Source: Candidatus Omnitrophota bacterium (GTDB lineage: Bacteria > Omnitrophota > Gorgyraeia > 1-14-0-20-64-10). Taken from it: a stretch of 62,928 nt of DNA. The stretch spans positions 1-62,928 of the forward strand of contig JACQCH010000002.1 in NCBI GenBank assembly GCA_016201735.1. The letters run 5' to 3'. Below, piece after piece: positions 1-62,928 of the stretch; position 1 is the stretch's first letter, and each line of letters opens with the position of its first letter. The position numbers and the translations under genes were made by a program. Under the pieces are notes generated by a model, which was not told where the DNA came from, searched no databases, and saw only the letters and a list, made by a program, of their open reading frames with translations.

Positions 1-138
1 TGATTCTCTGGGTGATCCGAGTGGCTCAGTCGGGAATCTCCACAGAGATCCTGCTGTCTACCTTGTACGGGCATCCCAAACTCCAGGTTGCAGAAAGCGG
101 ATAATCTCATGGCCATCCATCAATTTGCATGAGTCGTG
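1..138. repeat. Left arm of a perfect 138-bp terminal inverted repeat of the window
   Basis: Bases 1-138 are the exact reverse complement of 62791-62928; the match stops at 139/62790. The arm contains an outward-facing ATG-initiated open frame (116 to 1 on minus) that runs off the window. Confidence 0.9.
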
Positions 139-178
139 TAATTAAATACCCCCGCTTCTTGACCTCCTCAACGATCTG

Positions 179-664
179 TCAAAAGAAAACTTTTCCGCCG
201 GTGTAGACGGCGAGCGTCACGATCAGGCCGGCACCGATGACGCCGGCGGCGATCGCCGGGAAGGCCAGCCGGAACGGGAGCCGAAAGAAGAAGGCGGCGG
301 CGCAGCCGCTCCAAGCGCCCGTCAACGGCAAGGGGACCGCGACAAAGATCGCCAGGCCGAGCGCCTGGTACCGCTGGACGATCCGGGCATGGGCCTCGGT
401 CCGGGCAAAGAGCCAGTTGAAGAACCGTTTCCAGAATGGAAAACGGGAGAGCCAGGAAGAAACCCGGCCCAAGAAAAGCAGAAGAGGAATCACGGGAAGC
501 AGGTTCCCCAGACAAGACCAGAAAAAGGCCTGCCAGAGAGAAAGGTTCAAAGCGACTCCCACCGGGATCGCTCCCCGGAGCTCCGCGATCGGCAAGGCGG
601 CGACGATCACCGTCACCAGCTCCGGCGGCAATCCCTTCAACACCTCCACAATCGCATGGATCAT
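179..664 (-). CDS. Small integral membrane protein, small multidrug export (COG2426/PF06695)-like
   Basis: 161-aa ORF with several hydrophobic segments. The LPIAELRGAIPVG motif near the N-terminus matches what I remember for this family. Confidence 0.5.
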   Translation of the reverse strand: MIHAIVEVLKGLPPELVTVIVAALPIAELRGAIPVGVALNLSLWQAFFWSCLGNLLPVIPLLLFLGRVSSWLSRFPFWKRFFNWLFARTEAHARIVQRYQALGLAIFVAVPLPLTGAWSGCAAAFFFRLPFRLAFPAIAAGVIGAGLIVTLAVYTGGKVFF

Positions 665-680
665 CTCTGACTCCTTCTCA

Positions 681-891
681 CTCGGGGTCCTGTCAGGGGA
701 CGGGCCAGTTTCGGCATCGGGCCTCGGTCGGTTGGGTTGTTCACAGAGACCGGCGGACCGATTCGGTGGTGGCCCAAAACCAATGGCAGTGACAAAAGGG
801 ATTCAATTCAGCCTGTGTCTCCATTTAGCAGGGCTCTGCCTGTGACGTCGGCCCTGCTGGCGGAAACCGGCCCGCCCCCTGCCACCCCGAG
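681..891. repeat. Long imperfect hairpin element R1, a diverged homologue of 42002..42222
   Basis: Closing stem CTCGGGGT (681-688) / ACCCCGAG (884-891). Shares the blocks CGGCATCGGGCCT..TCGG.TGGGTTGTTCACA and ACGTCGG.CCTGCTGGCG with the 42-kb copy. No credible ORF. Confidence 0.6.
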
Positions 892-909
892 GATCGACGA
901 ATCTGCGAG

Positions 910-1162
910 GACCCCGGCTCGGGGGATGGGGTTCGAAGGCAATGAAAATCCCGAGCGGGCACGGTGTCCCCTGGGAGCTGAAATTCCAGGGACGAGCGAG
1001 GGATTTTCGATTAGCGCGGCTGGCGCTGGCGGAAGCGCCACCACGCGCCTCAGCGCAGAAGTCGACCACGTGGCTGCGGCTAGAGGAGGCCGCACCACTT
1101 GTAAGCTCTGAGTCGCTGGGGTCGACGAGCGGGCCTGAGAAGCCCTCCCACGAGCCGGGGTC
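910..1162. repeat. Second long hairpin-like non-coding segment
   Basis: 12-bp closing stem GACCCCGGCTCG (910-921) / CGAGCCGGGGTC (1151-1162) plus internal hairpins (GAAAATCCC/GGGATTTTC, TGGCGC/GCGCCA). ORFs here are R/P/S-rich and look non-coding. Confidence 0.4.
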
Positions 1163-1169
1163 TCGGGGC

Positions 1170-1820
1170 TCATGAGCCTTCCGCGCCGATCAAAGGGACA
1201 AAGAGACAACTGCACCCTTCCTGCAATCGAAGGTTCCCCTGGACCCGTTCCACCAGCGTCAAGGTCTGCTCGAGAGCCGATCCGATTGGAACCACGAGCC
1301 GTCCTCCTTCGGCCAACTGCCCCGCCAGAGATTTCGGAACGGAAGGAGCCGCCGCGGCCACCAGGATCCGATCAAAGGGAGCCGCTTCCGGCCATCCCAA
1401 GGAGCCGTCCCCTACCCGGATCTCCACATTCGCATAGCCCATATCCTTCAATAGACGGGAGGCCCGCTCCGCCAAGACAGGGATCCGTTCAATGGAATAA
1501 ACCTTCGAAGCGATCTCTGCCAGGAGGGCCGTCTGGTAGCCGGATCCGGTCCCGATCTCCAGTACCCGGGAATCCGGTTCCGGATGAAGAAGCTCCATCA
1601 TCAAGGCGACGATGTACGGCTGAGAGATGGTCTGGCCTTCCCCGATCGGCAGGGGATGATCGGTGTAACTTCTCATCCGGTGCTCCTCCGGAACAAACCG
1701 ATCCCGGGGCACCTTGGAGAAGACCGAGAGGATCTTCGGGTCCCGGATTCCACGATTCAAAATCTGACCCGCCACCATCTGCCGCCGCTCTCTCTCAAAC
1801 GTTATCTGCGGCTCTTCCAT
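1170..1820 (-). CDS. pcm: Protein-L-isoaspartate O-methyltransferase
   Basis: 216-aa ORF with ISQPYIVALM and the SAM-binding LEIGTGSGYQTA motif typical of Pcm. Confidence 0.9.
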   Translation of the reverse strand: MEEPQITFERERRQMVAGQILNRGIRDPKILSVFSKVPRDRFVPEEHRMRSYTDHPLPIGEGQTISQPYIVALMMELLHPEPDSRVLEIGTGSGYQTALLAEIASKVYSIERIPVLAERASRLLKDMGYANVEIRVGDGSLGWPEAAPFDRILVAAAAPSVPKSLAGQLAEGGRLVVPIGSALEQTLTLVERVQGNLRLQEGCSCLFVPLIGAEGS

Positions 1821-2524
1821 AGCCCGAACAAAAAGCGGAAGAAACGAAGGGTATCCCGGCCCGGCCGGATAAAACTTGTATTCCGGTCATAGACGGAGCT
1901 GACCGGGATCGAGACGATCCGGGCCCCGGCCCAGGCGGACTTCACCAACAGCTCCGATTCAATCTCGAACCGGTCGCGGTCCAGATCCACCTGTTCCAGA
2001 ACCCGGCGGCCGATGAGGCGGAATCCGCATTGGGTATCGGGGAACCGCTGACCCGCGACGGAGGATAGGATCCGGGACATCAACCAGTTGGTGAGGCGCC
2101 GATCCAAAGGCATCCCCTTTGGGTTCTCCATCCGGTTCCCTAAGATCAGATCCGCGGATCCTTGGGCAGCCGCCTCTAAGAACCGGGGAATCTCCGAGGG
2201 AAGATGCTGTCCATCGGCATCCATGGTTAGGATCCAATCGTAGCCGGCCTTCAGGGCATGCTCCAATCCTTCCCGCAGGGCCCTCCCCTTGCCCCCGTTG
2301 ACCTGTCGCCGGATCACTCTGGCCCCGGATTCTTCCGCCCGTTGGGAAGTTTGATCCGAAGAAGCATCATCCACGACAATGACGGGCAGCCCCTGCGCGG
2401 CGGCTTGACCCACCAACGAGCCAATCATCGCCTGGGCCTGGTAGGCGGGGATCAGGACAACCGCATTGAGGGAGCGCCGGTTCGACTCAGAGGATGACAC
2501 TGGGCCCGGGCGTCCAGAAGTCAT
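1802..2524 (-). CDS. Family 2 glycosyltransferase
   Basis: ORF 1802..2614 trimmed to the in-frame ATG at 2524. VVLIPAY..VVDDASSD..DADGQH motifs of GT2 enzymes. Start uncertain. Confidence 0.75.
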   Translation of the reverse strand: MTSGRPGPVSSSESNRRSLNAVVLIPAYQAQAMIGSLVGQAAAQGLPVIVVDDASSDQTSQRAEESGARVIRRQVNGGKGRALREGLEHALKAGYDWILTMDADGQHLPSEIPRFLEAAAQGSADLILGNRMENPKGMPLDRRLTNWLMSRILSSVAGQRFPDTQCGFRLIGRRVLEQVDLDRDRFEIESELLVKSAWAGARIVSIPVSSVYDRNTSFIRPGRDTLRFFRFLFGLWKSRR

Positions 2525-3371
2525 GAAAAATATACCACTGCGTTGGATAGCGGCGGATGTATCTCTCCATGACTTCCAAGCAGGCCTGGCTGATCTGGCG
2601 CACCGCCTCTTCACGCTTCAAATCGGGCGGGACGGTGATGGGGCGCTCGAGGATAAACCGGTAGCGCCCACCCGGTTCCCGCACCAGGAAGCCGGGAACA
2701 ATCGGAGCCCTGGTTCTTAGATAAAAAGCGGCCGGGCCAGTTGGAACATCCAGCCACTTGCCGAAGAAAGGGAGTTTCAAACCATGATTGGAGAAATCCC
2801 GGTCGCCGACCAAGGCAAGAATCTGGTTGTTCCGAAGAACCGACAGGGCCGATTCAAAGAAAGACCTCCGACCGGCTTGGGTCAACGGGATCCCCCTGAC
2901 CCCTACCCGGCCCCTCTGCCTTTCAAAGAAAGCGTTCACGCGAGGGTTCCGGTGCGTCAGCACCACCGCATTCACCGGCAGTCCCGAGAGAGCCAGGACA
3001 GCCCCGGCCAGCTCGTAATTCCCCAGATGAGCCGTCAATCCGATCGCTCCCCGTCCGGATCGAAGAACCTCCCGCATCCAGTCCAATCCTTCGATCGTCA
3101 CCTGTTGTCTCATCTTCTCCGGGGAGAGCCGCTGGAAGCGGAAAAAATCGACCAGGTATTTCCCAAAATTTCGGAACACCTCCCGCACTTGGGCTTCGGA
3201 AACCTCCCGGGTTCCAAGGATCTGTTCCAGGTTGTGCCGGACTCCTTCCCGGTCCTTGGCGCACCACAAGCACCAGAAGTCGGCCAGCCGGCAGGCGATC
3301 CAATAGGAAACCGATCTCGGCAGAAGCAGGGTTCCCCATGAACCAATCCAATACAGCGCGTAGAAAAACAC
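2487..3371 (-). CDS. LpxL/HtrB-family lipid A (lysophospholipid) acyltransferase
   Basis: 294-aa ORF with GTG start. Length and the C-terminal YPTQWYIFHDFW resemble the lauroyl/myristoyl acyltransferase family. Confidence 0.7.
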   Translation of the reverse strand: MFFYALYWIGSWGTLLLPRSVSYWIACRLADFWCLWCAKDREGVRHNLEQILGTREVSEAQVREVFRNFGKYLVDFFRFQRLSPEKMRQQVTIEGLDWMREVLRSGRGAIGLTAHLGNYELAGAVLALSGLPVNAVVLTHRNPRVNAFFERQRGRVGVRGIPLTQAGRRSFFESALSVLRNNQILALVGDRDFSNHGLKLPFFGKWLDVPTGPAAFYLRTRAPIVPGFLVREPGGRYRFILERPITVPPDLKREEAVRQISQACLEVMERYIRRYPTQWYIFHDFWTPGPSVIL

Positions 3372-3376
3372 TTACT

Positions 3377-3399
3377 GTCGCCAACCGCGAGTTCTCAGC
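3377..3399. repeat. Solitary copy of the TIR of the rplB/rpsS element
   Basis: GTCGCCAACCGCGAGTTCTCAGC matches GTTGCCAACCGTGAGTTCTCAGC (22744-22766) at 21/23 positions. It fills the 23-nt gap between two CDS, and its TGA is the stop of the upstream gene. Confidence 0.55.
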
Positions 3400-4513
3400 A
3401 CATCATCCCCAAGACGAGCCGAGCGGCCTCACTGGCGGAGTTGGGCCTTCCAAGCCGTTTTGAATTGGCGGCCATCTGGGCGAGCTCCTGGGGATGCGTC
3501 AGAAGATGCTCCACGATCCGGGGCAGGGCGTCAGGGTCATCCACTTCCCGAGCCACATTGGCCCTTTCCAGGAAGTTCGCGTTCTTGACCTCTTGCCCTG
3601 GAATAGGATTGATCACAATCAATGGGAGCCCCGAAGCCAACGCCTCGGAAGTGGTCAGCCCCCCCGGTTTGGTCACAAGGAGAGTGGCCACCTTCATCAG
3701 CTCCGCGATAAATCCCACGTGCCCGAACACCCGGACCGAACAACGCAGACGGGGAATCTGTGAAATCAGCCGGTGATAAAGCCGCTCGTTGCTGCCGGCC
3801 ACCACCAACAACTGCAGCGGTTGGTCAATCGAGTCCAAGGCCTTGACCGCTTCCAGGAGAGGGCCCAATCCCTGACCCCCTCCCATGAGAAGGATCGTAG
3901 GAACCCCATTGGAAATCTGGAGCCGCCGCCGGATCATCTCAATGTTGGGGACCTCCGCGAAGCGGGGATCGATTGGGATTCCTGTCACGAAAATCTTCGC
4001 CGGGTCCACCTGATGATCCACCAGCCACTGACGAGTTTGATCAGCGCCAACGATGTAGCCGTCGACCAGGGGGTGAATCCAATAGGCGTGGGGATGAAAA
4101 TCAGTAATCGCTCCATACAGAGGGACGGAAACCCCATGCTCCTTCTTGTAGTCGGCCACCAAGCCGCAGGGAAAGGCCTGGGTGCAGGCGATCGAATCGG
4201 GTTGGAATTCATCCAGAAGGCCTTTCAAGCGGGGGGAATCGTACCGGTGGAGCAGCTGGCGAAAATGCTCCGAGCGCTCCACCACCTTCGGGTTGTCGTA
4301 CAGATAATCCCACAGGTCCGGCAGTTTCTGGATCACCGACATGTACATCCGGTCCACGATCCGGGCCAAGACCGGATTCAGATACTGGAAGGCGTCGATG
4401 GTCAGGATTTCGGCCCCGGGGTTTAAGGTGCGGATCCCCTCCTCCAAGGCCCGGGCCGCCTGAAAATGGCCCGAGCGGACCGTGATGTACATCAACAAGA
4501 TTTTCTTGTGCAT
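3395..4513 (-). CDS. MGDG-synthase/UgtP-like diacylglycerol glycosyltransferase (GT28)
   Basis: 372-aa ORF. N-terminal KILLMY..SGHFQAARAL and the C-terminal GT-B fold motif GGLTTSEALA resemble the remembered family. Confidence 0.7.
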   Translation of the reverse strand: MHKKILLMYITVRSGHFQAARALEEGIRTLNPGAEILTIDAFQYLNPVLARIVDRMYMSVIQKLPDLWDYLYDNPKVVERSEHFRQLLHRYDSPRLKGLLDEFQPDSIACTQAFPCGLVADYKKEHGVSVPLYGAITDFHPHAYWIHPLVDGYIVGADQTRQWLVDHQVDPAKIFVTGIPIDPRFAEVPNIEMIRRRLQISNGVPTILLMGGGQGLGPLLEAVKALDSIDQPLQLLVVAGSNERLYHRLISQIPRLRCSVRVFGHVGFIAELMKVATLLVTKPGGLTTSEALASGLPLIVINPIPGQEVKNANFLERANVAREVDDPDALPRIVEHLLTHPQELAQMAANSKRLGRPNSASEAARLVLGMMC

Positions 4514-4514
4514 C

Positions 4515-5702
4515 TTACGAATTAATTTCCAGAATCTTCTGGATTCTCTCCAGGGCGATCTTCAGCCGGGGCTCCGGCTCGACCAGGGCAAACCGGACGT
4601 ATCCTTCTCCGTATTCGCCGAAACCGGTTCCGGGCGCCGTCACGAGCCCTGCTTCATCCACCAGGAGCTGCGCAAATTCCAGAGAGGTCAGGGCGCTGAA
4701 CTTCGGCGGGATATGGGCCCAAATGTAGAAGGTGGCCTTCGGCAGAGGAACCTTCCAGCCGATATCGTTCAACCCTTTGACAAACAGGTCCCGGCGCTTC
4801 CGGTAGATCTCCACCAGATCCTTGACGTAATCCTGCGGGCCGGTCAAGGCCTTGATCGCCGCCATCTGGACCGCCCGGAAGATTCCGAAGTCGATGTACG
4901 ATTTGGTTTTCTCCAAGGAGCGGAGGATCTGGGCGTTGCCGACCACCCATCCGACCCGCCAGCCGGCCATGTTGTAGCTCTTGGAGCAGGTGTGGAACTC
5001 GATGCAGTACCCCTGCCGAGCCCCTTTGACCTGAAGCAGGCTCGGCGCCTTGTACCCGTCGAACACGATGTCGGAGTAAGCCAGGTCGGAACAAAGAATC
5101 AACTCCTTCCCTTTTCCCCAATCCACCAGTTCCTTGTAGAAATCCAGATCCACGCAGGCGGTGGTGGGATTGTGAGGGTAGCTGACGAAAAGGATCTTCG
5201 CCATCCGGACCACTTCTTTGCTCAGCGCCTTGAAGTTGGGCTTGAAATTATTCTCGGGGCCGATCGGAACGTTGTAGAGGATCCCTCCGGCCATGATGAC
5301 GCCGTTCTCATGGACCGGATAGGCGGGGTTGGGCACCAGGCCGATGTCGTCGTTATTTAAGAAGGCCAGGGACAGATGGGCGATCCCTTCCTTCGACCCG
5401 ATCAGGGGAAGGACTTCGGTCTTCGGATCCAAGGAAACATTGAACCGCTGCTCGTACCAGGAAGCGATCGCCTCCCGAAACTTCTCCTCCACGTCGCCGT
5501 GCGGACGGGAATAGCGCTGGTTCTCAACCGCCCGGGCGGCCCGGCAGAGCTCTTCCACAACATGGGGGGGGCTGGGCAAATCGGGGTTCCCCATTCCCAA
5601 ATCAATCACGTCCACTCCCCGGGCCTTCGCCTTGGATTTAAGCTCATCCATGATGGTGAAGAGATATAGAGGGAGCCGCTTCATTCGATTCGCTTCTTGC
5701 AT
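4515..5702 (-). CDS. Class I PLP-dependent aminotransferase (AlaC-like)
   Basis: 395-aa ORF. RLPLYLF..DELK..GVDVIDLGMGNPDLPSPPHVVEEL resembles the E. coli AlaC N-terminus. The start may be the ATG 18 nt downstream. Confidence 0.8.
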   Translation of the reverse strand: MQEANRMKRLPLYLFTIMDELKSKAKARGVDVIDLGMGNPDLPSPPHVVEELCRAARAVENQRYSRPHGDVEEKFREAIASWYEQRFNVSLDPKTEVLPLIGSKEGIAHLSLAFLNNDDIGLVPNPAYPVHENGVIMAGGILYNVPIGPENNFKPNFKALSKEVVRMAKILFVSYPHNPTTACVDLDFYKELVDWGKGKELILCSDLAYSDIVFDGYKAPSLLQVKGARQGYCIEFHTCSKSYNMAGWRVGWVVGNAQILRSLEKTKSYIDFGIFRAVQMAAIKALTGPQDYVKDLVEIYRKRRDLFVKGLNDIGWKVPLPKATFYIWAHIPPKFSALTSLEFAQLLVDEAGLVTAPGTGFGEYGEGYVRFALVEPEPRLKIALERIQKILEINS

Positions 5703-5705
5703 GGT

Positions 5706-6575
5706 CTAAGACTCCCCCCTCAAGGCTTCGAACGCATTGTAAGAAGAACGCACGTACGGGGCGCTGGCGGTAAAAGAGAAGCCGAGCGCCTGCGCCCAGG
5801 TGCGGTAGTCCTCGAACTGCTCCGGTTCCACAAAGGCGGTCACCTTCGGATGATCCAGTGTCGGCTGAAGATACTGCCCGATCGTCAACAGATCGCATCC
5901 GGCCCCGCGAAGATCCTCCATCGCCCCGCGCACCTCCTGCGGCTCCTCTCCCAGACCGACCATCAGCCCACTCTTGGTTTTAAGCCTCCCCGCCCCCAGC
6001 TCCTTGGCCAGACGCAAAACCTCCAGGGAGCGGCGGTAATCGGCCTGAGGGCGAACGGATCGGGAGAGGCGTTCCACCGTCTCGATGTTATGATTGTAAA
6101 CCTCCGGGCCCGCCTCCACCACGGATTGAATGAGACTCCGCCTCGCGTGGAAGTCCGGAGTCAAAACTTCCACTTGAACCGAGGGGGCCCGCGCCTTAAT
6201 GGCGGAAATGGAAGCGGCGAAAAGTCCCGACCCCTCATCGACAAGGTCATCCCTCGCCGGCGAGGTGACCACCACGTATTGCAGCTTGAGGCGGACCACC
6301 GCTTCCGCCAGCCGGTGGGGCTCCTCCCAATCGACCGCCCCGGGACGAGCCGTCGCCACCGCGCAGAAAGAGCACCGACGGGTACACCGGTCCCCCAGGA
6401 TCATGAAGCTCACGTTTCCGTGGCTCCAGCATTCCCCCAGATTCGGACAGCGGGCCTCCTCGCAAACCGTGTGAAGGGCCAGCTCCCGAACCAATCCCTT
6501 CGCCGAGCCCCATTGGCCGTGGACCGCCAAAGGCCGTCGCAGCCAGGCCGGGAAAGAGCTAGTCTCGGCTGGCAT
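5706..6575 (-). CDS. lipA: Lipoyl synthase
   Basis: CEEARCPNLGECW and the radical-SAM CTRRCSFCAV cluster motifs. Confidence 0.92.
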   Translation of the reverse strand: MPAETSSFPAWLRRPLAVHGQWGSAKGLVRELALHTVCEEARCPNLGECWSHGNVSFMILGDRCTRRCSFCAVATARPGAVDWEEPHRLAEAVVRLKLQYVVVTSPARDDLVDEGSGLFAASISAIKARAPSVQVEVLTPDFHARRSLIQSVVEAGPEVYNHNIETVERLSRSVRPQADYRRSLEVLRLAKELGAGRLKTKSGLMVGLGEEPQEVRGAMEDLRGAGCDLLTIGQYLQPTLDHPKVTAFVEPEQFEDYRTWAQALGFSFTASAPYVRSSYNAFEALRGES

Positions 6576-7950
6576 AATAAATCGACTGCCCCAAAGCCAT
6601 CGCCGACGCCTCCCAGAGAGACTCGCTCATCGTCGGATGCCCATGGATCGTATCCACCAAATTCGTAAGGGTAAGCCCCTGTTTGATGGAGAGCGCCGCC
6701 TCTCCGATCAGGTCGGTCGCCCGGGCGCCGATCATCTGAACCCCGAGGAGCCGACCGTTTGCCCGGTCCGCCACCAGTTGAACGAATCCTTCGGTCTCTT
6801 CCAAGGTCTGCGCCCGCGCGAATCCGGCGAAGCTTAAGCGGCTGATCTGGACCTCTATTCCTTTAGCCGTCGCCTCCGCCTCGGTCAAGCCGACGGAGGC
6901 GATCTCCGGTTCCGTGTAAATCGCGTCCGGAACCACACTGTAATCGACCCGCCGGGCGCCGCCGATCGCATTCTCAGCCGCCAAGGCCCCTTCGTAGCTC
7001 GCCGTGCAGGCCAGCTGATATTCTCCCAGAAGATCGCCGATTCCAAAGATCGATCTCACCGATGTCCGAAGCGTTTCATCGGTCAGCAGAGCCCCTCGCT
7101 CCAGTTTTAGGCCGAGGGCTTGCGTTCCCTCGGGAAGAACTGGGGTCCGGCCCGTCGACACCAACACCAACGCCGCGGAGAGAACCTGCCCGCTGGTCAA
7201 GGTGACCGCCGCTTCTCCTGAAGGATTGGTGACAATTCCCTGGACCTTCGATCCGGTCAGGACCGTCGCTCCCCGCCGCCTCAAACTTTGCGAGAAGGCC
7301 TCGGCGATCGACTTATCCTCCGAGGGAAGAACCTGAGAAGCCGCCTCGACCAGTGTGACCGGAATCCCCAGATCCGCGAAATAACTGGCAAACTCGCAGC
7401 CGACCACTCCGGCTCCCACCACAAGGAAAGAGGCCGGCAATCTTTCCAGCTCCAGAATCTCATCGGAAGTGATGACCACCTTCCCATCGATCGGGCAGTT
7501 AGGAATCGTTCCGGGGCGGGAACCGGTGGCCAGGATGATCGCCTTCGCCCTTAAACCCTGAGAGGAAGCCCCTGATGAGGCCACCTCCACTTCTTCCCTC
7601 CCCTGAAGAATCCCCCGGCCTTGAATCCAGGTCACCTTGGACCGTTCAAGAAGAGTAGACAAACCGGCCCGCAACCGCCTCAGGATCCGATCCTTCCGGG
7701 CCCGGACAAGCCCTAAGTCAACCCGGACCTCCTGAACCTTGACTCCAAGCTGATCGGCTTTCCTTAACTGCCCTACGAGCCGGGCGGTAGTCCCCAACGC
7801 CCGGGCAGGAATGCAGCCCCGGTTGAGACATGTCCCCCCGAGCGGCCCCGGATCCACCAGGCAAACCTTCGCCCCCCGCTGAGCCCCCCGGATCGCCGCG
7901 GACAGACCGCCGGGACCCGCCCCCAGTACACACAAGTCATACGCGTCCAC
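6559..7950 (-). CDS. lpdA: Dihydrolipoyl dehydrogenase
   Basis: 463 aa with GTG start. GAGPGG FAD motif and the redox disulfide GGTCLNRGCIP. Confidence 0.88.
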   Translation of the reverse strand: MDAYDLCVLGAGPGGLSAAIRGAQRGAKVCLVDPGPLGGTCLNRGCIPARALGTTARLVGQLRKADQLGVKVQEVRVDLGLVRARKDRILRRLRAGLSTLLERSKVTWIQGRGILQGREEVEVASSGASSQGLRAKAIILATGSRPGTIPNCPIDGKVVITSDEILELERLPASFLVVGAGVVGCEFASYFADLGIPVTLVEAASQVLPSEDKSIAEAFSQSLRRRGATVLTGSKVQGIVTNPSGEAAVTLTSGQVLSAALVLVSTGRTPVLPEGTQALGLKLERGALLTDETLRTSVRSIFGIGDLLGEYQLACTASYEGALAAENAIGGARRVDYSVVPDAIYTEPEIASVGLTEAEATAKGIEVQISRLSFAGFARAQTLEETEGFVQLVADRANGRLLGVQMIGARATDLIGEAALSIKQGLTLTNLVDTIHGHPTMSESLWEASAMALGQSIYYASRD

Positions 7951-7955
7951 TAGAC

Positions 7956-8012
7956 GTCATCCTCGCGAGAGCGAGGATCTTCCGCTCGGATTCCCGCTTT
8001 CGCGGGAATGAC
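7956..8012. repeat. REP-like double hairpin embedded in the last codons of icd
   Basis: ATCCTCGC-GAGA-GCGAGGAT (7959-7978) and ATTCCCGC-TTTC-GCGGGAAT (7990-8009), bracketed by GTCAT/ATGAC. Confidence 0.65.
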
Positions 8013-9090
8013 CCTGAAGCTTGTCGATGATCGCCTCTGTCATCTGGCGGGTCCCCACAACGGAATTGTCCCCTCTGGGTTTCAGGTCGTAAGTGACCGA
8101 CTTCCCTTCCCGCAAAACCACGGAGACGGCTTGCTCCAACCGGTCGGCCGCCTCAACCTCTCCCAGATGCCGCAGCATCAGCATGCCGGACAAGATGGTG
8201 GCCGTCGGATTGACTTTATTCTGGCCTTGGTATCTCGGAGCGGATCCATGCACCGGCTCAAACAAGGCGATCTGATCTCCGATGTTCGCCCCCGGAGCAA
8301 CCCCAAGCCCCCCGATGAGGCCGGCGCACAGGTCCGAAAGAATATCCCCATACAGGTTGGGCAGGACCAGCACGTCAAACGACTCCGGGCGCTGGACGAG
8401 CTGCATGCACATGTTATCCACCAGCCGGTCCTCCGCTTCCAGTTTCCCCGCGTACTGTTGGGCCACTCGCCGGAAAACCTCCAGGAAAAGTCCATCGGAA
8501 AATTTCATAATGTTGGCCTTGTGAACGGCGGTTACCTTCTTCCGGCGATTCTTCAGAGCATATTCAAACGCGAACCGGATCACCCGCTCCGAAGCGGAGG
8601 CGGAAATCGGCTTCAAGGAAACCGCCGCATCGGGCCGGATCGTTTTCCCACCGTGGGACTTGACCCAGGCGATCAGCTCCTTCACCTCCGGAGTCCCGTC
8701 GTCGTATTCAATCCCGGCGTACAGATCTTCCGAATTCTCCCGGACAATCACCAGATCCACCTGGCGGTAATGGGCGGGAACTCCCGGGTACAGGCGGCAC
8801 GGCCGGACGCAGGCATAGAGATCCAGGGCATGGCGCATCCCCACATTGACCGAACGGATCCCGGTTCCAATCGGGGTGGTGATGGGACCCTTTAAAGCCA
8901 CCTTGTTGCGGCGGATCGATTCCAGGAGAGGCTCCGGCAGCGGAGAGCCGTGCTTGGCAATGGCCCCTTCCCCCGCCTCAAGAATCTCCCATTCAAAAGA
9001 AACTCCGGTCGCGTCCAGGCAGGCCTGCGCCGCGGCAGCCACCTCCGGCCCAATTCCATCTCCCGGAATCAACGTAACTTTGTACGCCAT
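7957..9090 (-). CDS. icd: Isocitrate dehydrogenase (isocitrate/isopropylmalate dehydrogenase family)
   Basis: 377 aa. Contains [20 protein letters not shown] and [11 protein letters not shown] motifs. The last ~18 aa are a translation of the REP-like hairpins. Confidence 0.8.
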
Positions 9091-9092
9091 GC

Positions 9093-10250
9093 TTAAAGCC
9101 CCTGAATGAAACGCTCGAGCCGGTCCAACCCTTCCTGGATAGATTCCAGTCCCACCGCGAAACTGAGCCGAACGTGGGAATCCCAGCCGAATCCCCCGCC
9201 CGGGATGACCGCCACCAAGGCCTCCTTCAACAGCCGTTCAGAAAACAGACCGGAATTTAACCCGGTCGCCGAGACGTCCACAAAACAGTAGAAGGCGCCG
9301 TCCGGCTTTACAAAGCTGATCTTCTTTATCTTAGACAGCCGCTCCACCATCCGATCCCGGCGCTTCTGAAATTCCTCCGCCATCTTTTTTACAGGGGCTT
9401 GGTCTTGCGTCAAGGCCGCCAAGGCGGCCCGTTGGCTGATCGAGGTAGGATTGGAAGTGGAATGGTCCTGAAGGCGCCCGGCCGCCTCGACAATCTCCGC
9501 CGGACCCGCCAGATATCCGATGCGCCAGCCGGTCATCGCGTAAGCCTTGGAAACCCCATCCACAACCACGGTGCGGGAGAAAACTTCCGGAGAGACCGAG
9601 GCGATTGAGGGACAGTCGCACCCATAAACCAATCGGCTGTAGATCTCATCGCTGATCACCCAGAGGTCCCGCTCCTTCGCCCACCGGGCCAAATCCTTCA
9701 AGACCTCCGCCTTGAGGACTGCTCCCGTGGGATTGGAAGGGCTGTTAAGAATAAGAACCTTGGCGCGGGAGGACCAGGCCTTCTCAAGGGCTTTCCTCTC
9801 CACCTGAAATCCGCTGGCAGGATCCGTGCGGACTTCTACCGGCGCGGCCCCCGCCAACCGGACCATCTCCGGGTAGCTGACCCAATAAGGAGAAGGAATC
9901 AAAACCTCTTCCCCCGCTTGAACGAGAACTTGGAGGAGATTAAAAAGGGCCTGTTTCGCTCCGCAGGTGACCGCAATCTGCTCGGGCCGGTAGGAAAGCC
10001 GACGCTCCTTGAGGAGGGTCGAGGCAATGGCGTTTTTAAGCTCAGGAATCCCGGTGGTCGGCGTGTATTTCGTGAAGCCCTCTTGAATGGCTTCGATGGC
10101 GGCTTTCTTGACGGCTTCCGGGGTATCGAAATCCGGTTCGCCGGCCGCTAAGTTAATGACTTTCTTGCCTTCCGCTTTCAGTTGTTTGGCTAAAGCGGTC
10201 ACCCGCAGCGTGGGGGAAGGTTGTACCGCCTGAATCCGCTGGGTCAGCAT
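9093..10250 (-). CDS. Aspartate aminotransferase (class I)
   Basis: ORF 9093..10622 trimmed to the ATG at 10250 (MLTQRIQAVQPSPTL..). NLAAGEPDFDTP and the SKAYAMTGWRIGY Lys motif. The upstream 124 codons overlap rplQ. Confidence 0.85.
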   Translation of the reverse strand: MLTQRIQAVQPSPTLRVTALAKQLKAEGKKVINLAAGEPDFDTPEAVKKAAIEAIQEGFTKYTPTTGIPELKNAIASTLLKERRLSYRPEQIAVTCGAKQALFNLLQVLVQAGEEVLIPSPYWVSYPEMVRLAGAAPVEVRTDPASGFQVERKALEKAWSSRAKVLILNSPSNPTGAVLKAEVLKDLARWAKERDLWVISDEIYSRLVYGCDCPSIASVSPEVFSRTVVVDGVSKAYAMTGWRIGYLAGPAEIVEAAGRLQDHSTSNPTSISQRAALAALTQDQAPVKKMAEEFQKRRDRMVERLSKIKKISFVKPDGAFYCFVDVSATGLNSGLFSERLLKEALVAVIPGGGFGWDSHVRLSFAVGLESIQEGLDRLERFIQGL

Positions 10251-10266
10251 GGGAGCGGTGGCGACA

Positions 10267-10833
10267 CTATGGGTTTTTAGGACGGTCTTTACGGTCTTTC
10301 TTGAAAATCGATCGCAAGCCCTCAAGGAATCCCTTGGGTTTCTCCGGCTTCCTCGGCTCTTCTTTCTTTGGGGGTTCGACTTTTGGCTTTTCAGCCGATT
10401 TGGGCTTCGGCGGCGCTGACGATGGGGGAGCAACCTCCTCCTTGACCTTCCCCTTGGGCTTGGCCGTTTTCTGAGGAGTCCGCTCGACCAGCTCCAAGAC
10501 CGCCATGGAAGCTCCATCTCCAGGACGGTGGTTGCCGTGGAGAATCCGGGTGTAGCCGCCGGGCCTCTGGGTAAAACGGGGGGCGATCTCCGAGAAAAGC
10601 CGAGCCACCATGGCCGTATCATCCAGAAGGGACAAGGCCCTCCGGCGGGAGGACAAGGAACCGGATTTCCCCAACGTGATGAGCCGTTCCGCCAGCCGCT
10701 GAGTCTCCTTGGCCCGGGCCAGGGTCGTCTCGATCTGTTCGTGCTTGAGCAGGGCAGAGGTTAAACTGCGCACCGTGGCTTTACGCCAACTGCGGGATCG
10801 ACCTAGATTCCGGGTGTAAACAGAATGAGGCAC
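10267..10833 (-). CDS. rplQ: Ribosomal protein L17 with a ~70-aa K/P/E-rich C-terminal tail
   Basis: LGRSRSWRKATVRSL..GGYTRIL core; follows rpoA as in alpha operons. Confidence 0.92.
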   Translation of the reverse strand: MPHSVYTRNLGRSRSWRKATVRSLTSALLKHEQIETTLARAKETQRLAERLITLGKSGSLSSRRRALSLLDDTAMVARLFSEIAPRFTQRPGGYTRILHGNHRPGDGASMAVLELVERTPQKTAKPKGKVKEEVAPPSSAPPKPKSAEKPKVEPPKKEEPRKPEKPKGFLEGLRSIFKKDRKDRPKNP

Positions 10834-10852
10834 GTGAGTTTACTCTCCCTGG

Positions 10853-11845
10853 CTAAGCTGTGATCTGCTCCTGAGTCCGGCGGTCCAGCTTCATCCCCAG
10901 GTCAAGACTCATCCCTTTCAAAATCACCTGGATCTCCGCCAGCGATTTCTTCCCAAAGTTCCGGAACTTCAACATCTCACCTTCCGACCTTTGGACAAGG
11001 TCCGCGATGGTTTTAATCTTTGCCTCCCGCAGGCAGTTGGCCGACCGAACCGACAGCTCCAGTTCCGTCACCGGCATCCGGAGCTTCTCAACCATTTCAG
11101 GAGGAAGAAACTCTTCTTCCTGCGCCCCCTCTTCAATCGGCAGCTCGCCAAACGCCGTGAAGATCTCCAGATGCTTCTGGAGAATGTGGCCCGCGGTTAA
11201 GAGGGCCTCCTTCGGATTCACCGATCCGTTCGTCCAGACTTCAAGGATCAGCCGGTCGTAATCGGTCATTTGACCCACTCGGGTATTCTCAACATTGAAA
11301 TTCACCTTCCGGACCGGCGAAAAGAGAGAGTCTATGGGGATCACCCCGATAGGTTGGGATTCCTTTCGGTTCCGGTCCGCCGGCACGTAGCCCCGGCCGA
11401 TGCCCATTTCCATCTCAAGAGAAAACTTGGTGGGCTTGGACAGGGTGGCGATGTGCAGGCCCGGATTTAAGATCTCCACGGTCTCATCCGCTTCAATCTG
11501 CCGGGCGGTCAGAGCCCCCTTCTTATCCATCTTGATCATCAACGTCTTGGGTGAGCGGGTGTGCGACCTCAACACCAACTGCTTGATGTTCATGACGATC
11601 TCCGTCATATCCTCCACCACCCCCGGAAGGGTGGAAAACTCATGGAGGACTCCCTCAAACTTCACCGAGGTCACCGCCGCCCCTTCCAGGGAAGACAGAA
11701 GTACTCTGCGAAGTGCGTTCCCGATCGTCGTTCCATATCCCCGCTCGAAAGGTTCCGCGATAAATTTTCCATACGTCAAGGTGTACGACGCTTCATCGCA
11801 CTCGACCTTCGAGGGCATCTCGAAATCTCTCCACGCAATCCCCAT
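10853..11845 (-). CDS. rpoA: RNA polymerase alpha subunit
   Basis: 330 aa with GTTIGNALRRVLLSS and the C-terminal ELSVRSANCL motif. Confidence 0.96.
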   Translation of the reverse strand: MGIAWRDFEMPSKVECDEASYTLTYGKFIAEPFERGYGTTIGNALRRVLLSSLEGAAVTSVKFEGVLHEFSTLPGVVEDMTEIVMNIKQLVLRSHTRSPKTLMIKMDKKGALTARQIEADETVEILNPGLHIATLSKPTKFSLEMEMGIGRGYVPADRNRKESQPIGVIPIDSLFSPVRKVNFNVENTRVGQMTDYDRLILEVWTNGSVNPKEALLTAGHILQKHLEIFTAFGELPIEEGAQEEEFLPPEMVEKLRMPVTELELSVRSANCLREAKIKTIADLVQRSEGEMLKFRNFGKKSLAEIQVILKGMSLDLGMKLDRRTQEQITA

Positions 11846-11867
11846 GCAAAACCTCCTTAAATAAAGG

Positions 11868-12497
11868 CTATCGTGAGTAGAGCTCGACGATCAATTGTTC
11901 TTGAATCGGGAACTGGACGTCTCCCCGGCCCGGCTTTCCGACAATCGTCCCTTCCGGCTGCTCGGCATGGCGATTCAGCCACGGAGGCAACGGGCGGTCC
12001 TTCACCGACTGGCAAGTTTCCTTGACCGACTTCAAGAAGGACTCCGAACCGACCACCCGGACCGTCTGCCCGGACTCAACGACGTAAGAGGGAATGTCCA
12101 CCCGGTGGCCCCCCACCGATACGTGTCCATAACGGACCATCTGCCTGGCCTGAGCCCTGGAGCTGGCAAACCCCAGCCGGTAAACCACGTTATCCAGCCG
12201 CCGCTCCAACAGCTCCAGGAGTTTCTCACCCGTGACCCCCTTCGCTTGAGAGGCCTGCTGGAAGGTGTTCCGGAACTGCCGCTCCAGCATTCCATACATC
12301 CGCTTGACCTTCTGCTTCTCTCTTAACTGGAGACCGTAGTCGGATAACTTTCTCACCCGGTTCTGCCCATGTTCTCCCGGAGCATAGCCCCGCTTATTGA
12401 AAGGACACTTCTCCGTCATGCATTTGGTGCCCTTTAAAAACAGCTTCATTCCCTGACGACGGCAGATCCGACAGGCAGGTCCAATGTATCTTGCCAT
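11868..12497 (-). CDS. rpsD: Ribosomal protein S4
   Basis: MARYIGPACRICRRQG.. N-terminus; operon position. Confidence 0.96.
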   Translation of the reverse strand: MARYIGPACRICRRQGMKLFLKGTKCMTEKCPFNKRGYAPGEHGQNRVRKLSDYGLQLREKQKVKRMYGMLERQFRNTFQQASQAKGVTGEKLLELLERRLDNVVYRLGFASSRAQARQMVRYGHVSVGGHRVDIPSYVVESGQTVRVVGSESFLKSVKETCQSVKDRPLPPWLNRHAEQPEGTIVGKPGRGDVQFPIQEQLIVELYSR

Positions 12498-12881
12498 TTA
12501 TACCCTTCTTCTCTTGGGAGGGCGGCATCCGTTATGAGGAACCGGGGTCACATCCCGAATCATGGTGATGGTCAGCCCCGCCGCCTGCAGGGCCCGGACC
12601 GCGGATTCCCGGCCGGAACCGGGTCCCTTGACAAATACCTCCACTTCCTTGACCCCCATGCCGATCGCCTTCTTGGCAGCGTTCTCCGCCGCCACCTGAG
12701 CCGCAAAAGGAGTCGCCTTCTTGGAACCGGAAAAACCGACGACCCCGGTCGAGGCCCAGCAGAGAACGTTCCCCTGCCTGTCCGTGATGGTAATGATGGT
12801 ATTGTTGAAGGTCGCCTGAACATGGGCAATCCCACTGGTCACATGAATCTTCTGTTTCTTCCGCGGCTTCGTGTCAGCCAT
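12498..12881 (-). CDS. rpsK: Ribosomal protein S11
   Basis: [18 protein letters not shown] and a C-terminal [13 protein letters not shown]. Confidence 0.96.
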
Positions 12882-12902
12882 TATTTTCTCCTAAAATCTA
12901 AA

Positions 12903-13310
12903 CTAAGACGCCTTGGCCGGGGCCGGCGCGGCAGCCGGTTTCTTGGGCCCGCCGCCGCCGACCATCCGGCGGGGACCCTTCCGGGTCCGGGCGTTGGTAT
13001 GAGTCCGCTGTCCCCTCACCGGCAGCCCGCGGCGATGCCGTAAACCCCGGTACGATCCGATATCGATCAGGCGCTTGATGTTCTGCGAAATCTCCCGCTT
13101 TAAATCTCCCTCCACCTTATAACTTCGGGTGACGATGGAGCTTATCTTCGTAATCTGGACTTCTGACAAATTCTTGGTCCGGATCGCCGGATCAACGCCC
13201 GCCTGGGCCAGAATTCGACCGGCTCCGGAACGCCCGATCCCGTAGAGATAGCTTAAGGCGATGTCAATTCGCTTTTCCCTGGGAAGATCGACTCCAACGA
13301 TTCGGGCCAT
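12903..13310 (-). CDS. rpsM: Ribosomal protein S13
   Basis: [14 protein letters not shown].. N-terminus. Confidence 0.96.
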
Positions 13311-13325
13311 CTTCTGTTGCCCTCC

Positions 13326-13439
13326 TTAACCCTGTCTCTGCTTATGGCGGGGATTGCTGCAGATGACCCGGATCACCCGGTTGCGTTTGACCACCCTGCA
13401 GCGCTCACAAATCCGCTTGATCGACGCTTTAACCTTCAC
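13326..13439 (-). CDS. rpmJ: Ribosomal protein L36
   Basis: Hand-translated 37 codons with a GTG start: [37 protein letters not shown]. Below the ORF-track size cut-off. Confidence 0.9.
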
Positions 13440-13454
13440 TTGCTCCTCAATTCT

Positions 13455-13676
13455 TCACGACCGCGTCCGGAAGGTAATCCGTCCGCGCATCAAATCATAG
13501 GGGGATAATTCCACCGTCACTTTGTCGCCGGGCAGGATTCGGATAAAATGCATCCTCATCTTGCCCGCCACATGCGCTAAGATCTTGTGGCCATTCTCCA
13601 GTTCCACCCGAAACCTCGCGTTGGGAAGCGCCTCCATGACAATCCCCTCAACCTGAATCGCCTCTTCTTTTGGCAT
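13455..13676 (-). CDS. infA: Translation initiation factor IF-1
   Basis: 73 aa; [28 protein letters not shown]. Confidence 0.95.
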
Positions 13677-14422
13677 CAGATCCTAGTGAGAATCTCCGGC
13701 CCCGATTCGGTGACCGCCACCGTGTGCTCAAAGTGGGCGGACAGTTTCCGGTCCTTGGTGACTGCCGTCCAGCCATCGGCCAGGACCTCCACCGCCGCTC
13801 CCCCCTGGTTCACCATCGGCTCGATCGCCAACACCATCCCTTCTTTGAGGACGGGGCCGAAACCGGGCTTCCCGTAGTTGGGAATCTGGGGCGGTTCGTG
13901 AAGTTCCGTCCCGATCCCGTGCCCGACAAAGTCCCTCACGACAGAATAGCCGCGCGACTCCACCGTTCTCTGGACCGCATGAGAGATGTCGGACAGCCGG
14001 TTCCCCGGCCGGGCAAAGGCGATTCCCTCAGCGAGGGCGGCCTGAGTCACCGCCATCAGATCCGCCGCCTCCTGAGAAATCTGCCCCACGGCAACGGTAA
14101 CGGCCGCATCCCCGAAGTAACCCTCAACCGTGGCCCCGACATCCAATCCCACAATGTCCCCTTCCTTCAGTTTCCGGCGAGAGGGAATCCCATGAACCAC
14201 CTCTTCATTGACCGAGGCGCAGATGTTTCCGGGAAACCCCCGGTACCCTTTGAAGGCAGGCTTTCCCCCTTCTTGGCGGATCTTCTCGCCGGCCATCTCA
14301 TCCAACTCGGCGGTGGTGATTCCCGGCCGGACCTCTTTTTTCAACATCTCAATCACCTTCGCCACGATTCGGCCCGCCTCCCTCATCCTTTCCAGCTGAC
14401 TTGGACTCTTTAATTCAATCAC
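13676..14422 (-). CDS. map: Methionine aminopeptidase type I
   Basis: ORF trimmed to the GTG at 14422 ([17 protein letters not shown]), preceded by GGAGGGG. The longer ORF reads through repeat copy A. Confidence 0.88.
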
Positions 14423-14552
14423 CCCGCCCCTCCGGAATGGTGCCCTCGGCTCAGACGAGATGGACCCCTCGGAATTTTTTTTAGCCGAGGGCACCTGCGC
14501 CTTCGGCGCAGTGAAGCGGCCAAGGCCGCTTCATCATTCCGGAGGGGCGGGG
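14422..14552. mobile_element. Family-1 MITE copy A (TIR CCCCGCCCCTCCGG; TCA/TCA flanks at 14419-21 and 14553-55)
   Basis: Perfect 14-nt TIRs. Internal hairpins GGTGCCCTCGGCT/AGCCGAGGGCACC, TGCGCC-TTCG-GCGCA and GAAGCGGCC/GGCCGCTTC. Internal order is inverted relative to copies B-D. Confidence 0.8.
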
Positions 14553-15226
14553 TCATTCACCAGTTGCTCGGTCCGAAGCAAATCCAGAAGCAGCTGGTAC
14601 TGCTCCTCAATCCTACCCTCGCCGGAAACCTCCCGCAGTTTTCCCTGAGCCCGGTAAAATTCCAGTAAGGGGGCCGTTTGAGACTCGTAAACCTTCAGCC
14701 GATTTCGGATCGTCTGCGGATTGTCGTCCGGCCGGGTCCTCAACACCCCGCCGCATCGATCGCATAAGCCCCGCCGCTTGGAGGGCAGACGTTCCAGATG
14801 GTAATTGGCCCCGCACTTCTCGCAGACCCTGCGCCCAGCCAATCGGCCCACCATCGTCTCCTCCGAGACTTCAAACCCGATGGTCAGATCAATCGGGGAG
14901 TCTCCACTCCGAGCTAACGCTTCGTCCAGCGCCTTGGCCTGCTCCACCGTCCGGGGAAAACCGTCCAGCACAAACGGGATTTTCTTGCCTAGGTTCCCCA
15001 TCCGTTCCAAAATCAATTCGGTCACGAGCTCATCGGGAAGCAAGGAGCCCGATTCCATCAACCGGGCCGCCTCTTTGCCGCGAGGGTTCCCCTGTTGAAC
15101 CGATTCCCGGACCATCTCCCTCAGCAAATTCCCGCTCGACAGATGCGTCACCTTCAGCCGTTCCGCCAAAAGCAAAGCCAGCGTTCCCTTTCCGGCGCCG
15201 GGCGGACCCAAAAAGATCAGCCGCAC
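14534..15226 (-). CDS. adk: Adenylate kinase
   Basis: Trimmed to the GTG at 15226 (VRLIFLGPPGAGKGT). Zn-lid CEKCG..CDRCG. The last 6 codons (DPAPPE) are encoded by the MITE arm. Confidence 0.9.
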   Translation of the reverse strand: MRLIFLGPPGAGKGTLALLLAERLKVTHLSSGNLLREMVRESVQQGNPRGKEAARLMESGSLLPDELVTELILERMGNLGKKIPFVLDGFPRTVEQAKALDEALARSGDSPIDLTIGFEVSEETMVGRLAGRRVCEKCGANYHLERLPSKRRGLCDRCGGVLRTRPDDNPQTIRNRLKVYESQTAPLLEFYRAQGKLREVSGEGRIEEQYQLLLDLLRTEQLVNDPAPPE

Positions 15227-15290
15227 CCCGCACCACCTCTGAGTCCTTCCGGCGTCTGAAACCAAGGTGTAACGGGCCGCATCACTAACC

Positions 15291-16640
15291 TTATCGCCGA
15301 GAACGGAGCCGGCCATGAGTCAAGAACCCCTCGTAATTGCGCATGAGAAGAAAAGATTCGACCTGACGCATCGTGTCCAGCATCACCCCGACAATGATCA
15401 GAAGACTTGTCCCCCCAAAGAAACTGGCGACCAAATAGGGAATCCCAAGCCAACGCCCAACCATATCCGGAAAAACCGCCACCACCGCCAGGAAAACCGC
15501 CCCGGGCAGCGTGATTCGGGTCAGCAGCCGATCAAAGAACTCCGCCGTGGGCCGCCCGGGCCGAATGCCGGGCACGAATCCCCCGAACTTCTTCATATTG
15601 TCGGCCACATCCACCGGATTGAATGCGATGGCCGTGTAAAAATAGGCGAAGAAAACGATGAGCAGCGTGTAGAGCACCGTATAAAGGATCTGCCCCCGGG
15701 TCAGCCAGTGGGAGAACCGGTTGAGTGCCTGAATCCCGGTGAAGCCGGCCACCGTCGCCGGAAACAGGATGATCGACTGCGCAAAGATGATCGGGATCAC
15801 CCCCGCGTGATTGACCCGGATCGGGATGTAACTGGCCTGCCCACCGTACACCTTCCGCCCCACAATCCGACGGGCGTACTGGACGGGAACGCGGCGTTGA
15901 GCCTGAGTGATCGCAATGACCGCCAGGACCACCGCCACCAGCATCACCGCCATCAAGGCCAGGGTGAACGGCTGGATCTGCCGCTGGCTGGCCGACCCGG
16001 GGCTGGCCAGCAGAACCAACTGATGGACCGCCGTCGGCAGGCGCGACAGGATGCCGGAGGTGATCAAGATCGACATCCCGTTGCCGACTCCGTAGGCGGT
16101 GACCTGCTCTCCGAGCCACATGATGAAGGCCGTCCCGCTGGCGAGCGTCACGATCGTCAGCAATCGGAATCCCCACCCCGGATACTGGACCATCTGCACC
16201 CCTTCAAAATTCCGGGAGTTCTCCAGCCAGAGACTGATGAACAGAGCCTGCAGGATTCCCAACCCCACTGTCAGATACCGGGAATACTGGTTGATCCGAC
16301 GCCGCCCCGCTTCGCCCTCTTCCTTGGCCATCTGCTCGAGCTGCGGGATCACCACCACCAAGAGCTGCATGATGATGGAGGCCGAAATGGCCGGCATGAT
16401 CCCCAGAGCGAAGATCGTCATGTTGGAAAGGCCGCCGCCGGAAAACAGATCCATCACGGTGAACAGCGTCCCGCCCAACTGTTGGCTGATTCTGTCAAAG
16501 AACGCCCGCATCGCGTTCCCATCAATCCCCGGCAGGGGGATATAGGCCCCGACCCGATAGACGGCAATGAGCCCCAGGGTCAGCAGGATTCGCTGCCGCA
16601 GCTCCGGGATCTTAAAACTGTTGGCAAGCGCCCTGAGCAT
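15291..16640 (-). CDS. secY: Preprotein translocase SecY
   Basis: 449 aa, 10 TM-like segments, [15 protein letters not shown]-terminus. Confidence 0.96.
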   Translation of the reverse strand: MLRALANSFKIPELRQRILLTLGLIAVYRVGAYIPLPGIDGNAMRAFFDRISQQLGGTLFTVMDLFSGGGLSNMTIFALGIMPAISASIIMQLLVVVIPQLEQMAKEEGEAGRRRINQYSRYLTVGLGILQALFISLWLENSRNFEGVQMVQYPGWGFRLLTIVTLASGTAFIMWLGEQVTAYGVGNGMSILITSGILSRLPTAVHQLVLLASPGSASQRQIQPFTLALMAVMLVAVVLAVIAITQAQRRVPVQYARRIVGRKVYGGQASYIPIRVNHAGVIPIIFAQSIILFPATVAGFTGIQALNRFSHWLTRGQILYTVLYTLLIVFFAYFYTAIAFNPVDVADNMKKFGGFVPGIRPGRPTAEFFDRLLTRITLPGAVFLAVVAVFPDMVGRWLGIPYLVASFFGGTSLLIIVGVMLDTMRQVESFLLMRNYEGFLTHGRLRSRR

Positions 16641-17052
16641 TTTTGATCTTTTCTAAAGCCGACTTCGAGAACTGGTGCGCCTTGACCGTCAGCGGATGCG
16701 CCAGGGAGCCGTCTCCAAGAATCTTCACCCGGACCTGCTTGGAGCGGATCAGCCCCGCTTCCGCCAGGACCGCCGGATCCACGACGGACGCCGCGGGGAA
16801 TCGGTTCAAATCTCTTAAGTTCACGATCTCCAGCAGTGTCCGCTTCAGATGCACGAATCCCCGTTTGGGCACTCGGCGGGCCAAAGGCATCTGGCCCCCT
16901 TCGAACTCGGGTCTCAGACCCGGACCGGAACGGGCCCGCTGGCCCTTGATTCCACGACCGGAGGTCTTCCCATGCCCGGAAGACTCTCCGAAACCCCTCC
17001 GCTTCTTTCGATGGGTCGCTCCCTTCGGAGCCGGAATCTCACCCAGCTTCAT
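16612..17052 (-). CDS. rplO: Ribosomal protein L15
   Basis: [18 protein letters not shown] motif; overlaps the secY start. Confidence 0.94.
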
Positions 17053-17615
17053 TGGGCTATCTCCTCTGTAACGTTTGTAACGTTCTGACGCAAAGCGATC
17101 ACATCTTGAGGATACGACAGGCTCTGAAGTCCCTGGATCGTCGCCCGAACCACGTTAATGACGTTATTGGAACCCAGGGATTTCGTGAGGATGTCCCGGA
17201 TCCCCGCCGACTCGCAGACCGCCCGAACCGTCCCCCCAGCGATAATTCCGGTGCCGGGACCCGCCGGCTTTAAAAGGACACGGGAAGCCGAATACTCCCC
17301 GATCACCTCATGAGGAATCGTCCCTTTCTCCATCGGAACACGGAACATTGCCTTGCGGGCCTGGCCCAGCCCTTTACGGATCGCATCGGCAACTTCATTG
17401 GCCTTGCCCAAGGCCCAGCCGACCTGCCCTTTTCCATCCCCCACGATAACCAAAGCGCTGAAGGAAAGCCGCTTGCCCCCCTTGGTCACCTTGGCGACCC
17501 GGTTGATGGCAACCACCTTCTCAATGAAATTGGACTGCAGCTGCTGCCCTGGACCTCCCCGCTGCGGACCTCCTCCGCGCTGCGGACCCCCGCCCCCTCT
17601 CTGTTGGCGCGCCAT
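17049..17615 (-). CDS. rpsE: Ribosomal protein S5 with an RGG/PQRGG-rich N-terminus
   Basis: [24 protein letters not shown] core. Confidence 0.95.
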
Positions 17616-17628
17616 TTACTGTTTCACC

Positions 17629-17994
17629 TCACACCTGAATCCCTTGGGCCCGCACCGCTTCGGTCAGGGCCTTGACCCGCCCATGATAGCGATAGCCGCT
17701 CCGGTCCAGAACCAGCTTGGTTAACCCAGCCGACTTCGCCGCCTGAGCCACTTTCTCCCCCAGAAATTTTGCCGCCTCCACGTTGGAACCCTTCGGTTTT
17801 TCTTGACGGAACGAAGCCTGCCGGGTGGAACAGCTCAGCAATGTTTTTCCCGCCAGATCGTCAACGATCTGGGCGTACAGATTTTTATGACTGCGATGCA
17901 CCACCAAGCGGGGCCGATCGGCGGAACCGGCCACTTTCTTCCGGATCCGCAGGTGCCTGCGCAGACGACCTTTTTCAGCAATCGCTCCGATCAT
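17629..17994 (-). CDS. rplR: Ribosomal protein L18
   Basis: RPRLVVHRSHKNLYAQIVDD motif. Confidence 0.95.
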   Translation of the reverse strand: MIGAIAEKGRLRRHLRIRKKVAGSADRPRLVVHRSHKNLYAQIVDDLAGKTLLSCSTRQASFRQEKPKGSNVEAAKFLGEKVAQAAKSAGLTKLVLDRSGYRYHGRVKALTEAVRAQGIQV

Positions 17995-18530
17995 CAGGCC
18001 ACCGCCTTGCCGGCCTTTCGGCGAACGGCTTCTCCCACGTAACGGATTCCCTTTCCCTTATACGGCTCCGGCGGGGCGAACGCTCGGATCCGAGCCGCCA
18101 CCTGGCCTACCAGCGCTTTATCGGTTCCCTTAACCACCATCTGGGTCGGCTTGGGAGTTTCGATGGTGATCCCGGGCGGGATGGAAAAGATCACCGGATG
18201 GGTGAAGCCGACATAAAGCTCCAGTTTCCCCTGCGCGACAGAGGCCCGGAATCCAATCCCTTGAATCTCCAGTTCCTTGACGAAGCCCTGGGTGACTCCC
18301 TTCACCATATTGTCCACGAGCGTCCGGGTCAGCCCATGGAGACTCTTGAACCGGGTTTCCTCGCTGGAGCGCTTAACCAACATCTGGCCCTCCGCCCGCT
18401 CGACGGTGATTCCCTCCGGCAGCCGATGAGAAAGCTTGCCCCTAGGGCCCTCCACCTGGAGATGATCTCCCTGGACCTCCACCTTCACTTGAGGAGGAAC
18501 CAGAATAGGACGCTGACCTACTCGAGACAT
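17994..18530 (-). CDS. rplF: Ribosomal protein L6
   Basis: 178 aa; MSRVGQRPI..; operon position. Confidence 0.95.
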   Translation of the reverse strand: MSRVGQRPILVPPQVKVEVQGDHLQVEGPRGKLSHRLPEGITVERAEGQMLVKRSSEETRFKSLHGLTRTLVDNMVKGVTQGFVKELEIQGIGFRASVAQGKLELYVGFTHPVIFSIPPGITIETPKPTQMVVKGTDKALVGQVAARIRAFAPPEPYKGKGIRYVGEAVRRKAGKAVA

Positions 18531-18536
18531 CGCTGC

Positions 18537-18938
18537 TCACCAGACATGACAAATCACCTCACCGCCGACCCCTTGGGTCTTGGCCTCTTTGCCCGAGAGC
18601 ACTCCCCGGGGGGTCGAAAGAACCGCCATCCCAATCCCGGAAAGAATCCTGGGGATCTTCGTTTTAGGAATATAAATCCGCAAACCCGGCTTGGAGACAC
18701 GGCGGATGTGCCGAAGAATCGGCCGACGATCCTTGGTGTACTTCAAATAAACCCTTAAAACACCCTGGGGAGTCCCCTCTTTCATCAGGCGCCAGTTCTG
18801 GATAAACCCTTCCTGCTTCAAACAGTCCAGCACCGCCGCGCCAAACCGGGACCCCGGAAGATCCACCTGCACCTTCTTCGCTTGGCTCGCGTTTCGAACG
18901 GCCGCTAACAAATCACCGATCGTGTCCGTCTGACTCAT
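18537..18938 (-). CDS. rpsH: Ribosomal protein S8
   Basis: DTIGDLLAAVRNA N-terminus. Confidence 0.95.
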   Translation of the reverse strand: MSQTDTIGDLLAAVRNASQAKKVQVDLPGSRFGAAVLDCLKQEGFIQNWRLMKEGTPQGVLRVYLKYTKDRRPILRHIRRVSKPGLRIYIPKTKIPRILSGIGMAVLSTPRGVLSGKEAKTQGVGGEVICHVW

Positions 18939-18942
18939 CCGA

Positions 18943-19128
18943 TTACCAACTCGCTTTCGTCACCCCGGGGATCTCTCCCCGATGGGCTAATTCCCTGAAG
19001 CAGATCCGGCAAAGCCGAAACTTTCTGAGATTGCCACCGGCCCGGCCGCACCGGTTGCACCGGCTGTACCGCTGCGTTGGGAATTTAGGGGAGCGTTTCC
19101 ATCGTTCAATCTGGCTTTTCTTCGCCAT
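18943..19128 (-). CDS. rpsN: Ribosomal protein S14, short Zn-binding (type Z)
   Basis: 61 aa; CNRCGR..CRICFRE cysteines. Confidence 0.94.
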
Positions 19129-19134
19129 TCCTGT

Positions 19135-19716
19135 TTACCGCTGCTCCTTCTCTTTAAAGGGAACCCCGAGCTGTTTCAACAGCTCGTGCGCCTCTTCCCG
19201 GGACTTGGCCGAAGTACAAATGATGACATCCATCCCCTGAACACGGGTGACCTTGTCGTAATCGATCTCGGGAAAGATCATCTGCTCGGTTAAACCCATC
19301 GAGTAATTGCCGCCCCCATCAAACGCCTCCGTGGAGACTCCCCGGAAGTCACGAATCCTGGGCATCGCCACATTCACCAGCCGGTCAAAAAACTCGTACA
19401 TCCGGGTCCGCCGAAGCGTCACCTTCGCCCCCACCGGCTGCCCTTCTTTTATCTTGAAGTTGGAGATGGCTTTCTTGGCCCGGGTAATTACCGCCCGCTG
19501 GCCGACAATCAGCCCCAGCTCCTTCGCCGCCTGCTCCACCAGCTTGACATCGGCAGCCCCCTGGCCGACTCCCATGTTCACAACAATCTTTTCCAGCCGG
19601 GGGACCTGAAATCGATTCTTGTACCCAAACTGCTTCATCAAGGCCGGGATGACAGCATTCCGGTACCGCTCCAACAAGCGGGGCGCCGGCTGAACTGGCG
19701 CAGTCGCGGCCGGCAT
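19135..19716 (-). CDS. rplE: Ribosomal protein L5
   Basis: Trimmed to the ATG at 19716 (TAATG overlap with the rplX stop). LEKIVVNMGVG motif. Confidence 0.93.
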   Translation of the reverse strand: MPAATAPVQPAPRLLERYRNAVIPALMKQFGYKNRFQVPRLEKIVVNMGVGQGAADVKLVEQAAKELGLIVGQRAVITRAKKAISNFKIKEGQPVGAKVTLRRTRMYEFFDRLVNVAMPRIRDFRGVSTEAFDGGGNYSMGLTEQMIFPEIDYDKVTRVQGMDVIICTSAKSREEAHELLKQLGVPFKEKEQR

Positions 19717-20027
19717 TAAAAGGTCTCCTGACAGCGGCGGCAGATCCGGGTCTTGGCGCCGTCCGGCAAAAGCTTGAAACCCACCCGAACTCCCCGGTTG
19801 CATCGGGGACAAACCGGCAGGATCCGGTCCAACGGCAACGGGGCCTCCTTGCTGAGGATCGCTCCCTGCGGATTGGCCTGAGATTTCTTGAGGTGTCGCT
19901 TTACGATATTCAATCCCTCAACGGTCGCCCTGCTGTTCTCCGGGAAGAGCGTCAGCACCTTTCCCTTCTTTCCACGATCCTTGCCGGAGATCACCATCAC
20001 CTGATCGTTGCGCTTGACTCGAAACAT
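19716..20027 (-). CDS. rplX: Ribosomal protein L24
   Basis: Trimmed to the ATG at 20027 (MFRVKRNDQVMVISGKDRGKKGKV). Confidence 0.93.
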   Translation of the reverse strand: MFRVKRNDQVMVISGKDRGKKGKVLTLFPENSRATVEGLNIVKRHLKKSQANPQGAILSKEAPLPLDRILPVCPRCNRGVRVGFKLLPDGAKTRICRRCQETF

Positions 20028-20040
20028 CTCTCCAATCCTT

Positions 20041-20409
20041 TTAGATGGCCTCGGGGGCCAGCGAGACAATCTTCGTGAATTTCCGATCCCGTAATTCCCG
20101 GGCCACCGGCCCGAAGATCCGCGTCCCACGGGGATTCTTCTTCTCATCGATAATTACCGCAGCATTCGTGTCAAACCGGATCGTCGAACCATCCGGCCGA
20201 CGGACGGGGGCCCGGGTACGCACGATGACGGCGCGGACCACCTCCCCTTTCTTGATCATGGCGTCGGGTGTGGCTTCACGGACATTCGCGCTGATCACAT
20301 CCCCCACCTCTGCCCAGAGCTTCCCATGGCAGCCGACCACCCCAATCATGGATGCCCGCCTGACCCCGGTGTTATCCACCACCTGGAAAATAGAGCGCAT
20401 CCGGAGCAT
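20041..20409 (-). CDS. rplN: Ribosomal protein L14
   Basis: 122 aa; [16 protein letters not shown]. Confidence 0.95.
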
Positions 20410-20771
20410 CAGACAGAACCTCCCACACCCTCGGGCTGTTTCTTAACTTCCTTCTTCTGCTGAACCCCCAGAGACTCCAATTCGGAGATCCGTTGGGCCT
20501 CCCGATCCTCATGCCTCTCCCCCCGTCGGAGGATCTCGACGAGGCGCCAATGTTTCTCTTTCGAGATCGGCCGGGTCTCCTCGATCCGGACCTCGTCTCC
20601 CACGTGGGACAAGTTCTCCGAATCGTGGATCTTGAATTTCTTCGACCGGCGGATCACTCGCTGATAAACCGGATGCCGGACCAGCCGGGTGACCCGAACC
20701 ACACGGGTCTTGAGCATCGCGTCGGAGACCACGAGACCGACCATCTGTCTGCGACCGGGGCCTGGGGTCAT
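20409..20771 (-). CDS. rpsQ: Ribosomal protein S17 with a charged C-terminal extension
   Basis: [22 protein letters not shown] core. ATGA overlap with rpmC. Confidence 0.9.
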
Positions 20772-20971
20772 GCGGAAGCCTGCCTTTCCTGCTGTTGATT
20801 GATCAACGTAAGAACCCGAGCGGCTTCTCTCCGGGCCAACAGGATCCGATGCGGTTTGTCCAGTTTTCCCGCCGCCACCGCCATTCGCAGGTCCAACAGC
20901 TCCCGCTTCAACCCGGAAAGTTTCTGGGCCAGTTCCTCGGGACTGAGTTCTCGGAGTTGAGCCGCTTTCAT
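20768..20971 (-). CDS. rpmC: Ribosomal protein L29
   Basis: Trimmed to the ATG at 20971 ([14 protein letters not shown]). ATGA overlap with rplP. Confidence 0.92.
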
Positions 20972-21384
20972 GCCGCCACCCGCGAAACGAATCGAGTCTT
21001 TAAAGGCAGCTTCGAGGCGGCCAGCCGCATGGCGTTTTTGGCCAGCTCCCCAGGAATCCCCTCCATCTCGACGAGGATCTTGCCCCGGCGAATGACGGCA
21101 ACCCACGTCTCTACCATTCCCTTGCCCTTTCCCATTCGGGTCTCGGCCGCTTTCTTCGTCACCGGTTTATCCGCAAAGGCCCGGAAATAAACCCGTCCGC
21201 CCCGCCGGATATGCCGGGTCAGCGCCACCCGGGCCGCCTCCAGTTGATTAGAAGTCACCCAGCCGTTCTCTAAAGCCTGAAGCCCATACTCTCCAAAATT
21301 GACCATGTATCCGCGAGTGGCGATCCCATCCCGCCGACCCCGCTGGGCCTTCCGATATTTAACTCTCTTTGGGATAAACGGCAT
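20968..21384 (-). CDS. rplP: Ribosomal protein L16
   Basis: [18 protein letters not shown]-terminus. Confidence 0.96.
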
Positions 21385-21399
21385 TGATAAGCTTCCTCT

Positions 21400-22098
21400 T
21401 TAAGAGCCGGCCGCGCCGCTCGGTTGAGGGGCCGCCGCAGCGGCTTCAGGAGCCGGCCCCGAGGTCTTGGAGAGAAGCGAGTCCCCTTTGTAGATCCAGC
21501 ACTTAACGCCGATCCGTCCGTAGGTGGTTTTGGCTTCGGCGAATCCATAATCGATGTTGGCCCGGAAAGTTCCCAACGGAACCTTTCCGTCTTTGTAGCT
21601 TTCCACCCGGGACATCTCGGCTCCTCCCAAGCGGCCTCCGCATCGAACCTTGATCCCTAAGCCCCCCGCCGTCATCGCCAGCTGAACCGCCCGCTTCATG
21701 GCCCGCCGGAAGCTCACCTGCCGCTCTAATTGGAAGGCGATGTTTTCCGCCACCAACTGCGCCTCGACGGCCGGATTCTTCACCTCTTTGATGTCAATCG
21801 CAATCTCCCGGTGGGTCATGGCATGCAGGTCTTCCCGAAGCCGGTCGATGTCCGCCCCCCGGCGGCCGATGACGATCCCTGGCCGGGCGGAATGGATGAT
21901 CACCCGGACCCGGCTTGCAGTCCGCTCAATCTCCACCCGATTGACGGCGGCGTTCCCCAGATTCTTGTGCAGAAACTGGCGGATCTTATCATCCTCGTTG
22001 AGCAACAGGCCGAAGGCCTGCTTCTTGGAGAACCAACGGGAATTCCAAGTCCGCGTAAATCCCAGCCGATTGGCCAGCGGAGGAACCTTATGCCCCAA
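21400..22098 (-). CDS. rpsC: Ribosomal protein S3
   Basis: MGHKVPPLANRLG.. and a KH domain. Confidence 0.96.
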   Translation of the reverse strand: MGHKVPPLANRLGFTRTWNSRWFSKKQAFGLLLNEDDKIRQFLHKNLGNAAVNRVEIERTASRVRVIIHSARPGIVIGRRGADIDRLREDLHAMTHREIAIDIKEVKNPAVEAQLVAENIAFQLERQVSFRRAMKRAVQLAMTAGGLGIKVRCGGRLGGAEMSRVESYKDGKVPLGTFRANIDYGFAEAKTTYGRIGVKCWIYKGDSLLSKTSGPAPEAAAAAPQPSGAAGS

Positions 22099-22101
22099 GG
22101 A

Positions 22102-22455
22102 TCACCTCTTCACTTTCGAACCGTTCTTGGCATCCAATTGAATGATCAAATGAGATGATTTCTTCTGGAAACCCATCGCCCGGCCCATCGGAGCCGCCCG
22201 GAATCGCTTGGCCGACGGCCCCTCATCCGCCAGCACCCTGGAAATAACCAGCTGTTCCGGGGTCCAAGTTCCCTGACGAGTCGCATTGGCCACAGCGCTG
22301 TGGAGCACCTTAGCAATAGGAACCGCCGCCCCCCTGTTCAGGTTCTTAAGAAGGGCTTGGGCCTGAGGAACCTCCAACCCCCTGATGAGCCGGACCACCG
22401 ATCGGATCTTCCGAGGGGCGACGGGAAGGAACCGGCATTGGGCCTGTGCGATCAT
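22102..22455 (-). CDS. rplV: Ribosomal protein L22
   Basis: 117 aa; operon position; [13 protein letters not shown]. Confidence 0.94.
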
Positions 22456-22739
22456 GTCTTCGCCTGGGGTTTGGTCACGCCCTTGACCCCGTGCTTCTTG
22501 AACGTCCGCGTTGGGGAAAACTCCCCTAACTTATGCCCCACCATGTTCTCGGTCGCGAAAACGGGAAGAAACTTATTGCCGTTGTGAACCAGAAACGTAT
22601 GCCCCACGAAATCCGGCGTCACCGTGGAACGCCGGGACCAGGTCTTAATGGGTTTGCGCTCACCGGATTTCCCGAGCTTCTCGATCTTCTCCATCAAACA
22701 TTTGTCCACGAAGGGACCCTTGCGTGTGGATCGTCCCAT
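22452..22739 (-). CDS. rpsS: Ribosomal protein S19
   Basis: Trimmed to the ATG at 22739 ([12 protein letters not shown]..). The longer ORF reads through the inserted element. Confidence 0.93.
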
Positions 22740-22741
22740 TA

Positions 22742-23015
22742 GTGTTGCCAACCGTGAGTTCTCAGCCCGTTGGCTGAGGCGATTTTGGAGCGAGACAAGG
22801 AGCGAGGAGCGAGCATACTGAAACGAAGTATGTGAGCGACGAGCGACGCAGTCGCAGCCCAAAAGCGCCCAGCCCCTTCGGGGAAGCCCAGGATTGGTCC
22901 ATTTCTTCGTTGCTCCTCCTCGACGTGTTCCAGAGAACACGCCTTCGTCGTCGCGCCTCGAACTGGCCTCAATCCTGGGCTTCCAACGAGCTGAGAACTC
23001 ACGGTTGGCAACACC
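22742..23015. mobile_element. ~274-nt MITE with perfect 25-bp TIRs and a TA duplication, filling the rplB-rpsS gap
   Basis: GTGTTGCCAACCGTGAGTTCTCAGC (22742-22766) is the exact inverse of 22990-23014. TA lies at 22740-41 and 23016-17. Internal hairpins include CCCC-TTCG-GGGG and GGAAGCCCAGGATTG/CAATCCTGGGCTTCC. Confidence 0.8.
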
Positions 23016-23842
23016 TAGCGCCGCCGCTTCACAATGTACCGATCGGAGAGCTTTCGCTTTGATCGGGTTTTGAATCCTTTGGTCTGCCATCCCCAGGGAG
23101 AAACTGGGTGAGGATTCCCCTGACCGGATTTTCCTTCTCCGCCTCCATGCGGGTGATCATGCGGGTTCATCGCCAACCCGCGGGTATGAGGGCGGTGCCC
23201 AAGCCAACGGGACCTCCCCGCCTTGCCCAAAGAGAGACTTCCATGATCCTCATTGCCGATCTGGCCCACCGTGGCATAGCAGACAGCACGGACCATCCGC
23301 ATTTCACCGGAAGGAAGGCGCAGCGTCGCGAAGTCTCCTTCCTTGGCCAAGAGCTGGGCCGCCGTGCCGGCGGAACGGACGATCTGTCCGCCACGCCCCG
23401 GCTCCAGCTCAATGTTGTGCACAAAGGTTCCCAATGGGATCGCTGTCAAGGGCAGAGCGTTCCCCGGAGAAACCTCCGCCTTCTCTCCAGACATCACGCT
23501 GGTCCCAACCGTCAATTCTCTGGGAGCCACGATGTACCGCCGCTGCGCATCCGGATACTCCAGCAGGGCCAGCCGGGCGGACCGGTTCGGATCGTATTCG
23601 ATCGCCACCACCCGGGCGGGAACATCCCTCCGGTCCCTCTTGAAATCGACAATCCGGATCATCCGTTTGCGCCCGCCCCCTCGATGGCGGACGGTCACGC
23701 GGCCCCGATTGTTGCGGCCGCCCGAGCCCCTTAAAGGAACGAGGAGTCCCTTCTCCGGCTTATCCTTCGTGATCTCCTCGAAGGTTGCGGTCGTCATGTG
23801 CCGCCGAGAAGGAGTGTACGGTTTATAGCTTTTTACCGCCAT
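23015..23842 (-). CDS. rplB: Ribosomal protein L2
   Basis: 275 aa; [16 protein letters not shown] and HPHGGGEG motifs. Confidence 0.97.
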
Positions 23843-24126
23843 CAGACAGCGACCTCAATTTTGGATCCCTCAGCCAGCGTCACCGCCGCTTTCTTCCAGT
23901 CCGGCTTTAAACCCCAGCGGGCCCCGACACGGCGGGGTTTGCCTGAAACGACAGCGGTGTTAACGCAGTTTACCTTCACCTTGAACAACTGCTCCACCGC
24001 CCGTCGAATCTCCGGTTTGGTCGCTTTAAGATCCACCACAAAGAAATATTTCCGCTGGGCGGCCTGCTTGGTTCCTTTCTCGGTCCGGAGCATCTGCCGG
24101 ATGACATCTTCCGCGACTCGGCTCAC
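23842..24126 (-). CDS. rplW: Ribosomal protein L23
   Basis: 94 aa with GTG start, 8 nt after GGAGGG contributed by the family-2 element. Confidence 0.92.
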
Positions 24127-24131
24127 CGTAC

Positions 24132-24274
24132 GCGCCCTCCGGCCGCCCTCTGGCGGCCTTCGGGTCGGCCTCCCGCCGTGCTGTCGCTCGGCCCGACGGC
24201 CTCGCTTTTCCTCGCTCCGCTCGGCGCACGGCTCCCCTGAACCGCTGAATAAGGGAAAAAACTGCAGCGGTTCA
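24132..24274. repeat. Family-2 intergenic element, copy 1 (between rplD and rplW)
   Basis: About nine-tenths identical by eye to 37988..38131. In RNA sense it starts with TGAACCGCTG..CAGCGGTTCA (its TGA is the rplD stop) and ends with GGCCGCC-AGAG-GGCGGCC followed by GGAGGGCGC. Confidence 0.8.
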
Positions 24275-24895
24275 GCATGAAACCCGCGCCTCCAATTGCT
24301 TCAACCCCTCAGACGTCACCACCATCTGATGGTGGGACAGAACATCGTAGCAGTTCAAATCGGACGCCGGCTTGACCGCCACACGCGGCAAGTTCCTGGA
24401 GATCCGGACCAAGAGAGGACTCGGTCGATCCGTCACCAGCAGAGCTCCCTTCTCCACTTTCATCTCCTGAAGAAGCCGCCCCAACGCTTTTGTCTTCGGC
24501 TGCAGCTGCTCGAAGCTCTCCACCGCCTTCACCGCCTGATCGGACACCTTCGCCTTCAAACTTTCCACCAGCGCCTTGCGCCGGATCTGGGCGGGCAATT
24601 GGTACCGGTATTCCCGCGGATGCGGTCCAAAAACGATCCCTCCTCCGCGCCAGAGGGGAGAACGGATCGAACCAGCGCGCGCGCGCCCGGTATGTTTTTG
24701 AGCCCACGGTTTCTTTCCTCCGCCGGAAACTTCCCCCCGGGTCTTGGTATCCGCCGTCCCCTGCCTCTGGTTCGCCAGATACATCCGGACCGCCTGCCAC
24801 AGCACGGCCTTATCCGCAGGACCCTCCAAGGATTTCGGCAGCGGGAGGGATCCGATTTTTTGGCCTTCCAGATTATGCAGATCGATCTCCGGCAT
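24272..24895 (-). CDS. rplD: Ribosomal protein L4
   Basis: 207 aa; GGGKKPWAQKHTGRARAGSIRSPLWRGGG motif. Confidence 0.96.
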   Translation of the reverse strand: MPEIDLHNLEGQKIGSLPLPKSLEGPADKAVLWQAVRMYLANQRQGTADTKTRGEVSGGGKKPWAQKHTGRARAGSIRSPLWRGGGIVFGPHPREYRYQLPAQIRRKALVESLKAKVSDQAVKAVESFEQLQPKTKALGRLLQEMKVEKGALLVTDRPSPLLVRISRNLPRVAVKPASDLNCYDVLSHHQMVVTSEGLKQLEARVSC

Positions 24896-25662
24896 TATTT
24901 CTTCTCCTTGGCGGCCGCGGGGGCTTTGGGAGCAGGCGCCTTGGCGGCTGCCGCTTTCGCAGCCGGCGCTTTTGCCGCCTGGGGAGCACCCGCCTTCTTC
25001 TTTACCTGAGGAGCGTGCACCACTTTAGGCGGCTTGCGTGATCTCCGGATCAACACAACTCCCTGATCATGGCCGGGAACCGCCCCCTTAACCAGCAGCA
25101 GATTTTCGGCGGCATCGACCCGGATCACCTCGAGGGCCTGCGTTGTCACCCGCTCTCCTCCCATTCGACCCGGCAGATGATGCCCTTTAAAAACCCGGGA
25201 AGGATTCGTGCTGGAACCGATCGAACCGGGAGCCCGGTGCGACATGGAGCCGTGCGTCTGCGGGCCTCCCTTCCAATGCCAACGCTTCACCCCTCCCTGA
25301 AACCCTTTCCCAATAGAAGTCCCCGTCACATCGATCCGATCTCCGGGCTTAAACAGATCAACGGTCACAGAAGACCCCACGGCAACCTGCTGATCGGCAG
25401 GAAGGCGAAATTCCCGCACCAGACGCTGTGGGGAAACGTTGGCCTTGGTGAACCGTCCCAAGAAAGGCTTGGAAATCCTCTTCGAATCCCCCGGCTCAAA
25501 ACCGAGCTGGACCGCTCGATAACCATCCTTTTCAGGAGTTTTCACCTGGACCACCGTGCAGGGGCCTGCCGCAAGAACGGTGACCGGAACCGGCCGGCCA
25601 TCCTCCCGGAAGATCTGCGCCATTCCCAGTTTTCGTCCTATCAATCCCAGCCCCGGTTTCAC
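24895..25662 (-). CDS. rplC: Ribosomal protein L3 with an A/K/P-rich C-terminal tail
   Basis: Trimmed to the GTG at 25662 (VKPGLGLIGRKLGMAQIF), preceded by GGAGGGG from MITE copy B. Confidence 0.9.
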   Translation of the reverse strand: MKPGLGLIGRKLGMAQIFREDGRPVPVTVLAAGPCTVVQVKTPEKDGYRAVQLGFEPGDSKRISKPFLGRFTKANVSPQRLVREFRLPADQQVAVGSSVTVDLFKPGDRIDVTGTSIGKGFQGGVKRWHWKGGPQTHGSMSHRAPGSIGSSTNPSRVFKGHHLPGRMGGERVTTQALEVIRVDAAENLLLVKGAVPGHDQGVVLIRRSRKPPKVVHAPQVKKKAGAPQAAKAPAAKAAAAKAPAPKAPAAAKEKK

Positions 25663-25801
25663 CCCGCCCCTCCCGAGTTCCGCTTCTCTCCCTGCAGGGA
25701 GAGAAGCACTGTGCCGAAGGCACAGATGCCCTCGGCTGTCTCCCACTTGAATCTTAAAGAATCCACCCCTCCTGCCGAGGGCATACCCCGGAGGGGCGGG
25801 G
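25662..25801. mobile_element. Family-1 MITE copy B (between rpsJ and rplC)
   Basis: TIRs at 25662-75 and 25788-801; TCA at 25659-61 and 25802-04. Hairpins CTTCTCTCCC-TGCA-GGGAGAGAAG, CTGTGCC-GAA-GGCACAG and GCCCTCGGC/GCCGAGGGC. Confidence 0.85.
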
Positions 25802-26113
25802 TCATTTGATTTCCACGTCCACGCCGGCGGGCAGATCCAACTTCCGCAGCGCATCGACCGTCTTGGAGGTCGGGTTCAGAATATCCAGAAGGCGCTTATG
25901 CGTCTTCATCTGGAACTGCTCGCGGGATTTCTTATCAACATGAGGAGAACGCAAAACCGTGTAAATCTCCCGCCTTGTGGGAAGCGGCACCGGGCCCGAA
26001 ACCGAAGCCCCGGTCCGGCGGGCCGACTCGACGATCTCCGCCGTCGACTGGTCCAGGATTCGGTGATCGTATGCCTTCAACTTGATCCGGATCTTCCTCT
26101 GTTGTTCGGCCAT
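25802..26113 (-). CDS. rpsJ: Ribosomal protein S10
   Basis: Trimmed to the ATG at 26113 ([21 protein letters not shown]). TGATG overlap with the fusA stop. Confidence 0.95.
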
Positions 26114-28254
26114 CAGCGGGACCCTCTTCCTCCCCTGCCCCCAGCTCCTCCTTCGAGGAGCCTCTTGGCAACCGCCACCGGCACGGGATCGTATTTCAAC
26201 GGCTCCATGTTGAATGAACCTCGCCCCTGGGTAAGACTTCGGATGATCGTCGCGTACCCGAACATCTCGCCCAGCGGAACCTCTCCATGAATCACCTTCA
26301 CGTTGGCCCGCTGACCCATCTCCGAAACCCGGCACCGGCGGCTGTTCAAATCGCCGATGACCTCCCCCATGTAATCCTCCGGCACGATCACCTCCAGCTT
26401 CATGATCGGCTCCAGAAAGATCGGGGACCCGGAGCGGATTCCTTCCTTGAAGCCGAGCGAACCGGCCAGCTTGAACGCCATCTCGGAGGAGTCCACCTGG
26501 TGATAGGAACCTTCCACGAGAGTCACCGACACATCAATGACCGGATAGCCGGCCAGGACTCCCCCTTTGGCCGCCTCGATCACCCCTTCCTTGACCGCGG
26601 GGATGTATTCTTTCGGAATCGCCCCACCCACGACTTTATTCACAAACAGGACCCCGCTGCCCCGCTCCCCCGGCTCCATGTCCAACACCACGTGTCCGTA
26701 CTGACCCCGGCCGCCGCTCTGCCGGATGAACTTGCCGACGGCCTGTACCTTCTTGGTCATCGTCTCCTTGTAAGCGACCTGCGGGGGACCGACCTTGGTG
26801 CCCACCTTGAACTCCCGCTTCAAGCGGTCGACGAGAATATCCAGGTGAAGCTCCCCCATCCCGGCAATGATCGTCTGGGCGGTCTCCGTGTTGTAGGTGA
26901 CCCTGAACGACGGGTCCTCCTCCTCCAACCGTTTCAGCGCCGTGCTGAGTTTTTCCTGGTCCATCTTCGTTTCCACTTCGATCGCCAGCGACACCACCGG
27001 CTCCGGGAAAACCATCGATTCCAGCAAAATCGGGTGCTCCTTCTCGCAGATCGTTTCGCCGGTCTTCGTGTCCTTCAACCCCACCGCGGCTGCGATATCG
27101 CCGGCGGAAACCTCCTCCACGATCTCCTGCTTGTTCGCGTGCATCCGGACGAGCTTGCCGATCCGTTCCTGCGTTTCCTTATTGGCGTTGTAGACATAGG
27201 AGCCGGACTTGAACACGCCGGAATAGACCCGGAAGAAGGTAAGTTTTCCCACAAACGGATCGCTCATGATCTTAAAGGCCAGCGCGCAGAATGGGGACTT
27301 CACAGAGGTCTCCCGGATCTCCTCCTGCTGAGTATCGGGATTGATCCCCTTGATCGGCGGGATGTCCAAGGGCGAGGGCAGATAGTCCACCACGGCATCC
27401 AACAGGAACTGGACCCCCTTATTCCGGAAGGATGCCCCACAGAAAACCGGAACGATCTTCCCGGCAATGGTCGCCCGCCGGATGGCGGCATGGAGCTCCT
27501 CCACCGTCACCTTGTCCATCGAATCGTGGACAAAGTGCCCCATGATCTTCTCGTCCGCCTCAGCAACCCTCTCAAGCATCTTTGTGCGCCAGATCTTCAC
27601 CTGGTCCTTGTATTCATCGGAGACCGGTTTGGACTCGATGGTCAGCCCCTTCTCATCCGTGTAGATCTTCATCTCCTGGGTCAACAGATCGATCGGCCCC
27701 TGAAACTTGGCCTCCGATCCGATCGGAAGCTGCAGCGGAACCGGAACCGATCCCAGCCGCTCCTCGATCTGACCCAGAGTCATGAAGAAGTCCGCTCCCG
27801 TCCGGTCCATCTTGTTGATGTACGCCATCCGCGGCACGTGGTACCGGTCCGCCTGGCGCCAGACCGTTTCCGACTGGGGCTCGACACCGGCCACCGCGTC
27901 GAAGATGACGATGCAGCCGTCGAGAACCTTGAGACTCCGCTCCACCTCCACGGTGAAATCCACATGCCCCGGGGTATCGATCAGGTTGAACCGGTGATCG
28001 CGCCAGAAACAGGTGGTCGCGGCCGAGGTGATCGTGATCCCCCTCTCCTGCTCCTGGATCATCCAGTCCATCGTCGCGGTCCCCTCATCCACCGATCCGA
28101 TCTTGTGGACCCGGCCGGTGTAGAACAGGATCCGCTCGCTGGTCGTTGTTTTCCCAGCATCGATGTGGGCGACGATCCCGAAGTTCCTTGTCCTATCTAA
28201 CGGAGTTTGGCTCATTTTACCCGGCGATACCGTTTCTGACTGCGCCTGCGCCAT
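26113..28254 (-). CDS. fusA: Elongation factor G
   Basis: 713 aa; [15 protein letters not shown]-domain. The start could be the internal ATG at 28215. GGRGGRG tail. Confidence 0.96.
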
Positions 28255-28266
28255 GAGAGGGCTGCT

Positions 28267-28737
28267 TCACCACCGATAGTGGCTGAAGGCTTTATTCGCC
28301 TCCGCCATCTTATGCATGTCTTCCTTCCGCTTGACGGCGGAACCGGTCCCTTGATAGGCGGCGACCAGCTCTTCCATCAGCCGCTCACGCATCGGTTTTC
28401 CGGCCCGTCCTCGAGAAAAATCCCGCAGCCACCGCATGGCCAAGAAGGTCCCCCGGTCCTGACGAACCTCGATGGGCACCTGGTAGGTGGCCCCGCCGAC
28501 CCGCCGGGCCTTGACCTCCACCAGCGGCCGGGCGTTCTCCACCGCCTTCTGGAACATCTCCAAGGGATTGTTCGCATTGACCTTTTGAGCAGCCGAATCC
28601 AGAGCGCCGTAGACAATTCTCTCGGCGATCGATTTCTTTCCCTCGAGCATCATCATATTGATGAACTTCTGCACCGAGCGGGATCCAAACCGGTAATCCG
28701 GCGCGGTGGTCCGTTTTTCCGTCCGTCGGCGTCTCAT
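28267..28737 (-). CDS. rpsG: Ribosomal protein S7
   Basis: 156 aa; C-terminal [10 protein letters not shown]. Confidence 0.96.
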
Positions 28738-29111
28738 TCCTTAGGCCGTTTCGCTCCGTACTTGGACCTGGATTTGCGCCGTTGATTGACCCCGGCCGCA
28801 TCCAAGGTTCCCCGGATAATGTGATATCGAACCCCCGGCAAATCCTTCACCCTCCCGCCCCGCACCAGGACGATCGAATGTTCCTGGAGATTATGCCCTT
28901 CTCCGGGAATGTAGGCGGTCACCCCCGTTCCATTGGTCAGCCGGACGCGGGCGATTTTCCGCAGCGCGGAGTTCGGCTTCTTCGGCGTCATCGTCTTAAC
29001 CTGGAGACAGACTCCCCGAACCTGCGGCCGACCCTCCAGGGCCGGTGATTTGGACCGCTTGGTCTTTTCCTTCCGCCCCTTTCGAATCAGCTGGGAGATG
29101 GTCGGACACAT
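28734..29111 (-). CDS. rpsL: Ribosomal protein S12
   Basis: [21 protein letters not shown] motifs. Confidence 0.97.
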
Positions 29112-29118
29112 TTCTCAG

Positions 29119-32100
29119 CTACTCCTCATCCTTCGTTTCCACCGGGACTTCCTCGGTGATCTTCAAAAGCTCTGAAACATTCTTGACGATCTCGATCTCC
29201 CGGTGCTCCAAGAAACCGGTCCCCACGGGGATCAGATGCCCCATGATCACGTTCTCCTTCAAGCCCAGCAGGTCATCCCGTTTGCCCGCGGTCGCCGCTT
29301 CGGTCAAGACCCGGGTCGTCTCCTGGAAACTGGCCGCCGAGATGAAGCTCTCCGTCGAGAGGGAGGCCTTGGTGATCCCCAACAGAAGCTGGGTCGCGGA
29401 AGCCGGTTTGTTTCCTCTCTTCATGACCCGCTCGTTTTCCTCCTGGAAGCGCCACTTGTCCACCTGGGCCCCCACCAAAAACTCGGTGTCTCCGGAATCG
29501 TCGATCCGGACCTTCTTCAACATCTGGCGCACAATCACCTCGATGTGCTTGTCGTTGATCCGAACCCCCTGAAGCCGGTACACTTCCTGGATCTCGTTGA
29601 CCAGGTATTCCTGAAGCCGTTTGTCTCCGCCAATCCTCAGGATGTCCTGAGGAACCACCGGACCATCGATCAAGGGCTGGCCGGCGGTGATCCAGTCTCC
29701 CTTATACACGTTGAGGTGCTTCCCGTGAGGAATGAGATATTCTCGCTTCATTCCAGTCGGGCTCTTGATGATGACCCGCCTCTGCCCCTTCTTGGACTCC
29801 CCGAACTCGACGACCCCATCAATCTCGCTGATGATCGCCGGATCCTTGGGGCGGCGCGCTTCGAACAGCTCCGCCACCCGCGGCAACCCTCCGGTGATGT
29901 CCTTGGTCTTGGTCAGCACGCGCGGGGTCTTCGCCAACAGATCTCCCGCTTCCACCCGCTGGCCGTCCTTGACGACAACGTGGGCCCCCGCCGGAATCGG
30001 ATAGATGGCCAGGACCTCCCCTTGGGAATCGACCAACACCAACTGGGGATGAAATTCCCCCCGGTGCTCGATCACGATCCGGTCCGGAAGGCCCGTCGCC
30101 GGGTCGATGTCGGTCCTCATGGTGACCCCTTCCTTCAAATCCTCGTAGCGGGTCTTCCCGGAACCCTCCGTGAGGATGGGGACGGTATACGGGTCCCACC
30201 GGATGAAGATTTCTTCCTTGGAGACCTTCTCCCCCTCTGCGTGCTTCAAGATGGCGCCGGAAGGAATCGTGTAACGCTCCAACTCCCGCCCCGCGTCGTC
30301 GTTGATGGAAATCTGCCCGTTTCGGTTCAGGACCACGAAATCCTTCCCCTTCTGGACCGCCCGGATGTTATGGAATTTCAAGGCCCCCCGATTCTTGGCC
30401 TTTATGTTGGAGACCTCGATCACCCGGAAGGCGGTCCCTCCGATGTGGAAGGTTCTCATGGTCAGCTGGGTTCCCGGCTCACCGATCGATTGGGCGGCGA
30501 TGATCCCGACCGCCTCACCCAGCTCGACCCTCTTGCCGGTGGCCAGGTTCCGCCCGTAGCACTGGGCGCAGACTCCCCGCTTGGACTCGCAGGTCAACAC
30601 GGAGCGGATCCGGATCTTCTCAATGCCGGCCTGCTCGATGCGGGAAGCAATCTCCTCCGTGATCTCCTGCCCGGCCTCCACGATGATCGTATCCGTGATG
30701 ACATCCGCGATATTGTCCAGAACGACGCGGCCGATGATCCGTTCCTTCAAGGGGACCACCACCTCATCTCCCTCGATGATCGCCTCAATCAAAATCCCAT
30801 TGAGGGTGCCGCAATCCTCCTTGGAAATGGAAACGTCCTGGGCAACATCCACCAGGCGGCGGGTCAGATACCCGGAGTCGGCGGTCTTTAATGCGGTGTC
30901 GGCGAGCCCCTTGCGGGCTCCGTGCGTGGAGATGAAATATTCCAGCACGGTCAGCCCTTCACGGAAGTTGGCCGTGATCGGGCGCTCAATAATTTCCCCG
31001 GATGGCTTGGCCATGAGACCCCGCATCCCGGAAAGCTGCCGGATCTGCTGTTTCGACCCTCGAGCCCCGGAGTCGGCCATCATGAAGACCGGATTGAACG
31101 GATCCATCTCCTTGAAGATCAGGTCCGAGACCTTGTCGGTGGCATGGGTCCAGATGTCGATCACCTTGTTGTATCGCTCTCCATCGGTGATCAACCCCTT
31201 CTGGTATTGGTCCTCCACATCGGCGACTTCCTTGCGCGCCTCCTGAATGATCCTCTCCTTTCCGCGGGGGACCTGAAGGTTATCCATGGAGATCGAGAGC
31301 CCTCCTCGCGTGGCCATCTCAAATCCAAGTTTTTTCAGATCGTCCAGGAGCTGGATCGTCCTCTCGTGCCCGTACTGCTTATAGACCTGAATGACCACAT
31401 CGCTTAAGGCATTCTTATCCATGACCCCATTGATGAACGGCATCCCCTCCGGGAGCAATTCGTTAAACCAAATCCTCCCCACGGTGGTCTCAACGAATTT
31501 CCCATCTACCCGGAGCTTCACCTTCGCATGGAGGGACGCCTCCCGATCCTCATACGCGCAGAGGGCTTCTTCCGCAAAGGAGAAAACCCGGCCGGCCCCC
31601 TTGGTCTGCGGCAACTCCCGAGTCAGGTAGTGACAACCCAAAACAATGTCCTGTGTGGGGGTCAGAATCGGCTGGCCGTTGGCGGGTGAAAAGATATTGT
31701 TCGTCGCCAACATGAGAAGCCGCGCTTCCATCTGGGCCTCAATGGACAGAGGCACATGGACCGCCATCTGGTCTCCGTCGAAGTCGGCGTTGAAGGCGGT
31801 GCAGACCAACGGATGGATCTTGATGGCCTTGCCCTCGATCAGGATCGGCTCAAAGGCCTGGATTCCCAGCCGGTGGAGGGTCGGGGCCCGGTTGAGCATG
31901 ACCGGATGATCCCGGATCACCTCTTCCAGAATATCCCATACCTCCAGACGGGCCCGCTCCACCATCCGCTTGGCGGACTTGATCGTATGGACGAATCCCC
32001 GTTCCCGGAGCTTCTTGATGATGAACGGTTCAAACAGCTCCAGGGCCATCTTCTTGGGCAACCCGCATTGGTGGAGCTTTAACTCCGGCCCAATGACGAT

Positions 32101-33237
32101 GACCGAACGCCCTGAGTAGTCAACCCGTTTGCCAAGCAAGTTCTGTCGGAAGCGCCCCTGCTTTCCTTTGAGCATATCGGCCAGCGATTTCAAGGGCCGG
32201 TTCCCCGGTCCAAGAACGGGACGCCCGTGCCGGCCGTTGTCAAACAGGGCATCGACCGCCTCCTGGAGCATCCTCTTCTCATTCCGGACGATCACATCGG
32301 GGGCCTTCAGTTCGATCAATTTCTTCAGCCGGTTGTTCCGGTTGATCACCCGCCGATAAAGATCGTTCAAATCGCTCGTCGCAAAGCGGCCTCCGTCTAA
32401 GGGGACCAAGGGCCTTAAGTCCGGCGGGATCACCGGGACCGCGGAAAGCACCATCCACTCCAGGCGGTTGGCGGATTTCCGGAAGTTGTCCGCGATCCGA
32501 AGGGTCTTGACCAGTTTCTTTAAAACCTGTTCTCCTTTGGCCGTTTTCATCTCCCGCTTCAATTTTTCGGCCATCTTGTCGAGATCCAGCTCCTTCAACA
32601 AGGTCCGAACCGCTTCGGCCCCCATCCCGGCGGAAAACGAATGCCCGAATTTCTTCAGGCATTCCTGGTATTTCTCCTCGGACAGCAGCTCCTTCTTGCG
32701 CAGGGGGCTGTCGCCCGGATCGATGACCACGTATTCCTCGTAATAGATCACCCGTTCCAGGTCCCGGAGGTTCATGTCCAGGATCGTCCCCAGCCGGCTG
32801 GGGATCGTTTTGAAGAACCAGATGTGGGTGACCGGAGCCGCCAGCTCGATGTGCCCCATCCTCTCTCGGCGAACGCTGGAACGGGTCACCTCGACCCCGC
32901 AGCGGTCGCAGGTAATTCCCTTATGCTTGATCCGTTTGTATTTTCCGCAGTTGCATTCCCAGTCTTTCGTCGGTCCGAAGATCCGCTCGCAGAAAAGCCC
33001 GTCCTTCTCCGGCTTCAAGGTCCGGTAATTGATCGTCTCCGGCTTCTTCACTTCCCCCCGCGACCAGGAATGAATCACCTCCGGAGAAGCCAGCCGGATC
33101 GAGATGCAGTCAAAGGCCGTCACCTCCGGAAGCGGCGCCTCGGGCAGCAGCCCCAGGCCCCGGGCGACCCGCTCAATCCGCTCTGTGCTTTCCCGGTCCC
33201 GCTCCAACCGGTCGACTTCCTTCATCCGCTCAGCCAT
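29119..33237 (-). CDS. rpoC: RNA polymerase beta-prime subunit
   Basis: 1372 aa; [12 protein letters not shown] catalytic motif. Confidence 0.98.
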
Positions 33238-33246
33238 CGATTCCTC

Positions 33247-36200
33247 TTAGCCCTTCCGCTCGGTTCGGAAATCCAGACACAAGCTCTGGAGCTCCTTCAC
33301 CAAAACGTTGAACGATTCCGGCGTCCCTGGCCGAAGCGCATGCTCCCCCTTGACGATCGACTCATAGATCCGTGTCCGGCCCACCACATCGTCCGATTTG
33401 ACCGTCAGAAGTTCCTGCAGGGTATAAGCCGCCCCGTAGGCCTCCAGCGCCCAAACCTCCATCTCTCCAAACCTCTGCCCGCCGAACTGCGCCTTGCCCC
33501 CCAACGGCTGCTGCGTGACCAGGGAGTAAGGCCCGATGGAGCGGGCATGAATCTTGTCGTCGACCAGGTGCGCTAGCTTCATAATATAGATGTAGCCGAC
33601 CGTCACCTTCTGATCAAACGGGTCGCCGATCAGCCCGTCTCTTAAGGTCCTCTGCCCATCCTCCGGCAAACCGGCCCCTTTCAACAAAACCTTGATCTCA
33701 GACTCCCGCGCCCCGTCAAAAACCGGAGAAGAAATCTCCAGTCCCAGCACCTTGGCGGCCCAACCCAAATGGGTTTCCAGGATCTGCCCAACGTTCATCC
33801 GGGAGGGAACCCCCAGAGGATTCAAAACAATCTCAACGGGGGTGCCGTCCGGCAGGAAAGGCATGTCCTCCTCCGGGAGGATCTTGGCGATCACTCCCTT
33901 GTTCCCGTGACGGCCGGCGACCTTGTCTCCTACCTGGATCTTTCGCTTGGAAGCGGCGTAAACCACCACCTTCTTCAACACCCCCGGAGGCAGCTCGTCG
34001 CCCCGCTTCAACTGGTTGATCTCCCTTTCCTCTTCGTAGGTCAGCTCTTCCAGCTGGCCGTTCAAGACCCGGAGGGCCTTGCGGAGTCCCTGCTCCCGTT
34101 CCTTATCGCTCAAGTGGATCTCTTCCAGCTCGGCCTTCTCCAATTTCGGAAGATCGGAAGCCTTCACCGTCCGATGCTGGGCAAGCAGGACAGCCCCCGA
34201 CTCCCCATCCAAGATGGAATGCTCCAGCTTCTGGCCCACCAACAGGCGGGTCAAGGTCTTCAGCCGCTCCCGCTGAATCCCCTTGATCTGGTTCTGGTAC
34301 ATCTTGTGGATCGCGTCGACCTTCGACTGCTCGGCGGCGATCTCTTCCTTCGACTTCGGCTTGACCTTCTTGCGGGTGAAAATCCTCACATCCACAACGA
34401 TCCCATCCACCCCGGGAGGCACGATGAGACTGGCATCCCGCACATCCCCCGCCTTCTCGCCGAAGATCGCCCGCAAGAGCCGCTCCTCGGGCGACTGTTC
34501 CGTCTCGGACTTGGGCACCACCTTGCCCACCAGGATGTCTCCCGGATGAACCTCCGCTCCGATCCGGACCATCCCATGCTCGTCCAGATCCTTGAGGGCC
34601 TCTTCTCCCACATTGGGGATGTCCCGGGTAATCTCCTCGTTGCCCAACCGGGTGTCCCGCGCCTCGATCTCGAATTCCTCAATGTGGATCGAGGTAAAGA
34701 CATCCTCCTTCACCAGACGCTCGCTGATCAGGATCGCGTCCTCGAAATTGTATCCCCGCCACGGCATGAAGGCCACCAGGAGATTCCGCCCCAAAGCCAG
34801 TTTCCCGTCTTTTGTGCTCGCTCCGTCCGCGATCACCTCGCCGGCCCGGACCTTTTGTCCCACCCTGACGATCGGGCGCTGGTCGATGCAGGTGTTGGCG
34901 TTGGAACGCTGAAATTTCTTTAAGGGGTAAGCGATCCGATCCACCACGATCCGGTCCGCCTGAACTTCCTTCACGACCCCCTTCTCCGTCGCCACCATCA
35001 CCGTCCCGGAATCCTTCGCCGAGCGTTGCTCAATCCCCGTTCCGATCAAGGGGGGCTCGGGGAACAGGAGAGGGACCGCCTGCCGCTGCATGTTCGACCC
35101 CATCAGCGCCCGGTTGGCGTCGTCGTGCTCCAAGAACGGAATCAGAGAGGCCGCGACCGAAACCAACTGCTTCGGAGAGATGTCTTTGAACTGAACCTCG
35201 TTCGCCGGAACCAGGGGAAAGTTCCCGCGGAACCGGCAGGAGATCAGTTTGTCGGTGAAACGGCCGTGGGCGTCGACCCGGGCATTGGCCTGAGCGATGG
35301 TGTACCGGTCCTCCTCGTCCGCCGAGACAAACTTCACCGTGTCCGTGACCCGCCCCTTCTCCACCGTCCAATAAGGAGTCTCAATAAATCCAAAATCATT
35401 CACCCGGGCAAAGGTGGAGAGACTGGCGATCAAGCCGATGTTCGGTCCTTCCGGGGTCTCCACGGGGCAGATCCGGCCGTAGTGGGAGTAATGGACGTCC
35501 CGAACCTCGAACCCGGCCCGCTTCCGGGAAAGCCCGCCCGGCCCCAACGCCGAGAGCCGCCGCTTGTGGGTCAGCTCCGCCAAGGGATTGGTCTGATCCA
35601 GGAACTGGGACAGCTGCGACCGGCCGAAGAAATCCCGAATGAGACTGGAAACCAATTTCGCGTTGATCAATTGATGCGGCATGGTGGATTCCAGATCGTA
35701 GATGCTCATTCTCTCCCGGACGGACCGGTCCACCCTGGAGAACGCGATCCGGAACTGGTTCTGGAGCAGCTCTCCCACCGACCGGACCCGGCGGGAACCC
35801 AGATGATCGATGTCATCCACCTCTCCCTGGCCAGCTTTCAAGTTCAAGAGATATTTCAGGGCCGTCAGGACCGTTTCCGGCTCCATGACCCTGTCCTCGA
35901 GGGGACGCTTCATGCCCAATTTCCGGTTTAAGATGTACCGGCCGACCCGGCCCAGATCGTAGCGCTTCGGATCGAAGTAGAGACGGGTCAGCAGGGTCTG
36001 CGCGGAGCTGACCGTCGCGGGATCTCCAGGCCGGAGTTTCCGGAAGATGTCGAGGGCCGAATCGTCGGCCCCTTTCAGGCGGTCCTTCTCGTAGGTCTTG
36101 AGGATCTCAGGGATTGGCTTCTTCAAGACCTTGATCTGGCGGATCTCCGAATTCCAGATCATCGTCAACTGTTCCTTCGCCAATTTTCCAAAACGGGCGA

Positions 36201-36933
36201 CCAAAACTATCTGGGTCTGAGGGTCGACGATGTCCGCTGCCAGAACACGTCCTACCGCTTCCTTGACGTCGGAGAGTTCCTGGGCCTTAATGGTCTCGAC
36301 CCCGCAGAAGGCATCCAGGATCTCCTCATCGGAGCCGGCCCCGATCGCCCGGAGGAAGGTGGTCCCCAGAACCTTCCGGCGGCGGTCGATGAGGGCGTAA
36401 AGGGTATCGGTCAGATCAAATTCAAACTCGAGCCAGGCGCCCCGGTAAGGGATGAGCCGGGCTGTGACCATCCGCTTCCCGTTGGGATGGATCTCCTCTT
36501 CGAAGAAAACGCCGGGGCTCCGGTGAAGCTGGCTGACCACAACCCGCTCATCCCCGTTAATGATGAAGGTCCCTGTCGGGGTCATGAGAGGAAAGTCCCC
36601 CAGGTACACCTCCTGCTCTTTCATCTCCTTCGGGGTGCGCAGGCGCAGCTTGACGCTCAAGGGGGCGGCGAAGGTAAGGCCTCTTCGCTGGGTTTCTTCC
36701 AGATCGTATTTCGGTTTTCCCACATCGTAGGAGAGAAACTCCAGGCGGTACTTCCCGTCCGCGTTCTCAATGGGGAACACCTCGCCAAATACCTCTTGGA
36801 GTCCCTGGTTTTGCCGACGGGTTCTCGGAACGTCCCTCTGCAGGAACTCAGCAAAGGGCTTGGTCTGGATCTCCAACAGATCCGGCAGCTCAAAGTGTTC
36901 CGGAATCCGGCCGAAACTTCGATGCTTCATCAT
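33247..36933 (-). CDS. rpoB: RNA polymerase beta subunit
   Basis: 1228 aa; GRHGNKGVI and [14 protein letters not shown] motifs. TAATG overlap with the rplL stop. Confidence 0.98.
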
Positions 36934-37322
36934 TACTTCAATTCAACCTTGGCGCCTACCGCCTCTAATTTCTGTTTGATGGTCTGCGCTTCTTCTTTTG
37001 AAGCACCGGCCTTGACCGGCTTGGGCGCGGAATCGACCAGATCCTTGGCCTCCTTCAAGCCGAGGCTGGTGACCGCGCGCAGTTCCTTGATCACCTGGAT
37101 CTTGTTTGCCCCCACCTCCGCCAGGATCACATCGAAGGTTGTCTTGGCCTCAACCGCAGCCTCCTGCCCTCCAGCCCCACCCGAAGCTGCAACGGCGACC
37201 GGCGCCATCGCGGCGGCGGAAACGCCGAATTTCTCCTCAATTCCCTTGACCAGTTTGTTCAAGTCAAGGACCGTCCAACTTTCAATCGAATCCAACACAT
37301 CCTCAACATTTACTTTTGACAT
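36933..37322 (-). CDS. rplL: Ribosomal protein L7/L12
   Basis: 129 aa; [34 protein letters not shown]. Confidence 0.96.
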
Positions 37323-37347
37323 CGTTCCTCCTCCTGACTTTTCCAGA

Positions 37348-37983
37348 TTAAGATTTCGGTGTTATCGGGGCGCTCACCGACTCGCGCCCATCGCCAGACT
37401 CGGCCTCCTTATTCGTCGGCCGGCGATCCTTTTCCTTCATCTGAATGACCGCCCCCAGGGCCACTGCCAGAGAACGGATCGGTCCCTGCAACAAGAACGC
37501 CAGACTGCGAAGGGGAGATTGGATCACTCCGGCCAACTGGCTCAACAGAACTTCCCGCGGAGGAAGTTTCCCTAACACCACGACATCCTTCGATTCCAGG
37601 ATCTGCCCTTTTAAGACGCCTCCCTGCAGGACAAACCCTTCGTGATCCTTAGAGAATGTGGTCAAGAGCTTGCAGGCGGCTCCCAGTTCCCCCCGAATCG
37701 GGCTGATCCCGCAGGTTCCCTCCAGCTTTTTTTCCAAGGGAGCCCATCCCAATTCCCGGAAGGTCAACCGGCAGAGACTGTTCTTCACTACCAAGAAGTC
37801 CGCCTGCAGCGCCTTTAAGGCGTCGCGGAGATGATTCAGATCCCGGGTGGGGACCCGATCCATCTTGGCCACAAAAAGGATTTCGACTCCGGAGAGAGAT
37901 TCCTTTAAATCCCCAACCCATCCGGCCCGGACTTTCTGTCCCAGACGCAGAGGCCCTTTCTCCACGGAGTTCGCCTGTACCAT
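37348..37983 (-). CDS. rplJ: Ribosomal protein L10
   Basis: ATG at 37983, 7 nt after GGAGGG of the family-2 element (TTG at 37986 is also possible). Position upstream of rplL. Confidence 0.88.
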
Positions 37984-37987
37984 CAAT

Positions 37988-38131
37988 GCGCCCTCCGGCC
38001 GTCCTCTGGACGGCCTACGGGTCGGCCACCCGCCGTGCTGTCGCTCGGCCTGACGGCCTCGCTTTTCCTCGCTCCGCTCGGCGCACGGCTCCCATGAACC
38101 GCTGAATAAGGAAAAGAACTGCAGCGGTTCA
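37988..38131. repeat. Family-2 intergenic element, copy 2 (between rplA and rplJ)
   Basis: Same architecture as 24132..24274. The 3' hairpin here is GGCCGTCC-AGA-GGACGGCC, which differs from copy 1 by compensatory changes. Confidence 0.8.
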
Positions 38132-38824
38132 TCATTCTTCCGGTTTCCCTTCCGCCGGATCCAGCCGGATCCCAGGCCCCATCGTGCTCGAAAGAGCGAC
38201 CGATCGGACGTATCGTCCCTTCACCGAAGCCGGCTTTGCTTTCCAGAGGGCGGTCAAAAGAGCATGGGCATTCTCCTCCAAGGCCTCCTCCGGGAACGAC
38301 CGCTTGCCGATTCCCAGATGGATGTCCCCCTGCTTGTCCATCTTAAACTCCACCTTCCCCCCTTTGACTTCCTTCACCGCTCTGGCGACATCCATGGTGA
38401 CCGTGCCGGCCTTGGGACTGGGCATGAGGCCCCGGGGCCCCAGAAACTTTCCCAGCTTGCCCACCTCTTTCATCAGGTCCGGGGTCGAGACCACCACATC
38501 AAAATCGAGCCACCCTCCCTGGATCTTTTCGATCAGTTCTTCCGCTCCGACATGGTCGGCTCCGGCTTCCTTCGCCGCCCGCTCCATCTCTCCCTTGGCG
38601 AAGACCAGAACCTTCACCGATTTTCCGGTTCCATGGGGGAGGACGACCGTTCCCCGAACCGTGGCATCGGTCTGCTTCGGGTCCACGTCCAAATCAATGG
38701 CGATCTCGACCGACTCATCAAACTTTGGAGCGGGGGCCTTCTTCAAAAGGGATACCGCCTCCTTCAGGCCGTACCGCTTCCCCGGTTCCACCAGCTGCTG
38801 GGCGGCCGCGGTCCGCTTACTCAC
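38132..38824 (-). CDS. rplA: Ribosomal protein L1
   Basis: Trimmed to the GTG at 38824 (VSKRTAAAQQLVEPGKRYGLKEAV), preceded by GGAGGGG of MITE copy C. Confidence 0.9.
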   Translation of the reverse strand: MSKRTAAAQQLVEPGKRYGLKEAVSLLKKAPAPKFDESVEIAIDLDVDPKQTDATVRGTVVLPHGTGKSVKVLVFAKGEMERAAKEAGADHVGAEELIEKIQGGWLDFDVVVSTPDLMKEVGKLGKFLGPRGLMPSPKAGTVTMDVARAVKEVKGGKVEFKMDKQGDIHLGIGKRSFPEEALEENAHALLTALWKAKPASVKGRYVRSVALSSTMGPGIRLDPAEGKPEE

Positions 38825-39008
38825 CCCGCCCCTCCGGAGTCCCGTTTCCATCCCTGCAGGGATGGAAACGCTGTGCCGAAGGCACAGATGCCCTCGGCGG
38901 TCTCCCACTCCAATAGATCACCCTTTCCATAAAATACCTGTAGCAGATCCTTGGATCTTAAAGAATCCACCCCCCCTCTGCCGAGGGCATACTCCGGAGG
39001 GGCGGGGC
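38824..39008. mobile_element. Family-1 MITE copy C (between rplK and rplA), with an extra ~45-nt internal segment
   Basis: TIRs at 38824-37 and 38994-39007; TCA at 38821-23 and 39009-11. Shares GCCGAGGGCATCTGTGCCTTCGGCACAG with copy B (copy D has TTGGG in place of TTCGG). Confidence 0.85.
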
Positions 39009-39437
39009 TCATCCTTCCACCACCTCGATCCCCATGCTCCGGGCGGTCCCCTCCACCTGTTTCATCGCCTGCTCGATGGTTTGGGTGTTCAAGTCCTTCA
39101 GTTTCAGTGAAGCGATCTCTCGGACCTTTGATTTCGGGACCTTGCCGACCTTCTCTTTATTCGGCGTCCCCGATGCCTTGGCGATCCCGCAGGCCTGCTT
39201 CAAGAGAACCGACGCCGGCGGGCTCTTGATCAGAAAGGTGAAACTCCGATCCTCGTAAGCGGTGATCACCACCGGCAGGATCAGCCCCCCCTGCGCCTTG
39301 GTCTGCTCGTTGAAGGCCTTGCAGAATTCCATGATATTCAAGCCGTGCGAACCCAGCGCCGGCCCCACCGGAGGAGCCGGGTTGGCCGAACCGGCCGGAC
39401 AATAAAGCTTGATCGTTGCCTTCACCTTTTTCGCCAC
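39009..39437 (-). CDS. rplK: Ribosomal protein L11
   Basis: 142 aa; [15 protein letters not shown] motif. Confidence 0.96.
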
Positions 39438-39439
39438 GG

Positions 39440-39970
39440 CTATACCTTCTCCACCTGCCAGTATTCCAGCTCAACCGGGGTGGACCGGCCGAAGATGGTC
39501 ACCATCACCTTCAATTTTCCCTTCTCAGGGTTAATCTCCTCGATGGTGCCGTCGAAGTTGTTGAAGGGCCCTTCGGTAATCCGGACCCCCTCCCCTTTCT
39601 CAAAGATCACCTTGGGGATCGGCTTTTCCATTTTCTCCTGAGTCGCCTGAAGGATCTGGGCCACCTCTTCCTCTCTCAGGGGCACCGGCCGTATGCCGGA
39701 ACCGACAAAACCGGAGACACCGGGAGTGGATTTGATCCGATACCAGGTCTCATCGCTCAAGGCCATCTGAACCAGCACGTATCCGGGGAAAACGCGCCGT
39801 TCCGAAATCTTTTTCTTGCCGGCCTTCACCTCCGAAATCTTTTCCATGGGGACCAGTACTTGGGAAACCGGCCCCTCCGCCCCTTCGGCATCCACGATCC
39901 GCTGGAGGGAAGAACGTACCTTCTCCTCCTGGCCGGTCAAGGTGTGAATGACGTACCAGTTCTTTGTCAT
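39440..39970 (-). CDS. nusG: Transcription antitermination factor NusG
   Basis: Trimmed to the ATG at 39970 ([18 protein letters not shown]). KOW motif near the C-terminus. Confidence 0.93.
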
Positions 39971-40167
39971 CAGTGGACCATCCAGCTGATCAGACGGGCG
40001 CAGATCAAATCGAAGATCCCAATCACCAGCGACAGCAAGAGCACGGTGACCAGAACGACCTTCGTGGAGGCCCAAAGTTCCGGCAGTGGCGACCATGAGA
40101 CTTGACCGAGTTCGCTCCTAACTTCTTTGATAAATCCAATCGTTTTCTGAATCACTGAATGTCCCAA
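39970..40167 (-). CDS. secE: Preprotein translocase SecE
   Basis: 65 aa, single C-terminal TM helix, upstream of nusG. Confidence 0.88.
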   Translation of the reverse strand: MGHSVIQKTIGFIKEVRSELGQVSWSPLPELWASTKVVLVTVLLLSLVIGIFDLICARLISWMVH

Positions 40168-40197
40168 CTTCCAAAGACAAAGAGGCTATAAGGCCAA

Positions 40198-40271
40198 CAG
40201 GCCTGGAGGGATTCGAACCCCCAACCCTCGGATTTGGAGTCCGTTGCTCTACCAATTAGAGCTACAGGCCT
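40198..40271 (-). tRNA. tRNA-Trp (CCA)
   Basis: Hand-folded cloverleaf: AGGCCTG acceptor, anticodon loop CTCCAAA, T-loop TTCGAAT, 74 nt, no encoded CCA. Confidence 0.9.
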
Positions 40272-40362
40272 ACTTGAGATCCCTCGGCAGCTTGCGCTGC
40301 CTCGGGATGACGTTCGGCCAACGGACTTACGTTCACTTCGTTCCGTAAGTCCGGGTCTCACG

Positions 40363-40512
40363 TCACTTCGTCTCACGATGCAGGGTGTGGGTTCGACAGA
40401 ACCGACAGTACTTCTTCAATTCCAATCGATCGGTCTGCGGCGTCTTGTTCTTGAAGCCGCAGTAATTCCGACGTCGACAAGTGGAACATTCCAAGGTGAT
40501 TAATTCCCGCAC
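40363..40512 (-). CDS. rpmG: Ribosomal protein L33 (Zn-ribbon type)
   Basis: Hand-translated 49 aa with a GTG start: [49 protein letters not shown]. Confidence 0.88.
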
Positions 40513-40534
40513 GGAAGGGACCTTTCAGGGCAAT

Positions 40535-40576
40535 AAAAAAGTCGTCTCGGCTTTAGGCGATAATTTCCGAAACGAC
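40535..40576 (-). terminator. Hairpin plus T6 overlapping the tuf stop (possible attenuator/terminator)
   Basis: RNA sense: GTCGTTTCGG-17 nt-CCGAGACGAC followed by TTTTTT. rpmG follows, so read-through is likely needed. Confidence 0.4.
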
Positions 40577-41749
40577 TCCCGCTCCAACCGTCCGACCGCC
40601 TTCACGAATGGCGAAGCGGACCGTCTTCTCCATCGCGATGGGAGAGATGAGCTCTACCTCGATGTTGGCGTTGTCTCCCGGCATCGTCATCTCCGTCCCC
40701 TTAGGAAGCGTCACCACCCCCGTCACATCGGTGGTGCGAAAATAAAACTGGGGCCGGTACCCGGTGAAGAACGGCGTATGGCGGCCCCCCTCTTCTTTCG
40801 TCAAGGCGTAAACCTCCGCCTTGAATTTCGTGTGCGGCGTGATGGAACCGGGCTTGGCCAGCACCATGCCCCGCTCCAGATCCTTCTTGTCGATTCCGCG
40901 CAGGAGGACGCCGACGTTGTCGCCGGCCTGCCCATCATCGAGCAGCTTCCGGAACATCTCGATCCCGGTCACCACCGACTTGGTCGGCTTCGGCCGAAGC
41001 CCCACGATCTCGATTTCATCGTTGACCTTCACCTGCCCCCGCTCGATTCGGCCCGTTCCGACGGTGCCGCGGCCGGTGATGGAAAAAACATCCTCCACCG
41101 CCATAAGGAACGGCTTGTCGATCTCACGCTTGGGGGTCGGGATGAAGTCGTCCACCGCCTTGACCAAATCCAGAATGGCCTTTTCTCCGTCCGCGTCCCC
41201 CTGGGCGGCCTTGGAAGCGGACCCCTTCACGATCGGGGTCTTATCGCCGGGGAAGCCGTATTTCGTCAACAGTTCCCGAACCTCCAACTCGACCAGATCC
41301 AGAAGTTCCTTATCCTCGACGAGATCCACCTTGTTCAAGAAAACGACGATGGCAGGAACCCCGACCTGGCGGGCGAGCAGGATGTGCTCCCGGGTCTGGG
41401 GCATCGGGCCGTCCGGGGCGCTGACCACAAGAATGGCGCCATCCATCTGGGCGGCGCCAGTGATCATGTTCTTGATGTAGTCGGCATGGCCCGGACAATC
41501 CACGTGGGCGTAATGACGGGCGTCCGTTTCATATTCCACATGGGCGATGTTGACGGTCAAGATCTTGCTCTGGTCCCGAACCACGCCCCCCTTGGCAATG
41601 TCGGCATATTCCCGAACCGTTGCGTGTCCCTTCTTGGAAAGGACCTTGGTGATGGCGCTGGTTAAAGTGGTCTTGCCGTGATCGACGTGGCCGATGGTCC
41701 CAACGTTGATGTGCGGTTTCTTCCGTTCAAATTTCTCCTTAGCAGCCAT
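40553..41749 (-). CDS. tuf: Elongation factor Tu
   Basis: 398 aa; [13 protein letters not shown] and DCPGHADY motifs. Confidence 0.98.
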
Positions 41750-41808
41750 TGTCCCTTTTCTCCTCTACAAACGGGTAAGATTTGAAGACGGGAGACACGC
41801 TCCCTTCA

Positions 41809-41882
41809 AGCTGGAGACGGGAATCGAACCCGTGACCCCGTCCTTACCAAGGACGTGCTCTACCAAACTGAGCTACTCCAGC
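41809..41882 (-). tRNA. tRNA-Thr (GGT)
   Basis: Hand-folded: GCTGGAG acceptor, anticodon loop TTGGTAA, T-loop TTCGATT, 74 nt. Confidence 0.9.
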
Positions 41883-41942
41883 AACCCCTCTGCTGGCACT
41901 CGACATAAAAGATCTCTCTTCTTAAGAGGTACAAAACTCTTT

Positions 41943-41970
41943 ATTCTAATGGGATAGGTAAAAAAGTCAA
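41943..41970 (-). promoter_or_regulatory. Putative sigma70-type promoter for tRNA-Thr-tuf
   Basis: RNA-sense TTGACT, 16 nt, then TAGAAT. An A/T-rich UP-like stretch lies just upstream. About 55 nt before the tRNA. Confidence 0.5.
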
Positions 41971-42001
41971 GAAAAATATTACAAATGTGGCATCCTGGGC
42001 C

Positions 42002-42222
42002 GGCCACGGGTCCTGGCGTGGGGCGGCCCCGCATCCGGCATCGGGCCTTGTTCGGATGGGTTGTTCACATATACCATGTCAGAGCAAAGGCAGGTGACCA
42101 AACCCAACAGGCCTCTCCATGGAAAGTCGTACAGTTCAGCATGGGTTTCCATTCGGTCAGGGCTTGGCCTCACACGTCGGTCCTGCTGGCGTCTGCGGGG
42201 CCGCCCCACGCCACCCGTGGCC
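42002..42222. repeat. Long imperfect hairpin element R2 (between tRNA-Gly and the tuf promoter)
   Basis: GGCCACGGGTCCTGGCGTGGGGCGGCCCCGCA pairs with TGCGGGGCCGCCCCACGCC-ACCCGTGGCC. The internal arms also pair. Homologous to 681..891. Confidence 0.7.
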
Positions 42223-42296
42223 TCACCGATTTCCTGTGGCCGTTCGCCCTGAGCTTTTGTCGAAGGGCGAACGGGCGGTCTTGTTTTCCAGAGGAA

Positions 42297-42367
42297 AGCG
42301 GGCGACGGGAATCGAACCCGTATCTCCTCCTTGGAAGGGAGGAGCTCTACCACTGAGCTACACCCGC
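42297..42367 (-). tRNA. tRNA-Gly (TCC)
   Basis: Hand-folded: GCGGGTG acceptor, anticodon loop CTTCCAA, 71 nt. Confidence 0.9.
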
Positions 42368-42557
42368 AAAAAATCAACGGCTTCAAAACAATAATTGTTT
42401 TCTCCCTCGGCTTCCAAGAGGAAACAGCGGTCTACCCAATCGCCCCCAAGCAGACATCCGCTCTTAATGTCCAACTAGAAGACCAGCTATAAGAGAGCCG
42501 ACTATTGAAATAGCCAGCCCGATAAAAAGTCCCCATTTCAGCCGGTTTCTCGAAGAT

Positions 42558-43331
42558 TCAAAACGCTGATACTTCTCGATTCCGTCTCCCCAACAAAAAA
42601 AACGAACGACATACAAATTCAATGAGCCGAGCGATTGGCCTCATTTCGACGAACACAATCAACATCCCCATTCCAAATAGGATGGCTGGAAAAAACCATC
42701 GATTCACCGCCTCGCGCCCCAACAATAGGTTTTGTGCTAACAAACGAACTAGATCTTCCGTGTTCGCTTTTTCGATTACAGCCTCGGAAACAACGGATTT
42801 CCGCATAGACATTGTAAACAACGAGACTGAAACGGAAAAAAATACCATACCGACCCCAAGATCGATTACTTTGGGAATCTTAAGGGGAAGCCGCCCCCGC
42901 TGCAATATCCGCTTAATTTGTGTCTCCAGATCATCCGAAAATAGAGAGCACCAGTCCCGTGATTCATAAGTAAGAGTAAAACCAATCGGCCCGAATCTTT
43001 TTAAATTCTCTCTGTCAGAATTGAATCTTAAGAATGCGTAAAATCTCTTCCGAACCGAATCATTCCCATCCGGGCGCTCTAATATGACGACTAAACCAGT
43101 TATTTCGTTCCCAAAAGAGTTCTCGTCTTGGAAAACCTCCTCCAGATCCTTTGTCTCGTAAAATGATTGATCCTCATGCTCTACACGGAGTATGAAGGTG
43201 GGTTCTATTCCCGTCTCTTCTTTTATTTTGGTTCCAAACCTTCGAAAAACATCTACGATTTTTCGAAGGTTATCCTCCTTTAATATGAAATGCTGTTCAA
43301 AATTCTTGTGCCTACCAGCTCTATTTTCCAT
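42558..43331 (-). CDS. Hypothetical protein, soluble N-domain plus two or three C-terminal TM helices
   Basis: 257-aa ORF in a visibly AT-richer stretch. No motif I recognise. Confidence 0.55.
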   Translation of the reverse strand: MENRAGRHKNFEQHFILKEDNLRKIVDVFRRFGTKIKEETGIEPTFILRVEHEDQSFYETKDLEEVFQDENSFGNEITGLVVILERPDGNDSVRKRFYAFLRFNSDRENLKRFGPIGFTLTYESRDWCSLFSDDLETQIKRILQRGRLPLKIPKVIDLGVGMVFFSVSVSLFTMSMRKSVVSEAVIEKANTEDLVRLLAQNLLLGREAVNRWFFPAILFGMGMLIVFVEMRPIARLIEFVCRSFFLLGRRNREVSAF

Positions 43332-43367
43332 TTCAAACCTCTCTCTAATTCATTCTTGATTAAATTA

Positions 43368-43452
43368 TGGGCAGGAGAGGATTCGAACCTCTGTAGACCT
43401 CTCGATCATCAGGTTTACAGCCTGACCCCTTTAGCCACTTGGGTACCTGCCC
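43368..43452 (-). tRNA. tRNA-Tyr (GTA), class II with a long variable arm
   Basis: Hand-folded: GGGCAGG acceptor, anticodon loop CTGTAAA, 85 nt. Confidence 0.9.
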
Positions 43453-44110
43453 GAATCAATGTGCCGGCTTCTTGCTCAATCCAAGAGAGAATTTGTTGAA
43501 GTAACCGTTTGTCACTGTACCGAATATGAAACACGCCGTTGGGTAATACCTTCTGCCTAACTCGGCCAGATCGAAATCTGCTGATATAGGGTTTGAAGAA
43601 TTGCGATTCGGGAATCCGAGTTAACTCACTCCAATACCGACGAATATGATCGACATTCTGTCCTTCATAAATGTAGAGGAAAGCACGCAGGCGCGACTCT
43701 GAAACGCCGCAGATTTCTCTCAGGAATCTTAGAAAAACTAAAATAACCTTCGGATCAGTATTGGCGAGATCGACCGTATGGTGCTGCTTCGCGCCCTCAC
43801 CCCAATAAAGCATCAGGCCGGCCGTTTTAAGGCGCCTTTGGGCCTGAGATAACTCTTTGCGTAGTATAAAAGCCGGTTTATCACGATAAACCAGATAATT
43901 GCTCTCGCTCCGGGTTCGACGGGAAATACCGTGCTTGCGCATTAACTCGTACAGGACGTGTTTGTTAATCTTTGAGATCTTAGAAATCTCTGGGATGGAA
44001 CGTTGCTCCTGCCAATACCGCTTCCGAAGTTCTTCGGGAGTAATGGCATCCCGAAGAATCCATCCGCGGTAAACTTCTAGCTGGTCCCAGGCGTAACGAT
44101 TGGAGATCAT
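43415..44110 (-). CDS. Putative HTH plus LAGLIDADG-like (homing-endonuclease-like) protein
   Basis: ORF trimmed to the ATG at 44110. AGLMLYWGEGAK resembles a LAGLIDADG-type motif, and an N-terminal helix-turn-helix-like segment is present. AT-rich. The 3' end overlaps tRNA-Tyr by 38 nt. Assignment is from memory only. Confidence 0.4.
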   Translation of the reverse strand: MISNRYAWDQLEVYRGWILRDAITPEELRKRYWQEQRSIPEISKISKINKHVLYELMRKHGISRRTRSESNYLVYRDKPAFILRKELSQAQRRLKTAGLMLYWGEGAKQHHTVDLANTDPKVILVFLRFLREICGVSESRLRAFLYIYEGQNVDHIRRYWSELTRIPESQFFKPYISRFRSGRVRQKVLPNGVFHIRYSDKRLLQQILSWIEQEAGTLIRAGTQVAKGVRL

Positions 44111-44167
44111 CTTAGAATTTTCATCTCGATAGTACCCGTATTGTACGAAGAGAAACAACGGATGACA

Positions 44168-44239
44168 AGCTGGCGAGAGGAATTGAACCTCCAACGTCCT
44201 GTTTACAAAACAGGTGCTCTGCCGTTGAGCTACGCCAGC
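44168..44239 (-). tRNA. tRNA-Thr (TGT)
   Basis: Hand-folded: GCTGGCG acceptor, anticodon loop TTTGTAA, T-loop TTCAATT, 72 nt. Confidence 0.9.
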
Positions 44240-44266
44240 AAAAACAGATCCCTTGAATCGAAAGAA

Positions 44267-45172
44267 TTAGCGCTTCGCCGCGCGATGAAAGGCGGCGGGG
44301 ATGGAATCCAGCACGTCGGAGGCGATGAGCCCGACCTGGCCGACTTTGGCAGCGGCCAAATCGCCGGCCAGTCCGTGCAGGTAAACGCCCGCTTCGGCCG
44401 CCGAAAACGGATCCAGCCCCTGAGCGATCAACGCGGCGATCATCCCGGTTAAGAGATCTCCTGTCCCAGCGGTCGCCATCCCGGGATTGCCGGTCTTATT
44501 CACGACCGTCTTCCCCGCCGGCGAGGCCACGACGGTCCGATGCCCTTTCAAAACCACCGTCACCTTGAGTTCCTTCGCAACCTTCCTGGCGATCTCCAGC
44601 CGATCTCTCTGGACCGTCTGCACCGTCACCCCGAGCAGTTCCGCCATCTCTCCCGGGTGAGGAGTGATCACCAAACTCCCCTTCGCGCGGCCAAGTTTCT
44701 TCCGGGCCGCTCCGGCGAAGGCGCCGATCCCGTCGGCGTCCAGCACGATCGGAAGATCCACGGTCTCCACCAAATGCTGGACCGCTTTCACCGCAGAGGG
44801 CTCACGGGAAACACCGGGGCCGAGCGCCAGGACATCGGCCTTGAGAAGCAGGGAGGCCAACCGCTCTACAGAATGGGGGCTTAAAGTCCCCGTGGGAGAT
44901 TCCGGGAGAGGATGAACCATCACTTCCGTTGACTGAGAGGCAACGATAAAGTAGACCGACTCCGGCACCGCCAGTGTGACCAGCCCCGCGCCGGCCCGAA
45001 GCGCGGCTTGGGCGCACAGAACCGGCGCTCCCGTGAGGCCGATGGAACCGGCGACGACGAGAACGTGGCCGTAATCCCCTTTATGGGTATCGGGGCGGCG
45101 GGAGAGAAACAACGGAGGAATTAAAGAGCGAGATTTCTCGGCCTGACGGTCTCGAAATGACGACGAGGTCAT
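44267..45172 (-). CDS. nnrD: ADP-dependent NAD(P)H-hydrate dehydratase (YjeF C-terminal domain)
   Basis: Trimmed to the ATG at 45172 (ATGA overlap with acpS). HKGDYGHVLVVAGS and GNPGMATAGTGDLLTG motifs. Confidence 0.85.
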   Translation of the reverse strand: MTSSSFRDRQAEKSRSLIPPLFLSRRPDTHKGDYGHVLVVAGSIGLTGAPVLCAQAALRAGAGLVTLAVPESVYFIVASQSTEVMVHPLPESPTGTLSPHSVERLASLLLKADVLALGPGVSREPSAVKAVQHLVETVDLPIVLDADGIGAFAGAARKKLGRAKGSLVITPHPGEMAELLGVTVQTVQRDRLEIARKVAKELKVTVVLKGHRTVVASPAGKTVVNKTGNPGMATAGTGDLLTGMIAALIAQGLDPFSAAEAGVYLHGLAGDLAAAKVGQVGLIASDVLDSIPAAFHRAAKR

Positions 45173-45552
45173 TCGGACTTTCCGGGAGCAACGACCAGAG
45201 CCGTGGCGATCGCGTGCTCTGCCGTGTGCGTCATGGAAAGATGGACTTCGAGCCCCACCCAACGGCGCATCGACCGGTGAAAGACCACCTTCGGCTGACC
45301 GGCGGGGGTGCGGGAGATTTCCAAGTCGTGCCATTCCAAACCAAGCCCCTTAGGAGCCCCCAGCGCCTTAACTACCGCCTCCTTCGCCGCGAAACGGACC
45401 GCCAGATGCTGGGCCGCGGTCTTGCGGCCGCGGGCATACTCCAATTCCGACGGGGTAAAAATCCGATTCAAGAAAACGGCTCCCCACCGCTGGACCGCCT
45501 GATGGAAGCGGGGCACCTCGACCAGATCCACACCTGTCCCCACAATCTTCAT
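45169..45552 (-). CDS. acpS: Holo-[acyl-carrier-protein] synthase
   Basis: 127 aa; GTGVDLVEV and FAAKEAVVKALG motifs. Confidence 0.9.
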   Translation of the reverse strand: MKIVGTGVDLVEVPRFHQAVQRWGAVFLNRIFTPSELEYARGRKTAAQHLAVRFAAKEAVVKALGAPKGLGLEWHDLEISRTPAGQPKVVFHRSMRRWVGLEVHLSMTHTAEHAIATALVVAPGKSE

Positions 45553-46271
45553 GGTTCACCTCTCACCAACCGGGCCATTTCCCGGACCGCTTGATGGAAC
45601 CCAACCTCGATCGCTCTGGCCACAATCGAGAAGCCGATGTTGAACTCCTCGATCTCCCGGATCTCCACAACCCGGGACACATTACGATAATCCAATCCGT
45701 GACCGGCCGCAACCCGCAAGCCGGCCCCACTGGCCAGCCGGGCCGCTTCCTCCAACCCGGACAGCGCTTCCGCTATATGGGATCTGCTCCGGGCCTGGGC
45801 GTACCGCCCCGTGTGAAGTTCCACCATCGGGACTCCCAGTTCGGCCGCCCGCTCCACCTGCGATGGGTCGGGATCGACGAAGAGGCTGACCCGGATCCCG
45901 GCGTCCTTTAATCGGCAGATCGCGCGCGAGAATCTGGCACGACCGCGGCGCAGATCCAATCCCCCCTCGGTGGTCAGCTCGCGCCTGCGTTCCGGAACTA
46001 AAGTGGCCTGGGCCGGTTTGAGCCGGCAGGCGATCCGGACGATCTCCGGGTCGATCGCCATCTCAAGGTTGAGTGGGGTCCGAAGGATTTCTTTGAAAGC
46101 GGCCAGGTCCCGATCTTGGATGTGCCGGCGGTCCTCCCGCAGATGACAGACGATCCCATCACAGCCGGCCTGCTCCGCAGTGAGGGCCGCCAGGATCGGA
46201 CTGGGATCTTCCCCTCTCCGGGCCTGCCGCAGCGTCGCCACATGGTCGACATTAACCCCAAGGCGGGCCAT
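45549..46271 (-). CDS. pdxJ: Pyridoxine 5'-phosphate synthase
   Basis: 240 aa; LGVNVDHVATLRQAR and HLREDRRHI motifs. Confidence 0.93.
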   Translation of the reverse strand: MARLGVNVDHVATLRQARRGEDPSPILAALTAEQAGCDGIVCHLREDRRHIQDRDLAAFKEILRTPLNLEMAIDPEIVRIACRLKPAQATLVPERRRELTTEGGLDLRRGRARFSRAICRLKDAGIRVSLFVDPDPSQVERAAELGVPMVELHTGRYAQARSRSHIAEALSGLEEAARLASGAGLRVAAGHGLDYRNVSRVVEIREIEEFNIGFSIVARAIEVGFHQAVREMARLVRGEP

Positions 46272-46370
46272 CTAGAAATGGAGGGATCGGCGGACCGCGA
46301 TCCAGGTGGCCACGGCCAGAGCCAACGCGATCAGCCGCAGCCACGACCGACGGCTCAGCCAGTCCTTCAC
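46272..46370 (-). CDS. Possible 32-aa single-TM peptide, tightly coupled between cdaA and pdxJ
   Basis: GTG overlaps the cdaA stop (GTGA) and TAG abuts the pdxJ ATG. Translation is VKDWLSRRSWLRLIALALAVATWIAVRRSLHF, which resembles only the N-terminal anchor of CdaR/YbbR. Confidence 0.3.
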   Translation of the reverse strand: MKDWLSRRSWLRLIALALAVATWIAVRRSLHF

Positions 46371-47143
46371 CCCGTCCTCCGGCCTGAGGGAGAATCCGCC
46401 GCTCCATCGTAAAGGATCCTCGCTAGGTCTTCCCTCTCTAAGTCCTTGGTCAATTTTCCCTTCACCGCCATCGAGATCGTCCCGGTCTCTTCCGAGACAA
46501 CGATCACCAGCGCGTCAGTCTCCTCGCTTAAACCCAGCGCCGCCCGGTGCCGGGTGCCCATCGTCTTGGAAAGCTGGGGGTTCTCGCTCAACGGAAAGAG
46601 GCAGGCCGCCGCGGCCAGCCGCCGCTGGGAAATCACCACCCCGCCGTCGTGCAGGGGAGTCCCTGTCATGAAGAGGGTCTGGAGAAGTTCGCTCGAGATC
46701 GCCGCGTCCATGGTGACGCCGCTTTCCGCGTACGAGGCCAGAGACGTTTGCTGCTCAATGGCAAGGATCGCCCCGATCCGCCGGCGGGAAAGGGCCAGCA
46801 TCCCTTTGATGATCTCCTCCACCACTTCCTCACGGCGGGGGGCCAGCCGGAAAATCGTTTCCCCGCCGATCCGGGCCAGTCCTCGGCGCAGTTCCGGATG
46901 AAAGATGACGATGAACGCAACCGCGATGACGGTCGCCAGCTTCTCGAAAAGCCAGGCGATCACCTCGAACTGAAGCAGTCCCGCCACCAGGGCCACCAGG
47001 AGCAGGACCACCACCCCGCGCAAAACTTGGATGGCCATGGTCCCCTGGATGAAAACAAGAACCCAATAATAAAAGGCCCAGAGGATCCCGATCTCCAACA
47101 GGGCCCGGACCAGGTCCCATGTCCCCAGAAAGAATCCGCTCAC
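46367..47143 (-). CDS. cdaA: Diadenylate cyclase CdaA (DisA_N domain, 3 N-terminal TM helices)
   Basis: 258 aa with GTG start made by MITE copy D. TPLHDGGVVI and GTRHRAALG motifs. Confidence 0.9.
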   Translation of the reverse strand: MSGFFLGTWDLVRALLEIGILWAFYYWVLVFIQGTMAIQVLRGVVVLLLVALVAGLLQFEVIAWLFEKLATVIAVAFIVIFHPELRRGLARIGGETIFRLAPRREEVVEEIIKGMLALSRRRIGAILAIEQQTSLASYAESGVTMDAAISSELLQTLFMTGTPLHDGGVVISQRRLAAAACLFPLSENPQLSKTMGTRHRAALGLSEETDALVIVVSEETGTISMAVKGKLTKDLEREDLARILYDGAADSPSGRRTG

Positions 47144-47290
47144 CCCGCCCCTCCGGAGTGCCCCTGTCCTCTGGGTCTGCTATTCTGTGATATCACCCGA
47201 ATACCTCCAGCAGTCTGGTTGCATCCCGGCTGAGAGGACAGGGGCACTGTGCCCAAGGCACAGATGCCCTCGGCCCATCCTTCCACCCAG
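47143..47290. mobile_element. Family-1 MITE copy D, one-ended/variant (between folP and cdaA)
   Basis: TIR at 47143-56 with TCA at 47140-42. Core GCCGAGGGCATCTGTGCCTTGGGCACAG is present. It has a different long hairpin, AGTGCCCCTGTCCTCT/AGAGGACAGGGGCACT. The far TIR is absent. Confidence 0.7.
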
Positions 47291-47293
47291 TCA

Positions 47294-48100
47294 TCATGCA
47301 TCAAGCCGGGCCGCTTGACGCATCAGAGCCACATCATGGACGCGGACAATGTCCGCCCCGCCCCAGACCGATAAGGCGACCGCCGCCGCCGTCCCCATGA
47401 GACGGCCTTCCACCGGAGCTCCGGTCGCATGCCCAATGAATGATTTTCGGGAAGGCCCGACGACCAGCGGAAGCTCGAGCATCGCTTTAAAGGCAGAGAG
47501 GGATTTAAGCAGCGTTAGGTTGTCTTGCCAACGCTTGCCGAACCCAAGCCCCGGATCGACGAGGATCTTCGCCCTTGGGATTCCGGCAGCCTTGGCCTTC
47601 TCGATCGAGCGCTTCAAGTCCGAGACGATCTCCGGGATTAATCGGCGATAACGGGGATTCCGCTGCATGGTCTGAGGGACCCCCCGCATATGCATCAGGA
47701 TCACCGGAACCTTGGCCGTGGCAACCACCTGCGGCATCTTGGGATCCCGCAGGGCCGTCACATCGTTGACGAGACTGGCGCCGACTCCAAGCGCCGCCCG
47801 CGCCACAGAGGCCTTGTACGTATCCACAGAGATCGGGATCTTCAGCCGGCCGACCAATCTCTCCAAGACCGGCAGGATCCGCCGGAGTTCCTCCTCCGCA
47901 GAGATCGGTCTTGCTCCGGGCCGGGTAGATTCTCCGCCCAGATCAATCAGATCCGCCCCTTCCTCCTGCATCTGAAGAGCCCGGGCCGCCGCCTGGCGGG
48001 GATGAGTGAAACGCCCTCCGTCGCTGAAGGAGTCGGGCGTCACATTGAGGATTCCCATGATCAAAGCCCGCTGACCCAGGGGAAGCCGGAAAGGAACCAC
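47294..48100 (-). CDS. folP: Dihydropteroate synthase
   Basis: 268 aa; GILNVTPDSFSDGG motif. Confidence 0.94.
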   Translation of the reverse strand: MVPFRLPLGQRALIMGILNVTPDSFSDGGRFTHPRQAAARALQMQEEGADLIDLGGESTRPGARPISAEEELRRILPVLERLVGRLKIPISVDTYKASVARAALGVGASLVNDVTALRDPKMPQVVATAKVPVILMHMRGVPQTMQRNPRYRRLIPEIVSDLKRSIEKAKAAGIPRAKILVDPGLGFGKRWQDNLTLLKSLSAFKAMLELPLVVGPSRKSFIGHATGAPVEGRLMGTAAAVALSVWGGADIVRVHDVALMRQAARLDA

Positions 48101-48106
48101 TGAAAC

Positions 48107-50056
48107 TCAGGCAGGCACCGGCTGCGCGGCAGGAGGACCTTCCGTCGATTCCTCAGGAGGGGCATCCGACATCACAATCCTCTTCGCCTCATCCCCATCC
48201 AGAACTTCCTTTTCCAGGAGAGCGGCGGAAAGCCGCTTCAGGCGATCCTTGTGCTGGATCAGAATATCCTTGGCCCGCTGATGGCACTCCTGAATAATCC
48301 GCTGAATCTCTTCATCGATCAGGACGGCCGTCTGGTCCGAGTAATTCCGCTCCTCGACGATGTCCCGGCCCAGAAACACCATCCCCTCCCTGCGCCCGTA
48401 GGTGAGAGACCCCAGACGGTCGCTCATCCCGTATTCGCAGACCATCCGGCGGGCGATCTCGGTCGCCACCTCCAGATCGTTCTGAGCGCCGGTGGTGATC
48501 TCGTCGAACGTCAGCTCCTCGGCGGACCGGCCCCCCAGGAGAACGGTGAGTTTTCCCAACAGCTCCTTCCGGGTCATGATGTACCGGTCCTCGAGCGGCA
48601 TCTGCATCGTGTACCCTAAGGCCGCCGTCCCCCGGGGAATGATGGACACCTTATGGACAGGATCCGAGCCGGGGACCATCATCGAGACCAGCGCGTGGCC
48701 CGACTCATGGCAGGCGACGATCTTCTTCTCGTAAGGGGAGATGAGGCGCGACTTTCGTTCCGGACCGGCCATGACCCGTTCGATCGCCGCCTCCAGCTCT
48801 TTCATCCCGACCCCCTCCCGGTCATACCGGGCCGCCAGGAGGGCCGCCTCGTTGCACAGGTTGGCCAGGTCAGCTCCGGAAAAACCGGGGGTCTGCCGGG
48901 CGATGGAATTTAAATCCACCTCCTTGCCCAGCTTGATCTTCCTCGTATGGACCTTCAAGATCTCCTCCCGCCCCCGCAGGTCCGGTCGGTCAACCACAAT
49001 CTGCCGATCAAACCGCCCGGGCCGAAGGAGGGCCGGATCCAGAACATCCGGCCGGTTCGTCGCCGCGACGAGCACCACCCCTTCCTGGGTATTGAATCCA
49101 TCCATCTCAACGAGAAGGGCATTCAAGGTCTGCTCCCGCTCATCGTGCCCGCCGCCGATCCCGGCGAAGCGCTGACGCCCGACCGCGTCGATCTCATCAA
49201 TGAAGATGATGCATCCCCGCGAGGCGGTCTTCGCCGATTTCTTCGCCTGGTCGAACAGGTCCCGCACACGGGAAGCCCCCACCCCGACGAACATCTCGAC
49301 GAAGTCGGACCCGCTGATCGAGAAGAACGGCACCCCCGCCTCGCCCGCGACCGCTTTTGCCAATAAAGTTTTTCCGCAACCCGGCGGGCCGAGCAAGAGA
49401 ACCCCTTTCGGGATCTTCCCACCCAGCCGCTGGAATTTCTTCGGATCCTTTAAGAACTCGATCACCTCCTGAAGCTCTTCCTTCGCCTCATTGACCCCCG
49501 CGACGTCTTGGAAGGTGATCCTCTGGGCCTCATCGGGCCCGATCTCCCGGGCTCGGCTCTTCCCGAAGGAGAGGATCCGGCTTCCCCCCTGCCCGCCCCG
49601 GTACAGAAGCATCCAGAGCACGCCTAAAAACAGAAACGGCCCCAGCAGATTGAACAGGAAATTCAGCCAGAAGGAAGAACGGGGCGGCTCGACCCGGAAG
49701 GTAGGAACCTGCTCCCGAATCCGCTTGACCATCTCAGGGTCCTGACCCGGATCCGGGACGTTGACTCGAAAACGCCGGCCGTTATCCAGTTCCCCTTCAA
49801 CGACGCTTCCCGCGAGCACCGCCGTTCGGATCTTTGGACCGACCTCATTGGGAGAAAGCCATTGAAAGAACTCCCCGTAGGAAATCTCTTCCGGGAGTCC
49901 CTGAACCGAGAGAGATCCTACCCGGTACAAGTAGAGGAAGGTAAAACCCAGCAGGATCCAAACCACCCATCGGAACCAGGGGGTGTTCGGCCGCCCCAAC
50001 GGCGAGGGGGGAGATGGAACCTTCTTATTATTTAAGGCAGTTGGAGTCGTTGACAT
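48107..50056 (-). CDS. ftsH: ATP-dependent zinc metalloprotease FtsH
   Basis: 649 aa; [13 protein letters not shown] Walker A and HESGHAL zinc site. Confidence 0.97.
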
Positions 50057-50063
50057 CTCATCT

Positions 50064-51065
50064 CTAGTTTACCAGATTCGCTCGTCGGATCAACAGCCAA
50101 CGTGAGTCCGGAAATTCCGCCCGAAAACCGTGCGGCAGATCCATCGGACTCGGATCCTTTTCCAATAAAAGCTCGTCCAGCGCCATCCAATGACGCGCGG
50201 TGAATCCGTTTCGATCTCCCTGGAGCTTTGCAATCGCCGACCGCAAGACAGCCCTTCGGAGGGCCGCGGGTTCCCGAACCAGCTTGCGGCGGCTCAACCG
50301 GATCCGATCCTTTCCCAGACGGGACATCCGACGCAAAGCGGCTCTCCCCTGGGATTCAAGCCAGTCCAGATCGGCCCGAACAATTTCCGCCAGGGTGCTG
50401 ACATGCCGGCGGAACCGGGGGCTGTATCTCTTCTCCAGAAGGGGAATCAGCTCATGCCGGATCTGGTTGCGCAGGAATTTTCGGGACTCGTTCGACCGGT
50501 CTTGGAGCGCCTGGATCCGATGATCCTTGAGATATCCTTCCACCTGGGCCCGGGAGATCTGGATGAGCGGCCGAATGATCGTGATCCCCTGCTGTTTCCG
50601 AACGGGCGGAATCCCGGCCAAGCCGGCCGTGCCGGCTCCCCTTAAGATCCACATCAAGACGGTCTCCGCCTGATCATCCTCGGTGTGGCCCAGCGCGATC
50701 TTTTTGCAACCGGTACGGATCGCCAATCCGGTCAGGGTCCGATACCGGACTTCCCGGGCCACCGCCTCTAGGGATTCCCCTCCCTCTTTCCGGACCTTGC
50801 GCCGGAGAATGCGAACCGGCACCCCCCAAAGCCGGCCCATCTTTCTGACTAAGGCCGCTTCCCGGGGAGCATCCGCCGGGCGCAATCCATGGTCAACGTA
50901 CGCCGCCCGCAGATTCAAGCGCAGCGAACCTCTCAGAGCAACGAGGGCGCTCAACAGAGCCATGGAGTCCGGCCCGCCGGAAACACCGACGAGAAGCCGA
51001 TCCTTCGGCTTAAGCATCCGGTGCTTCTGAATCGTGGAGCGGACGGCATCGAGGAAATTAGACAT
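50064..51065 (-). CDS. tilS: tRNA(Ile)-lysidine synthase
   Basis: Trimmed to the ATG at 51065. PP-loop VGVSGGPDS. The longer ORF overlaps the tRNA. Confidence 0.88.
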
Positions 51066-51073
51066 AGAGGTAA

Positions 51074-51147
51074 TGGCGGCGACTGGATTTGAACCAGTGA
51101 CCAAGGGCTTATGAGTCCCCTGCTCTACCGGGCTGAGCTACGCCGCC
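51074..51147 (-). tRNA. tRNA with CAT anticodon (elongator type; Met or Ile2)
   Basis: Hand-folded: GGCGGCG acceptor with a normal G1-C72 pair, anticodon loop CTCATAA, variable TGGTC, T-arm ACTGG-TTCAAAT-CCAGT, 74 nt. Confidence 0.85.
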
Positions 51148-51294
51148 AAGAAGTTCGACCAACTCTGAAATTGTATACCTTTCTAAGAAGGTCACACAAA
51201 ATTCTTGCATTCTGAAAGAGGGGTACAGGTTGGTCGAACTTCTTCCGAGGGAAGAACCACTGCCTGGTTCTTCCCTCGGACCTCCCTTCTCCGG

Positions 51295-51340
51295 CAAAAA
51301 CAAAAGGTGCTGTTGGGGGAGATTGTACATCTCCCCCAAC
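51295..51340 (-). terminator. Putative rho-independent terminator
   Basis: RNA sense: GTTGGGGGAGAT-GTACA-ATCTCCCCCAAC, then AGCACC and TTTTGTTTTTG. Confidence 0.5.
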
Positions 51341-51397
51341 ACACCCCCTCTTCTAGAGGATACCCCTTTCCTCCAGAGGAAATGAGTATAGCATATG

Positions 51398-51491
51398 GGC
51401 CACGGGTGACGCGGTGATGCCCTGCGCGTGGGAGGATCCACACCGGGCGGAGGGGCCCACCCGCGGGGCGAACCGCGGCAGGACCCGTGGC
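51398..51491. repeat. Short element R3 sharing the termini of R2
   Basis: GGCCACGGGT ... CAGGACCCGTGGC, the same terminal stem as 42002..42222. Internal CCGCGG-GGCGAA-CCGCGG hairpin. Confidence 0.5.
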
Positions 51492-51500
51492 TGGCGGCTT

Positions 51501-51716
51501 CTAAAGTTCGAGGGTGAGGCGGGAGAAACCGAGGATCCGGGCCTGGTGGACCAGATCCCTGCGCAGAGCCGGATCGGCCAGGAGTCGGGCTCGGCCGGCG
51601 GCGGGGAGTTTTACGACGAGGATGTCTCCCTGAGGATCCAGAGCGGTATCTGAAAGCCCTGCTTCATTCAACTGCTTCACGATCAAATCAAGTAACGCAA
51701 CATGCTGGCCGCTCAT
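51501..51716 (-). CDS. Hypothetical 71-aa protein coupled to mnmA
   Basis: In-frame ATG overlapping the mnmA stop (ATGA): MSGQHVALLDLIVKQLNEAGL... No family recognised. Confidence 0.45.
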   Translation of the reverse strand: MSGQHVALLDLIVKQLNEAGLSDTALDPQGDILVVKLPAAGRARLLADPALRRDLVHQARILGFSRLTLEL

Positions 51717-52804
51717 GCGCGCACTGTCTTTTCGATCCAGCCGCCGGCCAACACAATGTCGCCGTCGTAAAAGACGGCGGCCTGACCGGGAGTGACTCCG
51801 CCTCCCACCGGCTCTTTGAATTCCACCCGGAGGCGCGGACCGTCGGGAACCAGCCGAACCGGCAGCTTCCCGCTCCGGTACCGGATCTTGACCGACGCCT
51901 CCATCGGCTCTTTCAAACCGGGAATCGCGCCCCAAGCCAGCTCCCGCACCTGACAGAAAGAGGCCTTAAGCTCCTCCTCTTCTCCGACGATCACCCGGTT
52001 CGCCGATGGATCGATCTCTAAAACATAGAGAGGGGTCGGGTGAGCGACCCCGAGTCCCCGCCGCTGGCCCACGGTGTAGGCGGCGATCCCCTGGTGAGTT
52101 CCGAGGACCCGCCCCTGGCGGTTCACGATCTGCCCCGGCTGAAACGCCTCCGGGGCTCTTGCCCGCAGGAATCCTTTCGTATCTCCATCCGGAATGAAAC
52201 AAAGCTCCATCGACTCCGGCTTCTCGGCCACTTTTAAGCCGGCCTTCCGGGCCGCCTCCCGGACTTCCGATTTCGTTTTGTCCCCGAGCGGCAGTTTTAG
52301 ACGGGAAAGCTGATCCTGGGTCAACTGATATAAGACGTACGATTGGTCCTTGTTCGGATCGACCGCCTCCTTCAAGAAATACCGCCGCCGGCCCTGATCG
52401 AAACCGACCCGGGCGTAATGGCCGGTGGCGAGCCACTGAGCCCCAAGCTCCCTGGCCCGATCCAGAAGTATCCCGCACTTGATCTGCCGGTTGCAGACCA
52501 CACAGGGGTTCGGAGTCCAGCCGTGCGTGTACCCCTCGACAAAATAATCCATCACGTTGGACTTGAATTCCTTGGCCGCCTCGACCACGTAAAAAGGGAT
52601 GCCCAGCTGCTGGGCGACCGCCCGGGCATCCTCGATGTCCCGGGTGGAACAGCAGGTTTGGGCTTTCGGGACCGTGTCGCACAACTCCTTCGGCCAGGTC
52701 TTTAAGGTCATGCCGATCACCCGGCAGCCGGCATCCCGAAGCAGGGCGGCGGCCACCGAGGAATCGACCCCGCCCGACATGGCAACGACAACGGTTTCAG
52801 ACAT
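51713..52804 (-). CDS. mnmA: tRNA 2-thiouridine(34) synthase
   Basis: 363 aa; PP-loop VAMSGGVDSS and the conserved CC..RD region. Confidence 0.94.
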   Translation of the reverse strand: MSETVVVAMSGGVDSSVAAALLRDAGCRVIGMTLKTWPKELCDTVPKAQTCCSTRDIEDARAVAQQLGIPFYVVEAAKEFKSNVMDYFVEGYTHGWTPNPCVVCNRQIKCGILLDRARELGAQWLATGHYARVGFDQGRRRYFLKEAVDPNKDQSYVLYQLTQDQLSRLKLPLGDKTKSEVREAARKAGLKVAEKPESMELCFIPDGDTKGFLRARAPEAFQPGQIVNRQGRVLGTHQGIAAYTVGQRRGLGVAHPTPLYVLEIDPSANRVIVGEEEELKASFCQVRELAWGAIPGLKEPMEASVKIRYRSGKLPVRLVPDGPRLRVEFKEPVGGGVTPGQAAVFYDGDIVLAGGWIEKTVRA

Positions 52805-52815
52805 TCTTGAATGTC

Positions 52816-53496
52816 TCAGACATTCTTCAAGATCCAGATCACGCCCAAAACAAGGCCCGACAAAGAGGTGAGGATCACCAGCACCCGGTAAATCTTCCGG
52901 CCGGTCTGATTGGCCCGGTGATAGAACCGGCCCGCGAGATAACCGTATCCGCTCATCGAGACCGCGCAGCCCAAGCTGAACAGCCCGATGTAGATGTACG
53001 CCAGCCAGGCCGCCGCCATCATCGTGATCGGGATCAGGACGAACAGCTCCACCGTCCCTGAGGCCCCGTGAACCATCCCGACCAGCGTCGGGGCGAACCA
53101 GTGAACGTGCCCCCGCCCCGGTTCATGGGAATGAAGATGGGTGTGCTCCGTCTTTACGTGGGCGTGCCGATGTTCATGCCGGCGCTCCTGCATCAATAGA
53201 ACGAGACGCCAGATCCCCAGGATTAATAAGGAGACCCCGACCGCCAGCTCCGCGTACCGTTCAAAGGAAGGATCGAACTTCAGATGAAACAGGATGATCA
53301 GCGAACCCAGGATCAGAACGGTCAAGGCGTGCCCGATCGCCCAGCGGCAGCCGAACCAGGCGCTCTTCAAAGGGTCCGGCTCCAGAGAAACGAAATGGGT
53401 CACCGCCGCGACGTGATCCCGATCGAAGGCGTGCCGGATCCCCAGGACGAGCCCGGTTAAGAGTAAGAGCGCGGATTGGAAAGAAGACGCTTCCAC
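52816..53496 (-). CDS. NicO/RcnA-like nickel/cobalt transporter
   Basis: 226 aa, multi-TM. Has the HAFDRDH (HX4DH) signature and the His-rich loop RRHEHRHAHVKTEHTHLHSH. Confidence 0.65.
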   Translation of the reverse strand: MEASSFQSALLLLTGLVLGIRHAFDRDHVAAVTHFVSLEPDPLKSAWFGCRWAIGHALTVLILGSLIILFHLKFDPSFERYAELAVGVSLLILGIWRLVLLMQERRHEHRHAHVKTEHTHLHSHEPGRGHVHWFAPTLVGMVHGASGTVELFVLIPITMMAAAWLAYIYIGLFSLGCAVSMSGYGYLAGRFYHRANQTGRKIYRVLVILTSLSGLVLGVIWILKNV

Positions 53497-54326
53497 TCAT
53501 CCTCCGGCATCGAGTAGCTTTCCTCGGCGGAAGGAAAGGAGCCATCCTGGACGGCTTCTTTGAATTCCCTCAACGCCTTCAAGATGATCTGATCCAGGCG
53601 GGTGAAGGTCCGGATAAACTTCGGGGGATGGAAAGATCCGGTCAAGCTCAACAGATCCTGCGTCACCAGCACCTGCCCGTCGCAGTGGGCTCCGGCGCCG
53701 ATCCCGATCGTCGGGATCCGAAGCTTCTGGCTGACCGCCTGGGCCACCTGGGCAGGCACGCACTCCAGCACGATCCCAAAACAGCCCAGGGCCTCCAACT
53801 CCAACGCCGCCTCCAAAAGTTTCTCCGCCTCCTCGGCGGTCTTGGCCTGCACCTTGAAGCCGCCGACCCATCCGGCGGTCTGCGGGGTGAGCCCCAGATG
53901 TCCTAAAACCGGGATCCCTGCCTCCAGGATCGCCCGGACCGCCGCGACCCAATCCCGCGAACCGAGTCGCCCCTCCAACTTCACCGCGTCGCAGCCGGCC
54001 TCCTTGAGGAACCGGCCGGCGTTCTTGACCGTCTCCTCCCTGGAGACGTTGAAGGACATAAACGGCATGTCTCCGACCAAAAGAGCCTGGGAGACCCCGC
54101 GCCGGACCGCCTTGGTGTGGTGGAGCATCTCTTCCATGGTGACTGGGACGGTCGTCGGATAACCGAGCGCCACCATCCCCAGGGAATCCCCCACAAGGAT
54201 GATGTCCACCCCGGCCTCATCCAGCAGACGGGCCAGCGGCAGATCGTAGGCGGTCAGCATCGTGATCTTCTGGCCCCGCCCTTTTTTCTCGATCAGATCC
54301 GGAATCGTTACTTTTGGATTTGTAAT
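53457..54326 (-). CDS. panB: 3-methyl-2-oxobutanoate hydroxymethyltransferase, probably with a non-canonical start
   Basis: The track ORF starts at ATG 54260 (MLTAYD), but the in-frame upstream codons encode KVTIPDLIEKKGRGQKIT, the conserved PanB N-terminus. ATT at 54326 lies 6 nt after GGAGGT. Confidence 0.8.
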   Translation of the reverse strand: MTNPKVTIPDLIEKKGRGQKITMLTAYDLPLARLLDEAGVDIILVGDSLGMVALGYPTTVPVTMEEMLHHTKAVRRGVSQALLVGDMPFMSFNVSREETVKNAGRFLKEAGCDAVKLEGRLGSRDWVAAVRAILEAGIPVLGHLGLTPQTAGWVGGFKVQAKTAEEAEKLLEAALELEALGCFGIVLECVPAQVAQAVSQKLRIPTIGIGAGAHCDGQVLVTQDLLSLTGSFHPPKFIRTFTRLDQIILKALREFKEAVQDGSFPSAEESYSMPEDEWKRLLSNPRSYS

Positions 54327-55183
54327 TTGAATACCTCCACGGTATTTCGCATGAGGGTGGCGACCACCACCGGCCCCACCCCGCCCGGCACCGGGGTGAT
54401 GAAGCTGGCCACCTTCACCGCCTCGTCAAACTCCACGTCCCCCTGAAGCGTCCCGTCGACCAAGCTCGTCCCCACGTCGATCACAATGGCCCCCGGCCGG
54501 ATCCAAGACCCTTTCACCAGATGCGGCCTTCCCACCGCCACGACCAGGATCTCCGCCCGCCGGACATGCTCGATCAAGCGGCCCCGGTCGGAGGTAGCCA
54601 CGTGGCAGATCGTCGTCGTGCAGAACCGGTCCAACAGCATCAGGGAGACCGGCTTGCCGATCAGCTCGCTGTGGCCGACGATCACCGCCTCCTTCCCGTA
54701 CAGGTCGCAGCCGGTGGCGTTGATCAGCTCCATGACTGCGAGAGAGGTGCAGGTGCCGATCCTGGACCAGCCGAAAACCGCCTGCCCGATGTGCTGGGGG
54801 TGGATCCCCTCCACATCCTTGCGGGGATCCACGCCGGCGGAGATTCCCTTGGCGTCGAGCGCAGGCGGCAGCGGAAATTGCACGGTCAGCCCGGTAATCT
54901 GCGGATCCCGGTTCCACCCGTTGATCCGCTCGATCAGTTCCTTCTGCGTGACATCGGCCTTCAGCCGCTCCAGCCGGTAGCCGATCCCCAAAGCGGCGGC
55001 CGCCTTCATCTGGGACCGGACGAAAAGATCCGAGGCCGGCTGAACTCCGACCTGCACCGTCAAAAGGAACGGAACCCGGCCGTGCCGGGCCTTCAAAGCC
55101 GCCACCTCCGACTTCAACTGCTCCTGGATCTTGGCGGCGACGGCCCGCCCATCCAGAATCTGCGCGGTAGCCGGGAGCGTCAT
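54308..55183 (-). CDS. folD: Methylenetetrahydrofolate dehydrogenase/methenyl-THF cyclohydrolase
   Basis: 291 aa; ILDGRAVAAKI N-terminus and PGGVGP motif. Confidence 0.94.
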   Translation of the reverse strand: MTLPATAQILDGRAVAAKIQEQLKSEVAALKARHGRVPFLLTVQVGVQPASDLFVRSQMKAAAALGIGYRLERLKADVTQKELIERINGWNRDPQITGLTVQFPLPPALDAKGISAGVDPRKDVEGIHPQHIGQAVFGWSRIGTCTSLAVMELINATGCDLYGKEAVIVGHSELIGKPVSLMLLDRFCTTTICHVATSDRGRLIEHVRRAEILVVAVGRPHLVKGSWIRPGAIVIDVGTSLVDGTLQGDVEFDEAVKVASFITPVPGGVGPVVVATLMRNTVEVFKLQIQK

Positions 55184-55665
55184 TTTAAATTAATCTCCAC
55201 CATCATCCGCGCCGCTTCAAAGGCCCCTCGAAGCAGTACCTGTCCCGCCTTCAAATCAGACCCTAAAGAAGAACCCGCGAAAGGGCGCAGCCCACCCAAG
55301 ATCGAAACTCCCCGGGAGGCGGCTTCGCAGATCTTCATGGGGGACTGGATCGCCTGCTTTTTAGCAGCCGAAATTCCTCGCTTGGCTTTTAAGGCCTGAA
55401 CCAATCCCAAATACGCCTGCGCATCCTCCCGGATCAACCGCCGCAGTTTCCGGGAAAGTTGATCCAGTGTTTTCAGAGTTCGCTTCAGCCTTGATTGGGA
55501 TCCCAAGCTGAGACTCCGGCGGGCCAAAAGAACCCGGCAAACCTTGCTTCCCAACTCGATCCCGAGGCACCCCGCCAGCGCCGCGGCGGACCCTCCGCCC
55601 GGAACCGATTTCTCGGAACCCAGCTCGTTGAGGAATTCTTCGATGGTCCAGCTCGGGGAAACCAT
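55180..55665 (-). CDS. Cyclodeaminase/cyclohydrolase family protein (FTCD_C, FchA-like)
   Basis: 161 aa; VPGGGSAAALAG motif of the formiminotransferase-cyclodeaminase C-domain. Confidence 0.75.
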   Translation of the reverse strand: MVSPSWTIEEFLNELGSEKSVPGGGSAAALAGCLGIELGSKVCRVLLARRSLSLGSQSRLKRTLKTLDQLSRKLRRLIREDAQAYLGLVQALKAKRGISAAKKQAIQSPMKICEAASRGVSILGGLRPFAGSSLGSDLKAGQVLLRGAFEAARMMVEINLK

Positions 55666-55668
55666 CGA

Positions 55669-57363
55669 CTAGAACAGCCCCGTAATCCGCCCATTCGCAT
55701 CCACGTCCAACTTTTCCGCCAACGGAGACTTCGGCAGGCCCGGCATCGTCAGGATCTTTCCGGTCAGCGCGACCAGGAACCGGGCTCCCGCCGCCGCACG
55801 GACTTCCCGGACCTTCAGCTTCCAGCCGCGCGGGGCTCCTTTCACTTTCGGATCATCGGTCAGAGAGAGCTGGGTCTTGGCCATGTTGATCGGAAGGCCC
55901 GCGAACCCGTCCCGCGTGAGCCGCTCGATATCGGCGGAGGCGGTCTCAACGTATTCGACGCCGTCGGCCCCGTAGATTTCCCGGGCGATCGTCTCAATCT
56001 TCGAGGCGATCGGCTGGTCCAGCGGATACAACGGCTGGAACCTGCCCGCCCTCTCCTGGAGAGCGGCGAGCACCTCCTTGGCCACATCCACTCCGCCGGG
56101 TCCCCCCCGTTCCCTCACTTCAGAAACGGCGCACCGGACCTTCAAGCCCAGGCAATGTTCCTGAATCAAGCGAAGTTCCGTCGGCGAATCGCCGGAAAAC
56201 CGGTTGATCGTCACCACCGGGATGATTCCGAACCGGCGGATAATCTCCACGTGCCTCTCCAGATTCTCAAATCCCCGCTGCAGAGCCCGGGGTTCTTCCT
56301 TCCCCGTCGCTTCCTCAAGAGACAATCCGCCGTGGACCTTTAAGGCCCGGAGGGTCACCACCAGAACCGCCGCCTCCGGCTTAAATCCGGCGGAGCGGGC
56401 GACGATGTCGCAGAACTTCTCGAACCCAAGATCGGAGCCGAACCCGCATTCCGTCACGCAGTAATCGGAAAGCCGCAGTGCCATCTCGGTCGCCAGGACC
56501 GAATTCGCCCCGTGCGCCATGTTGGCGAAGGGGCCGGCATGGATGAAAACCGGCTGCCCCTCCAGGGTCTGCACCAAGTTCGGCTTGATCGCGTCCTTCA
56601 TGAGCAGGGCCATCGCCCCGACGGCGTTGATCTGCGCCGCCCTGACCGGCCGCCCCTCAGCGGTCAGGGCAACCACCATGGAACCCAGCCGTTCCTTAAA
56701 ATCCGAGAAATCCTTTGAAAGGGCCAAGATCGCCATCACCTCGCTCGCCACCGTGATGTCGAATCCGGTTTCCCGTTTCAAGTACCCGACCCCCCCCAAC
56801 CCGACCTGGACATGGCGCAGGTTCCGGTCCGGGATCTCCGAGACCCGCCGCCAGAGGATCCGGTTCGGATCGATCGAGAGGGAATTTCCATGAATCACAT
56901 GGTTCTCGACCAGAGCGGTCAACAGATTGTGGGCGGTCCCGACGGCATGGATATCCCCGGTGAAATGAAGGTTGATGTCGTCCATCGGAAGGATCTGGGC
57001 GAAGCCGGAGCCGCAGGCGCCGCCCTTCACACCGAAGATCGGACCGATCGATGGCTCCCGCAGAGTCAGGATCACCTTCTTGCGCAGGTGTCCAAGGGCC
57101 TGCGTCAACCCGATGGCGGTCGAGGTCTTCCCCTCTCCGGCTTCGGTCGGCGTCATCGCCGTCACCAGGATCAGCTTCCCCGTCGGGCGGCTTTGAATCC
57201 GATCCAGCGCCTTTAAAGAGACCTTCGCCTTGTACTGGCCGTAAACTTCCAGCTCCTCCATCCGGATCCCCGCCACACGGGCGATCTCCGTAATCTGGAG
57301 GGGCCGGGCCGCTTGGGCGATTTCAATGTTGGATTGCAGCTTCCGGGCCGTCTCGATGGGCAT
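55669..57363 (-). CDS. fhs: Formate-tetrahydrofolate ligase
   Basis: 564 aa; PTEAGEGKTSTAIGL motif. Confidence 0.96.
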   Translation of the reverse strand: MPIETARKLQSNIEIAQAARPLQITEIARVAGIRMEELEVYGQYKAKVSLKALDRIQSRPTGKLILVTAMTPTEAGEGKTSTAIGLTQALGHLRKKVILTLREPSIGPIFGVKGGACGSGFAQILPMDDINLHFTGDIHAVGTAHNLLTALVENHVIHGNSLSIDPNRILWRRVSEIPDRNLRHVQVGLGGVGYLKRETGFDITVASEVMAILALSKDFSDFKERLGSMVVALTAEGRPVRAAQINAVGAMALLMKDAIKPNLVQTLEGQPVFIHAGPFANMAHGANSVLATEMALRLSDYCVTECGFGSDLGFEKFCDIVARSAGFKPEAAVLVVTLRALKVHGGLSLEEATGKEEPRALQRGFENLERHVEIIRRFGIIPVVTINRFSGDSPTELRLIQEHCLGLKVRCAVSEVRERGGPGGVDVAKEVLAALQERAGRFQPLYPLDQPIASKIETIAREIYGADGVEYVETASADIERLTRDGFAGLPINMAKTQLSLTDDPKVKGAPRGWKLKVREVRAAAGARFLVALTGKILTMPGLPKSPLAEKLDVDANGRITGLF

Positions 57364-57396
57364 AGAAAAATATTATATCAGATGTTGCGCGAGGGT

Positions 57397-57708
57397 TCAG
57401 GCCGCCTTAGCCCGATGAGGATGGAATCGGACTTCGAGTTCGCTGTCCAAAGCAACGGCGAGCTTCACCAAGGTTTCCAGACTGAAATTATGGGTTTCAC
57501 CCGATTCCAGTTTGGCAATGAAGGGCTGGCTCACTCCAATGCGGTGTGCAAGCCCTGCCTGGGTTAATCCTTGTTGTTCCCGGAGCCGAATGAGGGTATC
57601 CACGATCCGAAGCTTCTCCAGTTCCTCTTCATAGCCCTTCCGAAATCTGGCATCTCTCAGAAGAGATCTGAGCACCTCCTGATGAGTTTTAGCCCTTATT
57701 TGCTTCAT
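57397..57708 (-). CDS. XRE-family HTH antitoxin (HigA-like)
   Basis: 103 aa; LTQAGLAHRIGVSQPFIAKLESGE HTH. 4-nt overlap with the upstream toxin gene. Confidence 0.75.
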   Translation of the reverse strand: MKQIRAKTHQEVLRSLLRDARFRKGYEEELEKLRIVDTLIRLREQQGLTQAGLAHRIGVSQPFIAKLESGETHNFSLETLVKLAVALDSELEVRFHPHRAKAA

Positions 57709-58076
57709 AGTAACTCACCTCCCAAAGAAACTTCTCCTTGTCGGTATCGCCGCAGGAAATCTTGCATATGGGTTAATGCAACCCGCTTCTCTCTTTCCGG
57801 CAGCCTATCCGTTCTCTTCCGAAACAGATGAACGACCACGGCGTATTCTTTGAGCATAAAGAAATACAACACCCGATGCGCTCTGGGTCGAAGCTCATAA
57901 ATCTTGTCGCCAACGTAATCCGCCATCGGCCGGCGAAGTTCCTCACCCTTTTCTTCCAACAGCGAAATGTAGGCAAATATCTTCTGTTGCTCTTCCAATG
58001 TGAGCTTATGGATATCTTCAAGAATCGGGCTGTCACCCCCTGCATCAACGTAGTAAACAACCCTCTTCCTGCCCAT
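57705..58076 (-). CDS. RelE/ParE-superfamily toxin, Gp49/HigB-like
   Basis: 123 aa; IYELRPRAHRVLYFF..VVVHLFRKR pattern. The toxin-first order is typical of higBA. Confidence 0.7.
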   Translation of the reverse strand: MGRKRVVYYVDAGGDSPILEDIHKLTLEEQQKIFAYISLLEEKGEELRRPMADYVGDKIYELRPRAHRVLYFFMLKEYAVVVHLFRKRTDRLPEREKRVALTHMQDFLRRYRQGEVSLGGELL

Positions 58077-58082
58077 AAAACA

Positions 58083-58111
58083 AGTATATAACCTACGAGT
58101 TATATTTTCAA
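58083..58111 (-). promoter_or_regulatory. Putative promoter/operator of the toxin-antitoxin pair
   Basis: RNA-sense TTGAAA, 17 nt, then TATACT. The -10 ends 7 nt before the toxin ATG and there is no SD. The palindrome TATATAAC/GTTATAT overlaps the spacer. Confidence 0.45.
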
Positions 58112-58130
58112 GAAAAAAATAGGGAGGATT

Positions 58131-61100
58131 TTACGCGTAGAGGTAAAGCTTGCGCTGGCCGGCCTTCTCTTCGACCTCGAAGCCGAGAACGATCCCTCCG
58201 GCCTGCCGGATCGCCGCCAGCACGACGGCCAGATCCCGGGGGGTATTCCTCAACTTGTCGAGCGCGGACAAAACAGCCGGAGTCATCACGATACCGGGGG
58301 TCTTGCGGCCTTCGAGAATCTTAGTCCACGCTTCAACGTCATCCCCGGCAACTTTCGGGTCAACGAGCGCAAGATCTGTCGCCCCAGCGTTTTTGCCCGC
58401 GAGAAAACCTTCCGCTTCCTTTAGACCAGGCGGCAAGGGCAAGGTCTCACGAACCAGTTCCCGTTCCCGCCACACCGCCGGAACAATCTCCTCACCATGT
58501 GTAAAAATCCGGCCAATGGCGGCGACAGCCGCTGGATTGATATCGCTCAATTGATTCAAATCAATCTCAAGGGTTATCTTCTTTCCCGCCGCCACATTTA
58601 AGTTGGGTATAACCTGGTCATCCGCCAGCTCGGTTCCATTCTTAAAGAGTCCTTCGTACTGGGTGGTCGCAGCCGCGATCCGCGCCTCCACTTCCTCCAA
58701 ACCGGCAGATAGCTTTTCCACCACCTTGGTCTTCCCTTCATCATCAATCTCGATGATCTTAAGAACCCGTTTAGCCGCCTCCTTGGCACCTTTGTCTTTG
58801 TAAGTTTTCAGGAATTCATCGAATTGGTCCTTCTCCATGATCAGGACGGCACGTCCAACCGTCTCTTTCCCTTTAAAGGGAGATCGATCGACTGTCTTGA
58901 CCGTCACGCGGCCTTTCGTGCTCACACGATGCATGGCTTTACGATTATCAAAGGGTTGAATATACCAACTGTCTGTTTTAATAAACGGAACCCCAACGAG
59001 TTCTTTCCCGACCAGCTCTTTGGGAAGGAGAAGGTCCAGGGTAATTTCCAACGCGGTAAATTTCGTCGCCTTATCGTCCTTGACACCAAACTCTTTGGCC
59101 GGCTGAATCGGTTTCCCAGGCATTTCGGATTTAGCCCGGACAATGACGGTGAGAATCCGGTGAGCCGTCACAGGACTGGCCGTATGGATGTAAACCCCTC
59201 CCACACGATCTCGGTCGTCTTTCATGGCCTTGTAAGCTTCAAGCAAAGCCGGACCAATTTCAGTCTCCTTGCCGAAGAAACTCGGAGTACCTACTTCCTT
59301 CTCGGGAATTGTCTCCACGCCAATCTGGAAGGTCACCTTCTCTTCTTTCGTCCGCGCGCGCACAGTCTCAGAGACATCCGCTATCCCTTTTGCTGTATCT
59401 CGATAGGTCATCGCAGCGATCTCGGTTTTTTCAAGAGTACGCAATCCCTTTACCGTAACACCACTGTCAGTTTTATGATCATTCTCATACCAAAAAGGCT
59501 CAAAGCGGGTCAGGAGAGGTCCTCTGACCACGCTCTTTCCGTCCGGGTGCCGCTTTTGGCGGGCAAACGCCTGAACTCGTGGCAGGATGACACCTTCAAG
59601 CAAATCCATGTAACCTTTCAAGTCGCCTTTCCACCCTTTTTGAGTATAGGGTTCAATATCCGTTGCAAAAGCGATTTGAAGTTTGCCTAAGTTGAGCCGG
59701 GCTAGCCTGACTGTTAAATCCTGATAGTGGCTGGCGACAAATAGTCGGTTTTCAGCCCAATCATGATTTCCATCGATGAAGCCCAAGGTCTTCAAACCTG
59801 CTTGGGAAGCCTGGGTGAGCAGCGCTTGCTGTTGCTGAGCTGTAAGCTGCCGAAAACGGAATCCGCTGATCCAGACGACGTCTACACCTGTTTTAACCGC
59901 TAGTGAGAAGAAATCCTTGAGACGAAACAAATCTCTGGGATCCCAAATAATAATTCCGAGTTGTTTATCTGTTCCTAATTCCTTCCGTAAATCCGCCAGA
60001 GCGCCTACTGGACCTGTGCTTATCTGGGCTTGAGCCAAGCCATAAAATTCAGGAACCAACGTTGCTGTAATCCCGCCCGCTGCAGCAGCTTTTAAGAAAT
60101 TACGTCGAGATATACCATAACCGGTACGCTCCTCCAAACCGGCGGCATTGGATTTGGAACGGGACCACTCTTCAACATATCCCATGTTGTCCCGGTAATG
60201 ATTGCGCGAACCGGTCAGGATCATGGAGACATCCGGATTGTTCAACAGTCTGAAATAACTTTCCTTTTCGGTGATGGACCGGTCGCCTTTGCGGATGACC
60301 GAGTTGAGCACAATGGCCTTGCCATCCGCCCGAAGCGCCCGAACCAGATCGGGACGTTTCAGAAAGACAGGGCCGGGCATCTGGATAACATCGAAAGGAG
60401 AAAGCAGATTCTCCCGAACGGCTTCCTCCAGCACCTCCTCTCCAGAGATGGAAGCCCCGAGGAACCGGATCCCTCCATGTCTTTCTTTCTTCATCCGAAC
60501 CATTTCGTCCACGATGGGATGATCCCGAAAAACATCAGCCGTGGCACCGCCCACCATGTGGATATAGAGAAGGTCGATCCTGCCCAGATATTTCATGCTT
60601 TGGGCAACCGATTCTTGCAGATTGGAGACCGAGTAATCGGACCGGAACTTCCACTGATCCTTAATTTCTTTCGAAGAATCGTAGGTCTGTTGTTCTCCCC
60701 ATTTCGTGGCGATGAAGGCCCTTTTGAATCTTTCTGGCCGCGATCGAAAATACTCGCCCAGCTTCTCTTCTGTGAAGCCATACGAAGCGGCGGTATCAAT
60801 CATCACCACCCCATTTCGATTCGGCACTCGATCAAATACCTGATCCAGATACGCATCGATCTCCTGCTTCTCTGGATAGGTATAGGAAGCAATGTTATCT
60901 GGTGTCCATGGCCGGCCCATCCAAATGGTTCCAGCCCCCAGAACATGAAACTGAAGGCCGGTCCCACCAAATTCCCGAATCACTCCCTCCTCCAGGCCGG
61001 CTTCTTTTTTCGGCGCGGGCACAACTTCGGTCATGTGGGCCTCTTGATCGATGAGATAGAATTTATCATCAACCACCATAAGGACTTCTTTCTGATCCGG

Positions 61101-62672
61101 GCTCAATCCACGAATCACCGTCTCATCCACTGTAAATTTCGGCGGCGGGATGGGTCGGCCTTCTCTTTCAAGGCGCTCTCTAAAAATGATACCTATGTCC
61201 TGTTTAAAATGAATAACGGGGACGTAGTCTTGATCCTGAGGATGAAGACGCATCATCACAGTCACGATCGAACGATCCCGGGACATGGCACGCGAAACCC
61301 TGCCAGACAAGGGATGCGCTCTCCTCCCTTCAAGACTCATCACATCCTTCTCTGAAAAGACTGGAGCCACGACGCCGGTAGCAGAGTAGAGTACGGCAGC
61401 CGCTGTCTCGGCATCGTCTGCCGTACGAATCGGCTTGAATTTATTCAGAGAAACTGGAACAGGAGCTGGCGCCGCTGGGAGAGGGGGAGCGGGTCGTTTG
61501 GGCGACAGCACGAAGACAGTCCCATCTTTTTCAATATCCAAAATAAGTCGCACTCCCGATACGTTTGCAATAATCTCATCGAGGGGTAACCCTCTGGCAG
61601 ATGCGGAATAGAGCATTTCCCCCTCTGCAGGGGTGTTTGCGACGACAACAATGCGCCGCTCTATCACGTACCAGCTCTCATCCGGATCCTTTTCCAACCC
61701 TCTCGGCACCTCAAACGACACAACGCCGTCCCCCGGCGTTCGGCGCGGAAAAGGTCGCCTCACCGTCCATCTTTGATCACCCGGCCTGTCCCTGGGAGGA
61801 CGTAAACCGTAGACGGGGTTCGACAGGAAACCGTTCGGAAACCGCACGGTAAGGTCTCCTGAATTTTGATCCACAACCGCCTTAAAAAGAGGCGAGGGGG
61901 AAGAGTCGAAGCCCGGGATCCGAACTGCAGGAACTGCCGGTCTGGAAAGCTTATTGTAGGTAGCGAGACCAGCGACAGTGGCGGTTGCTCCAACTGCAGT
62001 TCCAACGGCACCCGCCAGCAATTCCCTCCGCGTAATTCCCTTCTCCTCCTCCATCCCGGCGGCGGGCGGGGCATCCCCGAGCGAACGACCTATGATGGTT
62101 GCGAAGGTCCGGTCCCTCGGTATGAGTCGGCTGTCGCCACCGACGATGGTGATGGTCAGGTCGAACAGCGTCGGCTTGTATTCGGCGATCAGTTTGTCCA
62201 GATCCTTGAACCCCTCCCACGGCCTATTCAAGGCGAACGACGTACCACCATCCACTTCCCCTGACTCGTCGTGGTAGACGAATCCCCAAGGCAGGTAACT
62301 GCTCAACTCAGCCTTCAGCTCCGAGACGCTGATCCCCGATTTCTCGAAGAGGACTTCCTCCCCGCCGGCGGTGGATGATGGACTCGACAAGGGGCTTAGA
62401 ACAGGCCGGATTGGAGCCGCCGAAGTGGAAGGGAGGCCAAGGGTAGCGCTGGCAAGATGGATAGCAGCTTTCCCGAAATCGTCAGGGTTGCCGGAACGGA
62501 GAGCTTGCTCTAAACCGGATAAAACCCCTTGTTCCTCCTCGGAAGGTTCCTGATTCCGCAGGGCCCCTCGGCTGAGCTCGGGGTAAACTCCGGCAGGGTT
62601 TGGCAGACCAAGCGCGAGGGATAAGGAAAGGGCTGTGAAACGGGTTATCAATCTTGGGTAACGGTTGTTCAC
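58131..62672 (-). CDS. 1513-aa modular protein: signal/TM N-terminus, five modules joined by A-G-(L/M)-E-E, central aldo-keto reductase module
   Basis: Single uninterrupted frame. Module 560-845 has AKR motifs (GTGLQF, DTAASYG, ATKWG, LLYIHMV). RRELLAG.. and SRRNFLKAAAAGG are Tat-signal-like segments at aa ~214 and ~855. GTG start; lower GC than neighbours. Confidence 0.75.
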   Translation of the reverse strand: MNNRYPRLITRFTALSLSLALGLPNPAGVYPELSRGALRNQEPSEEEQGVLSGLEQALRSGNPDDFGKAAIHLASATLGLPSTSAAPIRPVLSPLSSPSSTAGGEEVLFEKSGISVSELKAELSSYLPWGFVYHDESGEVDGGTSFALNRPWEGFKDLDKLIAEYKPTLFDLTITIVGGDSRLIPRDRTFATIIGRSLGDAPPAAGMEEEKGITRRELLAGAVGTAVGATATVAGLATYNKLSRPAVPAVRIPGFDSSPSPLFKAVVDQNSGDLTVRFPNGFLSNPVYGLRPPRDRPGDQRWTVRRPFPRRTPGDGVVSFEVPRGLEKDPDESWYVIERRIVVVANTPAEGEMLYSASARGLPLDEIIANVSGVRLILDIEKDGTVFVLSPKRPAPPLPAAPAPVPVSLNKFKPIRTADDAETAAAVLYSATGVVAPVFSEKDVMSLEGRRAHPLSGRVSRAMSRDRSIVTVMMRLHPQDQDYVPVIHFKQDIGIIFRERLEREGRPIPPPKFTVDETVIRGLSPDQKEVLMVVDDKFYLIDQEAHMTEVVPAPKKEAGLEEGVIREFGGTGLQFHVLGAGTIWMGRPWTPDNIASYTYPEKQEIDAYLDQVFDRVPNRNGVVMIDTAASYGFTEEKLGEYFRSRPERFKRAFIATKWGEQQTYDSSKEIKDQWKFRSDYSVSNLQESVAQSMKYLGRIDLLYIHMVGGATADVFRDHPIVDEMVRMKKERHGGIRFLGASISGEEVLEEAVRENLLSPFDVIQMPGPVFLKRPDLVRALRADGKAIVLNSVIRKGDRSITEKESYFRLLNNPDVSMILTGSRNHYRDNMGYVEEWSRSKSNAAGLEERTGYGISRRNFLKAAAAGGITATLVPEFYGLAQAQISTGPVGALADLRKELGTDKQLGIIIWDPRDLFRLKDFFSLAVKTGVDVVWISGFRFRQLTAQQQQALLTQASQAGLKTLGFIDGNHDWAENRLFVASHYQDLTVRLARLNLGKLQIAFATDIEPYTQKGWKGDLKGYMDLLEGVILPRVQAFARQKRHPDGKSVVRGPLLTRFEPFWYENDHKTDSGVTVKGLRTLEKTEIAAMTYRDTAKGIADVSETVRARTKEEKVTFQIGVETIPEKEVGTPSFFGKETEIGPALLEAYKAMKDDRDRVGGVYIHTASPVTAHRILTVIVRAKSEMPGKPIQPAKEFGVKDDKATKFTALEITLDLLLPKELVGKELVGVPFIKTDSWYIQPFDNRKAMHRVSTKGRVTVKTVDRSPFKGKETVGRAVLIMEKDQFDEFLKTYKDKGAKEAAKRVLKIIEIDDEGKTKVVEKLSAGLEEVEARIAAATTQYEGLFKNGTELADDQVIPNLNVAAGKKITLEIDLNQLSDINPAAVAAIGRIFTHGEEIVPAVWRERELVRETLPLPPGLKEAEGFLAGKNAGATDLALVDPKVAGDDVEAWTKILEGRKTPGIVMTPAVLSALDKLRNTPRDLAVVLAAIRQAGGIVLGFEVEEKAGQRKLYLYA

Positions 62673-62737
62673 TATTTATCCGAACGGGTTCTTTCTCCTG
62701 GGAGACTTCGTCAGTCCTTATTTTACGCCTACTGCTA

Positions 62738-62766
62738 AAGATACCTGACGAGAGACCGATTGTCAA
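62738..62766 (-). promoter_or_regulatory. Putative sigma70-type promoter of the giant ORF
   Basis: RNA-sense TTGACA, 17 nt, then TATCTT, about 65 nt upstream of the GTG at 62672. Confidence 0.45.
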
Positions 62767-62790
62767 GGATTATTGAAAATTTAGTTAACT

Positions 62791-62928
62791 CACGACTCAT
62801 GCAAATTGATGGATGGCCATGAGATTATCCGCTTTCTGCAACCTGGAGTTTGGGATGCCCGTACAAGGTAGACAGCAGGATCTCTGTGGAGATTCCCGAC
62901 TGAGCCACTCGGATCACCCAGAGAATCA
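62791..62928. repeat. Right arm of the 138-bp terminal inverted repeat
   Basis: Exact reverse complement of 1-138. It contains an ATG (62813) opening a frame (MAMRLSAFCNLEFGMPVQGRQQDLCGDSRLSHSDHPEN..) that runs off the window. Confidence 0.9.

Follow-up and report, generated by a model that had tools for sequence, protein, structure and literature searches.

A multi-copy structured palindromic element between rplB and rpsS of an Omnitrophota bacterium, and its possible action as a relay cistron

The rplB–rpsS junction and other copies of the element

In the Candidatus Omnitrophota DNA described here, the genes for ribosomal proteins L2 and S19, rplB and rpsS, are parted by a structured palindromic element of 274 nt (Table 1; the window, to which all positions refer, is the whole analysed stretch of 62,928 nt). 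In relatives the same junction measures only 4–9 nt. The rpsS start is backed by the Pfam Ribosomal_S19 alignment, which sets in at protein residue 3. A first-pass annotation had proposed perfect 25-bp inverted arms, and these are indeed present (22742-22766 / 22990-23014); the pairing reaches 32 nt at 97% (22742-22773 / 22983-23014), the sole mismatch being a G·U in the sense transcript. The number of such inverted-repeat matches expected by chance is 0.00, and no shuffle of the window gave one. The composite rplB stop (TA plus the G at 23015), the recovery of CGCTAATGGGA when the element is excised with one TA, and the 2-nt distance from the 3' arm to the rpsS ATG were likewise described correctly, as was the missing SD of rpsS: its ATG is preceded by no GGAG, GAGG or AGGA within 25 nt. 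An SD-type motif lies 4–10 nt upstream in most of ten other starts examined (rplB, rpsC, rplP, rplN, infA, rpsM, rplD). An exact look-up of the S19 protein returned no record, possibly because gene callers ran the ORF through the element; frame 0 is open throughout, giving a mechanical ORF of 212 aa.

Table 1. Features of the junction and related features elsewhere in the window
Feature	Position	Strand	Remark
rplB (ribosomal protein L2, 275 aa)	23015..23842	-	Pfam Ribosomal_L2_N and Ribosomal_L2_C on identical product
rplB stop TAG	23017-23015	-	G at 23015 is first base of the 274-nt element
rpsS (ribosomal protein S19, 95 aa)	22452..22739	-	start ATG 22739-22737
Structured palindromic element, 274 nt	22742..23015	-	sense strand is the gene strand; nhmmer E = 3e-102
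5' arm of outer helix P1, GTGTTGCCAACCGTGAGTTCTCAGCTCGTTGG	22983..23014	-	GTG immediately after rplB stop
3' arm of P1, CCAACGGGCTGAGAACTCACGGTTGGCAACAC	22742..22773	-	2 nt short of rpsS ATG
TA between 3' arm and ATG	22740..22741	-	with A of ATG forms TAA (TAATG), closing the element's open frame
TA on 5' flank	23016..23017	-	first two bases of rplB stop TAG
Arm P2, long hairpin (predicted)	22882..22984	-	base is a perfect 15-bp pair, 22882-22896 / 22970-22984; tip hairpin 22924-22941
Small hairpin CCCCGAAGGGG at three-way junction	22873..22883	-	predicted fold and alignment A1
Arm P4 with nearly invariant core, including pyrimidine tract CTCGCTCCTCGCTCCTTGTCTCGCTCC	22774..22872	-	
Frame A, open frame, 91 codons	22739..23014	-	GTG (23014) to TAA overlapping rpsS ATG
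Internal SD-like GAGGAGGAG (22913-22921), then ATG (22902-22900)	22900..22921	-	
46-codon frame from internal ATG	22762..22902	-	TGA end inside 3' arm
Solo remnant of 3' arm, GCTGAGAACTCGCGGTTGGCGACAG	3375..3401	-	
Empty map/infA junction, ATCTGATGCC	13672..13680	-	filled in relative (L010/L011)
CCCCGCCCC elements	14417-14557, 25661-25802, 38824-39007		

The 274 nt are an inserted, multi-copy element. The rplB–rpsS site is empty in the genome carrying copy L012 (TAA GGAGAAGAC ATG) and in a relative about 88% identical (run X5; CGGCGG AGATAA TCGG TTG GGACGA). Conversely, the map/infA site is filled in L010 and empty in the window; the two operons are 74–80% identical, the two copies of the element 95%. 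In the source metagenomes, sequencing depth rises from about 15 in the flanks to 60–160 inside the element (5–10 times the flank depth), and several contigs leave it with different flanks. A survey of copies, which the first-pass annotation had called for, recovered four further loci, each adjoining other genes; full-length copies are 93–97% identical, and the deleted copy L007 is 85–88% identical. Thus, the spacer is neither unique nor conserved, and the other escape that the annotation had named, an overlooked internal promoter or ribosome-binding site, is not borne out either: a scan yielded no sigma-70-type promoter, and the vicinity of the start is devoid of an SD. Within the window the arm sequence occurs only in the element and in one solo 3' arm. 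An upstream glycosyltransferase gene ends at this solo arm (its stop is the arm's TGA), behind which come TAA and a lipid A acyltransferase gene that starts with GTG. With its 274 nt, 32-bp arms, at least five loci, no encoded transposase, and both filled and empty sites, the element is a bacterial MITE in the generic sense.

Members of the family come from bacteria of groundwater and wastewater, and an Omnitrophota genome, that of Ca. Velamenicoccus archaeovorus, has it as well. The family has no Rfam match and was found nowhere in the literature searched, and we regard it as a candidate new class. The census of copies is a limited one, as both collection scans (genomes and metagenomes) were queried with the arm rather than with the conserved core. 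Four hits of these scans were discarded as chance matches: L001, an arm-pattern match inside an Acidobacteriaceae coding region, and the single-arm matches L005, L006 and L008 from the metagenomes. Viral contigs scanned with the core pattern gave no match, nor did the antisense translation used as a protein query.

A conserved fold in a fixed gene context

For the sense-strand RNA of the element, prediction gives a folding energy of -155 kcal/mol (z = -9.9 relative to shuffles) and a long outer helix, P1, closing a three-way junction, with 32–46 bp of uninterrupted helix in this copy. When the alignment is laid over this fold, 95.9% of its cells are paired and 25 pairs carry compensatory changes, a number reached in 0 of 500 shuffles; slid controls gave 3–6. 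With the sense strand folded, G·U wobbles outnumber A·C mismatches by 30 to 8; with the antisense strand folded, the counts are 16 and 23. The element thus has the appearance of an RNA or single-stranded DNA whose fold is conserved. Its arms are wholly different between subfamilies (beginning with GTGTTGCCAACC, ATGCACCCGACC, GTGCACCCGGCG, AGGGCCTGTAAAG or ACTGAGCCTCCG) and yet complementary, the changes in one arm being compensated in the other, and the core of about 150 nt hardly changes between organisms with housekeeping genes that are 20–25% different. Among the copies, the 5' arm of P1 varies (9 of 33 columns) and the 3' arm is almost invariant (1 of 32; Fisher p = 0.013); mismatched internal loops occur in the P1 of the other copies. 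Compensatory changes in P2 are found in L004, L009, L010, L012 and L017, and L007 has lost this arm altogether (81 nt). The hairpin CCCCGAAGGGG is invariant in all eight members of alignment A1 and has changed in L018 and L019, which are more distant. Also conserved within the element are the SD-like GAGGAGGAG and anti-SD-like CUCCU tracts. The core is present in metatranscriptome contigs at depths of up to 131, in contigs that are unstranded and pool many loci.

Several known structures and signals were considered. At the gathering threshold, Rfam, whose models include riboswitches, ribosomal protein leaders and HEARO, reports only tRNAs in the whole window, and at E <= 10 it finds nothing relevant in 22600-23150 on either strand. 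The GUGYG-like 5' and AY-like 3' ends are suggestive of a group I or II intron; there is no Rfam intron match, and the element is too small. An integron attC site would differ in size, the sequence is conserved, and the copies do not lie in cassette arrays. The scan for signals found no sense-strand terminator and no promoter in the element, and a sigma-54 or sigma-70 promoter in the 3' arm, for which that scan was negative, would have a spacing that hinged on host codons. TATAAT-like boxes lie 5–7 nt upstream of several copies and could have made the element a complete 5' leader; we dropped this reading because in L009 the box coincides with the stop of the gene before it (ATA TAA TGA) and a co-directional gene ends just upstream at every locus.

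All five loci recovered by nucleotide search have the element in sense orientation, between co-directional genes, and ending 2–3 nt before an ATG. The genes that follow are rpsS, a SPOR-domain gene, lpxD, a response regulator gene and infA; across the family, rplX, rbfA and rpoN are also found downstream. Some copies are antisense or lie between convergent genes (L016, L017, P0003). The upstream stop is 0–6 nt from the helix in most operon copies, exceptions including L004, where it precedes the element by 26 nt, and L010, where the map frame enters the 5' arm by 23 nt and runs past the GTG. At their 5' ends the copies show UAG GUG (window), UGAUG (L012), UAA-AC-AUG (L007) or directly adjacent codons (P0002). 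At the 3' end, UAAUG is found in the window, L004, L007, L009 and L012, and by coordinates P0002 has a 1-nt overlap; the remaining junctions are UAA AUG (L010), a 4-nt overlap (P0005), +1 (L018) and -7 (L019).

Frame A is open in all five close copies, which share ancestry and are therefore not independent instances, and both indels among them (-81 and +3) are multiples of three. Dinucleotide shuffles of the element contain an open frame this long in about 15% of cases. Diverged members (L012, L016, L017, L018, L019, P0002–P0006) were found via called ORFs, which biases them towards open frames. L018 has another frame of the core open, as would fit if openness were selected and not a peptide. 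L017 does not precede a gene, and a 1-nt insertion interrupts its frame A. Substitutions between the window copy and L012 fall on the three codon positions of frame A as 12/13/16, without third-position bias, and thus speak for no selection on a protein; frame A matches no Pfam family. The shorter frame that starts at the internal ATG was also considered as a relay and rejected, since it is deleted in L007 and truncated in L009 and has lost its ATG in L016.

Target site, mobility and related elements

How did the element come to lie at these sites? The first-pass annotation had read the TA on either side as a target duplication and the element as of IS630/mariner type. The TA on both flanks stands for the window copy, and a duplication is not supported as a property of the family: only the window copy and L010 are flanked by TA at either end, so that 2/5 copies have it on the 5' side, while L004, L007 and L009 have AC, AT and AT there and the merged flank consensus of further copies (runs X1–X4) ends in AT or GT. 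TA does follow the 3' arm in all five loci of the window's subfamily and in L012, so that it is only the 3' side that has a constant TA or TAA. Longer duplications, of 3 or 4 nt (TNA, YTAR, ATG), were tried, and none suits all copies. An IS630/mariner-type origin is further disfavored by the elements themselves, in which the arms are the variable part and the core the conserved one, and a limited search found no transposase partner for the 274-nt element.

A rather improbable alternative is mobility as a single strand, by an HUH-type, IS200/IS605- or REPIN-like route, in one orientation and without duplication, beside a short target that would be CATTA on the plus strand, equivalent to TAATG on the gene strand. 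Insertion at CATTA would account for the abutment on start codons as well as for the bias in orientation, with no need for selection on function, and is a rival to functional readings of the gene context. It accords with the strict orientation, the covarying single-strand fold, the lack of a duplication of any length common to all copies, and the constancy of one flank (TAATG or TAAATG) in two subfamilies where the other flank varies; the solo arm would correspond to a REP singlet. Against it, IS200/IS605 ends are separate subterminal hairpins, whereas here the two arms pair into one helix; the wobble bias points to the gene strand, whereas the constant target would have to be located on the other strand, 5' of the element; L016 and L017 are flanked by other sequences; and a cursory look brought no Y1 transposase or RAYT gene to light.

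Correia/NEMIS repeats of Neisseria are small and non-autonomous, with terminal inverted repeats of about 24–26 bp, TA termini and a co-transcribed stem cleavable by RNase III (PMC2229807, PMC10969869). The element resembles them in size class, inverted ends, terminal TA, co-transcription and long stem, but Correia repeats measure 100–155 bp, as against 274 nt with a predicted three-way junction, no likeness in sequence was apparent on inspection, and they belong to a different phylum. Moreover, unlike in Correia, the interior rather than the arms is conserved, the TA duplication is inconsistent, and the operon copies lie strictly in sense, 2–3 nt from the next start codon. ERIC/IRU, YPAL and the Rickettsia palindromic elements are operon-transcribed palindromes, many with an uninterrupted frame that can be translated along with host genes (PMC2229807). 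Those frames are known either as fusions that stay in frame within a host gene or as prolongations of the gene upstream, whereas frame A is a separate mini-cistron that starts in the first bases of the element and stops in an overlap with the next ATG. REP, BIME and REPIN sequences, which RAYT transposases mobilise, are intergenic palindromes of operons that occur as doublets and singlets, and their single-strand structure is thought to be important for mobility (PMC2817692). REP units have 20–40 nt and a GTAG head; the element is far larger, has a conserved core, and shows neither such a head nor a tandem mosaic, which by its sequence places it outside REP/REPIN. It also stands apart from IS200/IS605 (PATE-like) elements, since its ends form one continuous 32-bp helix, although the lack of a duplication and the TAATG on one side in two subfamilies are compatible with them.

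The CCCCGCCCC elements are also palindromic inserts placed exactly at stop–start overlaps of the same operons, but they are unrelated in sequence, measure about 140–185 nt, and are flanked by TGA on both sides in all three window copies, as befits the different family to which the first-pass annotation had assigned them. Its further point, a shared architecture, stands for the layout of stop, helix and start and goes no further: the CCCCGCCCC elements bring their own SD, a GGAGG in the 3' arm, whose last G completes a GTG start, and for this reason they are not a true parallel for an arm without SD.

Translation of rpsS behind the element

How, then, is rpsS translated? With the insertion it has lost its SD, and the region before its start codon would be buried in the helix, so that S19 would have to rely on ribosomes from rplB. 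In E. coli and Haloferax volcanii, termination–reinitiation breaks down once the distance exceeds about 20 nt (PMC10666635), so the gap of 276 nt calls for either a relay or a bridge. Our leading reading, which we hold tentatively, is a relay: a non-autonomous structured palindromic mobile element, MITE-like in size and copy number, would act as a translationally transparent cistron. This copy landed in the rplB/rpsS stop–start junction and would be transcribed within the S10 operon mRNA. A ribosome ending at the UAG would already have opened the first turn of the 5' arm, could restart at the GUG directly behind it (UAG GUG), and would read the 91 codons through the element, melting its structure, until it stopped at the UAA of UAAUG and restarted on rpsS. 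The peptide itself would be irrelevant. Reinitiation at ATGA, TGATG and TAATG overlaps is supported by a 0 / -1 geometry (PMC6728339, PMC10666635), which the UAG GUG and UAAUG junctions of frame A share. Known coupling, however, joins two host genes directly, while here a mobile, non-conserved frame of 91 codons would intervene, and a structure of -155 kcal/mol would slow translation. Judged from sequence, frame A may be translated, and coupling may be what feeds rpsS. The strong conservation of the 3' arm, together with the solo arm that precedes a GTG start, suggests that the arm sequence may itself matter for initiation, which the relay does not require.

The first-pass annotation had favored a bridge instead, in which the element is an untranslated, TA-duplicating IS630/mariner-type MITE and the helix sets the rplB stop beside the rpsS start for a shunt-like termination–reinitiation. 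We consider this unlikely. In the predicted fold the stop (helix position 0) and the start (+2) do meet at the foot of a long helix, as had been claimed, and the close upstream stops of most operon copies and the recurrence of the layout in the unrelated CCCCGCCCC elements fit the idea; a terminating ribosome would presumably open some 10 nt at the beginning of the 5' arm, freeing the end of the 3' arm and the AUG. The footprint of the ribosomal helicase is established. We know of no precedent for helix-bridged reinitiation in bacteria, however, and the stop lies far from the helix in L004 and inside it in L010, while the CCCCGCCCC elements could act by ordinary unmasking of their GGAGG. For its transposon part, the TA on both sides of the window copy and L010 is outweighed by the 5' flanks of the other copies, the variable arms and the missing transposase partner. 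Less likely still is RNA processing, by which RNase III would cut the long duplex (32 bp, continuing into P2) and part the rplB and rpsS mRNAs, leaving rpsS with a short, unstructured or near-leaderless 5' end that loads ribosomes without an SD. The uninterrupted helix of this copy would suit the enzyme, which is documented to cleave co-transcribed Correia repeats (PMC10969869; PMC2229807), and the core is far commoner in the metatranscriptome than neighboring coding fragments, as for a stable excised structure. That abundance, on the other hand, comes from the unstranded contigs in which many loci are pooled, the internal loops in P1 make other copies poorer substrates, and the cleaved arms would stay base-paired.

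The least probable of these readings is that the element serves the host as a cis-regulatory RNA, a sensor or leader that gates translation-related genes (rpsS, rplX, infA, rbfA, rpoN). Its near-invariant core, covarying structure, conserved internal SD-like and anti-SD-like tracts, and four identified downstream genes that encode ribosomal proteins or translation factors could be expected of such an RNA; its presence or absence at orthologous sites, an identity of 93–97% before unrelated genes (lpxD, the SPOR-domain gene and the response regulator gene), the antisense and convergent copies, the solo arm, and the failure to match any Rfam family could not. If the relay is instead generalized, the element would represent a selfish class of relay cistrons, sense-oriented mobile RNA or DNA modules that insert at start codons or survive only there, with their own start codon, a stop overlapping the host ATG, and a core that serves their own propagation, possibly via an RNA or single-strand intermediate. 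Such an intermediate would explain both the strand bias and the lack of a target duplication, but the class as a whole is an unlikely proposition at present.

Nearly all operon copies end right at a start codon, and this makes translation of the downstream gene a testable question. Directly before rpsS, infA, lpxD and rplX, and thus in essential genes, the ribosome-binding region has been replaced by the same 32-nt arm, which has no SD and lies in a very stable predicted helix, a change that the cell tolerates. Repeats of this kind break short-read assemblies inside ribosomal operons. "Hypervariable" signals have been described over the S10 and spc operons of Omnitrophota genomes (10.64898/2026.06.07.730766), and one may speculate that the element contributes to them. 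For Omnitrophota and their neighbors, the family is a candidate new class of structured RNA or mobile element that is abundant in groundwater and wastewater metagenomes. An explanation of how the genes behind it are expressed would reveal either a new route of coupling, by a relay frame or by helix-bridged reinitiation, or an SD-independent mode of initiation in this lineage, and if the relay cistron proves true, the element would be a natural, portable device for translational coupling.

An inserted palindrome between rplB and rpsS

The 274-nt element between rplB and rpsS is a multi-copy insertion. The 273 nt that follow the rplB stop start GTGTTGCC... and end ...GGCAACAC, after which come TA and the rpsS ATG. 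The arms are perfect complements in their outer part, and pairing reaches 32 nt with one G·U; no comparable inverted-repeat match occurred in shuffles. The predicted fold of the sense transcript (-155 kcal/mol, z = -9.9) has a long outer helix that closes a three-way junction. No promoter-like site was found at the element, and no terminator-like site on its sense strand. The rpsS start has no SD-like motif upstream, and GGAG, GAGG or AGGA stands 4-10 nt before most other starts examined in the window. The identity of S19 is backed by Pfam, aligned from protein residue 3. The first-pass annotation had described the arms, the helix between stop and start, the flanking TA and the missing SD, correctly in every checkable detail. 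Read in the rpsS frame, this copy is likewise free of stops, and a mechanical 212-aa ORF results that overlaps the rplB 3' end; in other element copies this frame is interrupted by stops. The gene-call index has no entry for the exact 95-aa S19, an absence for which the 212-aa ORF may account.

Both Logan contigs with an identical L2 protein end 49 nt inside the element. In the four groundwater runs that contain the locus, depth rises from ~15 in the flanks to 60-160 within the element, several contigs reach it from other flanks, and an empty-site joint was not seen. The spacer is not conserved elsewhere, and further copies exist, which upholds the earlier view of the element as an insertion: the rplB-rpsS junction is empty in a ~88% identical relative from run X5 (CGGCGG AGA TAA TCGG TTG GGA CGA) and in L012, a locus with a diverged family member (TAA GGAGAAGAC ATG), and an additional contig from run X7 is compatible with an empty site. 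Four further loci, L010 and L011 being one site, came from searching JGI metagenomes for the arm sequence. Identity to the window copy is 93-97% for the full-length copies and 85-88% for L007, which has an 81-nt deletion. The L010/L011 organism has a spc operon only 74-80% identical to that of the window, and its element lies between map and infA, a junction that is empty in the window (ATCTGATGCC). Elsewhere in the window, 26 nt of the 3' arm survive as a remnant.

At all five loci from the nucleotide search, the element lies in sense orientation between two co-directional genes and terminates ...GGCAACAC TA ATG (TAA ATG in L010). Downstream of it lie, in the five cases, rpsS, a SPOR-domain gene, lpxD, an OmpR-type regulator and infA. 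The match likewise extends through CAT-TA in those contigs of runs X1-X4 that come into the element from other loci. The solo 3' arm lies between an MGDG-synthase-like gene, whose stop is the arm's own TGA, and a lipid A acyltransferase gene, which starts at the GTG of a following TAA GTG, without an SD. The 5' flank varies among copies, with TA only in the window and L010, so that the TA duplication proposed in the first-pass annotation is unsupported as a general property. The last three bases of this flank are ATG or GTG, in register with the open frame of the element, in L007 as well as in the consensus merged from the flanks of X1, X2 and X4. CGCT stands immediately 5' of the element at four independent insertion sites, reflecting either target preference or coincidence; L2 in the window and L14 in L012 naturally end in codons made of these bases.

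Features of the window and members of the wider family
Feature	Position	Strand or orientation	Detail
rplB	23015..23842	minus	3' end ...AAG CGG CGG CGC TAG
rpsS ATG	22739	minus	preceded by TA after ...GGCAACAC
Perfectly complementary arms	22742-22766 / 22990-23014
212-aa ORF	22452-23090	minus
Solo 3' arm	3375-3401
CCCCGCCCCTCCGG...CCGGAGGGGCGGGG element	14417-14557, 25661-25802, 38824-39007		three copies
Inverted repeat	42014-42213
tRNA genes	41809-41882, 42297-42367
CGCT flank, window	23018-23023		GCGCTAG
CGCT flank, L010	map/infA		GCGCTAG
CGCT flank, L017	~961-967		ACGCTA
CGCT flank, L012	~2992-3000		GCGCTGTGA
L012	between rplN and rplX		junctions TGATG...TAATG
L016, L017			adjoin convergent genes
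P0002, P0005			abut genes on both sides
P0003		antisense
L019	~50 nt upstream of rpoN
L018	10055-10418 (CP019384.1), between pcnB and rbfA		complete genome, Candidatus Velamenicoccus archaeovorus, phylum Omnitrophota

A diverged family with a conserved core

Diverged members were located by searching a protein collection with translations of the element. Their outer arms have wholly different sequences with complementarity kept, and the ~150-nt core is almost invariant. Among seven diverse members, pairing holds in 95.9% of cells, and double compensatory changes occur at 25 pairs (3-6 in slid controls), a number reached by no shuffle. With the sense strand folded, there are more wobbles than A·C mismatches (30:8), and with the antisense strand fewer (16:23); thus, the selected structure is that of the gene strand. 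In this pattern, the family differs from a transposase-bound inverted repeat and looks like a functional folded nucleic acid. The L018 member is 364 nt long owing to an internal tandem duplication of GGGCTGGA.CCTC.TT.AAATGGA.TGCGGAG.TCC. In its 3' arm, GGAGG pairs with CCTCC of the 5' arm and stands 9 nt ahead of the rbfA ATG, so this subfamily brings a masked SD.

Many organisms appear to carry and transcribe the family, which seems to be abundant. A deep core is seen in two metagenomes, one from wastewater and one from groundwater, and in a groundwater metatranscriptome. Such sources, and the member in Ca. Velamenicoccus archaeovorus, suggest that the host of the window belongs to Omnitrophota or to a neighbouring group. 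Depths of 250-370 in X6 and X7 are confined to the core, with other arms, and core depth in the metatranscriptome reaches 131 versus ~8 for neighbouring S19 fragments. Over window positions 22751-22955, the core in X6, X7 and X19 is far deeper than any flank, and the arms differ and are AT-rich.

Possible routes to rpsS translation

How could rpsS be translated? Independent 30S loading is unlikely, since the start region is sequestered and lacks an SD. In E. coli and Haloferax volcanii, reinitiation after termination declines within some 20 nt (PMC10666635), so a linear gap of 276 nt requires a device, and two devices fit the anatomy of the element. In one, ribosomes would restart at the GTG directly after the rplB stop, read 91 codons and stop at the TAA of TAATG. 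This frame is open in all five close copies, both indels (-81 and +3) preserve it, and in the window, L012, L007, P0002 and P0005 the junctions on either side show canonical coupling geometry. In L018 and L019, too, a frame stays open through the element; relative to the following ATG it stops at +1 in L018, where it is a different frame of the core, and at -7 in L019. In L017, which sits in front of no gene, the frame is broken. As the codon positions of the frame show no bias (12/13/16) and Pfam finds no domain in it, only its openness would matter. However, openness by itself has p ~0.15, the close copies are related by descent, and it was through called ORFs that the diverged ones came to light.

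The other device, proposed in the first-pass annotation, would be the outer helix itself, which would carry the ribosome from the rplB stop to the rpsS start; this also fits. The 3'-arm sequence may contribute by itself, since it is far better conserved than the 5' arm (1 versus 9 variable columns, p = 0.013) and occurs as a solo arm before a start codon. By analogy with Correia elements, processing of the element by RNase III would be a third option.

Known repeats and other palindromic inserts

The size, copy number and arms of the element and its stable fold as a transcript all agree with what is generally understood by a bacterial MITE. It fails the defining tests of the IS630-type MITEs to which it had initially been likened. 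REP/REPINs and IS200/IS605 derivatives were rejected on their own defining tests; Rfam gave no match, the element failing every family. The nearest functional analogues are Correia, ERIC/YPAL and Rickettsia palindromic elements (PMC2229807, PMC10969869). Distinctive are the conserved three-way-junction core with covarying arms, the strict sense orientation with start-codon abutment in two subfamilies, and the mini-cistron geometry. No description of the family was found in the literature searched.

A second palindromic element, CCCCGCCCCTCCGG...CCGGAGGGGCGGGG, occupies the adk/map, rpsJ/rplC and a third stop-start junction, with TGA on both flanks in all three copies. Its 3' arm, in which GGAGG occurs, ends in a G that combines with the flanking TG into the start codon GTG of the gene downstream. 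At adk/map, the reading frame from upstream continues into the 5' arm. An inverted repeat of 32 nt, rich in GGGGCGGCCCCG and with arms 84% complementary and 136 nt from each other, lies between two tRNA genes and is possibly another palindromic insert; the window has no rRNA. For 150 of 223 Omnitrophota genomes, a preprint describes soft-clip "hypervariable" calls over the S10/spc ribosomal operons and interprets them as mobile cargo (bioRxiv 10.64898/2026.06.07.730766). We speculate that polymorphic multi-copy palindromic inserts in these operons could add to such signals.

Follow-up and report, generated by a model that had tools for sequence, protein, structure and literature searches.

The two near-identical segments that separate rplD from rplW and rplA from rplJ in the window (the whole 62,928-nt stretch of Candidatus Omnitrophota DNA analysed here) are copies of a dispersed family of ~145-nt repeats, which lies in either orientation at unrelated loci, lacks terminal inverted repeats (TIRs) and folds into a structure with compensated base pairs along its whole length. 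At both junctions the repeat is a derived insertion, and it brings a stop-free frame that overlaps the neighbouring genes at either end as well as a GGAGG motif at Shine-Dalgarno distance from the downstream start codon. We consider it probable, with moderate confidence, that the family is a non-autonomous interspersed repeat of groundwater Candidatus Omnitrophota without TIRs, tolerated in essential operons because translational coupling is preserved.

The RNA sense of both copies corresponds to the minus strand of the window, which in this part also carries all the surrounding genes, in the order tuf, secE, nusG, rplK, rplA, rplJ, rplL, rpoB, rpoC, rpsL, rpsG, fusA, rpsJ, rplC, rplD, rplW and rplB onward. 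Copy 1 (c1; 24132..24275, minus strand) lies between rplD and rplW and is 94% identical to copy 2 (c2; 37988..38132, minus strand), located between rplA and rplJ. A repeat search of the window paired 24154-24278 with 38011-38135 at 94% identity, and MAFFT alignment traced the identity from 24132/37988 to about 24277/38134. A core 20-mer occurred exactly twice in the window, compared to 0.02 occurrences expected from shuffles, and a covariance model scored c1 with 165 bits (24130-24277) and c2 with 161 bits. The sequence-only reading, which had described 24132-24274 and 37988-38131 as near-identical, thus placed both copies correctly.

From 5' to 3', each window copy consists of an 11-bp hairpin, a conserved core, a hairpin of 7-8 bp and the terminal motif GGAGGGCGC. 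The 5' hairpin of c1 (P1; 24237..24275, minus strand), delineated from sequence and fold, has an 11-bp stem formed by CTGAACCGCTG and CAGCGGTTCAG around a 17-nt pyrimidine-rich loop, and its counterpart in c2 (38094..38132, minus strand), delineated from sequence, fold and pair counts, is formed by ATGAACCGCTG and CAGCGGTTCAT; the outermost pair is compensated between the two copies (C-G in c1, A-T in c2). This hairpin had been reported as a perfect 10-bp one; the hairpin is there, but the stem comprises 11 bp in both copies. As had been recognized, the TGA within the hairpin of c1 is the rplD stop (24274-24272), and that of c2 is a second, in-frame TGA (38131-38129) directly behind the rplA stop (38134-38132). 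The conserved core of c1 spans approximately 24163..24232 (minus strand) and is followed by a 3' domain (24132..24169, minus strand), in which an outer stem, P5 (GCCGACCC with GGGAGGGCGC), is combined with the hairpin P6 (24158-24141, minus strand; GGCCGCC-AGAG-GGCGGCC) and, directly after it, GGAGGGCGC (24140-24132, minus strand). The 3' hairpin of c2 (GGCCGTCC-AGA-GGACGGCC; 38015-37997, minus strand) differs from P6 of c1 by the compensatory changes noticed earlier, and is likewise followed directly by GGAGGGCGC (37996-37988, minus strand). The distance from this motif to the start codon had been overestimated at 7-8 nt, being 5 nt for the rplW GTG (24126) and 4 nt for the rplJ ATG (37983). 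Measured from the GGAGG core, the respective distances are 9 and 8 nt, and the earlier proposal that the repeat supplies a Shine-Dalgarno sequence stands, this 3' GGAGG being an intrinsic and conserved part of the repeat. Equally, the reported lack of TIRs is confirmed by the 5' end (CTGGGCCGCC), which does not match the reverse complement of the 3' end (GCGCCCTCCGG); the sole recurring likeness between the ends is an internal GGCCGCC, present in some copies only. The repeat search of the window recovered single units only, with no tandem copies.

The family extends well beyond these two loci. In Logan, sequencing depth in runs X1 and X2 was ~216 on the repeat core vs ~16 on the flanks (about 14-fold), and beyond the repeat the contigs continue into a wide variety of flanks; another study (runs X5-X8) displays the same pattern, with at least 8 more distinct 3' flanks. 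Seven further full-length copies, scoring 142-164 bits with the covariance model, were recovered at unrelated loci and in both orientations. One is antisense between a PIN/TRAM-domain gene and ispD (L017), one sense between trpA and a mannose-1-phosphate guanylyltransferase-like gene, manC (L021), and one sense at the 3' end of a tail-fibre-like ORF (L033). The other four (L034, L058, L059, identical to L060, and L061, identical to L062) are antisense and lie within large ORFs, 42-102 nt from the called 5' end, with 147 nt of the repeat in frame; it is uncertain whether these ORFs truly start upstream of the repeat. The large ORFs are giant secreted-protein genes. All four copies share a GGCCATC marker substitution, a promoter-like motif upstream and a homologous protein beyond the repeat, and their homologous flanks indicate that they represent one lineage rather than four insertions. 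Relative to their neighbours, 4 of the 9 assembled copies are in sense orientation and 5 in antisense, so that preservation of coupling cannot be the general role of the repeat.

Assembled public data contain few copies of the family. The 20-mer scan of genome contigs yielded 2 real copies among 31 matches, scans of metagenome contigs gave 0 and 1 matches, the viral contigs scanned contained chance matches only, and BLAST against plasmids and phages returned no copies. A chimeric peptide query in six frames, together with a profile of the sense frame, found only P0001 and P0122. The proposal of a second, dispersed repeat family is thus upheld by the full-length copies at unrelated loci and by the excess depth of the core, and the count of copies, which the sequence-only reading had put forward as the test for a leader confined to the two loci, goes against such a leader.

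Structure prediction with RNAalifold on the alignment of the nine copies yielded six helices, P1 to P6, of which P1 is the 5' hairpin, P2 (GCCGTGC/GCACGGC) closes the core around the small hairpins P3 and P4, P5 is the outer 3' stem and P6 the 3' hairpin. Across the nine copies, 14 of the 43 predicted pairs, distributed over 5 of the 6 helices, are altered on both sides and yet remain paired. Standard pairs occupy 98.4% of the cells, vs 34-44% when the partners are slid against each other, a value matched by none of 500 shuffles. The P1 helix is the richest in such changes (both sides in 9 of 13 pairs), whereas P2 and P3 contain two and one compensated pairs, respectively, and the support for P2, P3 and P5 comes from few events, mostly in L059. 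Between copies of different genomes, the core is 80-96% identical, compared to 41-82% between copies for the P1 region, which nevertheless stays paired. Additional P6 variants, such as GCCCCGC-TGGA-GCGGGGC, are found in Logan contigs, and the 3' terminus is invariant except in L021 (GAAGGGCGC) and L059 (GGAAGGCGC). In the predicted fold, the GGAGG is held within P5.

Mismatches of the G-T type outnumber those of the A-C type 9:2, indicating that the strand given here is the one that folds. This conservation of the fold on one strand suggests that new copies arise via a single-stranded DNA or RNA intermediate recognized in trans. Covariation could also result from hairpin-templated repair of DNA palindromes, so that it does not tell whether RNA or single-stranded DNA is the folding molecule. 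The conservation of the core and the covariation along the whole length exceed what a decaying selfish repeat would need, and may reflect a hidden function. A candidate pseudoknot joining the pyrimidine loop of P1 to a purine tract in the core had seemed, on visual inspection of L021 and L034, to be compensated. It was rejected as low-complexity complementarity, with 93% of cells paired vs 67-83% for slid partners and 147 of 500 shuffles doing equally well.

The closest RpoC proteins to that of the window are 85-89% identical, with the named ones annotated as Candidatus Omnitrophica or Omnitrophota, and DNA of the window is present in groundwater metagenomes; a search for RNA runs with this locus returned none. 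We compared the junctions with those in the same operons from seven relatives (L035, L036, L037, L054, L055, L056 and L057). At rplD/rplW, 4 of 5 relatives (L035, L036, L055 and L057) have a 4-nt ATGA overlap and no spacer, as anticipated by the earlier suggestion that this was an ancestrally coupled junction, and L054 carries an unrelated inverted-repeat element at this place. The rplA and rplJ genes overlap by 4 nt in 5 of the 7 relatives (L035, L036, L037, L055 and L056), and are separated by 2 nt in L054 and 41 nt in L057. Neither nhmmer nor the covariance model detected the repeat in the operons of the seven relatives, which, together with the overlaps, identifies c1 and c2 as derived insertions into formerly overlapping junctions.

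Run X6 bears on the relative age of the two insertions. A strain in run X6, ~93% identical in rplW, carries c1, and an X6 contig 97% identical in rplJ departs from the window sequence just upstream of codon 3, reading ...GTGAGCCCAAAGGGTTCCCAGGTTCTCGAT where c2 places the end of the repeat (30 nt of this allele are visible). The presence of c1 without the c2 end in X6 fits c2 being the younger insertion. The rplW start of the relatives (ATGAAYCGSC) is in the same register as the 5' arm of c1 and c2 (xTGAACCGCTG), so that TGAACCGC in c1, regarded in the sequence-only reading as bringing a donated stop codon, may instead be ancestral target sequence. The same TGAACCGC arm is present in a third copy in Logan contigs, and derivation of the c1 5' arm from the ancestral rplW start is offered only as a lead.

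Six-frame translation revealed that each window copy is bridged by a stop-free frame on the minus strand. In c1, it comprises 51 codons (24123..24278), with an ATG (24278-24276) that overlaps the end of rplD (ATGCTGA) and a TGA stop (24125-24123) that overlaps the GTG of rplW (GTGA). In c2, the corresponding 50 codons (37983..38135) extend from an ATG (38135-38133) overlapping the rplA stop (ATGA) to a TGA (37985-37983) overlapping the ATG of rplJ (TGATG). The c1 frame falls under the 60-aa cut-off of the ORF list; neither the bridging ORF nor the covarying structure along the whole length features in the sequence-only reading. The same frame is open in L021 and L033, where it also ends on the start of the next gene (ATGCGTAA and GTGA, respectively), located 16 nt from the repeat end in L021 and 35 nt in L033, the latter with another GGAGG between the repeat end and the start. 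Given a GC content of ~70%, stop-free frames in the repeat are partly expected by chance.

This geometry makes it probable that the short ORF and the ribosome-binding site keep the downstream gene translated, and we infer that the bridging ORF is itself translated and that coupling operates through it. In the proposed scenario, the two copies would have entered originally overlapping, translationally coupled rplD/rplW and rplA/rplJ junctions. Ribosomes finishing rplD or rplA would re-initiate at the ATG that overlaps the stop, and translation of the 50-51 codon frame would melt the helices, including P5 and P6 and with them the stem that sequesters the 3' GGAGG. Termination would then take place at the TGA overlapping the rplW GTG or the rplJ ATG, where the freed GGAGG, 8-9 nt upstream, could aid re-initiation.

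Similar junctions of the same operons hold unrelated elements of a more classical type. The other repeat family of the window (25659-25801 and 38821-39007) is found at rpsJ/rplC and rplK/rplA, and has 12-13-nt TIRs (CCCCGCCCCTCC...GGAGGGGCGGGG) and a TGA(G) target duplication, its last G and the duplicated TGA recreating a GTGA start. The element at rplD/rplW of L054 is a third inverted-repeat element, in which a called 44-aa ORF overlaps both genes by 4 nt. The ~145-nt repeat resembles these classical MITEs of the window and L054 in occurring in the same genomes, in its insertion at the TGA of an xTGA stop/start overlap, in a GGAGG-rich 3' end directly behind a subterminal hairpin and in the bridging ORF, but has neither TIRs nor a target duplication of fixed length. 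There is also a likeness between its 3' terminus (CCGGAGGGCGC) and the right TIR of the other window family (CCGGAGGGGCGGGG).

How the repeat moves was approached through its flanks and possible partner enzymes. The lack of target duplication claimed earlier holds for c1 and c2, and alignments of matched vs mismatched flanks likewise revealed no flanking duplication at L017 and L034; it does not extend to L021, which is flanked by a 30-nt direct repeat along with a duplicated and diverged 5' end of the downstream gene. A borderline 12-nt repeat (TGGAGG[C/G]TGGTC) crosses the left boundary of L033. Overall, matched flanks scored no better than mismatched pairs, with the exception of L021, and hence no regular target duplication was detected. 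In L056, an insertion located at the tRNA-Trp 3' end, which may be a distant relative, is surrounded by an 18-nt perfect repeat and contains an internal 13-nt complement of the tRNA T-arm. It was rejected as a member of the family, given its weak score (23.5 bits, E = 0.006) and an ambiguous MAFFT alignment. Pfam searches with 20 ORFs of the 63-kb window identified housekeeping domains in 18 and nothing in 2, and inspection of ORFs in the limited DNA around the other copies disclosed no adjoining transposase-like gene. With 63 kb of the host genome covered, this absence of a partner enzyme carries little weight. Nor did the available DNA around the nine copies contain a TnpB/IscB or IS110 gene with which the repeat could be paired as an omega RNA or bridge RNA, and the HEARO family of Rfam had no match in the window.

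These observations bear on several alternatives to a tolerated interspersed repeat. The sequence-only reading had tentatively linked the family to IS200/IS605, that is, to palindrome-associated elements (PATEs) which are moved as single-stranded DNA by a Y1 transposase, TnpA, via subterminal hairpins and inserted on the 3' side of a short target. Hairpins close to either end on the same strand, the absence of TIRs and, at c1, c2, L017 and L034 though not at L021 and, marginally, L033, of a flanking duplication, and the strand asymmetry of wobble pairs, which fits single-strand folding, are all features in keeping with such elements; moreover, the folded strand is the coding strand of ribosomal-protein operons, which are usually co-directional with replication, and would then presumably be the lagging-strand template. 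However, the target tetra- or pentanucleotide is missing, the left flanks having only GG in common (6 of 9 copies), and the end hairpins are dissimilar (11-bp stem and 17-nt loop vs 7-8-bp stem and 3-4-nt loop), their variants not tracking each other. The internal helices are conserved and covary too, which recognition by TnpA does not call for, no Y1 or TnpB gene was seen among 20 window ORFs or adjoining the other copies, and the 30-nt repeat at L021 is out of place. The IS200/IS605 link is not borne out by the features that could be tested, and we regard a PATE origin as unlikely. A different possibility is that the repeat is copied rather than cut and pasted, either because hairpins stall replication forks and provoke template switching or because a read-through transcript is reverse transcribed, in which case one would expect microhomology in the 5' arm, carried-over 3' flank and target duplications of variable length. 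The duplications at L021, the repeats at L033 and at the tRNA-Trp of L056, the match of the c1/c2 5' arm to the rplW start of relatives and the first rplJ codons at c2, which differ from those of the repeat-free allele, could all be accommodated in this way. Yet L021 alone is significant against the mismatched-pair null, with nothing at c1, c2, L017 and L034, the insertion in L056 scores only 23.5 bits, and the TGAACCGC arm recurs in the third Logan copy and may just mark a subfamily. No reverse transcriptase was seen, and much of the pattern was noticed post hoc; copying of this kind appears improbable. We give a similarly low probability to a mobile structured nucleic acid (RNA or single-stranded DNA) with a conserved fold that does the work in a copying process so far undescribed. 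Such a process would favour overlaps of stop and start codons, or the 5' ends of genes, and the rapidly evolving 5' hairpin would help to select the target. Hints in this direction are the identity of the c1/c2 arm with the ancestral rplW start, an arm variant in L033 that matches its flank and, in the possible relative in L056, an arm that corresponds to the tRNA itself.

Two further readings attribute to the repeat a function for its host. That both window copies are structured and located 5' of ribosomal-protein genes could point to a conserved cis-regulatory leader, such as an L10- or L4-type autoregulatory site. Known ribosomal-protein leaders (L10_leader and others) were rejected: Rfam had no match in the window at gathering score, nor at the two loci with E-values allowed up to 10, which disposes of the leader match that had been named beforehand as evidence against a mobile repeat, and most relatives lack the spacer. 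With most relatives devoid of a spacer at the junctions and other copies adjoining ispD, trpA/manC, a tail-fibre-like gene and giant secreted-protein genes, the regulatory-leader reading is refuted by the distribution of the repeat, and we assign it a negligible probability. A functional structured RNA module (a small RNA, a translational coupler or an element for RNA processing or stability), retained by the host for what it does as RNA and spread by recombination, would account for the covariation along the whole length, for a core that is 96% identical between c1 and L017, which belong to different genomes with RpoC proteins at most 89% identical, and for the position of the GGAGG within a covarying stem. 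Against such a module, the repeat matches no Rfam family, travels with no conserved promoter or terminator, is antisense to the adjoining gene in 5 of 9 copies and is missing at the same junctions in close relatives, and the pseudoknot between loop and purine tract is not supported; we consider it improbable.

The favoured non-autonomous interspersed repeat has counterparts among bacterial repeats. MIRUs are units of 46-101 bp, often in tandem arrays. They have been described as repeats at operon junctions, with an ORF that overlaps the upstream stop and the downstream start (-4 spacing) and with little effect on expression (PMC12548453). Copies c1 (ATGCTGA ... GTGA) and c2 (ATGA ... TGATG) are MIRU-like in lying in sense between co-oriented genes of an operon with an ORF overlapping both neighbours, a likeness shared in part by L021 and L033, the frames of which end on the downstream start. 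Unlike MIRUs, the repeat is a single 145-nt unit without tandem arrays, has a covarying fold of multiple helices, is also found antisense and inside called ORFs, and resides in a different host phylum; no sequence relation is apparent. Rickettsia palindromic elements, which are ~100-150 bp long and strongly structured, occur both between genes and in frame inside protein-coding genes, as do the 147 nt of the repeat in the called ORFs of L034, L058, L059 and L061. There is again no sequence relation, and the in-frame cases, having homologous flanks, may go back to one inherited event. REP/REPIN sequences are palindromes of 20-40 nt with a conserved GTAG, organized as inverted doublets and partnered by a RAYT, and differ from the 145-nt unit, which has no GTAG head and forms no doublets. 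In behaviour the repeat is thus close to MIRUs and Rickettsia palindromic elements, yet it belongs to neither family.

To our knowledge, the best conserved and most tightly coupled operons of a bacterium rarely receive insertions. Here, at least four junctions within ~17 kb of ribosomal-protein and RNA polymerase operons hold repeats of two families, and a relative carries a third at rplD/rplW. This series of junctions is natural material for studying how overlapping genes stay translationally coupled once 130-190 nt of structured RNA have come between them, and bears on whether some bacterial repeats have evolved neutrality to operon polarity by combining a frame free of stops with start and stop codons that overlap and a ribosome-binding site of their own. 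The parts most worth following are the fold, conserved along the whole length, and the means of movement. A core with 80-96% identity and covariation throughout, to which no known mobilization machinery is linked, leaves room for an undescribed mechanism in this little-studied phylum.

A second repeat family, different from the 145-nt one, occupies other junctions of the window, with copies at rpsJ/rplC (25659-25801) and rplK/rplA (38821-39007) and a partial copy at 47236-47274. The copies at the two junctions have terminal inverted repeats of 12 nt, CCCCGCCCCTCC...GGAGGGGCGGGG, with TGA(G) duplicated at the target, and the GTGA start of both rplC and rplA is rebuilt from the terminal G of the element and the duplicated TGA. 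The tract GGAGGGG of this family is the putative Shine-Dalgarno sequence for rplC and rplA. In L054, the ribosomal-protein operon locus of the closest relative by RpoC (89%; GCA_964372955.1, CAYJTC010000031.1), the rplD/rplW junction, the same as that of copy 1 of the 145-nt family, harbors a third element of 128 nt (16974-17108), unrelated to both window families, with inverted repeats CCCCACCACCTC...GGAGGTGGTGGGG and a duplicated TGA; an ORF of 44 aa called at this junction overlaps each of the two genes by 4 nt. The rplK/rplA (340 nt) and rpsJ/rplC (223 nt) spacers of L054 are also enlarged. Among the relatives L035 and L055, the enlarged rpsG/fusA (138 nt; 13671-13809), rplK/rplA (80 nt; 3155-3235) and rplL/rpoB (127 nt; 4876-5003) spacers were searched and the 145-nt family was absent from them; these spacers may be sites of more junction repeats.

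Flanking duplications were found at two further loci. In L021 (183-404; CAYJTM010000041.1), a direct repeat of 30 nt, nearly perfect and reading GGGC[A/G]ATCATCATGGCCGGCGGAAGCGGGG, stands on both sides of the sense copy of the 145-nt repeat, and the first ~50 nt of the guanylyltransferase-like gene 3′ of it occur twice, an arrangement that may be a co-assembly artefact; the start-proximal parts of the two gene-start copies have diverged (MTKPKLWAIIMAGGSG vs MRKKTRLWAIIMAGGSG). In the operon locus L056, a perfect direct repeat of 18 nt, GAATCCCTCCTGGCCTGG, brackets an insertion of ~104 nt (1871-2010) at the 3′ end of tRNA-Trp (1814-1889). This insertion includes GGGAGGGATTCGAA, which is the T-arm of the immediately preceding tRNA in reverse complement, and has short blocks in common with the 145-nt family (covariance model, 23.5 bits).

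Four large called ORFs of 360-3520 aa (L034 1795-2877, L058 366-10928, L059 3001-8334 and L061 1215-3659), otherwise unrelated, have one 5′ module in common, comprising the motif ATCAGGxAxACTTA, which resembles a promoter, a start resembling a signal peptide, the antisense 145-nt repeat as 49 in-frame codons and, after it, (A)MRSxNAG..ESPV or ALR..AGLEE. The repeat may be translated there, or the true starts may lie downstream of it. Within the window, the sole Pfam match of a 1513-aa ORF (58131-62672, minus strand) is an aldo/keto reductase domain (residues 607-796), the remainder matching nothing in Pfam.

Finally, window positions 37975-37990 differ from a contig with 97% identical rplJ from X6, a groundwater metagenome run of another study: the copy 2 end is missing from this contig, and the first stretch of its rplJ differs, reading GTGAGCCCAAAGGGTTCCCAGGTTCTCGAT followed by GCGAAC.... 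Because copy 1 is present at rplW in the same run, while the rplJ contig is devoid of the copy 2 end, copy 2 appears to be polymorphic or younger.

Follow-up and report, generated by a model that had tools for sequence, protein, structure and literature searches.

The window, the whole 62,928-nt stretch of a Candidatus Omnitrophota contig (JACQCH010000002.1) that was analysed, is occupied to about 98% by open frames and contains four copies of a short repeat, each situated at the junction of two genes assigned by Pfam: adk–map (copy A), rpsJ–rplC (copy B), rplK–rplA (copy C) and folP–cdaA (copy D). The copies are 131-184 nt long, one of them being 5'-truncated, and carry perfect inverted ends of 14-17 nt (CCCCGCCCCTCCGG/CCGGAGGGGCGGGG) with TGA on either side. 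The 14-mer end, exact or with one mismatch, was located at 14422, 14552 (minus), 25662, 25801 (minus), 38824, 39007 (minus) and 47143; at up to two mismatches it has 14 matches where 4.4 are expected, a number reached in 0 of 100 shuffles. A 28-nt internal core (GCCGAGGGCAyCTGyGCCTTsGGCrCAG) occurs four times in the window against an expectation of zero, and nhmmer with a family profile returns the same four copies and no further match in the window. The four copies agree in coordinates and sequences with a preliminary description of this DNA, including inverted 14-mers at both ends of copies A-C and a single cdaA-proximal end at copy D.

[quoted passage not shown]

14422-14552, plus strand (inverted relative to the host genes, which lie on the minus strand): copy A, 131 nt, adk–map, perfect 14-nt ends, nhmmer E = 8e-24
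14553-14555, minus strand: upstream TGA of the duplication at A, part of the old map start ATGA (14556-14553), out of frame for adk
14419-14421, minus strand: downstream TGA at A, giving GTGA with G14422; new map start GTG at 14422-14420
14534-14536, minus strand: present adk stop, inside copy A; the ORF 14534-15316 carries ADK Pfam domains
14419-14556, minus strand: relay ORF of A, 45 aa, from the old ATG to the TGA overlapping the new GTG, no internal stop
25662-25801, minus strand: copy B, 140 nt, rpsJ–rplC, with inverted ends, fold and empty sites in relatives; Shine-Dalgarno GGAGG at 25673-25669, new rplC GTG at 25662-25660
25802-25804, minus strand: upstream TGA at B, belonging to the old ATGA and serving as the rpsJ stop (end of the S10 ORF at 25802)
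25659-25805, minus strand: relay ORF of B, 48 aa, ending NSGGAG*, from the old ATG at 25805 to the TGA at 25661-25659
38824-39007, minus strand: copy C, 184 nt, rplK–rplA, with inverted ends and fold, nhmmer E = 2e-44; new rplA GTG at 38824-38822
39008-39011, minus strand: upstream TGAG repeat at C, its TGA being the rplK stop; the L11 ORF ends at 39009; downstream TGAG repeat at 38823-38820
38821-39012, minus strand: relay ORF of C, 63 aa, called as a gene on the source contig in the protein database (P0121)
47143-47303, minus strand: copy D, 5'-truncated, folP–cdaA, P1-5' and P2-5' absent, nhmmer model positions 105-184; cdaA GTG at 47143-47141
47140-47301, minus strand: relay ORF of D, 53 aa, its ATG overlapping the folP end and its TGA the cdaA GTG

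Copy A is oriented opposite to the others, its plus strand aligning with the minus strand of B, C and D. On the coding (minus) strand the flanks read gaaTGA–element–TGAttg at A and aaaTGA–element–TGAaac at B; at C they read ggaTGAG–element–TGAGtaa, a 4-nt repeat, and D retains only the cdaA-proximal end followed by TGA. The last codons of folP and its stop (47296-47294) are element-derived sequence of copy D, and a near-identical intact counterpart at L005:934-1134 (loci from elsewhere are given L numbers) shows which part D has lost. The preliminary description had the upstream TGA still terminating the upstream gene, which is correct for rpsJ at B and rplK at C but fails at A, where adk stops inside the element: its frame reads ...EQLVND-PAPPE*, the C-terminal residues PAPPE having been gained from the insert. 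In relatives adk ends ..LVHD* and overlaps map by 8 nt, and the pre-insertion junction in the window is the same 8-nt overlap (ATGATTGA). Full copies of the family measure 131-213 nt, their ends of 14-17 nt are perfect or carry one mismatch, and the only ORFs inside them are of 30-63 codons, with no Pfam domain and no transposase gene.

Element-made starts, the relay frame and the predicted fold

The terminal G of the element and the TG of the downstream TGA together form a GTG, with GGAGG 6 nt upstream, and in alignments this GTG takes exactly the position that the L3 and Map ATG has in relatives. At the rpsJ–rplC empty sites (L011, L007) the ATG of MKPG.GLIG falls precisely on the GTG of copy B, and the Map N-terminus read from the element-made codon is common to about 30 relatives. 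Two independent gene calls begin at such a codon, namely a 255-aa L3 on a Logan contig (L006) and the 248-aa Map of the source annotation (P0129); the element-made GTG and Shine-Dalgarno sequence proposed earlier are thereby upheld.

The frame that leads from the old start to this codon is unusually open. For copies found without reference to ORFs (L013, L014 and L015 were left out as biased, having been found through called ORFs), the relay frame contains 0 stops in 299 codons, whereas 605 codons of the other two frames contain 18 (expected 8.9, P about 1e-4). The copies found in this way and flanked by TGA on both sides measure 131, 140, 184+1, 155, 143, 86, 128 and 128 nt, all 2 mod 3, and the length classes of the P4 region (27, 30, 33, 60 and 90 nt) are all multiples of 3. 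In L001, L005b, D and L003, which lack an old start at the edge, an internal Shine-Dalgarno sequence and start lie in the same frame, which ends on the TGA. Copy A has two stops in each of its two non-relay frames. Against a relay reading count the facts that open frames are not rare in GC-rich sequence, that copy B is open in the GTG frame too, and that the full-length relay frame is broken in L003 and L002. When copies are flipped, only about half of them have an open antisense relay frame. Openness in both directions is thus no built-in property of the element, which fits the 11:2 orientation bias described below.

All copies fold as a four-helix junction (P1-P4) at -0.5 to -0.7 kcal/mol per nt, copy A having a predicted energy of -102.6 kcal/mol. 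In the alignment of the copies, pairing holds in 98.9% of cells and compensatory changes are seen at 14 pairs, a level reached in 0 of 500 shuffles, with slid controls at 43-48%. P1, in which the two ends pair, has a computed duplex energy of -35 to -41 kcal/mol, and the modelled probability of being unpaired is 0.07 for the stretch from Shine-Dalgarno sequence to GUG versus 0.67 for the old AUG. In this model the new Shine-Dalgarno sequence and GTG are buried in the end helix and would probably need a ribosome to open them. More G-U wobbles than A-C mismatches occur on the sense strand, and P1-P3 hardly vary among genomes whose L3 is only about 75-80% identical. The covariation could, alternatively, reflect an aid to transposition as folded single-stranded DNA rather than a role in translation.

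In order to account for these properties together, we favour the following explanation, which we hold to be reasonably probable as a whole. The element would take as its target the TGA that a start codon forms with a following A (ATGA, GTGA or TTGA) and would duplicate this TGA on insertion, its terminal G creating a GTG start and the GGAGG of its inverted end, 6 nt upstream, serving as Shine-Dalgarno sequence. The old start codon would stay intact ahead of the element with its own ribosome-binding context or upstream-stop overlap and, given an element length of 3n+2 nt and the lack of stops in that frame, would open a relay ORF of 30-63 codons whose stop is the downstream TGA and forms GTGA with the new start, the classic -4 coupling geometry. 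With the ends paired into a 14-20 bp helix that closes the four-helix junction and buries the new initiation signals, the downstream gene would be translated mainly once a ribosome opens this helix; that ribosome would be translating the relay ORF or would have halted at the upstream TGA next to the helix, and it would then terminate and re-initiate. Owing to the new start, the preserved old start with its relay ORF and the ribosome-opened helix, the operon's original translational coupling would be relayed across the insert. From sequence we infer that the relay ORF is translated and that initiation at the GTG depends on it.

An account in line with the preliminary description, which we regard as unlikely, is that of an ordinary miniature inverted-repeat element (MITE) made neutral by nothing but its ends: translation of the upstream gene terminates at the upstream TGA, ribosomes bind the new Shine-Dalgarno sequence and GTG de novo, and inner sequence and frame are irrelevant. 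Every intact copy does supply the stop, the GGAGG and the GTG, and at B and C the TGA does serve as the rpsJ and rplK stop. At A, however, it is not the adk stop, and in L015 and L018 the site lacks an upstream stop altogether; the signals to be bound de novo are locked in the P1 helix; and the 3n+2 lengths, the stop-free relay frame, the P4 indels in multiples of three and the variants with internal Shine-Dalgarno sequence and ATG are left unexplained. The earlier view that the ends are effectively neutral therefore appears incomplete, as neutrality seems, judging from these patterns, to depend also on a full-length open frame through the element.

Target site, duplication and dispersal

A start codon followed by A (NTGA) was found at 17 of 17 copies examined, the base before the TGA being A in nine, G in two and T in two, and A follows the downstream TG in 15 of 17. 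L015 and L018 sit on a start codon with no upstream stop at the site (one downstream start at L018 is mis-called). The target is thus a start codon followed by A and not the stop/start overlap as such; placing the insertions exactly in ATGA overlaps, as originally proposed, was too narrow. No conserved target sequence beyond NTGA was evident in the flanks of the examined copies.

Comparison with relatives reveals uninterrupted junctions with a single TGA, ATGATTGA at adk–map and ...ATGAAACC at rpsJ–rplC, where L011 and L007 have no element. L017 provides an empty adk–map site, reading tcATGATTGAactc where the window has aATGA–element–TGATTGAatt. The 3-bp TGA target duplication suggested earlier is substantiated, with a 4-nt repeat at copy C. 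TGA flanks both sides of 11 of the 16 full copies. The remaining five depart from this expectation for further copies, with TTGA/TTGA in L005a and unequal flanks in the other four (L001 TAA/TGA, L002 TAG/TGG, L013 TGA/TCA and L005b gca/TGA), and require drift, a 4-nt duplication or recombination between copies. L013 and L014 have the upstream gene and the insertion site in common but differ in the downstream gene, and the flanks of L013 are explained by an inversion between two inverted copies.

These deviant flanks are among the arguments for a reading that we consider quite improbable, namely that there is no true duplication and that site-specific or single-strand placement (HUH/recombinase), for example at TGA^TG 1-nt overlaps, is followed by codon selection that shapes the flanking triplets. 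Exact excision without removal of a TGA then gives canonical TGATG, TAATG or TAGTG overlaps, and L001, L002 and L013, the last lying between convergent genes, fit without drift. Such a scheme would, however, need an extra codon at adk–map: L017 at its empty site, like a second relative with the 8-nt overlap, has exactly one TGA, and adk is of unchanged length in both. It is also at odds with the base before the left TGA, which is always A, G or T and never C, as expected of an old NTG start, with the A that follows the downstream TG in nearly all copies, and with the symmetric ends and the occurrence of both orientations; L013, moreover, is accounted for by the inversion.

The element occurs four times in 63 kb and in copies on nine other contigs, 11 copies being in sense orientation and two (A and L018) inverted. 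Copies elsewhere precede unrelated genes (pyrE-like, ABC ATPases, argD, galE-like, mlaF, NTP-transferase and dgk-like). Because both orientations, unrelated downstream genes, several genomes and empty sites are observed, the view that the element behaves as a mobile, non-autonomous unit with inverted ends and TGA target duplication is supported. No transposase or autonomous partner with the element's ends, and no longer element bounded by them, was present in about 190 kb of loci; the examined loci contain just one solo end, adjoining L005b, and identical (recent) copies or polymorphic sites were not seen. A TGATGA at 38134-38129 may be a footprint of the element. A DDE-type transposase would presumably move it.

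A stronger version of the favoured explanation, which we offer only tentatively and think rather doubtful, is that the elements actively home to translation starts, a transposase recognising the SD-spacer-NTGA arrangement that mimics the element's own end (GGAGG-N6-G/TGA), so that they would be 'translationally transparent' parasites of which some copies have been co-opted as coupling or insulating modules. SD-like purine runs are expected upstream of any start codon. Were homing true, a ribosome-openable cloverleaf with a relay ORF would let such elements colonise the most essential, tightly coupled operons of a genome almost without intergenic DNA.

The conserved four-helix junction with its covariation, the near invariance of P1-P3, the excess of sense copies and the preponderance of G-U over A-C on the sense strand could each be expected of a host-encoded structured cis-regulatory RNA (a processing site, insulator, thermosensor or protein-binding leader) recruited at several junctions and kept for regulation. 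We judge this very unlikely, as close relatives have no element at the same junctions, the element precedes unrelated genes in both orientations and direct repeats mark its borders. Rfam 15 identified six tRNAs in the window and no match to the element, and when five element-bearing loci were searched by E-value a single chance match appeared (20 bits against a gathering score of 69), for which reason a known RNA family or ribozyme was dropped as a candidate. Promoter or terminator function was likewise abandoned, consensus scans having returned no signals above chance, and intron-like removal was set aside on sizes and ends that fit neither group I nor group II introns. A regulatory role may nevertheless have been gained after insertion. 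Finally, it is scarcely conceivable that the 'element' is a small gene for a functional protein with the motifs MTPPLR, AEGxCAFGT and SGGAG. The frame does show conservation, its peptides can be aligned between contigs, and gene callers annotate some of them. The conserved parts of the peptide, however, are those encoded by the paired nucleotides of P1-P3, and the sequence of the P4 segment is replaced entirely, by compensatory changes of bases. Copies A and L018, which are inverted, code for unrelated peptides, and only five related proteins, none with a Pfam domain, were found in a library representing about 15 billion proteins.

Relation to known repeats and wider occurrence

The small size, the inverted ends, the TGA duplication with empty sites and the dispersed copies are those of a MITE, and we consider it fairly probable, jointly with the start-codon insertion and relay explanation, that the family consists of non-autonomous miniature inverted-repeat elements of Candidatus Omnitrophota without a transposase of their own. 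It resembles Correia/NEMIS, ERIC, Chunjie and Nezha in being small, lacking a transposase, having terminal inverted repeats and a short duplication, and being dispersed and co-transcribed (PMC10969869, PMC3184786); Chunjie has been reported inside an operon that remained undisturbed (PMC10969869, PMC3184786). None of these four has been described with ends that rebuild a Shine-Dalgarno sequence and start or with a constraint on length or frame, and classical MITEs, unlike the element, are mostly intergenic or inserted at TA or other targets regardless of start codons. A 2024 review of MITEs nowhere mentions start or stop codons.

[quoted passage not shown] Within the passages of PMC12548453 that concern them (citing Supply 1997), MIRUs insert at start codons and carry an internal ORF coupled at -4 nt, a coupling thought there to render the insertion harmless; the RNA-unfolding and re-initiation models and the -4 spacing of coupling are also treated in PMC12548453. 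Both kinds of element are short interspersed repeats at operon start codons with an ORF end overlapping the host start at -4 nt, and the internal ORF of the present element is likewise linked to the upstream start or stop. For the relay principle MIRUs are a precedent in the literature. MIRUs are reportedly units of 46-101 bp, often in tandem, and have no long inverted ends, TGA duplication or four-helix junction. The element, by contrast, occurs in an Omnitrophota host, a different phylum, as units of 131-213 nt that have inverted ends and stand singly, not in tandem arrays. These differences set it apart by description, a sequence relationship to MIRUs is improbable, and beyond what MIRUs do, its own end supplies the Shine-Dalgarno sequence and the first base of the new start.

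Neisseria REP2 repeats carry a ribosome-binding site plus ATG (PMC3184786). REP2 and the Borrelia IR are like the element in lying directly upstream of ORFs, bringing a ribosome-binding site and start codon and having internal stem-loops; REP2 differs in having a promoter and no terminal inverted repeats, and no start-codon insertion with duplication or relay ORF has been described for it. The preliminary claim that no described family has such a property is therefore too strong, MIRUs (PMC12548453) and Neisseria REP2 (PMC3184786) being precedents. Rickettsia palindromic elements are also palindromic, mobile and tolerated in essential genes by in-frame translation with a conserved frame; unlike the element, whose ORF would be a separate relay peptide at the junction or start codon, they lie within the coding sequence and become part of the host protein.

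REP/REPIN sequences have no target duplication and consist of short imperfect palindromes with a conserved 5' tetranucleotide. The direct TGA repeat, the empty sites and the four-way junction distinguish the element from these RAYT-associated repeats, and it is not a simple REP doublet. Elements of the IS5/PIF-Harbinger type (IS1031 and IS427 groups) generate a 3-bp, occasionally 4-bp, TNA duplication and have short inverted ends, typically GG/GAG in the IS5 family. The TGA/TCA flanks of the element are such a 3-bp TNA duplication, but its ends begin CCCC and no transposase was found nearby, so that kinship with this group is a lead only.

Few further copies were found elsewhere. Scans of genome and metagenome DNA with the 28-nt core yielded 3 and 2 loci, the pattern probably being too strict, and searches of protein databases returned 3 matches (2 new) in 5.8 billion clusters and 2 more in 1.84 billion representatives, which points to a rare family or to one not often annotated as an ORF. 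Spread across phyla was considered and discarded: the core matched a MAG labelled Planctomycetia, but the L3 of that MAG is 78% identical to the Omnitrophota-type L3 of the window.

If the favoured explanation is correct, the family represents selfish DNA living inside the ribosomal-protein operons of a very compact genome by imitating the host's translational-coupling grammar of NTGA overlap, Shine-Dalgarno sequence and re-initiation, and its copies provide a natural, sequence-defined test bed for coupling by RNA unfolding versus re-initiation. For annotation, L3, L1, Map and CdaA would have to be read as starting on element-made GTG codons, and 'hypothetical' genes of 44-63 aa called at such junctions as relay frames. 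As a second independent example beside MIRUs, the element suggests that start-codon insertion combined with a relay ORF is a niche available to bacterial repeats in general. Three further junction elements in the window, unrelated to it in sequence, obey the same rule and also contain full-length relay ORFs; taken together with the favoured explanation, it is rather likely that the same logic applies to at least two sister families whose end sequences differ.

The inverted-end element and its target site

Every gene in the window is encoded on the minus strand, and Pfam identifies the pairs at the four element sites as adk–map, rpsJ–rplC, rplK–rplA and folP–cdaA. The 14-mer CCCCGCCCCTCCGG and its complement delimit three element bodies, with a further single occurrence at 47143.

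Copies of the element in the window, with coding-strand flanks
Copy A, adk–map: body 14422-14552; bounded by CCCCGCCCCTCCGG and its complement; TGA/TGA
Copy B, rpsJ–rplC: body 25662-25801; bounded by CCCCGCCCCTCCGG and its complement, one mismatch; TGA/TGA
Copy C, rplK–rplA: body 38824-39007; bounded by CCCCGCCCCTCCGG and its complement; TGAG/TGAG
Copy D, folP–cdaA: 14-mer at 47143; downstream end only, then TGA

At up to two mismatches the 14-mer has 14 matches in the window against 4.4 expected, a number reached by no shuffle; for a 28-nt internal core, four occurrences contrast with an expectation of zero. A profile search of the window found no copy beyond these. The copies, inverted ends and TGA flanks of the preliminary description are confirmed; in C the repeat extends to TGAG, and D, as described there, has the downstream end only. 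Copy A is inverted relative to the others, and because the ends are symmetric, either orientation yields identical junctions.

Relatives without the insertion have uninterrupted junctions with a single TGA. At adk–map, locus L017 (Map 84% identical) reads ttggttcATGATTGAactcaag, with adk ending ..LVHD*, map starting MIELKSPSQ and an 8-nt overlap that recurs in a second relative; the window sequence, ctggtgaATGA-element-TGATTGAatta, equals an L017-type junction plus the element and one extra TGA. The rpsJ–rplC empty sites are aaaTAAaATGAAACCC (L011) and aaaTAGgcATGAAACCT (L007), compared with aaATGA-element-TGAAACCG in the window. Nine copies have A in front of the left TGA, two have G, two have T and none has C; therefore the pre-insertion site was a start codon followed by A. 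The empty sites support the 3-bp duplication claimed initially, and the flanks of some copies depart from it. L001 has TAA/TGA, where one G-to-A change turns ATGA into the observed ATAA; L002 has TAG/TGG in a visibly decayed copy (end mismatch, 1-nt deletion); and L013 has TGA/TCA between convergent genes whose stops both abut an end. L013 shares its upstream gene and insertion point with L014 and differs in the downstream DNA, as would be expected from inversion between two inverted copies. Judging from these flanks, we regard TGA as a real target duplication, occasionally of 4 nt (TGAG in C, TTGA in one L005 copy, L005a); that the flanks involve no target duplication appears very unlikely. 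With its size, inverted ends, target duplication with empty sites, and dispersed copies in both orientations, the element is a MITE by its tested features, and a mobile element duplicating TGA at start codons is a highly probable reading.

The target had been described as exactly the ATGA stop/start overlap, with the upstream TGA still ending the upstream gene. Both statements hold for B and C, whose sites are ATGA overlaps with a TGA that doubles as the rpsJ or rplK stop. They fail for A: its TGA is not in the adk reading frame, and the ORF with the ADK domains continues for 19 nt within the element before it stops at 14536-14534, so that the protein gains PAPPE. The overlap is also absent from two loci of other genomes. 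In L015, TAA ends the upstream mlaE and is followed by a spacer with GGAGAG and then ATGA-element-TGATTGAA, the mlaF start; in L018 the copy follows about 350 nt of non-coding DNA and lies exactly on an NTP-transferase start (MKAILLAAGVGRRM). There the conserved N-terminus begins at the element-made GTG (G at 1395), and the gene caller began at an internal ATG (1356; 1356-1394, minus strand), missing the true start; the misannotation is due to the element. In L003 the copy occupies the start codon of an upstream ORF of five codons, itself GTGA-coupled to the main gene. All 17 copies examined (17/17) abut a start codon. Since minus-strand open frames cover about 98% of the window and neutral non-coding targets are scarce, this association can partly be survivorship. 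The window contains at least five ATGA overlaps that carry no element, and L018 and L015 hint at a real start-codon preference.

A putative relay frame between the old and the new start

The terminal G of the element plus TG forms a GTG that in alignments matches the relatives' ATG, both in L3 (MKPG.GLIG) and in Map, is used as the start by two independent annotations and has GGAGG 6 nt upstream; at the sequence level, the new start and its Shine-Dalgarno sequence were therefore described correctly. The ends had further been called effectively neutral. The stop, Shine-Dalgarno sequence and GTG are indeed present, but in the predicted RNA the latter two are paired: the duplex of the two ends is predicted at -35.0 kcal/mol (14 bp) or -41.2 kcal/mol for the 17 bp usually present, and in copy B the mean unpaired probability is 0.07 for the stretch from Shine-Dalgarno sequence to GUG versus 0.67 around the old AUG. 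In this predicted fold the accessible part is the old start codon, which still leads into an open frame.

This frame, running from the old start through the element to the downstream TGA, was assessed in copies found without reference to ORFs and carrying TGA on both sides. Their lengths of 131, 140, 184(+1), 155, 143, 86, 128 and 128 nt are all 2 mod 3, which places the old start in frame with the downstream TGA. Over 299 codons the relay frame is free of internal stops (8.9 expected; Poisson P about 1.4e-4), the other two frames 18 in 605, and the length classes of the variable P4 segment (27, 30, 33, 60 and 90 nt) are multiples of three. Copies lacking an old start at the edge have an internal Shine-Dalgarno sequence and start in the same frame, ending on TGA: GAAGGAG-N7-ATG in L001, AAGGAG-N3-ATG in L005b, AGGAGG..TTG in L003 and, in D, an ATG overlapping the folP end. 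Relay frames have been called as genes in the source annotation (protein P0121) and by another pipeline (a 44-aa gene in L009). They terminate as GTGA on the new start, the -4 geometry that is most common for coupled genes and fits models of RNA unfolding and re-initiation (PMC12548453).

For every copy the same four-helix junction is predicted, consisting of P1 (the paired ends), P2 (GUGCCCUCGGC/GCCGAGGGCAC around a variable insert), P3 (CUGUGCC-UUC-GGCACAG) and P4, a hairpin of variable sequence. In a ten-copy alignment, 98.9% of 452 cells hold standard pairs and 14 pairs have changed on both sides, including 8/9 of the main P4 helix; such values occur in none of 500 shuffles, and in slid controls 43-48% of cells are paired. 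This structural conservation is above that expected of a decaying MITE. The structure may serve either the RNA (compactness, joining of old and new starts, nuclease resistance) or the DNA (transposase recognition). No Rfam family matches the element, and promoter-like and terminator-like sites occur at chance level.

From frame and fold, we infer that ribosomes would enter at the old start, through the old coupling or the old Shine-Dalgarno sequence, unfold the structure, stop at UGA and start again at GUG, aided by the GGAGG that unfolding has exposed. The upstream UGA of B and C directly adjoins the 5' strand of P1, and a ribosome that terminates there would likewise start to open P1. We consider this full mechanism, relay ORF included, somewhat favoured.

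Distribution and precedents

The best named relatives of the window's L3 and Map are Candidatus Omnitrophica/Omnitrophota (about 70-84% identity). A core-pattern scan of one genome per species gave three loci, two in a MAG labelled Planctomycetia and one in an Omnitrophota MAG. The former ('uncultured Planctomycetia', GCA_964372955.1; L001, L002, L009) is a relative, since its L3 is 78% identical to that of the window; its label may be wrong or the bin mixed. The same pattern found two more loci in metagenomes, and searching the translated element against protein collections added a few further contigs. Including the window, the family totals 13 distinct copies, not counting L016 and L019, which repeat L015 and L018; public data contain few copies, and on present evidence the family is restricted to Omnitrophota-like genomes.

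The preliminary description knew of no such family. Mycobacterial MIRUs, however, are described as start-codon insertions with an internal ORF coupled at -4 nt (PMC12548453, citing Supply 1997). Rickettsia RPEs survive inside genes through in-frame translation and Chunjie sits in an operon (both PMC10969869), and Neisseria REP2 repeats bear a ribosome-binding site and ATG (PMC3184786), so that individual properties have precedents. A 2024 review of prokaryotic MITEs (PMC10969869) does not mention start or stop codons, and our literature search returned no account of such elements from Omnitrophota. The novelty lies in combining inverted ends encoding a Shine-Dalgarno sequence and start base, a duplication recreating NTGA on both sides, the 3n+2 length rule and a covarying four-helix junction. 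Overall, the initial observation (copies, ends, TGA flanks) stands, and its interpretation is partly supported, with corrections on the target (and the adk stop), Shine-Dalgarno pairing and the surviving old start.

Other elements at gene junctions

A generic end-pair scan detected a sister family (ends CCCCACCAC..CGGAGGTGGTGGGG), represented by three copies, and a third family (ends CCCCGCCCTCGCTT), represented by one; two further, unrelated junction elements lie in the window.

Further junction elements
22742-23014, minus strand, rplB–rpsS: 273-nt MITE-like element, unrelated in sequence to copies A-D
24127-24271 (rplD–rplW) and 37987-38131 (rplA–rplJ), minus strand: 145-nt repeat, copies ~90% identical
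L009 9336-9463 and 11383-11510: sister family, 128 and 128 nt
L005 1518-1603: sister family, 86 nt
L005 122-237: third family

The sister family (CCCCACCAC(T/C)T.. / ..GGAGGTGGTGGGG) has TGA on both sides, open relay ORFs, lengths all 2 mod 3 and a similar predicted fold; in L009, from a relative of the window organism, it occupies fusA–rpsJ and rplD–rplW. The third family (CCCCGCCCTCGCTT / AAGCGAGGGCGGGG) is flanked by TTGA at either end, meaning that the duplication took in the entire TTG start, and has a relay frame with one stop. The rplB–rpsS element has 32-nt inverted ends (GTGTTGCCAACCGTGAGTTCTCAGC.CGTTGG) and a TA repeat in the would-be TAATG overlap; the rplB stop is rebuilt as TAG, and a 91-codon ORF (22739..23014) runs from the first element base, right after that stop, to TAATG on the rpsS start. 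The 145-nt repeat, without long inverted ends, fills both its junctions; it has GGAGGG near its 3' end, GGCCGGAGGGCGC, which acts as a putative Shine-Dalgarno sequence, and relay ORFs of 51 and 50 aa from the upstream stop (ATGCTGA, ATGA) to GTGA/TTGA on the downstream start. As the two window elements and the sister family follow the same rule, the relay principle looks like a general condition for insertions persisting in these operons.

Directly before the 145-nt repeat, a tandem TGATGA at the rplA stop (38129-38134, minus strand) could be an excision footprint of a TGA-duplicating element, or a coincidence. At 42014-42213, between tRNA-Gly and tRNA-Thr, lies an inverted-repeat element (32-nt arms, 84% complementary, 136 nt apart); its arm motif CTGCGGGGCCGCCCCACGCCA is found again around 845-870 of metagenome locus L005. 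A 20-nt inverted pair at 910-1162 (minus strand; GACCCCGGCTCG.GGGAGGG / CCATCCCCCGAGCCGGGGTC), 10 nt after ATGA at 1172-1169, may be another junction element. In L005, a solo right end (GGAGGGGCGGGG, 919-933) followed by gca directly precedes the intact D-type copy and may be left over from a tandem or nested insertion. Finally, rpsJ–rplC of the relative MAG (L009 9778-10000) holds a different ~220-nt insert with an assembly gap (run of N), and because this insert differs, the junction has been hit independently.

Follow-up and report, generated by a model that had tools for sequence, protein, structure and literature searches.

The question raised by this locus is whether the very long open reading frame at 58131..62672 (minus strand, 1,513 aa, GTG start, TAA stop) encodes one protein or, as the original prediction had it, several protein-sized units fused in frame at repeated copies of one junction. 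The window, i.e. the whole stretch of DNA that was analysed (62,928 nucleotides), places the ORF at the end of a contig, in chromosomal surroundings of rpo, tuf and ribosomal genes, adjoining a toxin-antitoxin pair and with an imperfect 21-nt direct repeat on both flanks. Its GC3 differs between modules (0.50-0.67), as compared to 0.78-0.81 for rpoB/C, tuf and fhs. A promoter-like site (TTGACA-17-TATCTT, 62738..62766, minus strand) lies upstream; it was identified by its consensus, and such matches are no more numerous around the ORF than shuffles predict. The reading frame is real, as it stays open for 1,513 codons, whereas the two alternative frames of this strand contain 64 and 65 stops. 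One could still suppose that stops were lost by mis-assembly or that the junction motif stems from base composition, and the position at a contig end and the lack of an identical protein in other records would fit. However, the open codons, the same architecture in independent assemblies (NCBI, ENA, JGI and Logan) and an enrichment of the motif of at least 30-fold over shuffles all speak against such an artefact, which is effectively refuted because independent relatives exist.

The junction is a pentapeptide that occurs as AGMEE at aa 205-209 (junction 1, GCCGGGATGGAGGAG, 62046..62060, minus strand like all features below, central codon ATG at 62054) and as AGLEE at aa 558-562 (junction 2, GCCGGCCTGGAGGAG, 60987..61001, CTG at 60995), aa 844-848 (junction 3, GCCGGTTTGGAGGAG, 60129..60143, TTG at 60137) and aa 1323-1327 (junction 4, GCCGGTTTGGAGGAA, 58692..58706, TTG at 58700). 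Translation confirmed these predicted positions and central codons as well as a degenerate copy, SGLEQ (aa 52-56, 62505..62519), which takes the position of the first GLEE in related proteins; the predicted piece sizes of 206, 353, 286, 479 and 189 aa were correct too. The junctions listed earlier were thus all right, but another degenerate one, AGGEE (aa 102-106, 62355..62369, the third copy of repeat family D4), had been overlooked, and the 15-mer thought to be shared is exact at three junctions while GCCGGTTTGGAGGAA differs in the last base. At the DNA level the pattern GCCGGNNTGGAGGAG has 3 exact matches in 62.9 kb, all within the ORF, against 0.02 expected. At the protein level G[LMQ]EE is found 4 times where shuffles of the protein give about 0.07, so that chance or composition hardly accounts for the motif count. 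The sole further AGLEE in the window, at nt 23902, is read in a frame that overlaps rplW but is not coding.

The chain opens with a leader of the family type (aa 1-51, 62520..62672), made up of a basic n-region, a hydrophobic stretch and LPNPA...ALRNQ. The consensus P-x-P-A-Φ-ALR at the leader end was found in 28 relatives; P0067, P0057 and P0066 have leaders related to that of the window protein, and the latter has an 8-aa insertion with respect to this consensus. Module M1b (aa 107-204, 62061..62354) had no Pfam, NCBIfam, PHROG or PADLOC match and no relative among the related proteins collected. Module M2 (aa 210-557, 61002..62045) starts with a Tat-like RR motif and a Gly/Ala/Thr-rich hydrophobic region (aa 215-237, 61962-62030); it gave no family match in Pfam or NCBIfam and no homologue in a word-based search. 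Module M3 (aa 563-843, 60144..60986) belongs to the aldo-keto reductase (AKR) family (PF00248, E 5.4e-16, 58.9 bits with a cut-off of 24, profile positions 5-195 of 291; PDB 4exa, E 3e-8), and the canonical AKR N-terminal signature begins 3 residues past junction 2. The identification of the 286-aa piece as an aldo-keto reductase therefore stands by Pfam, while its description as complete rests on length and N-terminal signature. Six residues past junction 3 follows a Tat signal (ISRRNFLKAAAAGGITATL, aa 854-872, 60057..60113; PF10518 24.8 bits with a cut-off of 22.7, TIGR01409 23.8 bits with a cut-off of 16.7) that opens module M4 (aa 849-1322, 58707..60128), which continues with a TIM-barrel-like core and a C-terminal beta-rich part. 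The AF2 model of the core (pLDDT 90, pTM 0.90) matched the PDB only as a generic TIM barrel (TM ~0.45-0.5). No other cargo family found was as widespread as M4 (55 matches cover this part in the homologue search). The chain closes with module M5 (aa 1328-1513, 58134..58691, ending ...GQRKLYLYA; AF2 pLDDT 92, pTM 0.85), a conserved terminal domain that had no significant structural match in PDB or BFVD and that is located at the extreme C-terminus in every relative carrying it (183-3,797 aa).

An exhaustive HMMER search, with the family sample seeded from M4 and M5, collected 78 relatives of 0.2-5.5 kAA, which where named come mostly from Candidatus Omnitrophota MAGs. In 79 related proteins there are 131 copies of G[LMQ]EE where 4.4 would be expected, always between shuffling modules and at a median distance of 378 aa, while 19,080 residues of neighbouring genes contain none. 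The junction logo shows A or S at -1, an invariant G, then L (85%), Q (11%) or M (5%), EE and a small residue, with flanks otherwise lacking conservation. The junction is kept across at least 48 proteins although the adjoining modules change, and this bears out the idea of protein-sized units welded in frame: M4 and M5 have varied partners and positions, and in M4 homologues the junction always follows the C-terminal '...VVE.L..' end, irrespective of the next module. Another shared feature is a C-terminal Ala, present in 37 of 48 motif-bearing proteins as compared to 3 of 39 neighbours; it is shared by terminal domains of different kinds and is found even where the protein ends in a short tail of 11-25 aa.

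The modules in the relatives include glucose-6-phosphate isomerase (GPI), transaldolase plus transketolase (TAL+TKT), MalQ, glycogen synthase and FTHFS, and no Pfam domain spans a junction in the relatives scanned. For instance, P0064 carries GPI at 548-711 and TAL+TKT at 2408-3461 with junctions at 66, 789, 1791, 2287 and 3542, and in P0049 a junction at 1066 separates GH77 from GT5. In a 1,419-aa relative, aa 664-1195 align at 43% identity with the window's own stand-alone fhs and correspond exactly to the stretch between the junctions at 653-662 and 1213. Comparing homologues module by module, as had been proposed, thus revealed whole enzymes that are separate genes elsewhere.

We compared codons in 53 junctions from 7 loci. 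Judged from these, selection acts on the junction peptide, since Gly, Glu and Ala differ in their third codon bases: the Gly wobble position is essentially random, Glu at each position is GAA in 26% of cases, alternating with GAG, Ala is encoded by GCC, GCG, GCT or GCA, and Ser by TCC or AGC. Of the nucleotide-level conservation claimed before, only a moderate bias is left (GCC 74% vs 41%; TTG 46% vs 21%), for which a signal acting purely at the peptide level does not account. A junction that is mainly a DNA-level site or microhomology joining cassettes in frame, with the peptide as by-product, would agree with this bias, with the use of the junction as breakpoint between shuffling modules, with the atypical GC3 varying by module and the adjoining toxin-antitoxin pair, and with the flanking direct repeat. 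Nevertheless, we consider this unlikely. The free wobble positions and varied Glu and Ala codons make a pure recombination scar a poor fit, the tolerated substitutions are conservative in protein (A/S; L/M/Q), and no recombinase was found beside the genes in the loci listed. Moreover, the two central bases vary between the window sites (GA, CC, TT and TT), a mismatch that would prevent site-specific exchange for most junction pairs.

The same codons bear on nested internal initiation, in which modules would be started from the junction NTG or downstream of its GGAGGAG. The central codon is TTG, CTG or ATG in 37 of the 53 junctions, a GGAGG Shine-Dalgarno-like string is present in about two thirds, and gene callers sometimes begin genes at a junction (P0009, P0021). 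However, 16 of the 53 central codons (CAG ten times, CTC, CTT and TTA) cannot initiate, no Shine-Dalgarno sequence precedes the junctions, start codons show no constant spacing after GGAGG, and separate starts would still need stop codons. Moreover, the true ORF of P0009 runs upstream to a normal leader, and what is left of the L001 copy is a decayed sequence, truncated at the C-terminus and preceded by a stop 8 codons upstream. We rejected the 'MEE...' gene starts as gene-calling artefacts or decayed copies. Internal initiation, one of three mechanisms originally offered, is therefore very improbable; a cleaved polyprotein fits best among the three.

Export signals follow the junctions more often than random positions: a Tat-like motif occurs within 25 aa past the junction in 16.4% of cases vs 1.7%, an enrichment partly inherited from M4 homologues because the family sample was seeded from M4 and M5, and a hydrophobic stretch in 34% vs 13%. 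Three in-to-out signals, each with basic or RR residues ahead of a hydrophobic stretch, follow one another in the window protein, and no return transmembrane segment was found between them, so that an uncut chain would have an impossible topology. This weighs on the reading of the protein as an uncut, giant membrane-associated multi-domain fusion, with the hydrophobic or Tat-like segments as anchors and AGLEE as a spacer that could serve as hinge, partner docking site or co-translational folding punctuation. The hydrophobic regions past the junctions are weak and Gly/Ala/Thr-rich, like Tat signals rather than transmembrane segments, many modules are ordinary cytoplasmic enzymes without a hydrophobic segment (transketolase, GPI, FTHFS and glycogen synthase), and a spacer needs no five near-invariant residues across distant lineages amid free flanks. 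On the other hand, the ~370-residue hydrophobic spacing of published giants matches the median distance between junctions, a protease was found neither in cis nor nearby, and in a 2026 preprint longer proteins of a similar kind are taken to stay uncut and anchored in the membrane (bioRxiv 10.64898/2026.06.07.730766). We regard an uncut chain as doubtful, though less so than the readings discussed above.

To a true bacterial polyprotein, whose pre-proteins would be cut at the junction by a protease in trans, we give about an even chance. One mRNA with one start would yield a single chain, in which the conserved leader is followed by several complete, unrelated pre-proteins (in the window a module without assigned family, another such module with a Tat-like start, an aldo-keto reductase and a Tat-signal TIM-barrel protein) and then by the conserved terminal domain. 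The pentapeptide [A/S]-G-[L/Q/M]-E-E would mark every boundary. In the cytoplasm it would be recognised by a sequence-specific endopeptidase, the product of a gene at another locus, which would cut the chain, possibly behind Ala, Gly or Glu-Glu. Cytoplasmic enzymes would be released as such, and modules that open with a twin-arginine or Sec-type signal immediately past the junction would then be exported independently. Ten polyproteins scanned with Pfam contain no peptidase domain, no protease recurs beside these genes in the loci examined, and M5 has no invariant Ser, Cys, His or Asp across relatives and thus no invariant catalytic residue; we infer a protease acting in trans, and leader and terminal domain may have roles in the process as well.

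Several known systems resemble this arrangement. Viral polyproteins (picornavirus, potyvirus, alphavirus) also hold several complete proteins in one ORF with a short conserved boundary peptide, and AGLEE recalls 3C-like sites with their small flanking residues and Glu/Gln-type positions. Unlike these, the family described here has no protease module in cis, its processing is putative, and its cargo consists of cellular housekeeping and exported enzymes on a bacterial chromosome; no match to a phage or viral family (PHROG) or fold (BFVD) was found. MARTX toxins and ubiquitin-fusion precursors likewise combine unrelated modules that are released at linker sites, but the former bring a cysteine protease domain of their own along with glycine-rich repeats and the latter are recognised via the folded ubiquitin unit, whereas here the internal boundaries share only a linear pentapeptide and the cargo does not resemble toxins. 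Internal Tat signals can work in uncut polytopic proteins, e.g. the actinobacterial dual Sec/Tat Rieske-type proteins, in which preceding transmembrane helices set the topology of an internal twin-arginine signal. The window protein shares with these a twin-arginine signal inside a longer chain instead of at the N-terminus, but it has several such signals in succession and no return helices before them.

The closest relation is with the giant proteins of the Omnitrophota, known from preprints on giant genes and Archaeovorins (bioRxiv 10.1101/2023.11.21.568195) and on multi-enzyme 'metabolic clusters' (bioRxiv 10.64898/2026.06.07.730766). The statement that the arrangement was not recognised from any described system thus does not hold for the multi-enzyme giants as such, but it does for the junction: word searches of both preprint texts found no mention of a junction motif, twin-arginine signals or a common leader or terminal domain. 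Both kinds consist of one ORF tiled by unrelated enzyme domains (in the published giants starch synthase, ROK kinase, methyltransferase, GNAT, HATPase and others), with an N-terminal signal peptide, hydrophobic segments (about every 370 residues in the giants) and the same taxonomic home, the loci found here being mainly from Omnitrophota MAGs. They differ in size, as the giants have at least 10,000 aa. In the later preprint the hydrophobic segments are taken as anchors of an uncut chain (bioRxiv 10.64898/2026.06.07.730766), while in the earlier one cleavage was proposed, with the cleavage points stated to be unknown (bioRxiv 10.1101/2023.11.21.568195). If, as seems about evenly balanced, the ORF represents a kind of bacterial polyprotein found mainly in Candidatus Omnitrophota, then the AGLEE junction suggests where giant proteins of the Omnitrophota type may be cut.

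The ORF on the minus strand (58131..62672) has a GTG start and consists of 1,513 uninterrupted codons; the remaining two frames of the same strand contain 64 and 65 stops over this stretch, which shows that the frame is kept open rather than open by accident. Its translation carries the pentapeptides at the positions of the original prediction (AGMEE at aa 205, AGLEE at aa 558, 844 and 1323, and SGLEQ at aa 52), and an extra degenerate junction, AGGEE, was found at aa 102-106. The recurrence is not due to chance, as G[LMQ]EE occurs four times in the protein versus 0.07 times expected from shuffles. That the junction would also be conserved at the nucleotide level was borne out only weakly: three copies of the 15-mer GCCGGNNTGGAGGAG are present in the 62.9 kb, all inside the ORF (0.02 expected), but the fourth junction ends in GAA instead of GAG. 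Elsewhere in the window AGLEE occurs just once, in a non-coding frame overlapping rplW. An alternative genetic code or lost stops were rejected, the ORF being free of in-frame stops of any kind and the adjoining genes being normal.

The junctions divide the chain into a leader (aa 1-51), a first module M1 (including M1b, aa 107-204), M2 (aa 210-557), M3 (aa 563-843), M4 (aa 849-1322) and a terminal domain, M5 (aa 1328-1513). M3 is an aldo-keto reductase (PF00248, 58.9 bits versus a cut-off of 24; PDB entry 4exa, E 3e-8), the match covering positions 5-195 of the 291 of the profile and leaving its C-terminal third unmatched. M4 contains a Tat signal at aa 854-872, six residues past the third junction (PF10518, 24.8 bits, cut-off 22.7; TIGR01409, 23.8 bits, cut-off 16.7), and a core confidently predicted to be a TIM barrel (pLDDT 90) that matched solved structures only generically. 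M2 begins with an RR motif and a hydrophobic stretch rich in Gly, Ala and Thr (aa 215-237), a segment that is Tat-like and scores under every curated cut-off. For M5 a confident AF2 model was obtained (pLDDT 92, pTM 0.85), for which neither the PDB nor a viral structure library gave a significant match, and no catalytic-type residue is invariant among its relatives; M5 was on these grounds rejected as an obvious protease. Outside the aldo-keto reductase and the Tat signal the modules had no match in Pfam, NCBIfam, PHROGs or PADLOC. A defence-system or phage origin of the ORF was likewise rejected, there being no PADLOC matches and only weak PHROG matches, to the aldo-keto reductase module alone. 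The idea that M1b and M5 are halves of one ancestral protein split by cargo, suggested by two relatives (P0058 and P0073), was dropped because their similarity was not significant in phmmer.

Relatives of the ORF were found by an exhaustive HMMER search with aa 844-1513, which yielded 78 proteins. Word-index homology searches (with the whole ORF, with M1 and M2, and with an M5 profile) recovered nothing beyond the protein of the window itself or three short fragments, a GTDB scan with the whole protein returned nothing, and a metagenome scan with a narrower M5 alignment returned three short contigs only. The relatives are 183 to 4,868 aa long, and a further one, partial, is longer than 5,475 aa. 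Most source genomes that carry names are Candidatus Omnitrophota MAGs, and one has the label Planctomycetia; of three GTDB loci with M4, two are titled Candidatus Omnitrophota or Omnitrophica and one 'Planctomycetia'. P0064 and P0049 come from the accession series JAMWC*, to which a MAG titled Omnitrophota also belongs. The S12 protein of the window is identical to that in GCA_023248075.1 (83% nucleotide identity), an NCBI MAG of the same series, and for the window's S12 gene a contig from run SRR12113409 has the identical DNA sequence. An artefact is excluded as an explanation of the ORF, since independent assemblies carry the same architecture.

The junction observation was found to hold well beyond the window. 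In the relatives the motif [A/S]-G-[L/Q/M]-E-E recurs between unrelated modules, with 131 copies of G[LMQ]EE versus 4.4 expected, and 19,080 residues from ordinary adjoining genes on the same contigs do not contain it. A logo of 130 sites shows Ala (52%) or Ser (22%) at position -1, an invariant Gly, then Leu (85%), Gln (11%) or Met (5%), E-E and a small residue, and the flanks are otherwise without conservation. Some proteins prefer a variant of their own, for instance AGQEE in P0063, AGLE[A/S] in P0016 and PGLEE in P0008. The median junction spacing is 378 aa, and in the relatives scanned recognised domains never cross a junction, the modules being whole enzymes, such as glucose-6-phosphate isomerase (GPI), transaldolase and transketolase in P0064, a 4-alpha-glucanotransferase (GH77) and a glycogen synthase (GT5) in P0049, and FTHFS (formate-tetrahydrofolate ligase), 2-Hacid_dh, SIS, epimerase and HATPase modules in further relatives. 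A junction directly follows M4 in every case, whatever module comes next. The original prediction had raised the question whether modules also occur as separate genes, and the gene fhs (encoding FTHFS) provides an example: the stand-alone copy, which adjoins the ORF in the window, can be aligned at 43% identity with a 1,419-aa relative over aa 664-1195, a segment that falls exactly between two of its junctions. The same enzyme may therefore be free or embedded.

The surroundings of these genes show some further features. Tandem runs of three to four putative polyprotein genes, on one strand and 10-280 nt apart, are present in four loci (L010 274-21394; L020 1-13137; L013 2746-26186; L014 1-21838), and the gene of P0002 (L018 8246-12193) directly follows ftsA at the end of a mur/fts cluster, the usual place of ftsZ. 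Directly downstream of the ORF lies a HigB/HigA-like pair (a HigB/Gp49-like toxin and an HTH antitoxin, window 57397-58076, minus strand), and toxin-antitoxin-type genes are also found downstream of family genes in three other loci (DUF5615/DUF433 in L014 21848-22433, a 119-aa protein with DUF2283 in L018 12373-12950, and HEPN in L001 717-1211); such neighbours may indicate that the putative polyprotein genes are cargo of a variable or mobile kind. Two imperfect copies of a 21-nt direct repeat (81% identity) bracket the ORF at 58128-58148 (ATTTTACGCGTAGAGGTAAAG) and 62720-62740 (ATTTTACGCCTACTGCTAAAG), with one copy overlapping the stop codon and the other in the 5' leader, and could reflect chance or an insertion boundary. 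Elsewhere in the window two minus-strand ORFs of 257 and 259 aa (42558-43331 and 43415-44194), without a Pfam match, have a GC content of 0.43-0.47 versus about 0.60 in the window and are interleaved with tRNA-Gly, tRNA-Tyr and tRNA-Thr genes beside tuf; they may be inserted foreign genes.

According to one of the options in the original prediction, the central codon of each junction serves as an internal start, so that the modules are translated separately. Of these codons, however, 30% are unable to start translation and no Shine-Dalgarno sequence was found upstream of the junctions, which makes internal initiation very improbable. The gene starts in the family that read 'MEE...' are a mis-called start (P0009) and a decayed remnant (in L001). 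P0009 (L020 5838-6003) was called from the ATG of an SGMEE junction, and its open frame runs upstream to a normal signal-type leader, so gene callers can split or truncate genes of this family at junctions. The remnant (L001 1-707) is the nearest relative of M5 (about 70% identity), with an in-frame stop eight codons before ...KAGMEE and a truncated C-terminus. The sequence GGAGGAG within the junction was also considered as a Shine-Dalgarno for a downstream start and rejected, as no start codon lies at a recurring suitable distance and the Glu codon is often GAA.

Another option was that the junction is a scar of joining at the DNA level. Such joining would account for the shuffling of modules, and the junction codons of the window and of loci L004, L010 and L012-L015 have a moderate but real bias, with GCC for 74% of the Ala codons versus 41% in the background, TTG for 46% of the Leu codons versus 21%, and CTC and CTT depleted. 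Against this, the wobble positions of Gly, Glu and Ala vary and the tolerated substitutions are conservative at the protein level, and we regard a scar as an improbable explanation of the motif. DNA-level joining may nevertheless have a part in how these genes evolve, while not being what the motif is for. The third codon position of the ORF differs in GC content from module to module (GC3 of 0.67 in M1, 0.54 in M2, 0.59 in M3, 0.50 in M4 and 0.65 in M5, versus 0.78-0.81 in rpoB/C, tuf and fhs), in keeping with modules of mosaic origin.

Export-type signals occur directly after many of the junctions. A Tat-like motif follows 16.4% of the junctions versus 1.7% of random positions, a hydrophobic stretch follows 34% versus 13%, and either type follows 37%, with part of the excess inherited from M4, for homologues of which the sample is enriched. 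The gap from E-E to R-R is 3-8 residues, a normal length for a Tat n-region, and the aldo-keto reductase signature begins three residues past E-E, indicating that the modules have their natural N-termini right beside the junction. The uncut protein of the window would contain three successive in-to-out signals and no return helix, and is thus topologically inconsistent; together with the plainly cytoplasmic enzymes that are embedded in such chains this points to modules being released. Longer Omnitrophota proteins were read as uncut, membrane-anchored fusions (bioRxiv 10.64898/2026.06.07.730766). We consider this unlikely for the present family, as the polarity of the signals, the presence of cytoplasmic cargo and the strictness with which five residues are conserved all agree poorly with it.

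The ends of the chains are conserved as well. Twenty-eight relatives share a leader made up of a basic stretch, a hydrophobic stretch and P-x-P-A-Φ-A-L-R, with the first junction 1-15 residues further on (occasionally more), and the leader in the window is a variant of it with an eight-residue insertion. In one subfamily M5 is always the last module and forms the very C-terminal end of the chain, in proteins from 183 to 3,797 aa long; other members have different end domains, or tails of just 11-25 residues past the last junction. Whatever the ending, the C-terminal residue is Ala in 37 of the 48 motif-bearing proteins (77%) versus 3 of 39 neighbouring genes (8%), usually preceded by hydrophobic residues (...LYLYA, ...LLLAA, ...AIFA; the Ala codon in the window is at 58134-58136). 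To judge from sequence, these ends resemble C-terminal recognition tags.

Of the three options in the original prediction, a polyprotein is the best supported, and internal initiation and a joining scar are both weak. The ORF would be one chain of pre-proteins in which the pentapeptide is the recognition site of a protease. A cut after the Ala at -1 would leave each product ending in Ala, as the whole chain does, and a cut after E-E would leave clean signal peptides on the following modules. Domain scans found no peptidase family in the ORF or in nine relatives, and no protease recurs beside the family genes at the loci examined; the putative protease would therefore act in trans. We give this reading of the ORF, in which cleavage itself is inferred from sequence patterns, an even chance of being correct. 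A wider proposition, which we put forward tentatively, is that Omnitrophota and related bacteria routinely express cytoplasmic and exported proteins, including transketolase, transaldolase, GPI, FTHFS and glycogen synthase, as polyproteins cut at a universal [A/S]-G-[L/Q/M]-E-E by a dedicated protease. The common leader and ...Φ-x-Ala end would then mark the chains for handling. Cells would thereby have an equivalent of viral polyprotein expression, taking over part of the role of operon-style translation, and the 'hundreds of TM helices' of the giant proteins would mostly be signal peptides of pre-proteins.

A 2023 preprint proposed cleavage of Omnitrophota giants from their peptidase domains and stated that its analysis was blocked because cleavage points were not known (bioRxiv 10.1101/2023.11.21.568195). 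Whether and where these giants are cut is an explicit question of the field, and the junction makes it directly testable. It provides a testable map of module boundaries, at which giant ORFs could be split for structure prediction and annotation, it predicts the neo-termini expected in metaproteomes, and it would allow the periodic 'TM helices' to be re-read as module signal peptides. It also offers a handle for a protease search, in which protease families would be tested for correlation with ORFs rich in the motif. Should processing be confirmed, no general strategy for expressing housekeeping proteins as polyproteins would have been described earlier in a cellular organism, and the family could yield a new sequence-specific protease/site pair for biotechnology.

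Compared with known systems, the family resembles processed polyproteins in having several complete proteins per ORF and a short conserved motif at every boundary, whereas viral cases mostly carry the motif-cutting protease in cis, and no peptidase family was found in the ORF or the nine relatives. As in Tat substrates, aa 854-872 combine an S/T-R-R-x-F-L-K-type motif with a mildly hydrophobic h-region above curated cut-offs, but the signals lie at aa 215 and aa 854 of the uncut chain and would be N-terminal only after cleavage at the junctions. Unlike site-specific recombination or integron-like cassette sites, the junction varies at wobble positions; no recombinase is present in the gene lists of the relatives' loci, the upstream side of the window being cut by the contig end. 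The A-G or S-G before L-E-E recalls the double-glycine leaders of peptidase C39 substrates, but positions -12 to -2 are without conservation, and neither the proteins scanned nor the neighbours listed yielded a C39 domain. Other giants of Omnitrophota often contain C39 domains (bioRxiv 10.1101/2023.11.21.568195; bioRxiv 10.64898/2026.06.07.730766), and a C39 enzyme could therefore be acting in trans. The closest comparison is with the class 1 giants of Omnitrophota, described as having an N-terminal signal peptide and about one hydrophobic segment per 370 aa, in a catalogue of proteins of at least 10,000 aa (bioRxiv 10.64898/2026.06.07.730766). Like these, in which many unrelated enzyme domains tile one chain, the ORF combines distinct modules, namely an aldo-keto reductase, a TIM-barrel module and three modules without an assigned family, and its relatives combine many enzymes; the shared leader, the hydrophobic or Tat-like stretches after 37% of the junctions and the spacing of 378 aa, close to about 370 aa, also agree. 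Unlike these, the ORF (1,513 aa) and its relatives (183 to over 5,475 aa) stay under the 10,000-aa threshold. Word searches of both preprints gave no relevant mention of a junction motif, a linker, a twin-arginine signal or proteolysis, and full-text searches of the literature gave no relevant report of an AGLEE motif, an Omnitrophota polyprotein or a bacterial polyprotein. The fused multi-enzyme architecture is already known from the Omnitrophota preprints; the conserved junction, the leader, the terminal Ala, the signals directly after the junctions and the polyprotein reading that they imply appear to be new.
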